NCBI GenBank assembly: GCA_024679065.1
Contig: JAGIQG010000008.1
Location: 47,244,001-47,308,000, forward strand
Direction of reading: 5' to 3'
DNA from: Sphyrna mokarran
Taxonomy: Eukaryota
DNA: 64,000 nt
In this document: positions 1 to 64,000 of the stretch, piece after piece
Position numbering within the stretch: the stretch's first letter is position 1
How the letters are laid out: every line of letters starts with the position of its first letter
Position numbers and translations under genes: made by a program
The notes under the pieces: generated by a model
The model's database searches: none
What the model saw: the letters and a program-made list of their open reading frames with translations, nothing else
Told to the model about the DNA's origin: nothing

Positions 1-729
1 TTAAGTTTCAGGCCTGGGTTGGCCACCACGCTCACTGGAATCAACCCTACGCTGGAAGACCCACATAGCAAGTGGCACAACTCTGTTTTCTTCTTCAGGT
101 CTGGGACTGAAGAGCAGAAGATGCAAACGCTCTCCAGACAGGTACATTCCAATTGTGATAACATTTGGCCAACTAAAGTACAATTGTTACTGATCACACT
201 GGCATGTCCAATGGCATCTTTGGTTGATTAGGATGTCCTCCTAGTACTATCCAATATTGATTATTAGTCCAACTTGCATACATTTTATCTATTGTCTGGT
301 TTGTTTTAGGAAGGAAAGGCTCACCGCATTAACTAACCACCAAAGTGAGTGACATTCAACTATCTGCTTCGCTGGGTGTGCAGGTACAGAAGGTGGGCAC
401 AGAATACAATTGAAAAATTGTCCTTGTTCAGAGCAAGGTAAACATAACAAATGCAATGGATTGAAAGGAACAGAGAATGGATTACATTAGAGCAAACCGA
501 GGACAATAAAATTTCACACTGATTATTGCTCAGGTGGAACTGTCTTATCCGCACACAGGAACAAAAAGTTCACAGTTACATACAAAAACTGCAAAGTCAT
601 TAGAAGTTCAAGGAGTCCCTCAATTAAACAATTTTTTTAAATTGCAAATTCCCCTCCATTCTTCCTCTTTCACAAATCATTCACAAGCATGCACTTAATT
701 TCAAAATCATGAAATGGACTGGGCCTTAT

Positions 730-1070
730 TACTAGAATTATCATAGTGTTGAAGAGGCCTTTTGATCCATTGAGTCTGCACTGACACATGAGAAACACCT
801 GAACTCCCATCTACCAGTATTTAGCCGATAACTTTGAATGTTATGACATGCCAAGTACTCTTGCAGGTACTTTTTAAAGGATGTGAGGCAATATGCCTTT
901 ACCAACCTGCCAGGCAACACATTCCAGACTGTTACTACCCTCTGGGTAAGAAAGTTCTTCCTCTCATCCCCTCTAAATTTTCAGTCCATCATCTCGAATC
1001 CTTGTTCCCCTTGCAACTGATCCCTCAACTAAAGAGAGCAGCAGCTCCTTATCCACTCTGTCCATGTCCC
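730..1070 (-). mobile_element. CR1 3' end fragment
   Basis: cattccagactgttactaccctctgggtaagaaagttcttcctc is antisense FFTQRVV/WN.LP; tail near 735. Confidence 0.75.
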
Positions 1071-2324
1071 GCATTAAGATTCTAATCTGGCAACATAAGC
1101 TACAATTCAAGTAGGAAAATTCCTGCGTCTTCCTGATTTAATTAAAAAGCTAAATTTAAAAAAGAAAGAAAATCAAAATGACAAGTGGTTTAGAGTATAG
1201 CCACACAAGCTCCTATTTGGGAATCCAATGTTCAAACCAGTTTGAATGTTTTACCTGCATTCAACTAAACCATTTGTCTTCACTGCTTACTAAACAAGTT
1301 TGGTCTACAAGTTGGGCCAGCATGTGCGCCACAGATTTTACAATAATGTTGCAACTCTGAGATTTGAGTTTGCAAATAGTCATTTTTAACAATCCTCTTG
1401 ATAGAGGAAATGGGTTACAAGGGAAGAGAGTTTGGATTGTTTCAATCAGTTTCTTGTTTGCAACTGAATCTAAATAAAATAAATTCTACATTTTTATTAT
1501 TGCCAACAAAGGAGGCCAAACAATAAGTTCCTATTATTTGATTTTTGCAAGATATGTGAAAATAAGTTTTTGCAAAAATAACTTCCAGGAAATGACTGCA
1601 TATGACAATATAAATGTCAGGGAAAAAGATAAATCATACAGCTGGTTGATAGAATCTTTGTTTGAAGAATACAATAAACATGGGTAATATACTAAGTAGC
1701 AAAAACACTGTGATAGACGACACTCATTAGCAGCATTTGATCGCCGCGCAGTAGAGAACAAGAAAAATTCCCAACTGAGTCCTGTCACTTCTCGAACCAC
1801 AGAAAACACACACAGAATTTGGCAGGAATGAAATATAGATGTTATAGTAACAACTACAATATAACCCCACAAATAACAGAAATATAATTTAACTCCAACT
1901 GTGTATATGTTAACACAAATTTCAGTTCTGGGGGCAGCTTCTATGTGTAAGTTCCAGATCTGTTAAAGTTTACAGTGAGAGTAACAATTTACAATAAACC
2001 ATGAAGTATACCAGATTAAGAACAGTACTGTGCTTTTAATTACCATTCTGCATTAAAGGGATCGCATATAGCTTTCCAGAGTAACTGAAAATCACAGAGT
2101 TCGAGAAATATATCAATGCTGCTTACTTTATAAAAGGGCCACTAATCCTGAAATACTTCATACACATAGAACCAATCCCTATGAAATGAACTCACATAAT
2201 ATGATCACCAGTAAAGTATAATGATGGATCTGATATTGCATAAGATTTTCATAGATTTGTTCAAATATACATGCTCTACTGTTTTAAAACAGAAGTAGCA
2301 ACACAATGAATGACTGTATTAAGA

Positions 2325-2670
2325 GGACATATGAACATAGGAATTACAAGTAGGCCACCTGGCCCATATTTTTCTGCCATTCAATAAGATCACGGCTGAT
2401 CTGATGATAGTCTCAACTCCTAATTCTGTCTGCATCCCATGTCCTTTTATCCCCTTTTTAATCAAGAATCTATATAGCTCAGCCTTAAATGTATTCCAAG
2501 ATTATGCTTCTGCTGTCTTTTGAGGAACAGGAATCTCGGAGACTCTCAACCTCATGAGAAAAAAATTCCCTTATCACCATCTTAAATGGGTGATCCCTTA
2601 TTTTCAAGCAGTGACCCTTAGTTCTAAATTCTCCAAGATGAAACACCACCCAGTCATTAACGCTCAGGAT
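2325..2670 (-). mobile_element. CR1 3' end fragment
   Basis: acatatgaacataggaatt...gccattcaataagatcacggctgatctg...ctcagccttaaatgtattc. Confidence 0.75.
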
Positions 2671-2749
2671 CTTTGCTGGAGAGACTGCATCAATATGTCA
2701 CAATCTTAAGAACAAAAGATAGACGATTTGATGCAAAGAGGGGGAAGTG

Positions 2750-3290
2750 GATCATCCTTCTACCAACTCCAACATGATGCCACCATGAAACACATCCTTC
2801 CCTCATCCGCCACTGTCAAAATTTCGCAGGGACCCCTCCATCTCTGACACGCTAGTCTACTCTTCCATTGTATGCAATTCCTTATCCACTTCCCATGATC
2901 TTCCTTTGCTATCGCAGAAGGTACAACATGTACCCTTTTATCGCCTCACCATTCAAGGCCCCACTTTTTTCAGTTTTCATTGTTTCAGCATTTCATTTGC
3001 ACTTCCTTCAAGGTCTATTTCGACGCTCCAAATAAGGTCTCTTCTATCGCAGGGAGAACAAACCCTGACTGGGTGACTGCTTTGCAGAATACTTCCATTC
3101 AGTGTGCAAGCTTGACCAAACCTTCTTGTTGCTTAGCATCTTAACTCAGCACCTTGCTCTCATGCCCACATGTCCATCTTTGGCCTGCAACGCTCCAGCG
3201 AAGCCCAACACAAGCTGGAGGAACAGAATCTTATCTTCCAATTAGGCATGTTATAGCCCGCAGGACTCAACATCAAGTTCAACAACTTTA
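2750..3290 (+). mobile_element. Penelope-like element, GIY-YIG endonuclease end
   Basis: Degenerate GE.K..LGDCFAE, EAQHKLEEQNLIFQLGML.PAGLNIKFNNF. Confidence 0.85.
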
Positions 3291-4695
3291 AACAGAGAGC
3301 GTTCTCCTCCACCATAAACCCTTTCTAAAAAAAAATCCCTTACATTTATCGTCTCAATGCAAAATCACCCCCAACGCAGGCAACCAGGCCATCTTACTCT
3401 TACTCTTAAAGTTCTCTCATCTTATTGTAATCTTTCCCAAATACAGTTTAACATCCAATACATTTTTCCATTCTCCCTCCCCTTGGAATTTTTCTCTCAT
3501 TGGAATGTGTCTATTATGTGTATTCTGAAATATCTCTAAACATCTGCCACTGAACCTCTGTTGGTCTATCCCTGAAGCACATTTGCTAGTTCATTCTAGA
3601 AAACTTTGCTTTCATGCTCTTGTAATTGCCCTTATTTAAGTTTAAAATCCTAGTCTTGGAAATATTCTTCTCTCTCTTAAAATGATTGATTTTACATTCA
3701 GTTTATAATAGGAGAATGCCACTTAGCACCCTCACCCCCCGAGTTTGCTCCAGGGTTCAGTAACATCAGAGTGGATCTGTATCTTAACTTCATTTTCCAG
3801 TCTTTGTTCCCTATCCCAATACCGTTAGCTAACAAGAATATATCAATCACAACCTCATCAAATTCTTTAAACATTTTACACAGTTTGCTCAATTGTCTAT
3901 TAACCAGGGAATTCAAGCCAAGTTTACACAACCCATCATCATAATTCAGAACTTTGACTCCCATCCCCCGGACATTCTGTTGAATCTGCAATTTTCGATC
4001 AGTAACTGAGCTGAATGTCTCCTAAATATCATTAAATTCAACCACTGTAAATAGATCACATGATTAATTAGAGACCATTGGCTTTCCTTCAGAGAGGTAG
4101 TGAGTAGTAAATCCTTAGCTTGTTGTGAAGTCAAAAGGAACTAAACGTAAAGTGACTGGCTTTTCTTGTGTTTAAAAATATTTGCTAGAGAAAGACATGC
4201 AGCAGAAAGACAGGAAGAGGGAGAAGAAGGGAAAAAAAGACAGATTGCTGAACTATGAAAATTGCACTGTTTTGTCCTTCAATCTTGGTTTATGTTAAGA
4301 ACGAACCTTTCAAGTCATATTACACTACAAAAATGCACAAATCACTTTAGGTCTGTTACTGCAGGTGAGGTTGTAGGCTTAATACAAAGTGATGACTTGG
4401 AGCTCAGTCTCATTTCTAATATGAATTGTGTATTTTTATTTCTCCATCAATGGATTTTGAGACTTAGCCAGCCAGTGGTCACCATGTTTGCTGCTTTGCT
4501 TAATTAAACTGACTACGGTCCTAAAACAAACTTAACGTTGAGACATGAATTCATGTCATTTCAGGTGGTGCAGGAGAGAGGTTGAAAATGAACTAACTGT
4601 ATCTAAAGCAGCCTGATAATGAATTCCAACTGGCAATGTTCATAGATGACAGACATTAATATCCTAGTTTTGAGGGGGTAGATGCAAATATCTGT

Positions 4696-5000
4696 GCCAG
4701 CTTGGTGGCACACTGGTTAGCACTGCTGGCTCACAGCTCCATGGACATAGGTTCGACTCCTAGCTTGGGATCAACGTGTGTGTACCGTGACTGTAACTGT
4801 GTGCGTTTCCTCCCACAGATCAAAATGTATGAGTTAGGTGCATTGGCCAGACTAAATTCCCCCTTAGTGTCCTGGGATGCATAGGTTACAGGAATTAGCG
4901 AAGGAAATACATGGGGTTATGGGGATAAAGCCTAAGTGAGATTGCTGCCAGTGCAGACTCAATAGGCTGAATGGCCTTCTGCAATGTAGGGTTTCTATGA
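4696..5000 (+). mobile_element. HE1-type V-SINE
   Basis: tRNA-like A/B boxes (tggcacactgg, ggttcgactcc), V-domain, CR1-derived tail ending ttctatga. Confidence 0.88.
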
Positions 5001-6475
5001 TAATTGTTTGGGATTGCCAGTCTGTATATCAGGAAATTTAACCTTGCTCTGTACCGGTGTAAATATTATACCAGGAACTTTTGTCAGGCCAACTTTCACA
5101 TTTGAATCCTATTTTGATTGACATATTTGTTTTATTGAGATAGTACCCATTTGATCACACCTTCTCACTACTATCTTCAAAGTCTAATTCTGAGGTTGCA
5201 TAATTGATGGCAGAATTTAATGCACAGGTTCCACCACCAGGTGCAGTACCAGTGGGGAATCATTGTCACATTTGAGCGGGAGCCAAACTGGGTTTACTAG
5301 CATTGGATCTTCTCCCAGAATTCAGGATCCTAGAGATGGAAATCAGGCCCTGAGAGCTCTTGGCCAGACACTGGCAGCTCTGCACAACAGGTAGTGCCAC
5401 TCGGAGTAGTGGCTGCTACTGGTAATTCACCTAGGGAAAGGATGAGGGTTGCTGATGGACCCAGGTTATTGGGAGGAGGGGGCAGGGGAAACTTTTCAGT
5501 GCACCCCGCACTCCCACATGTGGAGACCACATGTGGGCCATCAGGTTTCTAAGTGTAACCCAGGAGACATTTTATTTATCACTGACCTCGGGAAGAGTTG
5601 CCATATTCCATTGGTTTCAATTTGCATAGTTTGTTTCCTACCTGCATTACTAAAGTGATTTGCATGTAAAGCAAGAGCAAGTGAAATGAGGTGCATGCTA
5701 GTTACACAAGTCAGCTGTGGAGCTGTGTACTCCATCTGCATCCAATCAAAGCATTCGTTTTGTTTTTAACAAAACGTTGATGGTTTTAATATATGATAAA
5801 GCATTTTCTATAGCTCGTGAAGAAACATATGGCATTCATTAAATCTATTCAACCTTATTCATGGTATCTGGCAATTTCAATCTTGCAGCCCACTGAGACG
5901 AAGTAGAATCGCTTATTGCCCTTTGTTGCCTATCACTGCTCTTGAGGAATGGGAACGCCATGTCTTTTGCATGTAATCCCTGAGCCACCACCAAATTGGA
6001 GTGGCTTCTGAAATAATGGTGCCAAATGGTTTAATAATGAGCCTGATTTATCCTTACTGACTAATCAAGTTGCAAACACAGGCCTATTTCTATCTCCACT
6101 GGGAATTTTTGCTGCCAACAGAAGATTGATATATGGTCTGCCCATTCCCTCCATTAAATCCAGCTCCAACTTTCTTTAACGAACATCTGACGTATTCATG
6201 CAGTCCATAAGATGAAGAATTGCGAGCATTTTTTGAATGTCTAGCTTCATGTATGATCTTTTCCTCACAGGCATGTGTCCTAATCATGAGAATTATTTAA
6301 GTTCAGAGTTGTTTGGTTATTTTGATAGTAAAATTTACAATAATATTTATAACTAGCCTTTATGTGGATTTTTCTTTAATCAATTAACCCGCTTCATAGT
6401 TTACACCCCAATATGTATTGGGGTTACACCATAGTTACACCCCCAATTTGCTATGTTACCATGAGGAGGTCAGGA

Positions 6476-6686
6476 ATTTTATTTCGTTTATTTCATTCTC
6501 AAGGTTACAAAGCCAATGTGCAAAGTAGATCAGGCAGTCCTGAATCCATCTCCTTGCTTGCTCCAAATTCACACTGAATTCAATTCATGGTCTCTACAGG
6601 GAGACATAAAGATCCAAGCTGACAAGAGAATCCTTTGCACCTGATCTTGGGCTTGATCTGATGTTTGATCTTAGCCAAAAGGCTGA
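6476..6686 (-). pseudogene. Diverged, internally rearranged U2 snRNA-derived element (pseudogene or U2-derived SINE)
   Basis: Minus strand TCAGCCTTTTGGCTAAGATCAA matches the U2 5' region TCGGCCTTTTGGCTAAGATCAA at 21/22; downstream CTCTTGTCAGCTT, GTCTC..GAGAC stem and ATTTGGAGCA..GGAGATGGA are colinear with U2; A-rich tail. Confidence 0.8.
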
Positions 6687-7209
6687 CTGCCTGTGTATTA
6701 ATTCATCAGCAAGATGTAGGTTCACTCCTCACTCCAAATTTCTTACGTTATCAGGTAATCTAGAAACACACTTGTACTTTCATTCATTGGGTCTAAAGGT
6801 TTTTACACAATAAGAAAAAGTAATTTATAGTAACCTAAAGCATAGGAATATTAAAGTAGGCAATAATAAAATTAAAAAAATAAAATTAATGTTACATTAA
6901 GGCAAACTGTTTTAAGGATCATTTTTGCTGTCCTTTATTGGTATCAACAGATTAGGTAGCATTGTCACTGGACATATTTAAATATGCTTCCACTAAAATG
7001 GCACAGTGGAATACTGCATCGGTCTCTGAATTAAAGCCAAGCTAATGGAATGAATACCCTCTGTCTACTTGCTGTCACAATGCTATACCAAACAGCAGTG
7101 CAGTCTCAATTCAGTGCACTGTTGGCACAGGCACAAAGCATGATGATGTCAAATCTGCAATGTCACTCTGAGAAGCTGAAGTATAGCTAGTGGGAAAATG
7201 GAAAATATT

Positions 7210-7353
7210 ATTTGAAGCAGAATAGAGGGTTGATCAGGAACGCACCACTGGGGCCTCGGTGCAACACGTCACCCTAAAGGCAGCACATCTGACAATGCAG
7301 TGCTTCCTTAGTACTGCACTGGAGCCTTGGTTTCTAGCTCAAGCTTTCAAGTG
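7210..7353 (-). mobile_element. DeuSINE/SacSINE-like SINE fragment, continues at 8314-8350
   Basis: gacaatgcagtgcttccttagtactgcactggag...gctcaag|...gtgggactt...aaccttatga..agaggc is the reverse complement of the DeuSINE head. Confidence 0.65.
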
Positions 7354-8313
7354 TGTCATGGCCAGAGGACATGAAGGAAAATACATGTGTCTGCATCATC
7401 CTGGCTATTTGATGAAATTGTATACTTTTTTTTTTAAAAGAGGTTAAATTGTTCAACAGATAAAATGGCTGCAAGAGACCACACAATGGTACTTCTGGAG
7501 ATATCTAAGCAATTGGAAAATGGACAACTCCGTCCATGTTACCCAGTCAGTAAAAGTTACAGCTGAAAAGGAAGTAGGACAACTTCTTAGCTAGGCTGCA
7601 GGACACTGGAATCTCTGCACAAATTATTCTACTGCTGAAGTCAAGTGTGACTGGAATCACAAATCTCAGTGACTGCAAGGTTTCAGCATCAACTCCTCAC
7701 AGATAAGTCAAAGACTGATTTATAAAAAAATGTCTTTTTTTAAAAACTTACTTTTGGACTCAATTCTCATTTCTAATCTCTGTGAATGTACGTGCACGTA
7801 CCTCATTATTGTTCTCATGTTTAGTAGCTAATAAACTCACTCTACTTTAGAAAGCCTGGTCAAGTTTGCTCCTTTTAAAAAATAAATTTGTTGGGACTTG
7901 AATCATTTTTGAAGTCATCTTGTTGTGACCCAGGGAGGGCTTGAAGAAAGAAAAGGATCCAGTCCATCCCTCCTCAGCCTGGGTCATAACTGTTCAGCAT
8001 AAATCTGAAATTTTATGAGCTGAGAGACCTCATTCAGAACAACAAATTTGGGGAAACTTGCTCTTGGGGACTGGTCGTAACAATTATGAACCACTTTCCC
8101 GCGTTTTGTGTGTGTATAAACTAATCCTCTTTTTTTAAAACCTTATCTCAAGTTTGCTATGGGATTATTAATAAAGGATTGGATCACTCCAAAACTGAAG
8201 GGTCAGAAAATATATGCACCACTGATAAATAGAGAAATCAAAAATACCTTTCAGTTTATGGTTGGCTGCTGAGAGGATCAATCTTTAAATGAATCCCCCC
8301 CCTATCCATAATA
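7354..8313 (+). mobile_element. Compound LTR-like insertion (solo LTR with nested LTR pieces) inserted into a DeuSINE
   Basis: Starts TGTCATGGCCAG; internal LTR-like ends GGGTCATAAC (7990) and CTGGTCGTAACA (8082); ends CATAATA; flanked by AGTG direct repeats (7350-7353 and 8314-8317); SINE sequence resumes after it. Confidence 0.6.
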
Positions 8314-8898
8314 AGTGGGACTTCAGCCTGAACCTTATGATTAAGAGGCAATTGGAGTCCATTTTTATTGGCACAGGTAAGAGGATACATCAGGGATGTA
8401 ATGCTGACAGAAAAGGTTGGGGCAGGAGAGAGGGAGGATCAGGTGCAGCAGTGAGATAGAGTGAATCCGAAGAGAGGGTGACGCATAAGAGAGGGTGCAT
8501 CATGGTTGCAGCACTGAAACAGAGAGGAGAATTTTTTCTCCTTAGTCAGACATTTGACATTGATTTGGAACACAAGTCCATCGAATCTGAAACATAAAGA
8601 GTCAATCTGGTTAACTCATACCACCAAGAATCATTACTGCAGTAAAGATTATCTAGTCTGCCACTATCAGTTGGACAACAGGCACAACAACTGAATGAAA
8701 TTTGAAACCCTACATGAGATACATATTCTCCAAGTGGAGATCAATGCTGACTTTTAAAGTACAGCCGCAGACAAAAGGAATAAGTTTGTATGTTTCTAGA
8801 ATACAGAGTCAGTCCAAACTGTTCTGAATAATATGCAAATCTAGATTTCTTATTCTTAATTCTTAATTTATGCAAAAGAATAAATTCTAAAAACTTAC

Positions 8899-9042
8899 GT
8901 TCATCCATCTTTGGGCTTGGGAAGCAGTAAAATTCCTTATGTGTGATAAGATTGGGCAGTCCTCTAAACAGACTTCGACACAGTTTGCATTCAAAGATAG
9001 TGTCTACCTCTCTCAGCAGAACATGTTTCAGTTGTGTAGTTC
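8899..9042 (-). CDS. ZNF800: ZNF800 exon ([48 protein letters not shown]), 144 nt, first C2HC-like zinc finger
   Basis: Matches recalled ZNF800 [28 protein letters not shown]; acceptor cacacag|, donor AAC|gtaagt; phase 1-1. Confidence 0.97.
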
Positions 9043-10391
9043 CTGTGTGCAAGAAGTATCACATACATTCAACAGAAATGTACCAAATAAAAATTCTTAA
9101 AGTAAAGATTTTCATGATTGGATATTTCCATGATTACAATTACATATTGTTTTTTAAGCTTTTCCAAAAAGCAGCATGATTTTTTTTTTAAATTCCTTCA
9201 GCTGAGTTAGAATTCTATGAGATAAAAAATTGAACACACATATATGGAAAAGTTTCATAGTGAAACTGTTAAGCTACAATGCCTTCACACTCTCGATTTG
9301 CATGTCAGCTTGCAACAAAATACTAAGTGCTTAAAATAGCCAGTAACGTTTAAAATGTGCATACAAGACAACGTAAAGTGAAGAAAATGATTGAAGTAAA
9401 ACGAAGCAGTCCGTTGAGTGACACTGATCTGTTCAATTTCATTTCTATTCATGTTGCAGTTAATAAAATGACCTCAACGCTTGAGTTTTGGATTGCGCAA
9501 GACTTCAATCCATGTTTTTGTTCTTGCTTTGCGGGAATGGGGGTGCACACACTCAAAATACTATGGCTTGAATTTTCTGTTCAGCACTGCCTTTCTGAAG
9601 CTTGGTACTGCAGAAATGCCCCTCATAATTCTTGTTAGAAACTTGATGGGAATTTTTGGTAGTGTTCATCAAAACCTTACTGTACTGAACTGATCAGCAA
9701 TTATTAAAATCTGAATTGTGGCACAATGATCTCAAGATCTGCTTTCACTTGTAAGAAGACTTCTTTTGGCAAAATGTCACCATATCATTTCATTTTTGAA
9801 TCACCATTATTATGTATTCTTGTCAAAGTGCAACTAATACTGCCAACAGTTGGTTTTGCATTGGTGCACATTCCCATCTTAAAAACTGTACACCAGATAT
9901 CATATCAGAATGCAGACAAACACAGGCATGAAGGCGCAGAATGAAAACATCATTAGTCGTCCTGCTGGCAAGAGGTAACACTAAATTTACGTGACCACTG
10001 TTCTCATAAACACATATTACAAATAATGAGAATGTCATGGATTTAAGAATGAAGAATTAACACCATATAAGTAATTATGAAAACTTATTCTGTCAGCCAG
10101 AAATACTCCTCTTACTATCTCAACACAGACTAAAAAAACCTGTAAATTATCTGAGTACAATGAGATTATGGTAACAGTCAGAATAAACATCATTCACTAG
10201 AGTCTGATAAAATCTACCTACTTGACTTTACTTATTGTTTTAAGCCATTAAAGAAAGTACATAAGATTATTTTTTCCAATTAAATCTATATTGACTCATC
10301 ATAAGCAGTGAATTATGGAAGTTCAAACTCATTGTACAGACTATGGTATAATATTGCACAACAGAACTGTCAGTAAGCCAGTACTCTGTAC

Positions 10392-10487
10392 CTGTCCGAA
10401 AACACTCAATGATTTGCTGAATTCCCGATTTTGAAGTTGGAAGCTGTTGTTGTAACAAAGGAGGGTCTCCTGGCTCCTGAGTGTATG
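10392..10487 (-). CDS. ZNF800: ZNF800 exon ([33 protein letters not shown]), 96 nt, phase 1-1
   Basis: Near identity to recalled ZNF800 [29 protein letters not shown]; acceptor tttacag|, donor CAG|gtacag. Confidence 0.96.
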
Positions 10488-11672
10488 CTGTAAAGTTGAC
10501 GTATAAGAAGCAAAGGAAAGTGATACTGGGACATTGAAATACAGTTACCACTTCTTGAACACACAAAACAGGATCAAATCTACTTCACATCCAGGGTAAA
10601 AGTACACTGTATGATATAAATAACAAACTTACGAATACATTTCAACAAAGTTCCTTTGTCCGTGATTTCAAAATACAGTTTGCTCCTAATTTCATCCATT
10701 CACCAAACAGGTAGACGAACTTACTACAAACCTAATACCATGCTTGTTTATCACACAGCAAAATTTCACCCTTGCAGGGAGTTCAACATTAAAATGCACT
10801 AGTCTCATAGATAACAAAAATGGTACAACGCTAATAGATATCCCACCATGTTTCACATAGCAAATTAGATGCCACGCTGCTTCAAAATAATAGGAATGTA
10901 ATACTATGCAACACATAATGTGCTGTGTTGCTGCTGGGGTGAAACTGTTTCAGCTGGACTGTTTCTTTAAGGCCATGAAATCTAAATGCTGTTAGTAAAC
11001 ACAGCTGGAGGTCAACCAGAGTCTAACTGCTATCTGCTAAAGGAAGTTCAGATTGGAAAGTATTTATAAATTTCTGCCCCCATGTCAGGGTGGCAGACAG
11101 AACGAAATGATTGTATTTTGAATTATTTTAGCATTTATTGATAACATTTAAATCATTTCTAATAGTAAATTTATTTTAGCTTGTTTCAGATATGTATCAA
11201 GGATGTTACTGCTAAGTGGTTAATGTTCAAAGAAAGCAAAATAATTAAATAAGTAATAGTACAGCAAACCATTGCAAGACAAAAAAGAAAATGTTGCATT
11301 GAGAAGGGAAAGAGAAACAATAAAGATAAAAACGAATAATTGTAATTTTGGACACTACAGTGAATTAAAGTTACTTTTTGATATCTTAATAGGAATTACA
11401 TAAAATTAACATTTGTGGACTAGTGTTTTCCACCAAGTGCCACTTCCATTTAACAATGATAAAGACACAACTGCACTATTTGCCCCAGAACTACTTCCCA
11501 GTGGGTCCCCAAGACACAAGCACATCATGTACTGTACCGTGGAATACATGCCTATTTAAAACTACCTTTTGCTTTAATAGTCAGTTAAGGGAGCCTATAT
11601 CTCATTTAACATTTTAGCATCATTTCCCATCAGTCTGACAGGGCTGCATTGAATAATAACGCTATCCTTGAG

Positions 11673-11850
11673 CAGCTTCTCCCACTTGCCAATTCATGTG
11701 CTCAGCCTCTCCTGCTCCCTCATCTTTTAACTTGCAGGCTCTCCCATTCCCTCACCCTTCAATTTATAGCCTCTCCCACTCCTGCACCCTCCAACGTGCA
11801 GCCTCTCTCCACCTGACCCTCTAACTTGCAGCATCTCCCACTCCCGCACC
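11673..11850. repeat. Degenerate ~32-bp minisatellite (AACTTGCAGCCTCTCCCACTCCCTCACCCTCC-like), about 5-6 units
   Basis: Repeated cagcctctccca/ctcacc units visible directly. Confidence 0.8.
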
Positions 11851-12132
11851 TGTTGTTATTGGAATGTAACTAGTGATAACATTGAATCTGTTGCAGAGAC
11901 CAATGATAACATGCTGCAAGGATCAGCTGACCCAGCAAACTCCGTAGTCAATGACAAAATGATATGGTGGTCAGCTGCTGAGGATTATGGAAGCTTGTAA
12001 TGGTTCAAGATGAGGTCTCGAGTGTTGGAGTAATGATGTTTTTTATTAAACCTTTTTTTGACTTACAAGTTGGAGCATATTTTGTTTCATTTTATTGCCG
12101 ATAACTGAACGGTCCCTTCTGCTGGATCAACA
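11851..12132 (+). mobile_element. Short solo-LTR-like element
   Basis: TGTTG...CAACA terminal inverted ends, ATTAAA near 12045, followed by gTGG; interrupts a CT-rich tandem array; no TSD seen. Confidence 0.45.
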
Positions 12133-12934
12133 GTGGTCTCTTTTCTTCTCTCACCTTGCAAATTGCTCCCTCATCTTTCAACCTGCTCCACTACCGGAAT
12201 CCCCCTCTCACCGATTCCCACTCTTGCAAAACCGCTTAATCATTTCCTTCTCCTAAACTAGTTCAAGATCCCAAAGCTGGAGCTCCAGGGCTGAAAAGTG
12301 CGAATCCTGATGACGCAGCAGTGTCAAACTAGGGCTTTTATAATCCAAATGTTTTTTTTAATTATCGAAGTGCCTCCTCCTGCATCTCACCACTCATTCA
12401 CAGAACCTGATTTTAAAACATGAATTGTAACATCCCCAGCTCAGTACCTGCGTACCATTAAGACTCTCACTTTCACAATCTGAAGCTTCAACATTGGATC
12501 AGGTCCGGATCCTGAACAGAAATGCAGGTTGGGCATGAGGGAGGCCAGGCAAGGAGGAACTTTAGGAAACACAAGAGGGGTTAGGGGGAGGAAGGGTCTG
12601 CTGCAGCCAAGAGAGTCAGAAGTTTGATGTGTTGTGAGCAGAAGGATCAGGAAGCAGGATCAGCAGTGAGTATAAGAAATCACAAGTAGAAGATTACCGT
12701 ACTTTTAAAGTTATTTTGTTTTCAAAGTTATTTAATTTATCAATAAGAATTCAACAATGTAAAATAAATCAACTTGCAAGTTGTAATCTCTTGTTTTTTG
12801 ATAAGGAAGTTCTTACAGAATCTAAATATATCGTTTACACTGGTTTTAATAGGAAAACACAATTGACTCAAATTACTTCACTTAAAAGTTGTGATTTTTG
12901 GGGACACAACTAAAAAAGTTTAAAGTGGACTTAC

Positions 12935-12943
12935 CATACAATC
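12935..12943 (-). CDS. ZNF800: Candidate 9-nt alternative microexon of ZNF800 (GATTGTATG, adds Gly-Leu-Tyr)
   Basis: Minus strand: CTAAT branch point, ~30-nt pyrimidine tract, two TGC motifs, ACAG| acceptor, 9 nt, then |GTAAGT donor; phase 1-1, frame preserving, no stop. Confidence 0.62.
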
Positions 12944-13087
12944 CTGTTTCCAGCATTATCAGCAAGTTATAAAGAAAAAGGGGAGGGAAAGAGAAAATCG
13001 GATTAGATTAAATATGGAGAACTTGATGATTTCTATTGCTTCTTAAGTAAATTTGTGAAGCTGATTTGCCAAGAGATTTTACCATAC

Positions 13088-13202
13088 CTGGTTCACAACA
13101 ACCGTGGTGGTGGTGCTCTGTCTGACAACATTTATCCCTCTGCAGTGTTTTCTGAATTCGTGACCTATTTTCTTCCGTATCAGTTTCATTCCGACTATTA
13201 TT
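13088..13202 (-). CDS. ZNF800: ZNF800 exon (NNSRNETDTEENRSRIQKTLQRDKCCQTEHHHHGCCEP), 115 nt, phase 0 to 1
   Basis: RDKCCQTEHHHHGCCEP matches the recalled human ZNF800 N-terminus (MPLRDKYCQTDHHHHGCCEP); acceptor ttttttgtgtctag|, donor CAG|gtatgg; frame open across the whole exon. Confidence 0.93.
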
Positions 13203-13859
13203 CTAGACACAAAAAATGAATAAATATTACAAACCACAATTTTTTTCATATATAGATATTCAAGTGCATTATAGTACCACTCAGATTTGATATTTCTTGA
13301 AGTTCTAATTTCAAGAAAATAAAGGTTTGGTGGAACAAAGGGCCAGATTACCAACTGCATAAAAATACGCTCTGTGTAACTATAAGCCACACACCAGGAA
13401 GTCCCAGCTTTCAATTTAAGCTGGGATGACAATTGGAGAATTCCACATGAAAAGTGCATATGTGTGAATGCAGTCAGAAAGAGGACGCGGGTACTTGGGG
13501 AAATTGAGTGGGTTTCAGAAGTTTGTGGAAAATGGGGTGTTACTCAGGAAAGCAATGAAGCAAGCAAGTCTGAAATTGAAAAGGACATATGAAAGATTAA
13601 GCAATAGCTAGACTGAAGTAGGGGCAGAGGAGAGTTATGGTATGTAGGTGAGAATTAAGACTTCTTTGCAATGTAGTAAGTATATTAATTGAGGTTGAAG
13701 CCAAATGGAAAATCTAGTTCAAAAGAGGCTGGAAGGTAAGATCCAACTGGTGACAATTGTATAGCATTTGGTGACAATAACTGAAGATGCTTTTCAGTCC
13801 ATCTATCCATCTTAGAGTCTCTCTCATCCACACAACTAGCAGAATGCCTTGTACCTGTT

Positions 13860-14200
13860 GGACAAAGTCATGGACTGAGACATCTCTATCACTACATGAT
13901 AGTTTTCCATACCATGCAGGTATGGAACTCTCAGTCACACCCTCCTGTCCCTGACCACTGACCAACTCTAAGGTCTAGTGAACCTACAGAGTGGAACTGC
14001 ATCCTGGAACAAGAACGGTCTCTGTAATTCTCCCCTTCCATGATCCCACACAATGTCCAGAACTAAGACTCCAGCTCAGCAACTCAAGGTGCCTTAGCTG
14101 CAGAAACTTTCGGCAGATATAGCTATCAAGGGTTGTGATTGCATTCCACAGATTCCCACGTTCTTCAGTCATGGCTTACCACCTAACAGGTTTACCTAAC
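13860..14200 (-). mobile_element. CR1 ORF1 N-terminal fragment
   Basis: GNLWNA..LDSYICRKFLQLRHLEL resembles the CR1 ORF1 zinc-finger/leucine-zipper start. Confidence 0.55.
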
Positions 14201-14602
14201 TAGAATTTCAAAGTAAAACATAATAGCCAAGTGATCCCACAAATAAGCACTTGGCTCCCGATCAGGCAACTACATATGGGATTCTCATGCCTGTTAATCA
14301 TTCAGGCTGCTTTGCGCTATTTCTCACTCAAGCTTCCACATAGTAAATCAGTTAACTCCCTCCCCCACACAGACGCAATTCCAACTGGTACAAATTCACA
14401 ATCTCACATTAAGTTCCCTTATGGCTAGCAGGCAATACATGTATTAAAAACTGGACTGGGAGGAAGTCATTTCAAGTACTGTGTCATGGAAACAGATGAA
14501 AATAATCAGCTATTTTGAAGCTTCAACATTCAGAATAGGTTCTGAGAACTAGTTTAAACATGGCTTGAACATCAATGATCACTACTTTTTACCTCCTTTT
14601 AA

Positions 14603-14938
14603 GGGTGGCACAGTTGCACAGTGGTTAGCACTGCAGCTCCAGGGGCCTGGGTTTGATCCCCAGCTAGGGTCACTATCTGTGTGGAGCTTGCACAATCTCG
14701 TGTCTGCATGCGTTTCCTCCAGGTGCTCCAGTTTTCTCCCACAGTCTAAAGGTGAGAGAGTTAGGTTGATTGATCATGCTAAAAATTGCCCCTTAGTGTT
14801 CTGAGATGCGTAGGTTAGAGGGATTCATGGGTAAATATGTAGGGATGTGGGGGTAGGGCCTGGGTGGGATTGTGGTTGGTGCAGACTGGAAGGGCCAAAT
14901 GGCCTCTTTCTGCACTGTAGGATTCTATGATTCTGTGA
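14603..14938 (+). mobile_element. HE1-type V-SINE, near full length
   Basis: ggtggcacagttgcacagtggttagcactg...ggcctctttctgcactgtaggattctatgattct. Confidence 0.92.
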
Positions 14939-15476
14939 ACCTAACAGAATTTCTCACTTTGGATATGGGAAAGGGACTGCAGGCAAGGTTTACCCTGACA
15001 CCAGGAAAACTTAAGATTTCAGCAAAAGTCTCCTTGCAGTAACATTACAAACAGTCCACACTTGGAATAAATGAATGCAATAAATTATATGTCACTTTCT
15101 GCAACATTCTCCTCCTGGTGGCATATCCTGTTATGTTTGCCCTCACTTCCCCATCCAACGTTTCTCATGATTTGGAAATTAATTACTGTAATCTTTTCAA
15201 TGTTTGTAACAAGGCAAAGCAACATTGGCAATGCAGGTTAAAAGAGCTCTTGATGCAAGAGGAGAGTGAGACCTTAACTGCAGTAAAGGTCAATAGAGTA
15301 TGAATTAGGAGAGGCTTAATGGTTATCAATTTACATTGCATTTAAAAGTGCATTTGTGGTATTCAACAAAATTGAGGAACCTATTCTGCACTCTCTGCAT
15401 TTAACCCCACAGTTTTTTTTAAATCAACTGTTTCAAAAAGATGGGATAGAGTTAATAGACCATCAGTGTAGAAGAA

Positions 15477-15723
15477 TCACTGTGTGGAGTTTGCACATTC
15501 TCCTCGTGTCTGTGGGGGTTTCCTCTGGGTGTTCCGGTTTCCCCTCTCAGTCCAAGTAAGTGCAGGTTAGTTTGATTGGCCATGCTAAATTGACCATAAA
15601 TGCATAGAATAGAGGATTAGTGGGTAACATATGCATGGATATAGAGGTAGAGCCTGGGTGGGATTGTGGTCAGTGCAGACTGAATGAGCCGAATGGCCTC
15701 TTTCTGTACTGTAGTGTTTCTAT
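15477..15723 (+). mobile_element. HE1-type V-SINE, 5' truncated
   Basis: tgtgtggagtttgcacattctcc...ccgaatggcctctttctgtactgtag. Confidence 0.88.
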
Positions 15724-16721
15724 AAACCAATAATATTTTGTTGCTTTAAAAAAAATGGATCTGTCAGGCTAAGAGTTCTTAGATTTTCTAAGTTGGACTG
15801 TCAGCTTCACTCCTCATTGTTGGAAAAGCAGCATTCAGGCAACTTTATAATCCAATTTGCTTTTGAAAAGCCCACCAAGAAACGAAAAATCTGCCTGAAG
15901 GTGAGAAGCAGCAAATATGGGTACTCTACTTAAAGTGGGAATTCAAATCCCACTTTTAATTTTATGAGCAATTGGATGCTCTAAGTGCACTGAGGGAAGG
16001 GAAGAGGAGGTGTTAGAGGGATCTGATGGAGGGTGGGTTAGACAGGGTCATTTGTGGATGATGGAGGAACAGTGCGGAGGTCGGGTGAAGGCTGGAGGGT
16101 AACAAAAGGAATGTGGGCAAGGGAATGAGAAGAGTAGAGTGGTCCTCTGGTGTGGGTAAGGGAAGGGTTGAGGAGAATGTTGGAGCGGAGGTTCAGGGTA
16201 AAGTTGGAGGAGATTAGCTACAAATTTCAATGTAGTGATTTCTCAGCCGCTTTTCTAAAGATAAATGGATTGCTCTGTGATTAATTACCATGGGAGAATC
16301 AGCATTGGGCCACCAATTTCACTAGTGACAGTCATTCTGCCTACTATGTACAGGTATAATAGAAACAAGCCAAAAACCTACATTTATACAGTACCTTCTA
16401 CAATGTCCCAGATCACTTTATTACTCCTGTTCCTAATCTTTATGTCAGTATGCCAGTGCAGGATGGGCGAGTTAAACTGGGTGAGAAGGCCTTTGCCATC
16501 CATAATTATCTTGGAAACAGAGGCGAGAGTGGAATCATGATTGGAGTTCTGTGTATTTTTTTGCAAAGGAAAGTTTATTAAAGAGCAGACTTTGTGGGCT
16601 GAAACTGCCAGAACAGGAGTGCATAATGATTCAATTAATCACACCACACAAGAGTCTTTTTTTTAAATTGACTCCAATTTTGTCCTTTCCTAGGTCTGAG
16701 ATTTGTTGGTTAGACTAACAT

Positions 16722-17650
16722 TCACTGCCCACCCCTAACTGGCTTTGAGAAGATGGTGGTGAGCTGCAGATTATGTGATGAAGATACACCAACAGTGTTG
16801 TTAGGGAGGAAGTTCCAGGATTTTGACCCAGTGGCAGTGAAGAAAGGGTGATATATTTCCAAATATGGTGAGTGGTTTGGAGAGGAACCTCCAGGTGGTA
16901 GTGTTCCTATGTGCCTGCTGCCCTTGTCCTTCAAGATATTGGTGGTTATGGGTTTGGAAGCTGCTGTCTAAGGAGCCTTCATGAGTTCCTGCAATGCATC
17001 TTGTAGATGGTGCACAGAGATTCTACTGTGTATCATTGAAGAAGGGAGGAATATTTGAGGGTGGAGTGCCAATCAAGCAGGCTGCTTTGTCCTGAAGCTG
17101 TTGAGCTTCAAGTATTGTTGGAGTCATTCAGGCATGTGAAGAATACTCTATCACACTCCTGACTTGTGCCTTGTAGGCAGTGAACAGTCTTTCGGGAGGC
17201 AGGAGGTGATTTATTCACTCTAGGATTGCTAGCTTCTGATTTGTTTCTGTACCCACAGTATTTATATGGTTAGACCAGTTGAGTTTCTTGTCAATGGTAA
17301 TTGTCATGATGTTGATAATGGGAATTCAGCAATGGCAATGCCATTGAACACCAATGTTAGGTTTTAGTGGAGATGGTCATTGCCTCGCACTTATGTGGCA
17401 CAAGTGTTCCTCACTACTTGTCAGCCCAAACCTGGATTTGTGTGGGTCTTGTCACATTTGGACATGGACTGTTTCAGTGTCTGAGGAGTCACAAATGGTG
17501 CTGAAAAGAACATCCCCATTTTTTGACCTTATAATGGAAGGAATGTCATTGATGAAGCAGCTGAAGAGGAATTCCTGCAGTGATATCCTGGAACTAAGAT
17601 GAGTGGCCTTCAACAACCACAACCTTTGTGCTAGATATGACTCCAAATGA
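16722..17650 (-). mobile_element. CR1/L2-group LINE 3' portion (RT end), degenerate
   Basis: Minus-strand fragments INDIPSIIRS, TICDSSDTETVHVQM, GSKSWNFLPNNTVG; related copies at 25130-25700, 45720-46015, 46530-46660 and 48575-48850. Confidence 0.8.
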
Positions 17651-17989
17651 ACCGCAATTACAAGTGACATGCAAATTCAAAAGGAAGAATTCCTTTGGAT
17701 CCTGCTTTATTAGTAAGCTTGTGATGTAATTACCAAACAGAGTTTATATAACGTTTATAACTGGGAACCTATAAATTTAATAGTGAAGATAGCATTGCAC
17801 TTCTAAAATCAGAATTATATCTGAATAAAGACTTTATTGTTTCCTTTAGACTTCGGCCTCATTCTTCTCCCATATTTTCCTGTCTTTTAATCATGCACTA
17901 TTCTTTGATGGAATTGTATGCAATATTTGCCCCAATTACTGCTAATGCTATTTGGTACTGACTGGCTTGCCCTGTTGCTTTCTGTAATA

Positions 17990-18620
17990 AACTCAACAGT
18001 TCTGGCAGCATCTGCGGAGGGATAATCAGGAAGTAGTGTTCCAAGCCCAACCTGACTCTTTTTGCAGAAATGAAAACAGGCAAGAAATGTGATGTGTTAA
18101 ATGGGCGAGTGAGGTTAAATAGCAAAGTTATCATATGACACAAGGCAAAGGGAGTGATAATGGCTGTAGTAAAGAAACAAAGCACTTTTTGCAGTATGGC
18201 TGCGAATAGCAAAATAATAAAATATAGACTCGCACTAGACAAAAAAGAAATCAAAACAGAGGACATAGTTCATGGCCCAAAGTTGTTGAACTCAATATTG
18301 AGTCTAAAAGGTTGTAAAGTGCCTAATTGGAAAGGAGGTGCTGTTCTCCAGCTTATTTTGGGCTTCACTGAAATACTGTAACAAATTGGAAACAGAAATG
18401 TGAGCATGAGAACAATATGATGTCCTTTTGGGATAACTGATCTCTCTATCAACAGCATAAAATTCATTACATTTCGATCTCTGTTCGGTTCCCAAGAACA
18501 GTCACATTGGATCTAAAATATCAATGGTTTCCCTCTCCAAAGACCCACCAGATTTTCCAGATCTTTGTTTTTATTTCAGATCCCCTACATGTGTAGTACC
18601 TTTTTTTTTTAATATTGCTG
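17990..18620 (-). mobile_element. Penelope-like element fragment
   Basis: Minus-strand EAQNKLE and FQLGTLQPFRLNIEFNNF. Confidence 0.75.
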
Positions 18621-18984
18621 TAATCTTTGTGGCTTTGTCAGAAAATGCCACAACCATACCAATGTCACCAAGGGGCAAAACAGCAGAGATGATCAAATTG
18701 CTACAGTATCAAAAGCACAAATGGTCATAGTCTATGCTTATGGATCATGCTTTTCTTTTCACACTTCAAGAACAAAATTAATTGTAATGCAGAAGTTCTG
18801 AAATTTATTTGGATTACATATAATTTACAGCACAGAATAAAGCCATTCAGCAACGGATCTGCCAATGCTCGTACTCCATGCAAGCGATTCCGAATACCGA
18901 CATCAAACACTGTCATTTGAGGTTTATCAGATCAGTTATCAATCTAAAACACAATTAAATTCAATGGAACAGCTTCAGATTTAC

Positions 18985-19023
18985 CAGATTTCGTTTGCGC
19001 AGTGCAGCATTTGTTCTATCCAT
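18985..19023 (-). CDS. ZNF800: ZNF800 putative first coding segment (MDRTNAALRKRNL) inside exon 19063-18985
   Basis: Minus strand: acceptor ttttccag| at 19064, in-frame TAA upstream of the start, strong Kozak gcaATGg at 19023, 13 codons, then donor CTG|gtaaat in phase 0, matching the phase-0 open acceptor of the next exon. Confidence 0.72.
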
Positions 19024-19063
19024 TGCCACACGACAAATTTATTTTGGAAGTCCTACGTGTGAC
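19024..19063 (-). other. ZNF800: 5' UTR part of the ATG-bearing ZNF800 exon
   Basis: 40 nt between acceptor ttccag| and the ATG; contains an in-frame TAA; the acceptor implies a further upstream exon. Confidence 0.6.
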
Positions 19064-19309
19064 CTGGAAAATAGAAAGTCCAGATGTGTTTTACCATGTA
19101 GTAAAACTTAATTACTTTTCAACTCTTAAAGATATGCTATTTCTGCTCAAAATTTAATAGCGTGAGTGCAAAAGCAAATTCCTTCTTACTCTACAAAGAA
19201 ATACATTACATTTTGGGAAATGTCAAAAAATGTTTTAAACACAAAAATTCATTTTGAGGAGTAAAGACATTCTGAAAGCATTTTGGCTTTCAGAAATTAT
19301 CCCTTAAAG

Positions 19310-19940
19310 GGTTACTTCAAGGATTCTGGTTGCTGCTGTTCTAGGAAAAGACAGCAGGTTACAGGAAAGAGTAATTAAGCAGTTTTAAAAAAAGCTGGAA
19401 ACTCCTTGACCCTAGTGAACTGGTTATAAAAGGATTATACGTTTATTATGACTTGGGAAAAAAAAATCATGCCTAGAAAAATGCATTTAAAAGCTGTTAC
19501 AGCTGATTTACCTTTGGGGATCAAGGAGTGATAATTGTTTGGGTAAAAGCAACAATAGATCCTGAAGTTCCAGACCCAACTGGAAGAAGAAGAAAAAAAA
19601 TAGAAGTTGCTCCATTTTCTGAAATCAACGATTGCAAGTTTTCTGTGAAGTCTGCTTGAAAAGTAGTGCAAGAGTCGTCATTTGTTTTACAGGTTAGGAC
19701 CAACAGACCAACTGCATAATTCGGATGTCATTCCAAAGAATCTATCATCCATCCTTCTCCCCTTGAACTATTGATTTTTAATGTTTTGGTAGATTTCAAT
19801 TTTTTGTGTGTGTGTGTATATAAACAAAATAAAAAGGGTACTTATGAGTAATTAACATACTTTCATACTGTATGTTTTGTCTTTTAATTGACAGGTCTGA
19901 TTTTGTAATAAACTAATAATTTTGTTGTTTATTTAGTGTT
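19310..19940 (+). mobile_element. Probable LTR fragment
   Basis: Layout resembles the 7354-7990 LTR (TG run, AATAAACT followed by a T-rich stretch). Confidence 0.35.
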
Positions 19941-20988
19941 TGTTCTGCCCAAAGGTTAAAAATCAACATGCAAACTTTTTTAATACGTGCATGCTATCAG
20001 CTAGAACCCAACTTTTTTCTCTGGGAGCTTTTCTGCTTTCTCACACCATCCACTAGTTTAAGCTATCAATTATTGTTTCATAGATTAGAGAATTGATCAA
20101 CATAATCAAACAAAGATCAAACTATTGAGACTACAATAACAAAATAAGAATCCTAATAGTTTACCAAAGCAAATGGATTAGTTGCTGTTGAGAAGTTACT
20201 TTTCACTGCCAATTCGATAGTATTTCCTGTTCACCTGTGAATGGAAGAGGAAAAAAAACACTGAAATGTACTGAACTTCTGATAGCTTCAACTGTTAAAT
20301 TTTATTTTACAGGGTTTGAAAAATGCCCCTCTATTGGGCTAAAAGCGGTAGGATCATATTCTACATAGACCAGATTTCTTTCAAACAGAGAATTATTATA
20401 GGCATAAAAGTACAACTTAACAACCTTAAAGCTGAACTGAGTAGAAGCAGGGAGAAACCCTACATGCATGCACCAGCCAACATGAATGTAGGAATTTTAT
20501 TTGAAAGGAACTCTAACATTAATCCTTATCTTACGTAGTTAATATATTTTTGAGTAAATTTTGGTTTTTTTTTGAAAGGATAGTCCTCTAAGTAGCCTGT
20601 CTTATTTGAGTGTAAGCTTTATTTCTTCATGTACCCAAACAATATTCTGGAGGAGGGAGAGAAAGACCGATTTTGAAGGAGGATTTTAGGTACATTGAAG
20701 TGCATTAACAGAGGCAAATAAGCTGCAATTCTGAGCTCTTGCTTCAACAATGCATGGAGATTTAAAATCTTACATCTGATGAACCAGAGAGCAGTAGTTT
20801 TATTTTTCAGGTGTAATTACAAGACATTAAAAAAAAATTTTGGAATATCCACATGACCCAAGCTGAAAGATCACGCAGCACAGTCAATCTTTGGTAATTG
20901 GGCCAGGTTCAATATTCAATAACAGTCTCAAATATTTTATGTATAATAGCATAATTGCAGATGTTAAAAGGAAAACAAAAAAAGGCAG

Positions 20989-21077
20989 TGGCCAGAATTC
21001 TCTGCTCAGTCAAATCTCCATCCCCTGCAGTGGGAACGGAGAATGTCAGCTGCAGGCAAGGTCGGAGAATTCGGCCA
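20989..21077. mobile_element. Short MITE-like palindromic element
   Basis: Termini TGGCCAGAATTCTC ... GAGAATTCGGCCA are inverted; similar GGNCTGAATTTT ends at ~9566, 51004, 57102 and 60787. Confidence 0.55.
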
Positions 21078-23256
21078 ATATGCTTTAACAGCCTGAAACA
21101 CTAACTCTTGGGCCTACAGAGATGCTTCCAAGCATTCTGTGCTAATGTGATTGGCACTCCAGCAGACTGGCTTCAAGACAGAAAATAATTCTCCCCTTCT
21201 GCTCCCACCACAAAAAAGAACCAACTGAAGTGATTATTATAAAATAAAGGGTCTTGGTATTCTCCACAGGAAAGCAACTCCTGTTGGAAGCTGAATGCAA
21301 GACTGAAAACATCCACTTGAGGGAGCCATTTACTGCAAAGGTTTACTTCTAAAAAGACTGAACATTATCCACTCGTCCACTATGGACTTCATCCCTTTCA
21401 ATGAATAGCTTTCTATCAATAGCTTGGAACCTGGCCAGAGCAAACTATACAAACAAAAACCAAGTTGAGAGCAAAGCCTAAAACTATTAAAGTTTATGTA
21501 CTAACATCTGGGAGCTTTTCAATGGCCTTAGCAGCTGGAGTACAAAACAGGACAACAGAAGGTGAAATGAGACCGGAGTGGACAATAATTACACACCCAC
21601 AGCTGGAATGTACTCTTCAATCATTTCTCCAAAAGCCCATAGATTGTCACTGCCACAACTATACATTTAGATTCAAACAACAACCTGCACCTCAAACATT
21701 AACCTGTGCTTTTATTTCACAGGCAATTTCAGGACAACCAAATATTGAAGCCAAGTCCAATGGAAATGAAAAATTTGCAATTCTTTTCCCATGCTCAACA
21801 TAAACTTCAACGTGAGCTTTCATTGCAGAAATTCCTGTTCCATATCATCATAAATTGGCTAGTGAAAGGATCACTGGCAAGACATGAATTTAGTGGCTGC
21901 CAGCTGTTTGACACTGCCTAAAATAAAACATTACACGTGTGATGTCTAACATGCATTTGGTGAAGAGAAAAATGTATGATTCAATAAAACTCACCAGAAA
22001 TCCCAATTCACAAGTTTAAAAAAAGGCAGCAGAGAGTCACTTGCATTTTTCAACACACAGAAATCAACAGGCTTAACTTTGTCTGCACTTATTAGCTTAC
22101 AAGCTCCTAATTTAGAATTAGTATCGGTATTCACAAAATCACATTTTATTTATTTGTCAAAACTTCATGGCTTTTATCCAGGCTGGATATGTCTTGCACA
22201 ACGAATGCTTCTCAAAAATGAACAGAGGAGAAAAAGACAATTTAAAATACAGGGTGATATCCTGTATAGCGACAGAAAACTCATGTCAGAAATTCTAACT
22301 CGCACAAATGCAGTAGCCTGCAGTATTGGATTCAATCCAGAGGACACAAGTTTAGAACTGATTATAGCAAGTAATGTGTGGCTGGGCACCAGAAGAACCA
22401 TTAAAGTCATAAAACTGTTGTAAAAATGCAACAGATTCAATGATGTAATTTCAAGGAAGGGAGCCTGCTAGCCTTACCAGTCCTGGACTATATATGTCCA
22501 TGCAGTATGTCACTGGAACAACCACTAAGAATACACAATTTAAGAAAACATTAGGTACTTGGCTATTACATGCGGATCAACAGAATAGAGGACAGAACAC
22601 TAAGAGCTGAAGGTGAGCAGCACTGGAGAGTTCAGGAGAGACAGCAGAATTGAACTGGTCCCGGAGAGGTGCGAGTACACCCCAGTGAGCGGTACAGGCA
22701 GGCATGTGATGACTCACATATTAGGTGCCCTCTTTCCACTACCAAACAGATTAAATTTTTAATTTGTGTGCATTATCTAATAACTCTCCCTCTCCTCAGC
22801 ATATCCCAAAATTAAAATCGATAACATTGCCCTCCCAAGAATACCAGTCCATAGAAATTTAGATTTTTATCACGTCAATCCATTTTCTAAAGTGACATTA
22901 GAGCGCAAAACTCCAAATTTATGGCAAAATCAGAAGCAGGAAAAATACTAAAATTCACCGGATAGAACAGGGTTTCACCCCATCAGCCACAAAACAGGTG
23001 CGCATTTTATTTTTACACGTTAATACAGAAGTATATTTCAGCCAAAGTTTCCACATATAATCGTACAGCTTCTGCATTGCTAAATTGCAAGAGTAGTATT
23101 TTGTACGCATGGCCTGGGGACACACATTCCAAGTAACTCATTTTGTTTCATACTTTGAGAGCATTCAACCAAAATTCCTTTTGGTAGAAACAGCCAGGAT
23201 GGAATGTCATTCTGGCCTTTTCATTTATTTTGTTTTGACTATTGTCAGCTGTGCAC

Positions 23257-23680
23257 AACAATGGGTTCATTTGGTAGCACTCGCACTTCTGAGTCACAAG
23301 GTCCCTGGATTCAAGACCCACTCCAGGATTTCTGCATAAAAATAAGGGTTGACATTCCAATGCCATATTGAGGGAGTGCTATGCTATCAGAAGTGCCATC
23401 TCTCAACTTGCCAGGTCGCGTCCCATTTGTCCATTCAGGTGAAAGCAAAAGATCACGTGGCACAATTTCAAAGACAAGCAAGGAAGATATAGCCAATTTT
23501 TATCCCTCAATCAACATCACGAAAAAATAAACTATTACCTTGTCACTATCTCATTGCTGTTTGTGGGAACTTGTATATAAATTGGCTGCCACATGCTATG
23601 CACTACACCAATACTGACAATTCAAAAGTGTTTCATTGGCATTAAAGCACCTTTGAGACATCCGGTAGTCATGAAAGCTG
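23257..23680 (+). mobile_element. DeuSINE/SacSINE-like SINE, near full length
   Basis: tRNA head (ggttcatttggtagcactcgc..tgagtcacaagg), Deu core (tatccctcaatcaacatcac; cattgctgtttgtgggaacttg; aattggctgcc), L2-like tail. Confidence 0.82.
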
Positions 23681-23860
23681 TTTTTTTTTGAATAAAAGCA
23701 CCTTAAGAGAAATACAGAACTTCTCCTGCCAAACTCTTATTTGAAACATCATCACCTATCCCCTCATCCTCACTATCACTTCCTTCCACCATCCCCTTCC
23801 ATGGGAACATTAGGGAGATGTGGAACAGAAAGCAGCAGGCTGCTCTTGGATACCACTTAC

Positions 23861-23915
23861 TGATCAGCTCCCAAAAGCTTCCGGACAAGAGCCAGAGACT
23901 AGGTTGCCACCAACA
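23861..23915 (-). other. Candidate 55-nt ZNF800 5' UTR exon
   Basis: Acceptor ttactttctttcttctcag| and donor TCA|gtaagt on the gene strand, in non-repeat sequence; no ATG; splice signals only. Confidence 0.4.
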
Positions 23916-24000
23916 CTGAGAAGAAAGAAAGTAATTTGAAATATATTTACCCTGAAAAGACTGTTCAGGCAAATAACATTAAAGCAATTTACATTATGCA

Positions 24001-24500
24001 AGGAAGAATTAGCATTTGTATTAGCACTTTTCACAGCCTCAGAACCCAATGGTGCTTTATAGACAAAAAAGTTAATTTTGAAGTATAGTCACTGTTATAA
24101 TATGAATATCCAAATTAGGAGCAGGAGTAGGCTGCTCTAATTCTAACCAAAAGTCAACTTTCCCATATACCCACAAACCTCACGACATTGTGGTGAAAGG
24201 ATTACATGGCAGCAAGCTCCCACAGATAGCTATTTAATACTGGCCGGACAATCTGCATTTTGAAGTGATACTGATAGTATGACAAATGCTTCTCAGGAGG
24301 TGGGAAGAAGTCCTCTTTAGTACTGTCCAGGGAACTTGTATTTCCAGATTTGCCTCATCCAGAATTGCTTTTGAAACCTCCGTGTACAGCATCCTCTCAA
24401 GCAGCACTGAAGCAGCAGCCTAGAATATTTGTTCACACCTCTGATTTGAAACTGGACCCAATATCTTCTAAGAGTACTAATATTACCAGTGAACTGACAC
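24001..24500 (-). mobile_element. DeuSINE/SacSINE-like SINE, opposite orientation
   Basis: ttttgaagtatagtcactgtt, cagcaagctcccacagatagc and gcagcactgaagcagcagcctagaata are reverse complements of the same consensus. Confidence 0.72.
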
Positions 24501-25129
24501 TGATACCTAATCGTACAAAGTTAACTGGGGATGGCCTTTATATTGCACGTGCAAGGAAGAGATACCAAGCTAATCCCAAAATTAAAACAGCATAATGAAT
24601 GAAAATGCATCAAAAACATGAAAAGTTACCTGCAAGAATATGCTATTTCTTTTCTATGTATTTAGGATATGACTAGAATACCACAACCTTCAATATCTGC
24701 TGCAAAATAAACTAGAAAGTTGGTTATCATTTCATTTTTAGCAAGACACTCTAACCCAAAAAGTTGCTTCACAGCAAGTCACTATTTAGCTCAGGTCATC
24801 TTGACCCAAGCTCAGTTCAATCCAGTAGCATTCAAATTTATCTTTGACAACATACAGTTTGTAAACCAGATTAAAGTTGCCCTGACAAGTATGTCAGACA
24901 AGGGAAGGGAAACAAAGTGAAACTGCAAGTTCCTTTTACTAAACAATAAGCAAGCATGGAATGCAAAAAGACAATTCAGCCCATCATACTAGTCTTTTCT
25001 AATCATTGTAAAACTTGCTAGATCGTAGGTTCAAATTAGGACGTTGGATACCTTGAGTGAAACTTTCTGCAATTTCTCACTTCTTTCATTCCATAAGAGA
25101 ACAAAATTCTCCCATCAGTGGAAATGAGC

Positions 25130-25700
25130 ATTGTTCACAAAGCTAGTATTTGTTGTTCCCACTCTAATTGCCCTCACAAAGGTTGTGGTGAATGGTCTTC
25201 TTGAACCAATGTGGTCCATGTTGTATAGGTCCAAGCTCGGTGCTTTTCAAGAGGAATTCCAGGTTTTTGATCCAATGGCAGTGAAGAAACAGCAATATAT
25301 TTCCAAGTTAGGATGGAGCGTGACTTGGAGGGGAACTTGGGGTTGGTGACATGCCAATGCTACCTTCTATGCAGTTGCTATCATGGATATGAAAGGTGCT
25401 GTCAAAGACGATTTGGATGTTACTGCAGTGCATCTTGTCAGTGTACACATTCTGCTAGCAGTGGAGAGAGTAATTTAAAGCGTTGATGGGGTGCAGGCTG
25501 CTTTGTCCTGGTGGTGTCAAACTTCTTCAGTGATATTGTTGGAGCTCCATTTATTGAAGCAAATGGAAAGTATTCCATCACACTCCTGATGTTTGTCTTG
25601 TTAATAGTGATTAGCCCTTGGGGAGTCAGAAAGCAAGTTACTCCCTGCAGAATTCCCAGCTTCTTTCATAGCTGGTCCATTTAAGTTTCTGGGTAATCAA
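25130..25700 (-). mobile_element. LINE 3' fragment, same family as 16722-17650
   Basis: Shared gaattccaggtttttgatccaatggcagtgaagaaacagcaatatatttccaag and tattccatcacactcctga. Confidence 0.78.
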
Positions 25701-25739
25701 TTGCTTTTGCAGTATAATTACTATAATAATGCAAGAAAC

Positions 25740-26205
25740 TACAAGATTCTATTTTCTGGCCCATTTCCATTACATTTAACTTTCTCCAATAGTTTCCTAC
25801 ACGATGTCTCGTCAACATCTTTCTGGAAATCCACATAAACCACAAGTGCTACAAATTCCCTGTCCAATAAATCTGTCACCTCTTCAAAGATCTGTATGAA
25901 GTTTCCTTGGCATAAACTTCCTCTCTGACATCCAAATTGGTCACTTTTAATTATTTTCCTCTTCCTGTAGATATTTAGCAATCTCACCTTCAGTGTTCCA
26001 AATTTTCACTACTACTGATGTTAAAATAAATGACCTGTGATTAGCAAAGTTCTCTCTTCCTGAAATTAATAATGCTCTAGATGATCTCCTATCCTGTGGC
26101 AAACATCTATTCTCAACAGAATCCAGAAATCTAATTAGTAAGGCCCCTACTATAATTTCCCCCTTTTCCCTCAAGATTCCTTCGATGTAGTCAATCAGAT
26201 TAATC
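25740..26205 (-). mobile_element. CR1 reverse transcriptase fragment
   Basis: NFIQIFEEVTDLLDRE..VVYVDFQKDVD; ANHRSFILTSVVVK (NYRPISLTS motif). Confidence 0.85.
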
Positions 26206-26599
26206 ATAGAATCCTACAGTGCAGAAAGAGTCCATTCGGCCCATCGAGGTTCTGACTCTATCATCTTTTTGTTTAGTTCCATTAAAATCTCAGAGTCTAA
26301 TCCCAGGGATCCAACTTGTGTTAAGCTAAGCTTCATAGTAGCTGAGGAGGCGCCAGTCCTATATGAATGTGTCTATATTTAACTTGATATGCATACAAAC
26401 ATGATCCATGTCAAAAAGTAGATTCAAATGCCTAATGAAAACTCCAGTAAAGGAGTAAATGTGTGAAAAAATCTGCATTTAATTTGTTCTGCTGCACACA
26501 ATTCTGTGATTCTGTTCACACCATATAATGACAGCTGAGTGAGTGTCTCACTGGGAGGCTGGCTGGCCTTACCTTGCTCCTGCTCTTTCTTGATGTCTT

Positions 26600-27760
26600 T
26601 TGCAGTTGTAATCTATTTGTACTCAGTGCGTTGAAAGCAAATAGCAATCCTGGTTTCTGTCACAATCTTCCATGCCTTTTTCATTAAGGTTGTGCAGTTG
26701 GAACAAACTGCTGCTTCTGACTGATGACCTTGAAAACATGAGAGATTAGCTGCTGTTGATGGCGGATTTTCAGGTCCCTGACAATCCTTTGGCTGGAGCT
26801 TAGCCATGGTGTTGGATGGCTGGAATAGTAGTTCCATGCACTTCAGGCCAGCGATATCTGGGTGCCTGGGGCAGTCGTCTTTCCTGATGACGATCTTCCT
26901 TTGCTTTCCTTGATACCTTTGGAACACTTTTCTGACCCATGCCTTAAACTTCCTGGAGGTCATCCAGGTGGTTTTGTTAGTCTTACAACGTATGAATCGT
27001 GCCCATCATTTGCAAAGCATCATGGTTTCTTGAACTTTCCAAGTACAAATAACAGCAGCTTTTTAGTGCCCTCCAGACTGGTGCCACATGCAGTATACAC
27101 TACAGCACTGACACATTCCTTGCTACACTTTCCATCATTAAACATTCCACCGGTAAACAACAGAGCTGTCTTGCAAAAAAAAGGCAAAACAGTTTCGTCC
27201 ATTTTAAGAATGTTTCTTGGTGCATACTCCTTCAAGAAGTGAACAACTTGAGTTTGCAGCCAATCATGTGTCGTTGCTGTCATAACCACTCTACCCTTAC
27301 CACTTACTGCTTGGAGGACTATGTCAAGCCTTGTCTCGAATCAGTCCAACTATCTGTTGACGCAGGTGATCCATGTAGTCCAAAACTGCTTTGCCAAGGA
27401 AACTCCCTTTCCCAGCAGGATTAGACTGGAGATGGGAACGTTTTCCGCTTACTGCCTTGAACCACATTACCAAAGCTTCTTCAACATCAGGATACGCAGT
27501 AGTTCTCATCTGCTTCCTTGCTGGAGAGAATGCCTGTTAGTCAAACAGTTCAAAAGGTGTTCACCTTGTGTTTCGTTATGGTGGCCAAACCAGATGGCAG
27601 AATCTGTCTTTTTTTTTTACAATGTCCACTTTCTCCTTCATGCCACTGTTTTCCACTTGCTGTCTCAACTTCATTTTTTCTCTAATCAACAATACTTAAA
27701 CTTTCTTGTAAGTTTAACCACACTTGCAGGTTTTGCACTTTTTACAGGGAGATGATGCTT
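26600..27760 (-). mobile_element. Tigger/pogo (Tc1-mariner superfamily) transposase fossil, frameshifted
   Basis: Colinear motifs: psq-like N-terminus, CENP-B HTH (RTTAYPDVEEALVMWFK), YAPRNILKMDET, GKCSKECVSA, LFVLGKFKKP, MTSRKFKAWVRK, KDDCPRHP, PSNTMAKLQPKD.QG of the DDE_1 domain. Confidence 0.9.
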
Positions 27761-30113
27761 TCTGCAGCACTTTGATTTTGAACATATGTGGTTTACTCTA
27801 ATTGATCAGTGCAATCTTATGACCAGCTAATCCAGAGTTACCAGTGCTGAATTTCAGTTTATCGAATGCATCGTTCTAATGGATTTGTTATTTTGCTGGG
27901 GGAATGGTTGTCAGTTTCAACAGAAGCAGAATTTTGTATCATCCAGATTTGACTCAGCAATTTCAATGTAATTTCTATAAAGGTTTTATTATTCTTATCT
28001 CATCTCACTTTGAGCTAATTCAGGATGTACCTCCTCCCAAACATTTGTCTTTTAAAACACTGATTCAAAATCTTAAAACAGCCCTGCCTATTCATTTCCA
28101 TAGATTTTTTACCCTCTCACTATCCACCTCACCTGCCTTCTTGTTTCCATTCCAATCTACTGTTGATGTTTTTGTACCAATCTTTCCTGCATTTCATTCC
28201 AGTCTTGAAACTCATCATCGTCACTGCACCCAAAATGCTCACCACATTTAATGCGTCTATTCATTATATTTAATTATTTATAACTAAATTTGGCAATATC
28301 CTCTTTGGCATGCAAACCTACTGCTTGACACAATTTAAGAATTCTATTCCACTTAACCCCTCCCAGTCCAAGTCAACACATGGATAATTAAAATCTCCTA
28401 GAACAGTTACTGTTATTCCTATTTATCTCCTAATCTGTTTAAACACATTCTCTTCCATTTCCTTTCTGCTATCAGTGGATCTGCAGTGCAATCCCAGTAA
28501 GGTAACAATTGCTTTTTAAAAAAATTTCTAATCTCCAACCATATTTACCACTGTCTGATCTTATATACATGAGCCCTCTAGTGCCAGTCTGCTTCTTACT
28601 TTAGCTATTTTGTCCTAAAATTATAATGCTGTGTTTATTTTCCACTCCTGCCCAACTTGGAATCAAATTTCTGTTACTGATATTAAACCTTTAAGCTTCC
28701 TGCGATCCAATTACTTCTAATTATACTGGATTAGCTCTCACACTGAGCACTGCAATACATCAACTTTATCACTATATTACTGCAGATCCTTTCCAGTGAA
28801 GTTCTGCCCAAGCTGTTTTCATATTGCAACTGTAACATCCATGCAAAGAAATAGAAACAGAAAGGAAAATAGAGAAAGAAGTTTACGACTGTTAATTTCT
28901 ACATACGTGTAACAACAATTGACTATCCATAAATCCAACATTCATTAGAAGTATAAAAGCTGGATAAGAAATACCTATTTATTAAATTGTTCCCTTTCTG
29001 AGTCAGACTAGTTGATTTATTAATGTTCCTGCAATTTCAAGGAAGAAAAGATTGGCATTTATAGCACTTTTCATGGTCACTGGACATCATAATGAAGAAC
29101 GTATGAGTGTAGTCACTGTTTCTAATGTTACAATTACAGTCTAAATGTACCCGAGAATTACTTTAGATATAGTTTCAGATTTATATTCTGACAACATAAC
29201 ATACAATCCACAGACTCAGGGAGCACAATATTCATTCCTGTGTGGCAGTTCCACGACAATGACAATTTGTATTTATATAATTCCATTAATACAAGGAAAT
29301 GCCTTAATATAATTTTGATAACACTTGGCTTTAATTTTTTCCCATTCTTTTCAGCCTCAAAATGACAGTCTTGCTAAGCTGTGTAAAATGCAAGTAAATC
29401 GTAAGGAAGGCTCCAGCTAAATGTTAGGACTCTTAATTTAATTGATAATTCAGCTGGCTCCAAATGGATCCCTCCAATGGAATTGTACTGTACTCAAATG
29501 CATGTGGCAGATTACCCCCTTGAAGATTCCTCTTGTAGGAACACAAGGGACTCATGCATCTGTGCTAAGAAAATGATAGTCATCCAGGTTCGACAACTTA
29601 GACCATTGGACATGCATAAAGCTTAGGGAGTGAAATAATAACATTAAAAGGCTAAAACGACGGAAGGGTAATCACTTAACATTGAAGTTCATCTCTACCT
29701 TTTGCTATAGCGTAACGCAGCTGTAGAGCCTCAACAAAGTCATATATACAGCTGCAGAATAAACAGAGCTTAATTCAGTCTTTAGATCTGGATTCCACTG
29801 AATAAGCAAACTTATTCTCTGTATTTGCAGCAGTAAACAGGTGGAATGCTGATGGATTTTTTGCGCTTTTCTCCACTATTATAATTTATTGTCTGCATTT
29901 GTTACTTGAACTGCGACAACAATGCAAACTGCCCACCAAATGTTTCAGTATTATTCAATCATGTTCCAGTTGCCCATTAATATTGACAAGAACACAAGAG
30001 ATGCAAATAAAGACGGCAGAGAACACTGGTGACATTGGCTTTTGTGAAATGCCGCACCCAAGAAAAAAAATAAGCCCTAGTTGCATTTTACTGGAGAAAG
30101 AAAACTTGGTTAC

Positions 30114-30126
30114 CTTATTCATAAAA
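30114..30126 (-). other. Candidate 13-nt upstream microexon carrying an ATG (TTTTATGAATAAG)
   Basis: Long pyrimidine tract cttttcctctccctctttgtttgcag| followed 13 nt later by AAG|gtaacc; splice signals only. Confidence 0.3.
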
Positions 30127-31237
30127 CTGCAAACAAAGAGGGAGAGGAAAAGCAGGCCAATTTAAGAGGGGAAACAAAAGAATACCCAGCATTTAACTTT
30201 ATTCATCTCATGATTGGACTGTTCAGATTTTTTTTCCATGGTTATACAATCAGCTGATCATTATTGACACCAACTCTGATCCATGAGGCCCATGCACTCG
30301 ACATGAAAACAAATTCATTTACTTCACATTCTATAAACCTCCGATATTAACTGGTTTTATCAATGTGATAGCCAACTGCATTTTGTTTTTCCAAACTCAA
30401 CCCAACACTACAACATTATAGGTCAAAATACTGCCACTTGCAATAAGTTAATGACATTATGTTAACCACAGTTAAGTATGGCATGAAATGTAACAGAAAA
30501 ATTAAACACATTTTGACCATTTAATTTGTATTTTAAAAACATCTTTAAAACTGTCTTCGCAGTTACCATGAAAAACTAAATTCAGCTCAAAATATTAATT
30601 CCTAGTGTGGTTTTTGCTGAGACAATACCAAAGACTTTGGCAAATGCCTGCTGGTGAAAGTTCTCATTGTGCTAAAGTAGTGCAGACAATCTGCAAATAT
30701 ACTTTCGTAAATGTTATTAGAAATAACAATGTATTCTTTTGGTGCGAAGGAAGAAAAATGGAATTTTTCAATACTGTTGGACTAAAAGCTGTACTGTTAA
30801 GTTTCCAAAGCACCAATCTAAGTACCGTTCTCTATAAACATGCCAACTTGGGAAATTCAGATTTTAAAATAATTACTGTCAATAAGTAGGTGGAATGTTT
30901 ATTTACTGTCGATGCTTCTGCAAAAAGTTATTCATATTTCAATGTTCTCTGAAAAACAATCATGTTCAGAAAGATAGCACATACAGCAAACTGTTCCAGC
31001 ATGACATTTATTTTGATCAGTAAAATACAGAATGGAAAGTTTAAGAACTCTAACCACACAGCACAGCCTTGACTTTGTTGCTAAATTAATGGCGAGTTTA
31101 CTGACGCTCGCCATTATTAATGTATAAATCATCCAGCAACTTGCACTGAAATACTCCAAGACTGATGAATTATTCCATTTATAGGATAATTTTATCTTTC
31201 CATTAACCTCATGAAAATTGACCTCACCGTTCTATAA

Positions 31238-31415
31238 GGGGTTGGTTTAGCTCAATTCGCTAGACAGCTAGTCAGCGATGCCAACGGCACAGGTTCAATT
31301 CCTGTACTGGCTGAGGTTAGTTGTGCCTTATCAACTTTGCCCTTTGAAAAAGATGTGATGATCATCAGGTTAAATTACCACCAGTCACAGCCTATGGGAC
31401 TACATTACCTTTATC
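31238..31415 (+). mobile_element. Short tRNA-derived SINE
   Basis: A box ggtttagctcaattcgctaga, B box ggttcaattcc, body caggttaaattaccaccagtc. Confidence 0.6.
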
Positions 31416-31509
31416 TATAAAGTCAAAGAAATTACTGCATTTTCACATTAATTGCCTTTTATGGCTGGAACATAATTGCATAATTATCTTTTTAATAAGA
31501 TCCACCAGC

Positions 31510-31925
31510 TATGGCTCATTTGGGAATGAGCCAAGTGTCTCTTAAGTCATAGGGTTCAAGTATCACCCTTGGATTTGAGATTTCAAAAACATCAAGGCCG
31601 ACATTCCAGTGCAGCAGTGAAGGAATGCTGCCCTGTCAGAGATATTGTTTTTCAGATGAGTATTCTGCCCTTTTAGCTGTGATCCCATGGCATTATTTCA
31701 AAGGTGAGCAAGCAAATTAACCTGGTGTCTTGTCTAATATGTTCCTTCAACCAACATAAAAAAACAAATGATCTAGTTATTGTTGCAGTCATTTGTGGAA
31801 CTTTCTTGCATAAAATGATTACTGCTTATATGTCACAAACAATGGCTACACTTCAAAGGTATTTCAATGGTTGTAAATCAGTCATCTGATGAGCATGAAA
31901 GGTGCTATATAAATGCTAGTCTTTT
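31510..31925 (+). mobile_element. DeuSINE/SacSINE-like SINE
   Basis: ggccgacattccagtgcagcagtgaaggaatgctgccctgtcagag...cacttcaaaggtatttc...aaaggtgctatataaatgc. Confidence 0.8.
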
Positions 31926-32359
31926 ATTATTTTTGTGTTTTGATAATGTCAAACAACGACTCTGGCCCAGAAGAAGTAAAAAGTTTATTTATTATCACAA
32001 ATAAGGCTTAAATTAACACTGCAATGAAGTTACTGTGAAAGTTTCCTAATGAAAGGGAGCAATTTAATAAATTTGCATACATTACCCATAGCTTCCTGTG
32101 TGTGAGCTGCTGTTCAGACAGGATAAAAGCCCAATTGCAAACTTTCATAGGACAGCAAGTTACGGAAGTTCTGTATTTGCAAAATGAAAAGCCCAAAAGA
32201 CGTAAATGATAACTTTTCAGAACCGATTAAACAAAAGGTGAGTAAAAATTAAGTTCTGAAAGTAGATGTGATAAGAAATTGTAATTCGGTACATGATCAT
32301 CAGATCTTTATACAGAATTAGGTGACTGTCTCAGCTGCCAAAGCTCATCAACTCTTCTA

Positions 32360-33376
32360 AGCATTCTTTCTGGTTGTACCATAGCTTGATAAGGCTCCTG
32401 CTCTGCCTAAGACTGCAAGAAACTACAAAAGGTCATGAATGTAGCCCAATTCATCACGCAAACCAGCCTCCCATCCATTGACTCTGACTACACTTCCCTC
32501 TGCCTCGGCAAAGTAATCAGCACAATTAAGGACCCCACATACCCCAGACATTCTCCCTTCAGGAAAAAGTCATAAAAGTCTAAGGTTATGTACCAATCAA
32601 CCCAAGAACAGCTTCTTCTCTGCTGCCATCAGACTCTTGAATGGACCTACCTCGCATTAAATTGATCTCTTTCTGCACTCTAGCTATTACTGTAACATTA
32701 TATTCTGCATTTTCTTGTTTCCTTCTCTTTCAGAGTTGTGAGGTCAAGTTGCAACTGTACAAATCTCCAGTGCAGCCACACTTGGAATTTGCATACAGTT
32801 CTGGTCACCACATTATAAGAAAGATGTGGACGCATTGGAAAGGATGCGCAAGTGGTTTACCAGGATGTTGCCTGGTATAGTGGGAAGGTCTTATGAAGGA
32901 AGGCTGAGGTTATTTTCGTTAGAGAGGAGAAGGTTAAGAGGTGACCTAATTGAGGCGCACAAGGTGATCAGAGGGTTAGATAGGGTGGACATTGAGAGCC
33001 TTTTTCCTTGGATGGTGATGGCTAACATGAGGGGGCATAGCTTTAAATTAAGGGGTGGTAATTATAGGACAGATGTCAGAGATAGGTTCTTTACTCAGAA
33101 GAAAGTAAGAGCGTGGAGTATCTGCCTGCAGCAGTTGTGGATTTGCCAACTTTAAGGGCATTCAAATGGTCAGTGGATAGGCATATGGATAACATTGGAA
33201 ATAGTTTAGGTTAGAGGGTCATTAGATTGGTTCCACTGGTCGGCACAACATCGAGGGCCGAAGGGCCTGTACTGCACTGTAATGTTCTATGAGTGATATG
33301 TTTTGTCTGTTTGGCATGCAAGAAACAATACTTTTCACTGTACGTTAATTCATGTGACAATAATAAATCAAATCAA
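32360..33376 (+). mobile_element. Rex1/Babar-like LINE 3' end (32360-32729 and ~33288-33376) with a CR1 3' end nested at ~32730-33290
   Basis: Rex: aagaacagcttcttctctgctgccatcagactcttgaatgg and tail gtgacaataataaatcaaatcaaa; CR1: LYKSPVQPHLE, RLFSLERRRLRGDLIEAHK, RGHSFKL, FFTQ. Confidence 0.85.
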
Positions 33377-33589
33377 AAGCATTTCACAAGGGCAAAGCAA
33401 TTTTTAAGCCACAGCATCAAAAGTGCACTGCAAAAACTTCAAAAGACTGGCATAAGGACTTAAGTTTGCAAGTCTGACATATCTAGCCAAATTAGTAAAA
33501 TGGAAGATTTGTAATGTTATTTCACAAAGTTCCCTGGCGGAATTAAAGGCAGATGTGGCAATGTATAATTCTACCAGCTTAATGCCAGG

Positions 33590-33975
33590 AAACTCTCTTC
33601 TCCAAGTACAAAGGTCACAGGCTCAGGTTTCCTGACAGTAGTTGAGCACATAACTTTGGCTGGCAGTACAGTCAGTGCCAAGGGAAAGCTGTATTGACCC
33701 AGGCAACTTCTTTCTGACAAGAAGTTAAACTAAGGCCCTGTTTACGCACTCAAGCTGACAATCCAAAAGCACTATTTGAAGTAAAGGCTGCTCTGGTGAT
33801 GCCTTGGTCAATATTCATTCCTCAACCAGCATCACCAAAACAAAACAACTGGCCATTTATCACATGTTTGTAGGGCCTTGCACTGTCCAAAGGGGTTGCT
33901 CCATTTCCTACATTATAGTAGTGACTATATTACTGAAATGCTTCAGTGGCTGTGAAATTTTCAGACACCCTGAAG
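33590..33975 (+). mobile_element. DeuSINE/SacSINE-like SINE, diverged
   Basis: gcactatttgaag...aatattcattcctcaaccagcatcaccaaaacaaaacaactggccatttatcac...ccatttcctacattatagtagtgacta. Confidence 0.72.
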
Positions 33976-36900
33976 TGTACAGAAGTGAAAGTGTACCAAG
34001 TAAATCAGAATTATTTCTTCACAGACCTGGGTTAATTGTACTTGTTCAAATCCAAGGATGAAGCTGCTGGTGACTCAGCCAGACATGTCAACCATTTAAA
34101 AAAATATGCCCTCCTTACAAGCAGAGCCAGTGTCAGGTAAAAATGCTGTAAGTGGTGCACAAATAGAAATCACTGGCGAATTTATTTGGGAATTTTTGGC
34201 ATCTTCAGAACAGATAAATCAATTTTGCAAAAACATTAAACAACATAGCTCTTTCCAAGCTGTACCCATTGATGAAACGTACAATTATTTTGACACCTCT
34301 CTCTATCATTAAACCTCCTATCCCTAGCTCTAATTTCCTTTCTGTATGTCTTTTAATGGCTACCATTTTATTCAGACTGAAGCTTTTTATTTTCCTTGTT
34401 CGTTTGATAGACGAACTTCCAGGCCTGACCAGCAGCAAAACATTCACCTTTCTGAAGATTTAAACATAGGGAGTTCTACCTGTGCAACTGTTTCTCATGA
34501 TTGATCTTGAACTGGATCTCAACAGCACAAGGTAACTTTGCTACTGAAAGCCATTAATCCATTTTTGAAAGAGGTACCTTCAATGGAATAAATATATGCA
34601 TCCATAACTAAATCTGAAAGCCTTTTCTCATTAGTTGAAATTTCCTCCCCCTCCATAAAGTTGCGCTGTTTTTAAAGTTTGGCTTAAATCTTGGTAGAAA
34701 TAACTGAACAGTTGTACAACTACGTACATACTTCATTACCTTATGCCAGCTCCTTAAGGCTAAAATTACGAACAACGGTTGAGGAAATTTGTCAGAACAC
34801 AAAAGCTGCAGATTAACTACTTTTTAAGCACTAACACTGCAAAAAAGGTCAATTTAAATTGGCTTTTAGTTTAGTTTTCATTAACAAAGCTTTAATCAAA
34901 GCTCTTTAAAAATCATCAGTTACCTGGGTGGCAAAACTGACCCACTATTGCAAATCTGAGGTATCAGACTTTGAAGCTCAATATAAAAACTTATCTGGCT
35001 TTTGTAACAGAAGATTCCACTTACAGGTTTTTGCCTTTACACTAATAAACTGCAACACTCCACCCACTACTGACTCGGGACAAAAAAAAGACATTTTCAT
35101 ACTTAAAAAGAAAGCAGAGCTTTCTAATTAACTGCCATTATTTGCTAGTGCATGTCAAAGGTCAACTATGGGCAATGTGCTTTTGTACTATTTGTCACTC
35201 ATTTGAAGTACAGAAGAGAGAAAAGATAAAAGCAGTTGTATGCTATTGGAGTCAGCATTATCAGCAGGTGCACATCGCTGCAACTACAACTATTGTGGGC
35301 AATGCAGCAACCACATCACTCTCAGAACCCGTGTATTACCAGCATGAATTCTGCATTAACTTCCTATGGTTAGAGAGAACTAGGCCGTGAAAATATTTGT
35401 TCTGAATATATAGCCAAACCATATGAATGGATTTTTTTTTGCTCATTTGGTGAGTCTACCATTTTCTTTAGCCACTACTCATATGACAATGCATATGTCC
35501 AAGTACTAAAGAGCCATAAAACAAGTGGTGTCCATAGTAGGCGTCCCCATCTTGATTCAATTGACATGTGCACTTTTGTTTTACACAATTTATCACAAGT
35601 TTGAGATGCTAATCTACAAGATCATTGCTTTAGACAACTATCTTCACATAAAGGTAACGTATTTATGGACTAAACGAACTGACTCAAACTATTCATGCAG
35701 TTTTTAATATGCGAAAATAATTTCCACTTTTATTTGGATCAATTGTTTCTGTGGAATGTCAGAGAAAGAAGCTCATACATCTCAAAAGACAAATTGCAGA
35801 TGGTGTGCGTCATGACCACGCACAAAATGGCAACATAACCTGACAGCATGATTGCTATTGGTAAGCAGGACAAGTAGCAGATCTTAACCTAAAAAGATCT
35901 TTGCCAACCTTACTTCCACTGTGCAATTTTGTTAATGGTTAACCAATTGCGTGCCCCAAGCTGGCAGGAGAGGAATGGATCACTGCTCTTTCTTCCCATA
36001 AATCATAGATATTAACTCAATTGGAGCAAAATGATGAATACTGCTTATGCTTAGGTGGATTTCTGCAAAAGTATACTGAATATTCCCCATAGGTTCCTTC
36101 AATTAGAAATTGCAGTACATAATAAACATAGTCTTCTTTACTTCACTGTCCAGTGCAGTTTTGTAGAAGGTCAATTTTCTTTCCAATTATTTATTAGCTA
36201 AGCAGAAAATGATATCCTGATTATTCTGCACTGATATGGCAGGCACAGAAACCTACAGGAGCAGACATAAAAGAGAATATCTTATAGTTGCTCAGACCAC
36301 TAGGCCAGAATGGAACAGGTTGGTTATGCCATCAAGATCAATATACTCAGATTGAAATTGTTTTGACCAAGACCATGTTTGTCATGCTAAAGAAGATTAA
36401 TGGTAAAATAGATTAATTTAGATGTTACGAAGAATTAAAATGAAATAGTGTCTTTTAGGTAAGGTTCCAGAAGGCACCAAAGCCACCTTTTTACTTTTTT
36501 CAAATTTATGCTCATTTTTAGTGTAGATTTCACCTATTAATATTGCTTAATATTGGGTGTCACTGTCATGGAGCATTTTTTGGTTTCTTTTTTCCAATAA
36601 CATAACACTGATAACAGTCGAGCAATTCACCAGAAACCCACCTGTAAGACAGATATTTCTGATATCTCAACAGGAGGATTGAAATATGGGGGAAACTGGG
36701 AAACGCACTTCCAAAGAAAGCTCAGGGAACAAGGCCAGTAAATTAAAGATCTCATAATGGGCAGCAAAGCAAATTAAAACTAATCATCAGGATTGGTTTT
36801 GAAGCAACATCACTGCAGGACTTCACACTTAAAATGGTAAAACATAAAAGGCTGTCTTGCCAGAGCTGAATAAGCATCAGAGTCAGACATGCAACATTCA

Positions 36901-39710
36901 CCAGTTTATCATTCATATCAGAATGCCCTGACACATCTATTTCACAATGAATGAGAGGAACCAACTGTTCAGAGCCCAGTCAGTTGCAGGCTTGCACTAT
37001 CATCTGCCAATTTAACAACGCAGTTTGTAATCCAAGGTCACTTCTTCCTGCGATGTATTTTTTAAATCTCTTAATCTTTCAAAGAAGCAAAGAGGTTGAC
37101 CAGCAGCATCAGCCAATGTGCTACCCACATCTTCACTGAGCACATTACTGATGGCTGTTAATATCCACTCCTCTCTCATTGAAGCACAGCAGCAGTCCAG
37201 CATGGACGCCCAAACTCAACTGCACTGAGCCATCCTACATAAGGAAATCAATGATGGCAACCATTTGATCATCATGTTCATTTACTTTTACCACACATTC
37301 TGCACTGGGTTACAGTCATTTTGTGTGTCATGTTTGTTGAAGAGAGAATATGACAAGGTTTACAAATTACAACTTGGTGAGTACTCTGAACAATATATCA
37401 CATTTACGACCTGGGGAAATGTTCATGGAAGGCTTTTAAAAAAATCTTTCTTTACATGCTTAACAAAACATATACACTGCAATAACTCAAACACATCATA
37501 AGAAAATCTTCCTAGTAGACTTAGTAGACATGGCCTGTAATGTGGATTTATGTAGGGCTGGCTGTAATTGCAATTACTTGTAACCAATGTAAGAGGGAAA
37601 GACAAGGACCTCAGTTGTCATTGATTTACGTACGAATAAATAATACAAAATAAACCTGGTGCCGTCACAATGGGAAATCCTATTTTCAAAAGCCATATAA
37701 AAACAAAAATGCATTAACCTTGGTATTACAGGAATAGAATTTTTATAGTTGATACACATCATGCCTTTTCAATAGCATTAAACTGAAGTGCAGCAGGAGA
37801 AAACCCCTGAAATCTTTTTGTATTGGCAAATGTTTCCTTTCCCACTGAGATGTCAGTTAATACTGATGTTCAGCATCTGAAGAGAAAACTTGATGTTTAC
37901 GCAGTCAAAGTTTTGCTACTTCATTTACAATCTTCACTAAACAGGATACAGATGCTCTTTTGAAAGCACTCCTTTCCTGTGCCAAAACCAAAACCTGCAC
38001 AATGGCAGCCATGGCTGTAGTGCATGCCATATGGGACCACTGCAGGTGTAAATACTGTTAAATAATACTCACATAATTAGGTCCTTTTGTATATGCTTTC
38101 AAATGTCTCTGAATCAGTGGGCAACACAATGAAAAGCTTCTAAATTGGATTGCAAGAAATCTATTAATTCAGCTGTTCACTAAAGTCGTCACGCTGAGGA
38201 CTTCAAACTTTAAGATTTAGGTGTTTTTTCTGAAAGAAACCAACTAGCAAAAAGAAAAAAAACCCATCTACATGTACACAATGAAGCAGGATGCATTACC
38301 TTCTCCTTTAAAATGTTACTTAGTGTGTTTCAGGCTTCCCTACCATTCTCAGCCCACTCTAAATTCTGGTCTGCCACAATCTCTCACCATTTCAGAAATA
38401 AATAGATAAAAGAACTAATCACAAATTTCAAAACAAGTCAGGTCAGTTCCCTTTGCCAAGATGAAGCACTTTAAGCTGACAGGGAGTGGAAAATGTTCAC
38501 TTGCCAGCATCCAATTGGGAACGAGCAACACCTTTTTTTTTGTTTGGCTACTGGCATTTCCCAGCACTGTTGCTACCTTTTTGTTCGGCCGCAGTCAATG
38601 CAGACAGCAGCTTACTGTGACCTCCAGGTCACAGTAAAATAAAACTTGTAATAATCTAAGAAACTGGCCTAAATAGTAAGCTCTGGAATCCCGTGATTAT
38701 ATCTCACAATTTGATACAAATAAAAGAACACAGCAACAGGTGAATAGGGAGGGCAAGTACTACTGAAATGGGGTGGTTCAAAGTGAGGGCTACACTTAGT
38801 AACAAAACAAGAACAAATACAAACTAATGTCTTATCACTTTTGTTCAGTATGACCACCTTGGCTTATCTTGTCATTAAACCCATCTATTATGCATTTCAA
38901 AAGTGAGCCAAATTGATGCCTGTTAAACAATGGACATGAAACAATTTTCTAATTCATGACACATTTCATCAATCATCAAATATCCTCACACCAAATTCAG
39001 AGTGTGTAGTTACTAGTTGACAATTATTTTTCTTAAAATGTCTTACTAGATTAGTTATGTTACAGAACAAATACGTCGACATGTCAGAAAAATGCCCTCA
39101 ACCGTAAATGCTAAATAATCAGATCCAAAATTAGCAAGAGACAAATAAAGGCTGCAGGTTTTCGTAGTTTCCACGTGTAGAAATCTTAAAATGTAAGTCA
39201 GTATTTTATTAGTTTTCAAGGCAGAAGCCCTATGTAGACATGGGCTTTGGACAATATGCTGTGCCACAAATGAACAGTCACATGCATCTTCAGCAATTCC
39301 AAGTCTCTGAAACCTTCACAGAGAATGAGGTTGCCAAGTCTCCTGCTGATCCACAATCCCCACCATCTGAATGCTGCCAAATACTCATTATTTAATGAAA
39401 GCAATTAACATTTGTCTCTGCCGATACATACTTTTGTCCAGTTGTGAAAAGGCTGTCCTTTACATGTCATGAAGTCACAAGGTTCTAAATGGTGTTTTGG
39501 TTGCAAAACTATCCTTACAGAGACAACGTAAAGGAAGTTAACTCAAACCAAATCCTCACCAAATAAGGTAACATTTTCTTGAATGTCTTGAAATGTTATC
39601 TAATACAGTCTTCAGTGCTTACATAGCACATATGGGTGTCAATGTGATTTACCCATTATACTTGGTAGAGAGTAAAACCAAAAAGAAAAATGAACAATTT
39701 TTTTTTAAAT

Positions 39711-41274
39711 CAGGAAATCTCACTGATGATTCTTCCTCTAATTTGTTCACAATCGTATTCTGAACATTATCACTATGGTAACTGCAATTCAATGAGGAAT
39801 GGAACAGCTGATTGAAGTTTTTTGGAGACCTGACATTCAGGCTCAGCAAAGCCTTTTGTGTGTCAAAGTGGTAAATATTTACTGCACTACCCCAAACAGT
39901 CAGTGTATCTAAAACGCTCTAAGCAGTGCCTTCGGAATTTACTCATATGGTGACGGAAATGGTCACATCAACTATTGGTGCAAAATATAGTCATGCAAGT
40001 GGTGTGGATTGCAATACCAACTCCAGCTTTTGGGACAATTGACAATGAGAGGTAAAAAATGGCATGTGCCCACAAATTTGAATATGTAGGATCAGTAATT
40101 ATATTTAATTAAGCCTCGCAATAGCTGTGTTCTTAATATAAGTGGCAAAGATTAATAATGGATAATCAGCATGAACTTGTTAAGGGAAAATCATGTTTCA
40201 TGAACTTGATTGAATGTTTTAAGGAAGTAATAAGGAGGATTGATGAAGGTAGTGCAGCTGATGTGACTTGCATGAATTTTAGCAACACGTTTAGCAAGGT
40301 CCCTATTGGCAGACTGGTTAAAAAATAAAAGTCCATGGGATCCAGGGGAATGTAGCAAGCAGGATATAAAATTAGCTCAGTGGCAATAAAAAGTGTTGAC
40401 AGATGTTCCTGCAACTGAAAGACAGTTTTCAGTGGGATTCCACAGAGTTCAATACTCGGTCCCCTGCTTTTTATAATGTGTCTTAATGGTAAACGTAAGG
40501 GGGCACGATCAAAAAGTTTGCAGACCATAAAAACTGGCCACTGGCTGACATGGAGGAGAACAGATGTAGACTATGGCAAGACATCAATGAACGAGTCAGG
40601 TGGCCAGAGAAGTGGCAAATGGAAAAGTGTGAAATGGTGCAAATGGGGAAGTCAAACAAGGCAAAGGAATACATAAACGGGAAAATAGAGCTGTAGAAAA
40701 AGTGAGGAACCTTGGAGTGCATTTCCACAGATCCTGGAAGCTAACAGGACAGGTCAATGAAGCAGTTAAGAAAGTATATAGAATCTTTCATTTATTAGCT
40801 GAAGTGTAGAATATAAGAACAGGGAGATTCTATTGGAACTGTATAAATCATTAGTTAGACATCTATCACAAGACTTAGTTAAATATATTACTAACCCTAT
40901 ATATTTAAATTTGCGGGGACACCATCTTTTATCTTTTTCATTGTCAATTTCCCCAAATATTAGAGTTAGTGCTGTAGTCCCTATCACTTGCACACCCATA
41001 CTTAGCACCAATAGTTGAGGTGACTATTTCCGTCACCATATGAGTAAATTGCGAAAGCACTGCTTAGAGCATTTTGGACACACCAACTGTTTGGGTAGTG
41101 CACAAGTATTTACCATTTTTAATATGCAAAAGACTTTGCTGAGCCTGAATGTCAGGTCTCCAAAAAATTTCAATCAACTGCTCCATACCTCATTGAATTG
41201 CAGTTACCTTGGTGATAATATTCAGAATATAATTATGAACAAATAAGAGGAACAATCATCCGTGAGATTTCTTG
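39711..41274. repeat. Long inverted repeat: arms ~39711-40126 and ~40861-41274
   Basis: Reverse complement of the right arm aligns along the left arm (e.g. ttttttggagacctgacattcaggctcagcaaag, aatttactcatatggtgacggaaat); both give LLSLNVRSPKNFNQL in the ORF track. Confidence 0.95.
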
Positions 41275-42047
41275 TGTACTAGTTAGTTCATTTCACAAAG
41301 GACATCATTTAATTGCAGAGGGCACAAAGGAGATTTACAAGGTGGAGTCAAGTCTGGAGAAAACTGCACTTACGGAGAAAAGATTGGAAAGCTGGGGTTG
41401 TCCTCCTTGGAACACCGAAGGCTAAAAGGAGATTCAATTGGAATGCAAAAAGTTGAGTAGTCTGGGTAGGGTGAATGGGAAGGGCTTGACAGAGAGGGTC
41501 AATGACTAAATGGCACAGATTTAAAATGATTGATGGAAAGATTACAGGGGAGATGAGGAAAAATGTTTTCACCCAGAGGGTGGTGAGATTCTTTACATTT
41601 TTGCCTGAGTGGCAATGTTTTTGTTAAATGAAGTTATAAATTCTGGAAGAGCAACAGAACATAATCACTTATCTTGAATTAAGAAACACAGCTATCATAA
41701 GACATAAATCGGCAGAAGATGGCAGTGCACCAATTGGTAAATTCTCATGATGCAAATTCACAACAAGATGGACCTGAATTAATTGGTCAGTTACTGTAAT
41801 TTTGGTGCAGATGATAAATATAAAGAAGGGGCAAACTGTCTTTTTAAATTTAAAATTACTTTTACTGCTACAGTTTAAAAATGCAGAACAATGTATATTG
41901 CATAAATCTCTAAACTGGATATGCATCTCCATGGTACAGACCAAATGCTAGAAAGTGGGGTTAAGCTGGATAGTTCATTTTTTTAGCGAGCACAAAGATG
42001 ATAGACCAAGCAGCTTCTTTCTGTGCTGTAAACATTCTATGATTATG
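40150..42047 (+). mobile_element. CR1 (HER1-like) LINE RT and 3' end, interrupted twice by duplicated flank sequence
   Basis: QH..VKGKSC.MNLIE.F.EV.RRIDEGSA.DV..MNF..F.KVP; SGIPQSSILGPLL; LELYKSLVR|...; GLSSLEHRRLKGD; FTQRVV; tail ctgtgctgtaaacattctatgattatg. Confidence 0.88.
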
Positions 42048-42806
42048 TTCCATTACTCTTCCGAGATTTGCAATTTCACTTATTGAATTAGAAAAAATAA
42101 ATTAATTGCGGCTCATGAGGTTTTTACAAAAAACAGGATTAAGATGTGAAATTCTCTGCTCATAAACTGTTAGCCAATAATTTAAAAATAGGAATCTAGA
42201 TAGATATTGAAGAGCACTATTGATCTCCCATAGCACTGTATAAAGGAGTCGAGAATTGTAAATTTCATGTGAATCGGTGTGAAAACTATGAGAATAATTG
42301 AAGAATACATATGTATTGTGACCATTTAAGCTCATACATTCTGCTTTTGAACTTGTATTTACATTAGAAATTCCTATGTAATTTTTTGAATGGAAATCAC
42401 TTTGGCAAACACGTTGGGCTGTAATTCTCTCTATTCCCAGCTACCATGAGATTTAGTTGAAATTCCTAGCTACCATGAGATTTACTTAAATTGCCTGAGG
42501 TGACAATGTTTTTGTTAAATGAAGTTACAAATCCTGGAAGAGCAGCGGAACATAATCACTTATCTAGTATTAAGAAACACAGCTATCATGAGACTTAAAT
42601 CGGCAGAGATGGCAGTGCAGCTAATTGGCAAATTTCCATGGTGCTAATTCACAAGATGACCTGAATTAACTGGTCAGTTCCTGTAATTTTGATGCATCTG
42701 ATAAATATAAAAAAAAAGGCAAACTGACTTTTTTAATGGAAAACTACCTTTACTGCTACAGTTTAAAAATGCAGAACAATGTATGTTATGTAAACCTCTA
42801 CACTGG
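41601..42806. repeat. Direct repeat: copies ~41601-41918 and ~42491-42806
   Basis: Both start ttgcctgag..caatgtttttgttaaatgaagtta and share ttactgctacagtttaaaaatgcagaacaatgtat. Confidence 0.95.
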
Positions 42807-43079
42807 TAGGAATAAAATTTCCATATAAAACTTAACATAACTTTAAAAATCTAAATAACAGGGCAGAATAACATACAACATAATCTAACCTGCTTTTCAC
42901 AATACAAATGTCAACTTCACAAACTTATACTTTAATTAAAAAGATAAAAAATGTAAAATTAATTAATTTGAATAATATGAAATACAGCATACTCAACAAC
43001 CTGGGAGTGCCTCTAAAACTTTGCCACCAGTATCCTTATTTGGATCAGGTTCCAGTTATACATGTGCACTGAGGATCCT

Positions 43080-43490
43080 GGTATGGTAGAACCTCAATTT
43101 TAAAATTCTCTTCCTCGTTTCTGAATGCCTCTGTAGTTTTAGGTCTCTCCTATCTCTATAACCTCCTCCAGCTTGACATCCCAGCCAGACTTTTCCATTG
43201 CTCCATTCCAAGCCTCTTTCACTTTCCCAAATTTCATCGTTCCCTGAATGGCAGTTGAGCCTGCAGCTAACTAGGTCCTAAGCTCCAGAATATCCTCTTC
43301 AACTCTGTTCCCATTTCTTTCTCCTTAAGATATTCCTGAAAACCTCCTGCTTTGACCAAGCTTTTGATCATCTATCCTAACAGCAGTTAATGTAACTCAG
43401 TTTTGAATTGTCTTTGATAATGCCCCTGTGTAGCACCTTTTGGACATTTCACTCTGATTAAAGTTACTATATAAATGCAAGTTGTTACAT
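43080..43490 (+). mobile_element. L2 LINE 3' end
   Basis: ccttaagatattcctgaaaacctcctgctttgaccaagcttttg; tail ttaaagttactatataaatgcaagttgtt shared with DeuSINE tails. Confidence 0.75.
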
Positions 43491-43595
43491 ATGCGTTATT
43501 TTGACTGGGATTTTTAAATTAGCTTTTGGCTAGATAATAGATCAGAATGCAAGCAGCAATAATAATATATATTAGGGACATATGTTATGACTAGA

Positions 43596-43912
43596 TGGGC
43601 AACACGACAGCTCAGTGACTATCGCTGTGCTGTGCAGATACATGGATTTGGGCCTGTGTCTATGGGAGTTTGCGCATTCTCCCCGTGCTTGCGTGGGTTT
43701 TCTCCGGGTGCTCCGGTTTCCTCCCACATCCCAAAGATGTGCTCTTAGGCTAATTGACAAAACAAATTCTCCCTAAATTGTTTCAAATTTGGTTTTTAAT
43801 CCATAGATCTATAAACATTGACAGGGATCACAGGTAGTGGTGGGAACATCGCGGTGGCGGCATGGGCTCATTGGGCCGAAGGGCCTGTTTCCCGTGCTGT
43901 TTTGTTCTTTGT
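43596..43912 (+). mobile_element. V-SINE (HE1-related)
   Basis: ggagtttgcgcattctccccgtgcttgcgtgggttttctccgggtgctccggtttcctcccaca; tail gggccgaagggcctgtttccc. Confidence 0.85.
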
Positions 43913-44819
43913 TTGACTACAGTGTTTTCTCACGTTGTTACTGGTTGATACAACTTGAAAAATTTTGATTAGATGCATTCACCTCTTTCAAATACTAAGA
44001 ATGTCCATTTTGTCATTTTAAACTCGAGTTTAACTTTGTGGCTTCAATTATGACGTCAAAACCAGAATTACTTAAAATCTTACAACGTGCTTATTCTCAA
44101 ACCACTGTATTTGAGATTACCTAATTATCCTCCAAACTGGTTACTAACAATTTGAAACAAAAACTAGTCTCCCTATCCAGAGATACATGTAGAAAAACAA
44201 TTCAAAATTTAATGTTTTCATCACTGGTATTGAAAACAACTGGTCAATATAATTATTGCAGTATTTTAACTATATATATAAAAATCAGGCCTCTGAACAG
44301 ATATTGCAATTTGGAACCGAGCAAATCACTGGAAGATCTTACATCTGATCCCCAGTATGCCTTGCATTATCCAATTTCAGATAGAGAAATAATCATGGGG
44401 CTAAGGAACGAAAGGTACAGAGTTATAATTCTTGCAGGAAGCTTTTACTCTCTAAAGCTGGTAACACAATCAGGATCAGACGCATAAAGAATATGCAATC
44501 ATTCTGTGGGAAAGAGGAAGCATTGAATGATTCCTCCAATTGCTATGTAGTAACTCATGCTAGCTCAACATTAATGGATATCCAATGAATCAAGCTTGTG
44601 GAAATCCTGTAAATAACTCCCGACACTTGCTGTTAGACTCAATTGAAGAATGACCACTTGAGTGAGGTACCAAAGGGCAGCATTCATGGAACCATACTCC
44701 TTTGGCGGGTCCATCACTTCTAGGAAACGCATGCAGAAATTTGACAAGGCCAAAGGAAAGCAAAAAGTACATATATTACTGTTGTAGTCCTCAGAATGAT
44801 TTTTGAAACATTGAGCATA

Positions 44820-45560
44820 TCATGACAGTGAAGGCACGGCACAGGAGGAGGCCATTTGGCCCACTGTGTGTGCAATGACTCTATGAATGGCACTAGTGCC
44901 ATTCTTTTGCCTTCTCCCTCATAATTAAAAAGCAACAATGTGTTAGTTTATCAGTCTTTTGAATACATCAATTGAAACTGCCTCCACCACACTTTTAGAC
45001 AGTGAATTTTTGTGAACATTTTCTGCACTCTCTGAAATAACTTCACATCCTTCTTAAAGTGTGATACCCAATACTGGATCTATTACTCTAGCTGAGTCTG
45101 AACTAATGCCTTATACAAGTTCAAATAAATGTCTTATACTCATGTCCCCATTATTTAAGTTTGAGGATACTCTGTGCTTTATTAACCACACACTCAACCT
45201 GTCCTGCCATCTTCAATTACTTAATCCCATATATACTTAGGTCTCTCTACTCCTGCACCCCCCTTTAGGGTATATTTTCTCTTCATGTTCTTCCTACAAA
45301 AATGAATCACCTCGCATTGAACTTCATCTGCCAATTGTCCAACCATTCCAACTTGTCCACGTCCCTTTGTCACTCTACATTATCCTCCTCACAGTTTACA
45401 AATGTTTCCAAGTTTCGTATGATCCACAAATTTTGGAATTGTGCCCTGTACGCCAAGGTTCAAGTCACTGATATATATCAGGAAGAGCAAAGATCCCTGA
45501 CCCCTGAGAAACTGCAATACAAACCTTCTTGCAGCCTGAAGAACATTGATTAACCATTAT
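44820..45560 (-). mobile_element. CR1 RT/3' fragment
   Basis: cattgaacttcatctgccaattgtccaaccattcc and ccaagtttcgtatgatccacaaattt are antisense KWQMKFN and KF.D.TKLG. Confidence 0.8.
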
Positions 45561-46369
45561 CCTTTGATTCCTGTTTGCTTGCTCTAGCTATGCAACTTCT
45601 CAAAGACAGTTGTCCTGAAAAAGCTGCTAATATTGAACAATTTTTTGAAATATGACTACTAAGTTTCGTTTTTTAATTTAAAGCGGAAACCAATCTGAAA
45701 ACCTCTCAAAAACTTTAAGTGATAGGAAAATTCAACTTTAGCAATACCTCCCAACCTGTGACCTCCACTACCTCCAAGGACGGCAGTGGCAGGTGCACAA
45801 TAACACTTTGGATTCCAAACTTCCCTCCATGTCTCAGAAATATAATGCCATTCCTTCATGGTTGCAGTGTCAAAATGCTGGAACTTTACCTAAGAATGAT
45901 GGATCACCTTCACCAAATAAAATGTCTGATCAAGACAATCCATCACCTCCTTCCCAAAGGCAACTAGAGACAAGCAGTCCGGCCAGCAACATCCACAATC
46001 CCAAGAGTGTTCATTTTAAAAACTATGCTGTGGCTGAAATAACACATTTGTCCACAAATTCCAATGATAACAAAATACTATGCAATTCTTAAGTCATATG
46101 AGAGTAAATATACATTTGTACAGGCAATTCTCTATACAAGAATTCATAACCCTAACTGACACCAGACCATCAAAATACCAAAAGCTTGCTACTTAGCCAG
46201 AGGGAAGAAATAACTGGAGAATGAATTGTGCCACTGCATAATCAAGAGGTCCCCTATGCTTTTAAAATCTACTGGTCACCGTGAAATCCATTTCACTATT
46301 TCGAGGGCCAAGTGACAAATAAACGCACATGCAATTTTTTAAGATCATTTTACCATTATTATCGAAATT

Positions 46370-47020
46370 GTTTATCTGAACTCCAAAAGGTCATTCTGCA
46401 GAGAGCTTCAAGATTTATACAGGGCGAGGAATTGACTACATGTTCTTCGATGAAATATTGGAGGGAGTTGATGAAGGTAGTGGGGCTAATATGGTGCATA
46501 TGGGATTTCAAAAGTTTTTTTTTAAATTCATTCATATTCAAGATGTGGGCACTGCTGGCTAGGTTAGCATTTGTAGTCCATCCTTAACTTCTCAACTGTT
46601 GCCATTTGTGCATTCTAGGTACACCTACAGTGTTGGTAGAAAAGGATTTCCAGGATTTTGATTCAAAGTACCATATAATAAAATTAAAAGGCAAAAGCTA
46701 CATGACCAAAACTGGTTAAAGGATAGAAAGCAGTGTGTTGCGATCAGCTGTTGTTTTTCAAACTAGAGAGAAGTATTTAACAATACTGCTTAGAGCTTGG
46801 TGTTGACACCATGGACATGACATTCATTAATGGTCTGGGACTGAATATGCAGGGTATAGTTTCTAAATTTACAGATAATAGGAAACTCAATTGTAGTGAA
46901 ATGAAGACAATAGCTGAGTCAAGAGCTTTCTTGACAGATTTGTAAAATAGGCAGATAAACAGTACATGCACTTTAATGCAAGTATGATGGTTCATCGGAG
47001 TGGGGAGAATGAGGAGGGAC
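46370..47020 (+). mobile_element. CR1 RT fragment with a nested LINE tail (46530-46660)
   Basis: VDEGS..NMVHMGFQK; FINGL; SKFTDNRKL. Confidence 0.7.
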
Positions 47021-47021
47021 A

Positions 47022-47385
47022 AACGTAGTGGTATTATGATTGGACTACCAGAAACCCAGTGCAATGCTCTGGGGACCCAAGTTCAATTCCCACCATGGCA
47101 GATGTTGAAATTTGAATTCAATAAAAATATGGAAGTAAAGTCTAATGATGATCATGAAATCATTACTGATTGTTGCAAAACTCACACGGTTCAGTACTGT
47201 CTTTGAGGAAAGGAAATCTGCCATCCTTACCTGTCTGGTCTGTATGTGCCTCCAGACCCACAGCAATGTGATTGATTCACAAATGTTCTCCAAAATGAGC
47301 TAACGACCCACTCAATTCAAGGGCAATTAGAAACGGGCAATAAACACTGGCTTCGCCATTGATGCCCATGTCACATGAGCTCATC
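47022..47385 (+). mobile_element. tRNA-headed SINE sharing its 3' tail with the LINE at 16722-17650
   Basis: cgtagtggtattatgattggacta...gttcaattcccaccatggcag...caagggcaattagaaacgggcaataaacactggc. Confidence 0.8.
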
Positions 47386-48320
47386 ATACTTGAACTATTA
47401 ATTTAGTCTCAGTGCTGCTGTGTCTTTATATCCCTGCAAATTTTCCCTGTTCAATTTTTGCTCAAATCACTTTTGAAAGTTATTACTGAATCTTCCCCTC
47501 ACCCTTTCAGGTAGTAGCTTTTAGGTCACAACAGCTCATGTCTTTGCTTGAGTCACTCCTGATTCTTTACCAATTAATTTAAATGTGTCCTATCTGGTTA
47601 CTGACCCTTCTGCCACTGGAAACAGGTTTCCTTAATCAAAATCTTCCATGATTTTGAGTATCTCCACCAAATCTTCCTTAAACTTTTCTGCTCTAAGGAA
47701 ACAACTCTAGTTTGTTTATTATATCTATGTGATCAGTCTTTCAACTCTGGTACAACTGTAGCAAATATTCCCCTAAAGATCTGAAGTACAGAATTGGCCA
47801 CATCAACTGAAATGATGCTAAAACATAGTTCACTATGACTTCCTTGATTTTATACCCTATGCCTGTATTCAGCCAAATATCCCATATGCCTTTATAAGAG
47901 ACCTCTCAGCTATGAAAGGTCAATAAATACTGGCTTAGTCAGCCCATAGTTCATAAACAAATAAATAGAAACTTGTCTCGATATCTTCAAAGATTTGTAA
48001 ACATATTGTCTCAGGTCAATCTTGTTACAGTCCCTTGAATATTTGCCATTAGTTTATGTATCAGTTCAAGTATGATGAACTCAATTTGCCTCCTACTGTC
48101 CTGTATTATTCTACAATCATGGATGAAAGAGAGGGGACAGAAATCATACATATATCGTCAAAAATACTAAGATAAGTACTCCAAGAAGCAGTTGTAAAAA
48201 TGCCATTAAGTTTACCCATTTGGTTTGCTTAAAATCCTACTCAGGCCATCACACGAAAGAGCTTCAACTGCAAATGATTGGAAAATTTGATAAAAACTTT
48301 CACCGAAACAGAGGCTCAGA

Positions 48321-48572
48321 TCACCATCTGTGTGGAATTTGCACATTCTCCTCATGTCTGCGTGGATTTCCTCCGGGTCTTCCGGGTTCCTCCCACAGTC
48401 CAAAGATGTGCAGGTTAGGTTGATTGGCCAAGCTAAATTGTTCCCGTGTGTAGGTTACAGAGATTAGAGGGTAAATGTGTCAGGGTATGGGAGTAGGGCC
48501 TGGGTGGAATTGGGGTCGATGAAAACTCGATGGGCCAAAGGGCCTGTTTCTGCACTGTAAGTTCTATGTTCT
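48321..48572 (+). mobile_element. HE1-type V-SINE, 5' truncated
   Basis: V-domain core plus gggcctgtttctgcactgtaagttctatgttct tail. Confidence 0.88.
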
Positions 48573-49149
48573 TTCAACAATACCTTCCAAACCTGCAATC
48601 TCCCGAACAAATGCAGCGGATGCAATTTGCAAGCTCCCCTCCAAACGACACACCAACCTGACATGGAACTAAATCATTATTGCTTTACTGTCACTGAGTC
48701 AAAATTCTGGAAAATCCTTCCTAACAGCACTGTAGGTGTATCCACATCAGATGGACTACAGCAGTTCAAGACTCATCACACTCGAGAACAATTAGGGATG
48801 GATAACAACACTGGCTTTGCCAGCAATGAAAATAAACCTTGAAAGAACAAATGAATAACATTCCTCTACATGAGAAAATGATAATGATCATAGCTACAAT
48901 TCAACTACCTTGCTTGGACATAACTATTTACCCATGTCACCACTATTCCTGAACTTGAGGACATGATTCTCAGTGATTAGAATTAAATCCGCTTTTCTGC
49001 TAGCTGGAGGGGTCTCTCTGTTTGCAACCAACGAAGAAACAGCCTAATTGACATTGGAACTAAGTACATGCTCAAAAAGGCAATCATATATCCTGCATTA
49101 TGTAACGGGAGGAAGAAAAGCAACTGAGCCAATAAAACCACTGCCTCAA

Positions 49150-49700
49150 ACTGGCTTAATGACAAAACTCATCTGAATCAGTTTTGCATTAGGGCTTTTT
49201 AATTACCATTTTATTCATGGATTTTTCCTTTTAGCTAAATTGCTAAACGCATTATTCTCAGGATTCAAAAAGAAAAGTACTTGAAGAGAGGAGTTAACCA
49301 CGTTCAGAAACTGTGGCTGCAGAAGTCTGGACCCTGAATGCCAATCTGCAGTTGAAAAAGTTGAAAGCAGTCCTCCTGAACACGGCAGTCCTGGCCCACC
49401 TGAATTTTGATCAGTCGTTTGTGCTGTTAGTTGGCAGACTTGTTAATGTTTTGAGGACCCATTCATGTCAGGTTGTAGAGCATGAGGTCAAGGCTGCTTC
49501 ATAGTTTTTGCCAATCTTTCAGCAAAGCCCAGACATATCACCTGCTTCATAGATTAGAAAGTGGGCTGATAACAACCCTAATTCAGACTCAAGTGAAACT
49601 AAAGCTGGGTGCCAGTAAACAAAGCTGGGTGCTGTATAACTTTGAAATTAAGTATAGTACAGGGAGAGTGCTAAGACTACCTCAGCTGTGTACTACTTGT
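49150..49700 (+). mobile_element. Gypsy LTR retrotransposon RT-RNase H fossil
   Basis: Degenerate FIHGFFLLAKLLNAL, WT.ECQSA..KLKAVLLNTAVLAHLNFDQSFVL, SFSKAQTYHLLHRLE, DNNP, LGASKQSWV, YNFEIKYSTG, as in fish Gypsy pol. Confidence 0.75.
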
Positions 49701-49967
49701 GAAGAAGACAGCTGCTCACTCATAAGACTTCTTAACTGAATGCAAAGCAAAGATCTGAAGGAGAGAAATGGTCACAGATGAATTCCACTGTACTATCAAT
49801 TGTGACAAGATTTAAAATATTTCTGCCTTTTTCAAAATGAGATTGAACTTATTTCTAAAGCTATTGCATCAATCATATTTTCTAAACATTGCCCTTTGGA
49901 TCCCCTTATTAATAAGTGTGTCTTCTCGGGTAACATTAGTAGTGAGGGAGAGGGGAAGTAATGGAGA

Positions 49968-50305
49968 GAGTCACAGTAGTAATGTCACTGGACTAGTAAT
50001 GCAGAGGCCCAAGCTAATGTTCTGGGAGAAAGGGGTTCAATCCCACCACAGCAGATGGTGGGATTAACACAACTACTGATCTGGAACTAAAAAACTAGCA
50101 TCAATAATGGCGACCATGAAACCAATGTTGATTGTTGTAAAACCCATATGGTTCACTAATGTGTTTTGGGAAGGAAACCTTATCTGGCCTGTGACTCCAG
50201 ACTGACAACACAAAATGGCTGAGCAAACCATTCAGCTCAAGGGCAATTAGGGATTGGCAACAAATATTGCCTTGCCAGTGATATCCACACCCACGAAAGA
50301 AGAAG
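49968..50305 (+). mobile_element. Same tRNA-headed SINE family as 47022-47385
   Basis: cagtagtaatgtcactggactagtaat...ggttcaatcccaccacagcagatgg...caagggcaattagggattggcaacaaat. Confidence 0.8.
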
Positions 50306-53300
50306 TTTTAAGAAATAATTCCTCTTGCAGAATAATCTTCTGGGAGTATTACGGTTTACTCCTGTAGTGTAGACAATGAAAAATTGATTTCTCTCATCAA
50401 TAACGTATTCTTCATTCTACAATGAAGTACTGATACCATGCCCCCTCTCCATCTATTCAAAGATCCAGCTTTGAATTAAAATGCATTATTTAGCCATGGG
50501 ACAAATGAAACAAATACTAAGATTTGTTGACTAGAAAAACATCAAAATTACAAAGCAATAAAACAAGGACAAGTTTCAACTGTAAAATACGGACTTGAAG
50601 CGTTAACTATTTCTCTCTCCACAGACGCTGCCAGACGTAAGTTTTTTTTCAGCATTTGGCTTTAATTTCAGATTTCCAGAACTCTCAGTATTTTGCTTTT
50701 AAGTAAAAAATGTATATACTTCAAGCAAATCATTCTCACTAAGCAGATTACCAATCCAGATTTCTCTCCTTTGTTCAGAGAGAAATCACCCACCCCATTT
50801 TCAGTATATTATCTAAAGGAAACAATAAGTACAGCAAAGCTATTTCTAGAATGAAGATAACAAGACTAAATACTTGTTGTCCATCAAGGATAAAAGAATA
50901 GCATATCATAATACAATACATAATAATACAATTATTTTATTTACAGGTGTCTTCAGTCAGTCGATAAACTTATCTGACAAACAGCTAAGCTTTACATACT
51001 AGAGGACCTGAATTTTGTAGTCAGCATCAAAATGATGGCATTCACTATTTACCTCACTGATAGCTAGGCTTCAGAACAGAAACTCCCTCTAATTGGGTTG
51101 CTGAAACAATCAGATTGAGGAATCCCCACATACAGAGAAAGAGAGAGACAATCTAAAGCAGGAGATATAAAGAACAAGTAGCGTTAAATCATGTAGAGAG
51201 TGTGAAAAATACTAAGAAAATCAGATAAAATTAGGAAACAAAGATTGAGATAAACTTTTAAAAGTGTTAAAAATTACTGTTTTTAATCTCCAACACTAAT
51301 GAATGTGAAGAAATAAAGCTCCACTTTTGTAAAAACAAATTTTGCAGGGTCAGATGGGTTGTTTGCCAGCAACTATCATGCCATGAAAAATCCACTTACC
51401 CGGATATAGTATTTTCTTGATGTCTTTCACAAGAAAGTAGTGTGCAAGTAACCCAACTTTATGCTACTCAATGGATTTCATTATCAAGTTTATCCGAGAG
51501 CTACTGTTACGTGAAACCTATGGAGAAGGGAGAATCTCTGATGGTTGCTTTTAGATTTTCAGTTTTAATTGCACATGCAATGATGGCAGAAGTTGCTATT
51601 ACAGTCAGTAGGGTGGGGCCTCACAATTATTGCAGATCCATGATCTTATAAGCCTTGTAGTTGGGCACAAAGCAAATACATGAGCATCAGGATCAAATTC
51701 TAGGTCACTATTTTAACAATGGAATACAAGGTTTTTGCACTTATTTCATAAATAAGTGCAGAACCAATGAATAGAGTAAAAACCTTTGTTTTAATTTGAT
51801 TCAATACATTGTGATAAATTTGGTTCTCAAAAGATTATCACTAACTCTAGTCTTGATTTTTACAATGGCCCAATGAGTAATCCTTTAAAGGTACATCCTG
51901 AGGTGGCATTATCTGGTCCACAAGCAGTACATTATAATATTCCATTTGTTCTTGGAATACAGAAGAGCAAGTGTCAATTTTTATTGATATCAGTATTGTG
52001 GCTGCATAATCATTAAGGTACAGGGTTAGGACTAATCTAAAATCCCTTCTTGTTTACATAATTCACTGTACTGGTACTATGTACTAAAGAGGTCAGGCAA
52101 CGTAAGCAGTGGCATACTTAAGCCTAACATACAGATATCTTAGGATCAATGGTCTTGATTGCTCTTTTAAGCTGAATATTATATCTTTATGGAAACTGAC
52201 ATACAAAAGCAAAACCGAGGGATGTAACAACAGCATCCCCTAGTGATCTGGGCTGGATACTTATGCCTTTTATATGTATATCTCTTCAATCTGTCCAAAG
52301 GCAATCCAGGTAATCATTCAGGAGATTTGACTTTTTTTTATTGGGGAAAACAGAACAGATTCATTTATTTCCTTCAATACCATTTGCATTTGAATAATAT
52401 CAAAATAGTAAATGTGCTTTAATTGTGCTTGCCTGCTTTTCTACTTTTCTTTCTCCTGTGTTCCATCCTGCAGTTTCTCACTGCCTCTAGCTTTTGCAGG
52501 TCTCTGCTTAAAAGCTTGACTTCTGCAATTAGTTTTTCTTCCAAACTGAGTACCGACTAGCAAACCCCCTGCCTCCTGGGCAGAATCCGCTAGCCTAACT
52601 TAGCAATGACCCTTGTTGAATTCAAGTAAATAGATTTGACGCAACTGCATTTAATGTAAATGGTCAACTCTCAGACTGCAGCACAGTAGTTCAGAAGCCT
52701 CCTCTGAAACACACTACACCTGCCTGCCTTGCCAATTTAACTCAAGAGTTATATTTAGATCCATAGTAGCATGTTTAACATCAATCATGTCAAGATCCCC
52801 ACATGAAAGCCCAGTACGAAATCCCAAAATGCCAGTGCTACAAAGTAGCTTTGCCCATTTTATAGATGTGACAATATTAAACGTGACTTTTTTTTTACAT
52901 TCATCTAATTTTGATCTTAGCAGCAAGTGAAATCAATGTTACAATCACAAGCAACAAAACATGTAGCAACGAATCTTGGCTTTTCATTCACATTCAAATT
53001 TTACTACTATAAATGTGGTGGGTTTTATACTTTTGAGCATTTCTAGACACCCCAGCAACTGTAACCAGATTTGATCCATATGACACTATAAAACTCAAAT
53101 GGCATGTCAGCTAACTACTCTGACACTGTATAATGCAGAGGCATTTTTCCATAACTTAGAAAAACACAAAAGATCAAGATTCAATGTTAATTTACACTGC
53201 ATTAAAAAATTAAATTGAAAGTTCTGCCTATTCATATTGTTATAGTAATTCAAAAATGTATCAAAGCTCCCAGTCTATTTGCCTCCCAATCATCCATCTT

Positions 53301-54084
53301 CGCTTTCTCTTCACCCTCCAAAGCTGTCTCACTGACACTGTCAGTGGTAAGTGAAAAGATTCAATCTGTCCTCTTTCCTAGTATCCCAAGAAACAGAACA
53401 CACAAGGTAAAGCTATCCTAGTCTTCACCACATGCTCTATTAACTGCAATGGAATTATAGAATTAGTTATGTCACCTTGACTTCTCTTCTTACTGAAGAT
53501 CAAAGAGATGAAACACTAAATCCTTACCACCAGCATCCAACATTTTTGCCTGTGACAGTTGGAGCAGAGGCTTGGAAAACTGGATAAAGATGAAAGTAGA
53601 ATTTCCATTTGCAAGAAAATGACTATTTACTGAGACCATTTTGTAAATATCAGCTCCAAACTCTAAAGAATGCTGTCATCCAAAAAAAAAATGCTAAATT
53701 GGATAAGTATACGTGCATAATGTCATAAACAAAAGAGTTTGCAGTTGAAAAAAAAATGCAAAGCAAAACAGGTTTGCACCTTTACAATTTGTTTAATAGT
53801 GCACATTTTAGTTACGTACTAGGATCCAAGCTGGTATTTCCTGTTGATGGCAATGAAGGAATGATTGCCTTGCACCATACACACAGCATTAGTCCACCAA
53901 ACCCCATCCCACAATCCCATATGGATTATCACCCTTTAAGATTGCCTTGCCTCAAGACTACCTGGCCTTGTCTCTCCATGTCCACAAAGGTTAACATATA
54001 AAACAAACAAGTAAGGCCAAATATTAGTTAAAAACTACATGAAGATGAGCACATCAGGAGGGTTAATCAAGAATTAAATATTCA

Positions 54085-54790
54085 AGATCATCATTTTTTC
54101 CATTGGAATTTAGAAGAATGAGAGGTGATCACAGAATCCCTACAGTACAGAAGGTGGCAATTCAGCCCATCGAGTCTACACCAACAACAATCTCATCCAG
54201 GCCTATCCCCGTAATCCCACATATTTACCCTGTTAATCCCCTGACACTAATGGGCAATTTAGCATGGCCAATCAACTTAATCCAAATATCTTTGGAGTGT
54301 GGGAGGAAACAGAAGTGCCATTACCCAGAGAAAATGCACACAGATACGGGGAGAACGTGCAAACTCCAAACAGTCACCCAAAGTCAGAATTGAACAGGGG
54401 TGCCTGGCGCTATCAGGTAGCAGGTGCCATAATGCTGCCTGTGAAACACAGAAGATTCAAAGGGAGCCTAACAGGCAGATGTTGAGGGAATGTTTCCCCT
54501 CTGAAGGAATCGAAAACTAAGCGCCATATTTTCTATATACAGGATCTTCCATTTAAATGGAGGTGAGGAGGAATTTCTATTCTCAAGAGCGTAGTTAGTG
54601 TTTGAAATTCTCTCCCCCAGGGAACAGTGAAGGTTGGGTCATTGAATATTTTCAAAGCTAGGTTAGACAGACTTTTGATGGCCAGCAGGAAATGAGAGTC
54701 CAGATCACAGTCAGACCTTAGTGAATAGTGGAGTAAGATCAAGCAACCGTATGACCTACCCTAGCTCCTCTTTCTACATCCTTATGACTG
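54085..54790 (+). mobile_element. CR1 3' end interrupted by an HE1 SINE
   Basis: FPLEFRRMRGD|...; aggaatttctattctcaagagcgtagttagtgtttgaaattctctcccccag. Confidence 0.75.
54130..54439 (-). mobile_element. HE1-type V-SINE inserted into a CR1 3' end
   Basis: Reverse-complement HE1 (agaatccctacagtacagaaggtggcaattcagccc...); CR1 sequence on both sides. Confidence 0.85.
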
Positions 54791-55240
54791 TAAAGTCAAA
54801 CAGTCAAATTCTGTCAATGACAACATTCTTCAAAAGGAGGCAATTTATAAAATTTCATTTCAGTCCAGTGGAACATTTCAAGTAATTGAGATAACTAAAC
54901 CCTTTTGCACAGAGTGCTCATTTCACAACGAGAAGGTTTAAAAGCTTGTAGTTTGCAGGATTAATAAGCAACCGTAAGAAGCAAACAGTATTATAGCTTT
55001 ACGATTCTGATGCAAGAGGGTACAATGAAGTTCAATTTCAACACAAAGTTTGCAGTGAAGAGAAGCAGTCTGTAGCAAAATATATTTGTAGTTTTGGGGA
55101 AAAAAAAGTGTTCAATGATTGGCTAACAGCATTTAAACAAAGCAAATGAATAAGTAGACTACAAATATATCAATCTAACTACAAAAAAATTATATTAAAG
55201 CACATTGCCTATCAACTTTGTCCACTATAATTCCTAATTA

Positions 55241-55582
55241 TAGTGACACAGTGATTAACAGCACCCAGGTTTTTTTTTCCCCCAGCCTTGGGTCACTGTG
55301 TGGTTTGCACACTCCTCCCCACCCCCCACCGTTTCTGCATGGATTTCCTCCAGATGCTCCAGTTTCTTCCCAGTCCAAAGATACGCAGATTAGCTGGATT
55401 AACCATGGCGAATTGTCCCTTAGTTTCCAAAGATACATAGGTTTGGTGGATTAGCCATATAAACACGTAGAGATATGGGGATTGGGCAGGGAAATGGACC
55501 TGGGTAAGATGCTCTGTTGGAGATCAGTACAGACTTGATGGGGCAAACGGGTTTCCTTCAGAACCTTTGGGATTTTATGATT
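55241..55582 (+). mobile_element. HE1-type V-SINE, diverged
   Basis: gtgacacagtgattaacagc...gggtcactgtgtggtttgcacactcc...cagtccaaagat...ggattttatga. Confidence 0.78.
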
Positions 55583-58500
55583 TGTATCTTCACACTGCAA
55601 TTACACCCCCACTTCACTAAAGGCACTGCTGATCCACCACAGACAGGAGGGTATAATTATTACATGACATGTTTACATAGGTAATTTGCAGCATGAACAT
55701 AGATATTTGGATTTATAAAATTAGATTTCAAAATGGTATGCCTCTGTGCCTTGATCCAATTATCCACTCTCTAAACTTGTTGCACCACAAGACCACCTGG
55801 GCTTTATTTCTCAAACACAATACCACGGAAGATTGATTCTTATGTAGAGAAAACAGGTGAGCGAGTATCTGGAATATATATAACATGGAAATGGTAGCAA
55901 TGGAAACAAATAAGGGAAGGATTGAGCAAAATGTTTAGAATTTATGATGTGAGGGTCAGAAAGAGAGAAGTTTGAGTGATAAGTTTTATAAATGTTAAGC
56001 AAGAGAGCAAATAGGTGAGGCACAAGACTCATTCTTGAAACACAGGAATCAGAAGCTGGAAAAATATAATTGGATAGCAATTCAAACAACTAAAGTGGTC
56101 TAGCTGAGCGAGGAAGGCAAATAAAAAAAAAACTTGGATTTTTGAAACTATAAGAAAAATAGAAATGATTAGTATGGTGGCAGTGTTAACAAAATTCAGC
56201 ACCAATGCAATAAAAAGCAATAATGAAAGACTGGGTAAAGCTAACCAAATTAAAAAGATGCAAAATTCGCAAGAAAACATCATATTGACTTCCTTATCTT
56301 GAAGACTTAGCCAAAAATGTGCACATAACGTAAATCAGGAGAATGCACACGGAAGGTGATGGGTAACGCTCCATTTAATTTTTAGCAGCATACCAGAAAC
56401 TGAGAGATGGTGGCAAAGGTGAATGTGAGAACAGTGATCAATAACTGAATCTATCAGACTAGAGGGAAAAGGAAGAAGATCAGATGTTAACCACAGCTAA
56501 CTTCAGATGGAAGTAGAAAACACTGAACTAGAATAGAGAGAGAGAAATTTTTCTTTGGCAAATCCACAGACTATCAGCGGAACTGACTTAAAATTTAGGG
56601 CAAATCGACAAATAAAGATACTCATAAGGTGATGTGATCATTGTCTGTGGAAGTAGTCAGGATGTATGAAAGACCAGATGTGATGTCTTATATACATTCA
56701 CAGTCCCTAACATCCAGGGCTATTTTGAGAACATGCCGGAACAATAAGTAGAAAATCATTTTCCTTATTTACTGGGTCAATACCCTGTCTCCACAGAATC
56801 TTTCACACAGCTTCAAAAAGCAATAGCGTCAAATGCCTGGATATTGAACTATGTCATCTCCACAAAAGAAAGGTGCACAATAGCTTTGTTAAACAATGTA
56901 TAGTTAATCTTTGTACATTGTCCCTTCCTTTTCAACTTTCCCATGGACACTAACAGATGTGGCATCACTTTGAATATTTCAAATCAACTCAACAATTTAA
57001 ATTATCAATGCTCAAAACACTCTGCAGTTCAAAACTCAAGTGACTACCAGGTAAAATAAATAAATGCCAATGGTACATTTAACTAAACAAACACACAAAT
57101 AGCCTGAATTTTCCCTGAAGGAGCAGATTTTGCCATTCACCTCATTGACCATCGTCCAGTCAGTCCATGGCTTCTCAGTAGAGATTGTCTCTAACCCAAT
57201 GCTTTCCAAATTGCATTCTCATGTGACCCCATTTTAACCCTAAATCATTAATGTGGGCTCATATACAAGCAAAACCAAAACAGCAATGAAGCAGCACAGC
57301 AACAGTTACTATATAATGATATTTTGTATTCAGTATATTATAGTTCAATATATAATATGAAAATCTGTTTTTAAGGCACCTAATAAAAATGGTACTTTGA
57401 ATATAGTCATGTAGGTTTCAAACTCTCCATTGTCTCTGGGTGATAGAACACTCAGTAAAGCATCTGCCCAGCTCCACATACACATTGTAGTCACCTTCTC
57501 TCTCCATCTCATATATTTTTCCAAATTCTCCTCTCCAGCCACTTTACTCAGCAGCCTTTCTTCCCAACCTCTTTCACTTCACTGTCTCAGCAGCCATTTC
57601 AAACATCCTCCCCTCTCACTCAGCAGTCCCTCTTCCCAATGCCTTCCCCCATCACACGCACAAACTCTCTCTTCCCAAAACACAAGCAAACTTAACCCCC
57701 TCCCCCTTCCCTATCTGATGCAGAAGGGCTTGTGAAGCAAAGTGGCTCGACCAGGGTAAAGGCCCTGTATAAGAGGCAGACAGGAACCGGACACAGCAAT
57801 GTCTAAAGCCACCACTCACCTTTCCAGCTCAGCCAAATGATTTTCTGGTGTTCCTCACATTCTGACACAGTCAGTCTCTGCTCACAAAGTTACTTAATTT
57901 ATGTCACACAATTGTGCCTGTGCACATTAAAATGACATTTCTTATAATTCCATGCAAGTTACTATTGAGTTGTGGGGAACTGGAAAAAGATTGTGCCAGA
58001 AATGGGAAAGCTAGTTGAAAACAGATGGAATTAGGAATCAGTCACAGATTTGATAGGCAGCAGGAAATGGGCATTGAGATTTTCACCATCTATGAATAAT
58101 GTAAATTCTGGAAGGAAGGGGAACAAACTCATACAATGGAAACCATTTTGAATTGTGAGAACATCTTGAAGGCGAAAAAGTGTATTCAACGAGTGGATAC
58201 AGCAATAACTGATAAAATTGCAGTTAAATACTTTGATCAAAATGTGGTCATTGGCTTATCTAGACTGCCGCTCCTAAACTTATCAGCTGTATAACAATGT
58301 TTTGTGAACTAACAGCTCTGCTTTCCTTCCCTTTTAGAAATGTATCTGTAACTAAATGAAAGGTGGTATATTTTAGATGCCAAAGAAAGCAGGTGAGACC
58401 AAATCTAAATGGCAAAGCACTGGGGAGATAGATGAACTGAGGGAATTAAGAATCTTGAAAACTATTCATTAAAATCTAGTTCACAGGTGCAATGATTATA

Positions 58501-60786
58501 AAGGCTGGTGGGATGTTCAATAAGACATACAGAATATCAAACCAAGGCTACACTGCTGCAACAGAATTCAGAAACAAGACCACATTTGAAATGCTTTGTA
58601 CAGATTTGAGTACTATCCCTCAGAATGGATAGTCTGACCTTGGGAAAAAAACACTTTCAAATCCACTAGGAAAATAAAGGGACATATTTGAGTTGAGGGT
58701 TGGTTTCATTTAAAATACAAAAGGTAATTGACATTGATTCTTAGAAGAGGAAAGAGTTAATTGGGTTGAAAGAAAATCAGGAACAACTTCACACAAATGA
58801 CTGTAAGCTCAGCCAATTTCTACAGAAGACAGCAGACACAAAAGCGACTGAGATGATTGATGAAATTATGGATAGCTATTTGGTTAAGTAATGTGGATAA
58901 AAGCAATTGTGGAATTATATTTAAAAGAACAGCTGTTATTCTTAACTCAGTCAAAACTAAAAATTTTATCACCTGGGCCAAACCAAGAACCAACACATTT
59001 GGAAATATGACTTCAACGCAATGTAGAAAACTGTGATTCAGAACAGAACTGCCATAGCTAAGTGGTTTAAGAGGATTAATGGGCCAACTTCTCTGACACA
59101 CCTCCAAGGCTCAAGGAGGGAAAAATCACAGCAGGAATTTTTCTTGTACCCTATCTTGCATAATATCAACAATTTAATATTAGTAGTTTCAACCTGAGCA
59201 ATCTGGTCTGGTAACAGGGCTTTTTCCAACAATTCAAGAGATCAGGAACACCTGATGACAGTCCAGGTCACTTCTGCTATAATCCAGCAATAAAATGAAA
59301 AACTGTCAACCTTGAGTCAGACTAATTGCACTGACTATAATCATATGGCCATATCTGATTTCAGATAGATATGCTCATGCAAGCTCATTTCTACAATCAT
59401 ATATCACTGGAGGGCACTACTCCAGTTATAATATGCTTTGACACTTTTTACATTCTGACTAGATCAATCCAGGAGGGTAGGAATAGGTTTCATTTACCAA
59501 TGGAGCTTTTTTTTTAAAAAAGACGACCAAGACATTGGACACAGCCAACATTTTGTGCTGAATGGTACATGAGATAACTCAGTGAAAAAATCTCATACCC
59601 CAATTGATCCCACTTAGATATAACCTACTCCTTGTTGATTATAGATGTATTGTCCATATTAAACACCAGCCTGATGCTAATCCTCAGTAATATATGCCAT
59701 GCATTAAATAACAGCACTAGAAGTTGGAATCCCTCTGCTAAAGTTAATTACATTTCAGTTAAAGCCAACAAAATTTCAGTTACATTCATATCTTCCTTTG
59801 CTGCTTTTAATGTTGAATACAACATCTTGAAAAAATTCCAGATTTGATTCCTAATCCAGACTAAGTTGACTGATGCCACCCTCAGCTACAGTGCAGGTAC
59901 TACAGTTAGCATCAATGTTCGGGAGGTGAGATGAACTAACAAAAACCAGAATCCTGATACCAATGACTACTGCTATAAAGTGACATTATTGAATTCAGGT
60001 TCCCCAAAACCAGACAGCAAATCAAAACTTCCTCTTCAAACTTGTGCAAGAAGTATTGTCACCTGAGCAAGTTTACTGTATGACTGCCAGTACAGTAAAA
60101 AAAAAGTTTCATATCAAAATATGGTAATCAATCTCAAAAGTTGAACTCAAGAGCATATTAGAGAAAAAGTACTTATTCAACAGATGCGCACCTTGTATGA
60201 TAACTGATTTGAGATGAGACCCCTGCCTTCAGCCCAGCAGGAACATGAGTGTCAAGAATCACAGCACATACTAATAAGTTATTAGTATACAAATAGCCCA
60301 TAGTGCTTGTTTCTTTTGTTGTTATGTGTTTCTAATGCGTTTAATACTGTTTCACAAATAAAAATTTCCACAAATTCAAAAACAGATAAGACAATATTGG
60401 TCAATGTATACTTAATTTGTTCTTTATCCCCACCCAAGCATTATAATCAGATGGATTAATACAATTTTATATTTGGATGAAAAATAGTTTAAGCTTTGAC
60501 AATTATCAAAATATAAAATTATATTAATCCCCAGAACTGAAGAGCATCAAAATAATAAAAGCTTGTTTCCATCTCCTAATTGCTGTAAATTTATGAAATT
60601 TTAGGACCAGCAGGCCTTGAAGGCATGTTAAAATTCAGAAATACTGCACTAAATTAATACACTGCAATTCAAATTCACTTGTAAAGTATTAAGTATATGC
60701 AGATATATTGTATTAATATAATGATTCACTTCAGTTTGCTGTTATAGATTTTTTTTGTTAGTTGTCAATTAATTACAGTACATAAT

Positions 60787-61271
60787 GGCCTGAATTTTAC
60801 ACTTCTTCATGGGTGGAGAGGGACGGGGAGAGAAGAGAGAGAAAGATGTTATATGATTCCCACTCACCCCAACAACATAGCAACTTTACATTGAGATGGC
60901 TAAGGCCTCACATTGGAAGCCCATCCTTGCCCCACTTGAAACCCTCAAATGTCCAATTAAGAACCATTTTCCATCTAGCCTCAATTTTTAGGCTTGTGGG
61001 ACCGTTGAACCTCTGGAGGGGAAGACCAATTTCGATACTGAATGGATGGATGATGGGTGGAGGGAGCATCTCCATTTCTCAGTAAGAAAAGCCCCTTTCT
61101 TACTCAGGGCATCCAGCAGCTCTCCTGAGTGAAGGACAAAAGTCACGCCTTAAACCAATCAACACTCATTGGAGCATAAATTGATTGGGGAGCAGATGGT
61201 GTGCAGGAATGTGCCCCTCGCCGACTGTTCAACAGTAAAAAGCAAGTCACTGCCATCTGAAAAGTTCCAGC
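60787..61271. mobile_element. Non-autonomous DNA transposon-like element (GGCCTGAATTTTAC terminus)
   Basis: Left ggcctgaattttac; degenerate inverted right end gaaaagttccagc; GC-richer interior. Confidence 0.45.
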
Positions 61272-61814
61272 TTTTGTTACTGCCTTAAATTTAAAGCATA
61301 ATCATAACAAATATCTGCATTTACCTTTCTAAATCCAAAGTATTAAGGATGTAAAAGAAACATAATATAAAAGTATGTCATTCATTCGCCTTCTTGCTAG
61401 CCTCCCCCATGGCATGATATCAGACGACTGTAAATGTAAAACTAATTGCATATCTGTAGCCAGGAATGAAAATGACATAACATGTAATTACACAATTGTA
61501 AACAATTAATCTCTTTACGGTTTCAGGTCTCTTTTCTCAATCTAAATATTATGCAAATAAAATGCAAATCCCTCTGAATTTCTGCAGTCACTTCATCCTG
61601 ATCTGTTGTAAACACTTTTCAGTGCAGTGCCATTTCCACAATTACAAAATAACACAAAAGATTGTCATCAACATCTTTATAGTAATGATGTGCATTCTAG
61701 CTCAGCTTTTAATTTTGCAACAGATATACTGCCAATAAGATTTTGCAGCATTTAAAAAGCAAACATGGTTCAATTTCCTCCTTTCACCCCCCGGCTTCCC
61801 CAATGTCGCTCCCC

Positions 61815-61819
<5 letters not shown>

Positions 61820-61885
<66 letters not shown>
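61820..61885. repeat. (CT)14 microsatellite followed by a 38-nt poly-C run
   Basis: Read directly: CT repeat 61820-61847, C run 61848-61885. Confidence 0.97.
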
Positions 61886-61886
<1 letters not shown>

Positions 61887-62215
61887 CCTCCTTGTACTAT
61901 TTTCTCTACACAGATGAAGGACTGCGAGCTTGGTTCCAAGAATACCTCTAATTCAAGTGATAAACTCGCTGATATTTATTTCTCCCTTCATATACATATG
62001 AAGTCAGTAGCTAGGACCCACTAATACAACAATTAACCAAACCATTAACACCCCACTGTTTTAAGAGCAGTTGCTTTTAATGCAAAACTGTCATTGTCTG
62101 GTTTGTATTGGACTCGTTTTATTAATTTAATAGTTTCTTCATAAGATTTCTGTTTCATTTCGTCCAGAATGCAAAATTATTTTATGCAAAAGTAGAAATT
62201 AATACACCCAAATTA

Positions 62216-62350
62216 GCTCAGTTAGGTAAAGCCTGCACTGCACAAGTTAACAGCTGTGCGTTCAAGCCCTGCTCCAGGACTTGAACAGATATGTTTACAT
62301 TCCAGTGCAGTATTGAAGAATAACTTTCTGGATGAGATGTTAAACTGAGT
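62216..62350 (+). mobile_element. DeuSINE-like 5' fragment
   Basis: agctcagttaggta...gttcaagccctgctccaggacttgaac...cattccagtgcagtattga...gatgagatgttaaactgag. Confidence 0.6.
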
Positions 62351-62579
62351 CATTAATAAGACCGTAGGCCCTTTAAGCCTGCTCCACCATTCAATAGGAT
62401 CATGGCTAATAATTCCAGTTAAAAATATTGTGCCATTATCTGAAAGGAAATGTCGCCTCAACATAATCATCTTTTGCATTACTTAAGGACGCAAATCATT
62501 CTTGCAAAATGGCTGCAAAATCTGACTAAGTAATAACCTTCATCATAGCACTTCAAAGCAAAGCACCACGTGAAGTAAA

Positions 62580-62875
62580 AGAATCATAAAATCCTGAAGT
62601 GCAGAAGGAGGCCATTCAGCCCATCAAGTCTGCACTAACCACAATCCCACCCAAGCCCCACCTCCACAACCCCTTGCATTTACCCTAGGTAGTCCTCCTG
62701 ACACTAAGGGGCTATTTAGCATGGCCAAGCAACCTAACCTGCACATCTTTGGACTGTAGCAGGAAACCCAGAGGAAACCCATGCAGACATGGGGAGAATG
62801 TGCAAATTCCACACATACACTGACCCAAGTTGGGAATGGCAGTGTGAGGCAGCAGTGCTTACCACCATGCCGCCT
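62580..62875 (-). mobile_element. HE1-type V-SINE
   Basis: Reverse complement of ggcggcatggtggtaagcactgctgcctcacac...tgggctgaatggcctccttctgcac. Confidence 0.9.
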
Positions 62876-64000
62876 CAAAGTTACTGTTCACAATTAACTG
62901 CTAAATCAGAAGCTTCCTGAGAAATTATATTTCACCATGTGACTCATCATTTAGTCATATTTTTTGGCTGTCAAGGTTGATGTACCTATCTCAGATACCG
63001 ACAAATGGTTAAAGCTTATCTATTCCAATTACTCTGAATCCTCCTCAGACCTAATTATTGACAACCTGCCACCAAAAAATATTTTTTTTTTTTACAAGTT
63101 AAAAATTCATGAACATGTTAAGTCAATCCTCCACAGTAGATGTACATGAGCAGTGAATGTGGTCACGCATTCATCTACTTGTTGTCTTTGTATTACTATA
63201 TTCCTTGACTCAGTTTCTGCCTTTCTTTCTATTCCCTATTAATTCCTACCCTTTAACTTTTTATTTCTTTGTCCAGATTTGGTTTTAATTTTATCTTTCC
63301 TTTTTTTGAGGGGCTAAGTGGAAAAAGGAGCCATGGCTGAATTTTGAATGGGAATTGTGGATGAAATGCAGACTTCAGTGGTTTTTTTGTTCTATCCCCT
63401 CCCTCAATCACTAACCGCTTCCCTCCTGGATCAACTCCCCTTCTTACACCAAAAGTAAGGAACAAGAAACTAGAGGTCCCCTAACCCTCAGACATTCTCC
63501 TTCATTTCTCCTCTGATGACACCCTTTTGTCTGTTTTCCAACTTAACACTTCTTCAAAATGAAAACGAGAATGAGGAAAGAGACCATCTGCCTTTCTCCC
63601 TTCTGATGTCCTTGTAATAATGTCACTCCCTCTTTCACAAGTATTTGAAATCAAAACTTACTTAGCATGCTTAAAGCTACTGACAATGACTATTTCTAAC
63701 TATTGCCAAAAAGAAGCAGAGATTATTTGTTTCAGCTTCTTCAAAATCACTTTTTCTTAGTAAATATTAAACAAAAATACAAACACTATTTTTGTCATTC
63801 CCCTTTTCTACACAACATCTTTCTCTTCATGCCCCTAAAGCACGTATACAATCTTATGCATAGCTGTAAGCAATTATTAGCATTGTTTCTTAGCCATCAA
63901 CAAAACATAAAAAAGGTAATTAAAGCTTCAAATTTCATGTTTTGATTCAGTGAAATGAATTTTAATATTGAGACCAACTCTTCTCTCCTTCAGCTTATTA

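Follow-up and report, generated by a model that had tools for sequence, protein, structure and literature searches.

A transcript-supported nine-nucleotide exon in shark ZNF800, probably a lineage-restricted microexon of the SRRM3/4 type

The ZNF800 gene of Sphyrna mokarran contains an exon of nine bases that is real and is spliced into RNA. It is probably a microexon of the SRRM3/4 type that is restricted in lineage, is absent from the ZNF800 records retrieved and gives rise to a mild protein variant. With moderate confidence, this in-frame exon is read as an alternative one that is included where SRRM3/4 are present (in neurons, perhaps also in endocrine cells) and likely skipped elsewhere. 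What is new is a transcript-supported exon without counterpart in the ZNF800 gene models retrieved; in addition, SRRM3/4-type microexons appear to be findable from a shark genome sequence alone.

The nine-base exon, its splice signals and its transcript

The window analysed here (the whole stretch of 64,000 nucleotides) is located on a 125-Mb contig of the 2.77-Gb assembly. Its minus-strand gene was identified as ZNF800 by means of the large exon just beyond the window, which shows 96% identity to the ZNF800-like protein of Mustelus asterias and is ~60% identical to amniote ZNF800. The N-terminal exons were aligned to reference protein P0002 by tblastn, yielding both an orthologous protein and a chain of exons (Table 1). 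The 96-nt exon at 10392-10487 (minus strand) is symmetric, and some of the isoforms annotated for amniotes leave it out (P0017, P0018 and P0060); its skipping would delete the EPGDPP...SKSGIQQI segment. An N-terminal extension of ~30-40 residues (18985-19023 and 13150-13202, minus strand) is found in the shark, coelacanth, bichir, gar and amphibian proteins, and amniote models without it begin at MPLRDK. An exon on the minus strand (L007), ~59 kb downstream from where the window starts, opens the coding sequence of a metabotropic glutamate receptor; we take this receptor to be GRM8-like, a name derived from human synteny with ZNF800. Broken open frames are present in the window at 26613-27340 and 32742-33155, presumably a DDE/Tigger-type transposase and the tail of a CR1/L2-type reverse transcriptase, which they resemble.

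Table 1. Coordinates of the ZNF800 features in the window
Feature	Position	Strand	Basis
Start-codon exon, coding part (MDRTNAALRKRNL)	18985..19023	-	tblastn of P0002; donor from 18984; loose end of X1 contig matches
Exon upstream of microexon, 115 nt, ends ...HHHHGCCEP, phase 1	13088..13202	-	X1 contig, 0 mismatches
Intron before microexon, 144 nt, GT..AG	12944..13087	-	sequence
Branch-point-like CTAAT, start -63, putative branch A ~-60	13002..13006	-	motif scan; branch use inferred
Pure polypyrimidine tract, 27 nt, with UCU/CUC elements, ~25 nt back from AG	12971..12997	-	sequence
Two UGC motifs in tract-acceptor gap, -21 (12964-12962) and -12 (12955-12953)	12953..12964	-	scan; role inferred
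Microexon GATTGTATG, 9 nt, phase 1-1, Gly-Leu-Tyr	12935..12943	-	spliced contig of run X1
Microexon donor GTAAGT	12929..12934	-	sequence
Exon downstream of microexon, 96 nt, ends ...ECFRT	10392..10487	-	X1 contig, 0 mismatches
Next exon, 144 nt, CCHC-type finger	8899..9042	-	sequence, X1 contig

The first-pass annotation of this DNA had proposed a minus-strand microexon (12943-12935) 144 nt after the previous donor, and each element that it described was found at the place it gave. The frame is kept (phase 1-1) and Gly-Leu-Tyr is inserted, as it had also claimed: on translation, inclusion turns GCCEP-AYTQEPG into GCCEP-GLY-AYTQEPG. The SRRM3/4-type cis architecture that it had assigned to the site was likewise recovered, comprising a pyrimidine tract at some distance before the acceptor, UGC motifs in the intervening gap and a strong donor. 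In addition, the exon falls within the 3-27 nt size range, preserves the frame and has a distant branch-point-like sequence. No AG occurs from -80 to the microexon acceptor. The donor (G/GTAAGT) equals the consensus from -1 to +6; an approximate matrix, used in place of MaxEnt, gives it a score of 5.9 and the upstream donor one of 5.4. The motif scan returned a second YTRAY sequence at -68, and the CTAAT sequence also fits a QKI-type motif.

The rarity of this arrangement was assessed with an architecture filter, applied with a donor cut-off of 5 to 648 kb of strand sequence that contains 218 YAG-(3-27 nt)-GT pairs. Two of these pairs passed, namely the ZNF800 exon and a 21-nt exon of VTI1A, and 60 simulations of 64 kb under a second-order Markov model gave one match; as the filter was defined with the ZNF800 site already in view, only the VTI1A match and the simulation rate are independent. 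Orthologues of the VTI1A microexon in zebrafish and human are tabulated as neural and SRRM3/4-responsive in material accompanying PMC12626424 and PMC7935315. The architecture is more than chance.

Transcript data came from one public run (X1) of a single study, which has no tissue on record and whose RNA status is a guess made by the tool. A contig of 3,801 nt from this run spans three ZNF800 exons with 0 mismatches and jumps over a canonical intron of 1,349 nt. It carries seven letters between positions 13087 and 10488 that, together with the two flanking G, give the exact 9-mer GATTGTATG; within the 2.6-kb span this 7-mer is found a single time, in the microexon. Sequence at the loose ends of the contig corresponds to the start-codon exon and to the large exon, such that five ZNF800 exons are chained, and unique intron sequence is not covered by it. 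Since its ends fit these two exons, the contig represents a spliced ZNF800 mRNA that contains the microexon, and its splicing in turn supports the guessed RNA status.

An artefact, in which a chance motif coincides with a processed copy or with faulty assembly, would be suggested by the dependence on one contig of one run with a share of words of 0.05 and a guessed RNA status. However, the seven extra letters match the genomic exon core exactly and are unique in the intron span, the contig chains five exons, and only one place in the whole assembly matches the flanking exon, so that a processed copy (retrocopy) does not explain the spliced contig. This reading, which we regard as barely credible, is already largely refuted.

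The splice joint GAACCAG-GATTGTATG-CATACAC foreseen by the first-pass annotation was thus recovered in its included form, in the spliced contig; the skipped form was not seen among the X1 contigs at a listing threshold of 1%. The main rival to control by SRRM3/4 starts from this observation. It holds that the exon is included broadly in the shark lineage, independently of SRRM3/4, being constitutive or nearly so or being used in muscle or heart as well, and that it is missing from gene models because aligners overlook exons of 9 nt or because the relatives do not possess it. The only run available has the included form and no skip joint, the strong tract, branch point and donor together with an upstream intron of 144 nt could permit intron definition, and some zebrafish neural microexons are reported to be included in endocrine, muscle or immune tissue as well (PMC12626424, in part). 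On the other hand, minor forms are dropped from contigs, so that the missing skip joint in X1 proves little and is not evidence of absence, and a set-back tract with UGC motifs marks regulated microexons, with the same filter singling out VTI1A. We consider broad inclusion unlikely; if it were true, the exon would amount to an annotation fix of little consequence. A neural origin of X1, if established, would fit the claim of a neural microexon, and a non-neural one would speak against it, as it would mean inclusion outside neurons.

Occurrence in other vertebrates

The protein survey covered 421 ZNF800 proteins among the matches listed, with at most 15 members taken from each large cluster; 306 of them span the junction, and the other 115 either do not cover it or escaped the pattern used. 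A three-residue insert, corresponding to a spacing of 31 residues, was found in none of the 306 junction-spanning proteins among these matches, in agreement with the earlier impression that reference ZNF800 proteins have no such exon. The linker measures 28 residues in 172 of these 306 proteins and ranges from 24 to 52 residues. The skipped form was present in all 30 junction-spanning proteins from 22 cartilaginous fishes among the matches listed, which argues against broad inclusion. Gene models can miss exons of 9 nt, however, and the survey therefore documents a lack of annotation rather than a lack of the exon.

A bird ZNF800 locus (L008) with the whole orthologous intron is contained as host DNA in a metagenome collection, and the peptide of its exon is identical to 14 bird proteins. 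This single intron (2,239 nt) yielded no candidate microexon with strict or relaxed filters and no alignable similarity to the shark intron (best E 0.21). Conservation of the exon in orthologous introns, on which the first-pass annotation had set store, was accordingly not borne out by this one bird intron, and the protein models gave no sign of it.

Inserts at the same junction in teleosts (Megalops, Albula and others), where ZNF800 linkers comprise 34-52 residues, were weighed as possible orthologues of the exon and discarded: they exceed it by 6-24 residues, are variable, and occur in all junction-spanning models of the species concerned.

Published exon collections were searched for the gene as well. 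None of 12 supplements of PMC12626424, one of which tabulates 708 neural exons of zebrafish, lists ZNF800. For PMC7935315, where 18 of the 19 supplements were covered, the gene has a single entry, which concerns expression, and none among the SRRM4-induced exons. The MicroExonator supplements (PMC7821500) gave 0 matches for Zfp800 and also 0 for the Vti1a control, and are thus uninformative. Titles of the literature on ZNF800 splicing and microexons, among the matches listed, do not name a ZNF800 microexon, and titles on lineage-specific origin yielded nothing of relevance. The distribution of the exon is probably confined to the lineage of this shark or to the cartilaginous fishes.

A restricted distribution also leads to the reading that the exon is a recent, nearly neutral exonisation, that is, a cryptic AG-9-GT behind a pyrimidine run that is spliced in some tissues and has no selected function. 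It draws on the fact that no orthologue was found in the proteins, the bird intron or the zebrafish table, on a site that tolerates linkers of 24-52 residues predicted to be disordered, and on the many lineage-specific microexons reported for fish in part of PMC12626424. It is opposed by the assembly of the included form in X1 and by the simulations, in which the five elements plus frame arise about once per 60 windows. We hold it to be quite improbable; as it concerns function, it can be compatible with control by SRRM3/4.

Proposed control by SRRM3/4 and predicted effect on the protein

SRRM3/4 targets are described as having a strong donor, a strong and distant tract and branch point, and, in the gap, an enhancer of the UCU/CUC...UGC form; the UGC motif is present in 79% and 74% of two sensitivity classes and helps inclusion, being neither strictly needed nor shown to be sufficient, and the cis-response to SRRM3/4 is conserved from shark to mammals (bioRxiv 10.1101/2024.09.17.613571, in part). 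Two exons encoding SRRM_C (eMIC, PF15230) were detected over the cut-off in the S. mokarran genome, on different contigs (L009 and L010), as sequence matches only; these are presumably SRRM3 and SRRM4. Judged by its sequence features, the ZNF800 exon likely belongs to the SRRM3/4 microexons. In the mechanism proposed, ordinary exon definition would fail on an exon of 9 nt, and the pyrimidine tract lies at a distance from the AG, a combination that, by the known mechanism, would lead to skipping by default; SRRM3/4 bound at the UGC motifs would then aid early spliceosome assembly and switch the exon on.

The first-pass classification as an SRRM3/4-type exon therefore stands as far as a real, spliced, in-frame exon with matching cis architecture is concerned, and it is left without support from the protein models and the one bird intron with respect to conservation. 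Several points count against control by SRRM3/4. Neural microexons are usually deeply conserved, and the genes overrepresented among their hosts are those that act in trafficking or at the synapse and not those for transcription factors, according to part of PMC12626424; an exon without orthologue in the proteins, the bird intron and the zebrafish table, located in a transcription factor such as ZNF800, departs from both patterns. X1 contains the included form only and is one run with no tissue on record, and the UGC motif is neither strictly required nor shown to suffice in published targets. Zebrafish alone has 246 neural microexons, many of them lineage-specific, and single deletions give mild phenotypes (PMC12626424, in part), so that one further microexon is unsurprising.

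The consequences for the protein were approached with an AlphaFold2 model of Mustelus ZNF800, which was built from an alignment of 34 sequences and has a mean pLDDT of 52.6. Residues 2-71 show almost no secondary structure and a pLDDT of <50, a low value to which the shallow alignment may partly contribute. Gly-Leu-Tyr would fall at residues 51/52 of the Mustelus protein, ~20 residues before the first long helix; the first Pfam finger (102-124) is far from the insert, and all zinc fingers would stay intact. The insert would lengthen a linker, predicted to be disordered, between a D-K-x-C-Q-T-D/E motif and the helical CCHC-finger module. As the length of this predicted disordered linker varies across vertebrates, a small effect is probable, and the model suggests that the insert most likely provides mild tuning and no on/off switch.

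The conserved (D/E)(K/Q)xCQT(D/E) motif is located ten residues upstream of the insert (13088-13130, minus strand; residues 35-42 of P0002), and the lamprey protein P0178 has KGTQT at this place. LC8 prefers D at -4, a positive residue at -3, a T-Q-T-type anchor and D/E/P at +2 in a disordered context, and CQT motifs occur among the LC8Pred predictions (PMC6607443, in part). By sequence comparison, RDKCCQT(D/E) of ZNF800 is a putative LC8 (DYNLL) motif that fits these preferences save for the Cys at -1. ZNF800 was not found in the LC8Pred supplements searched (PMC6607443), and no title in the literature search linked ZNF800 to DYNLL1.

Comparison with known systems

Variation at the same junction is already known from annotated ZNF800 isoforms and from the teleost linker extensions, none of which is a three-residue insert. 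In comparison with the neural microexons controlled by SRRM3/SRRM4, the ZNF800 exon is alike in its size class (3-27 nt), the maintained frame, the set-back tract and branch point, the UGC-containing gap and the strong donor. It is unlike them in that no orthologue was found in bony vertebrates, in that its host encodes a transcription factor and not a protein of trafficking or of the synapse, and in that it is known here from sequence and one contig. An example of the known class is the eMIC-dependent 21-nt microexon of VTI1A (HsaEX0070740 and DreEX0084665), whose shark counterpart passes the same filter.

REST provides a second comparison. SRRM4 switches REST to REST4 by means of a small exon in a zinc-finger repressor, the product being truncated (PMC5891588, in part), and ZNF800 in human is a repressor of enteroendocrine fate that binds NEUROG3, PAX4, INSM1 and SOX4 (PMC10819080, in part). 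Neural or endocrine control of the shark exon, if true, would make it a clean instance of a transcription factor that acquired or lost a microexon, and a parallel to REST, ZNF800 being the gene by which endocrine fate is repressed in the human gut. Extending the analogy, a REST4-like circuit can be imagined in sharks, in which Gly-Leu-Tyr, spliced in by SRRM3/4 behind the likely LC8 motif, would weaken or retarget repression by ZNF800 and thereby create a neuronal or endocrine feed-forward loop that was ancestral to jawed vertebrates and lost in bony vertebrates; we consider this highly improbable. In both systems, a small exon resides in a zinc-finger repressor of neuronal or neuroendocrine genes, and they differ in the outcome: the REST4 exon truncates the protein, whereas the ZNF800 exon adds three residues in frame.
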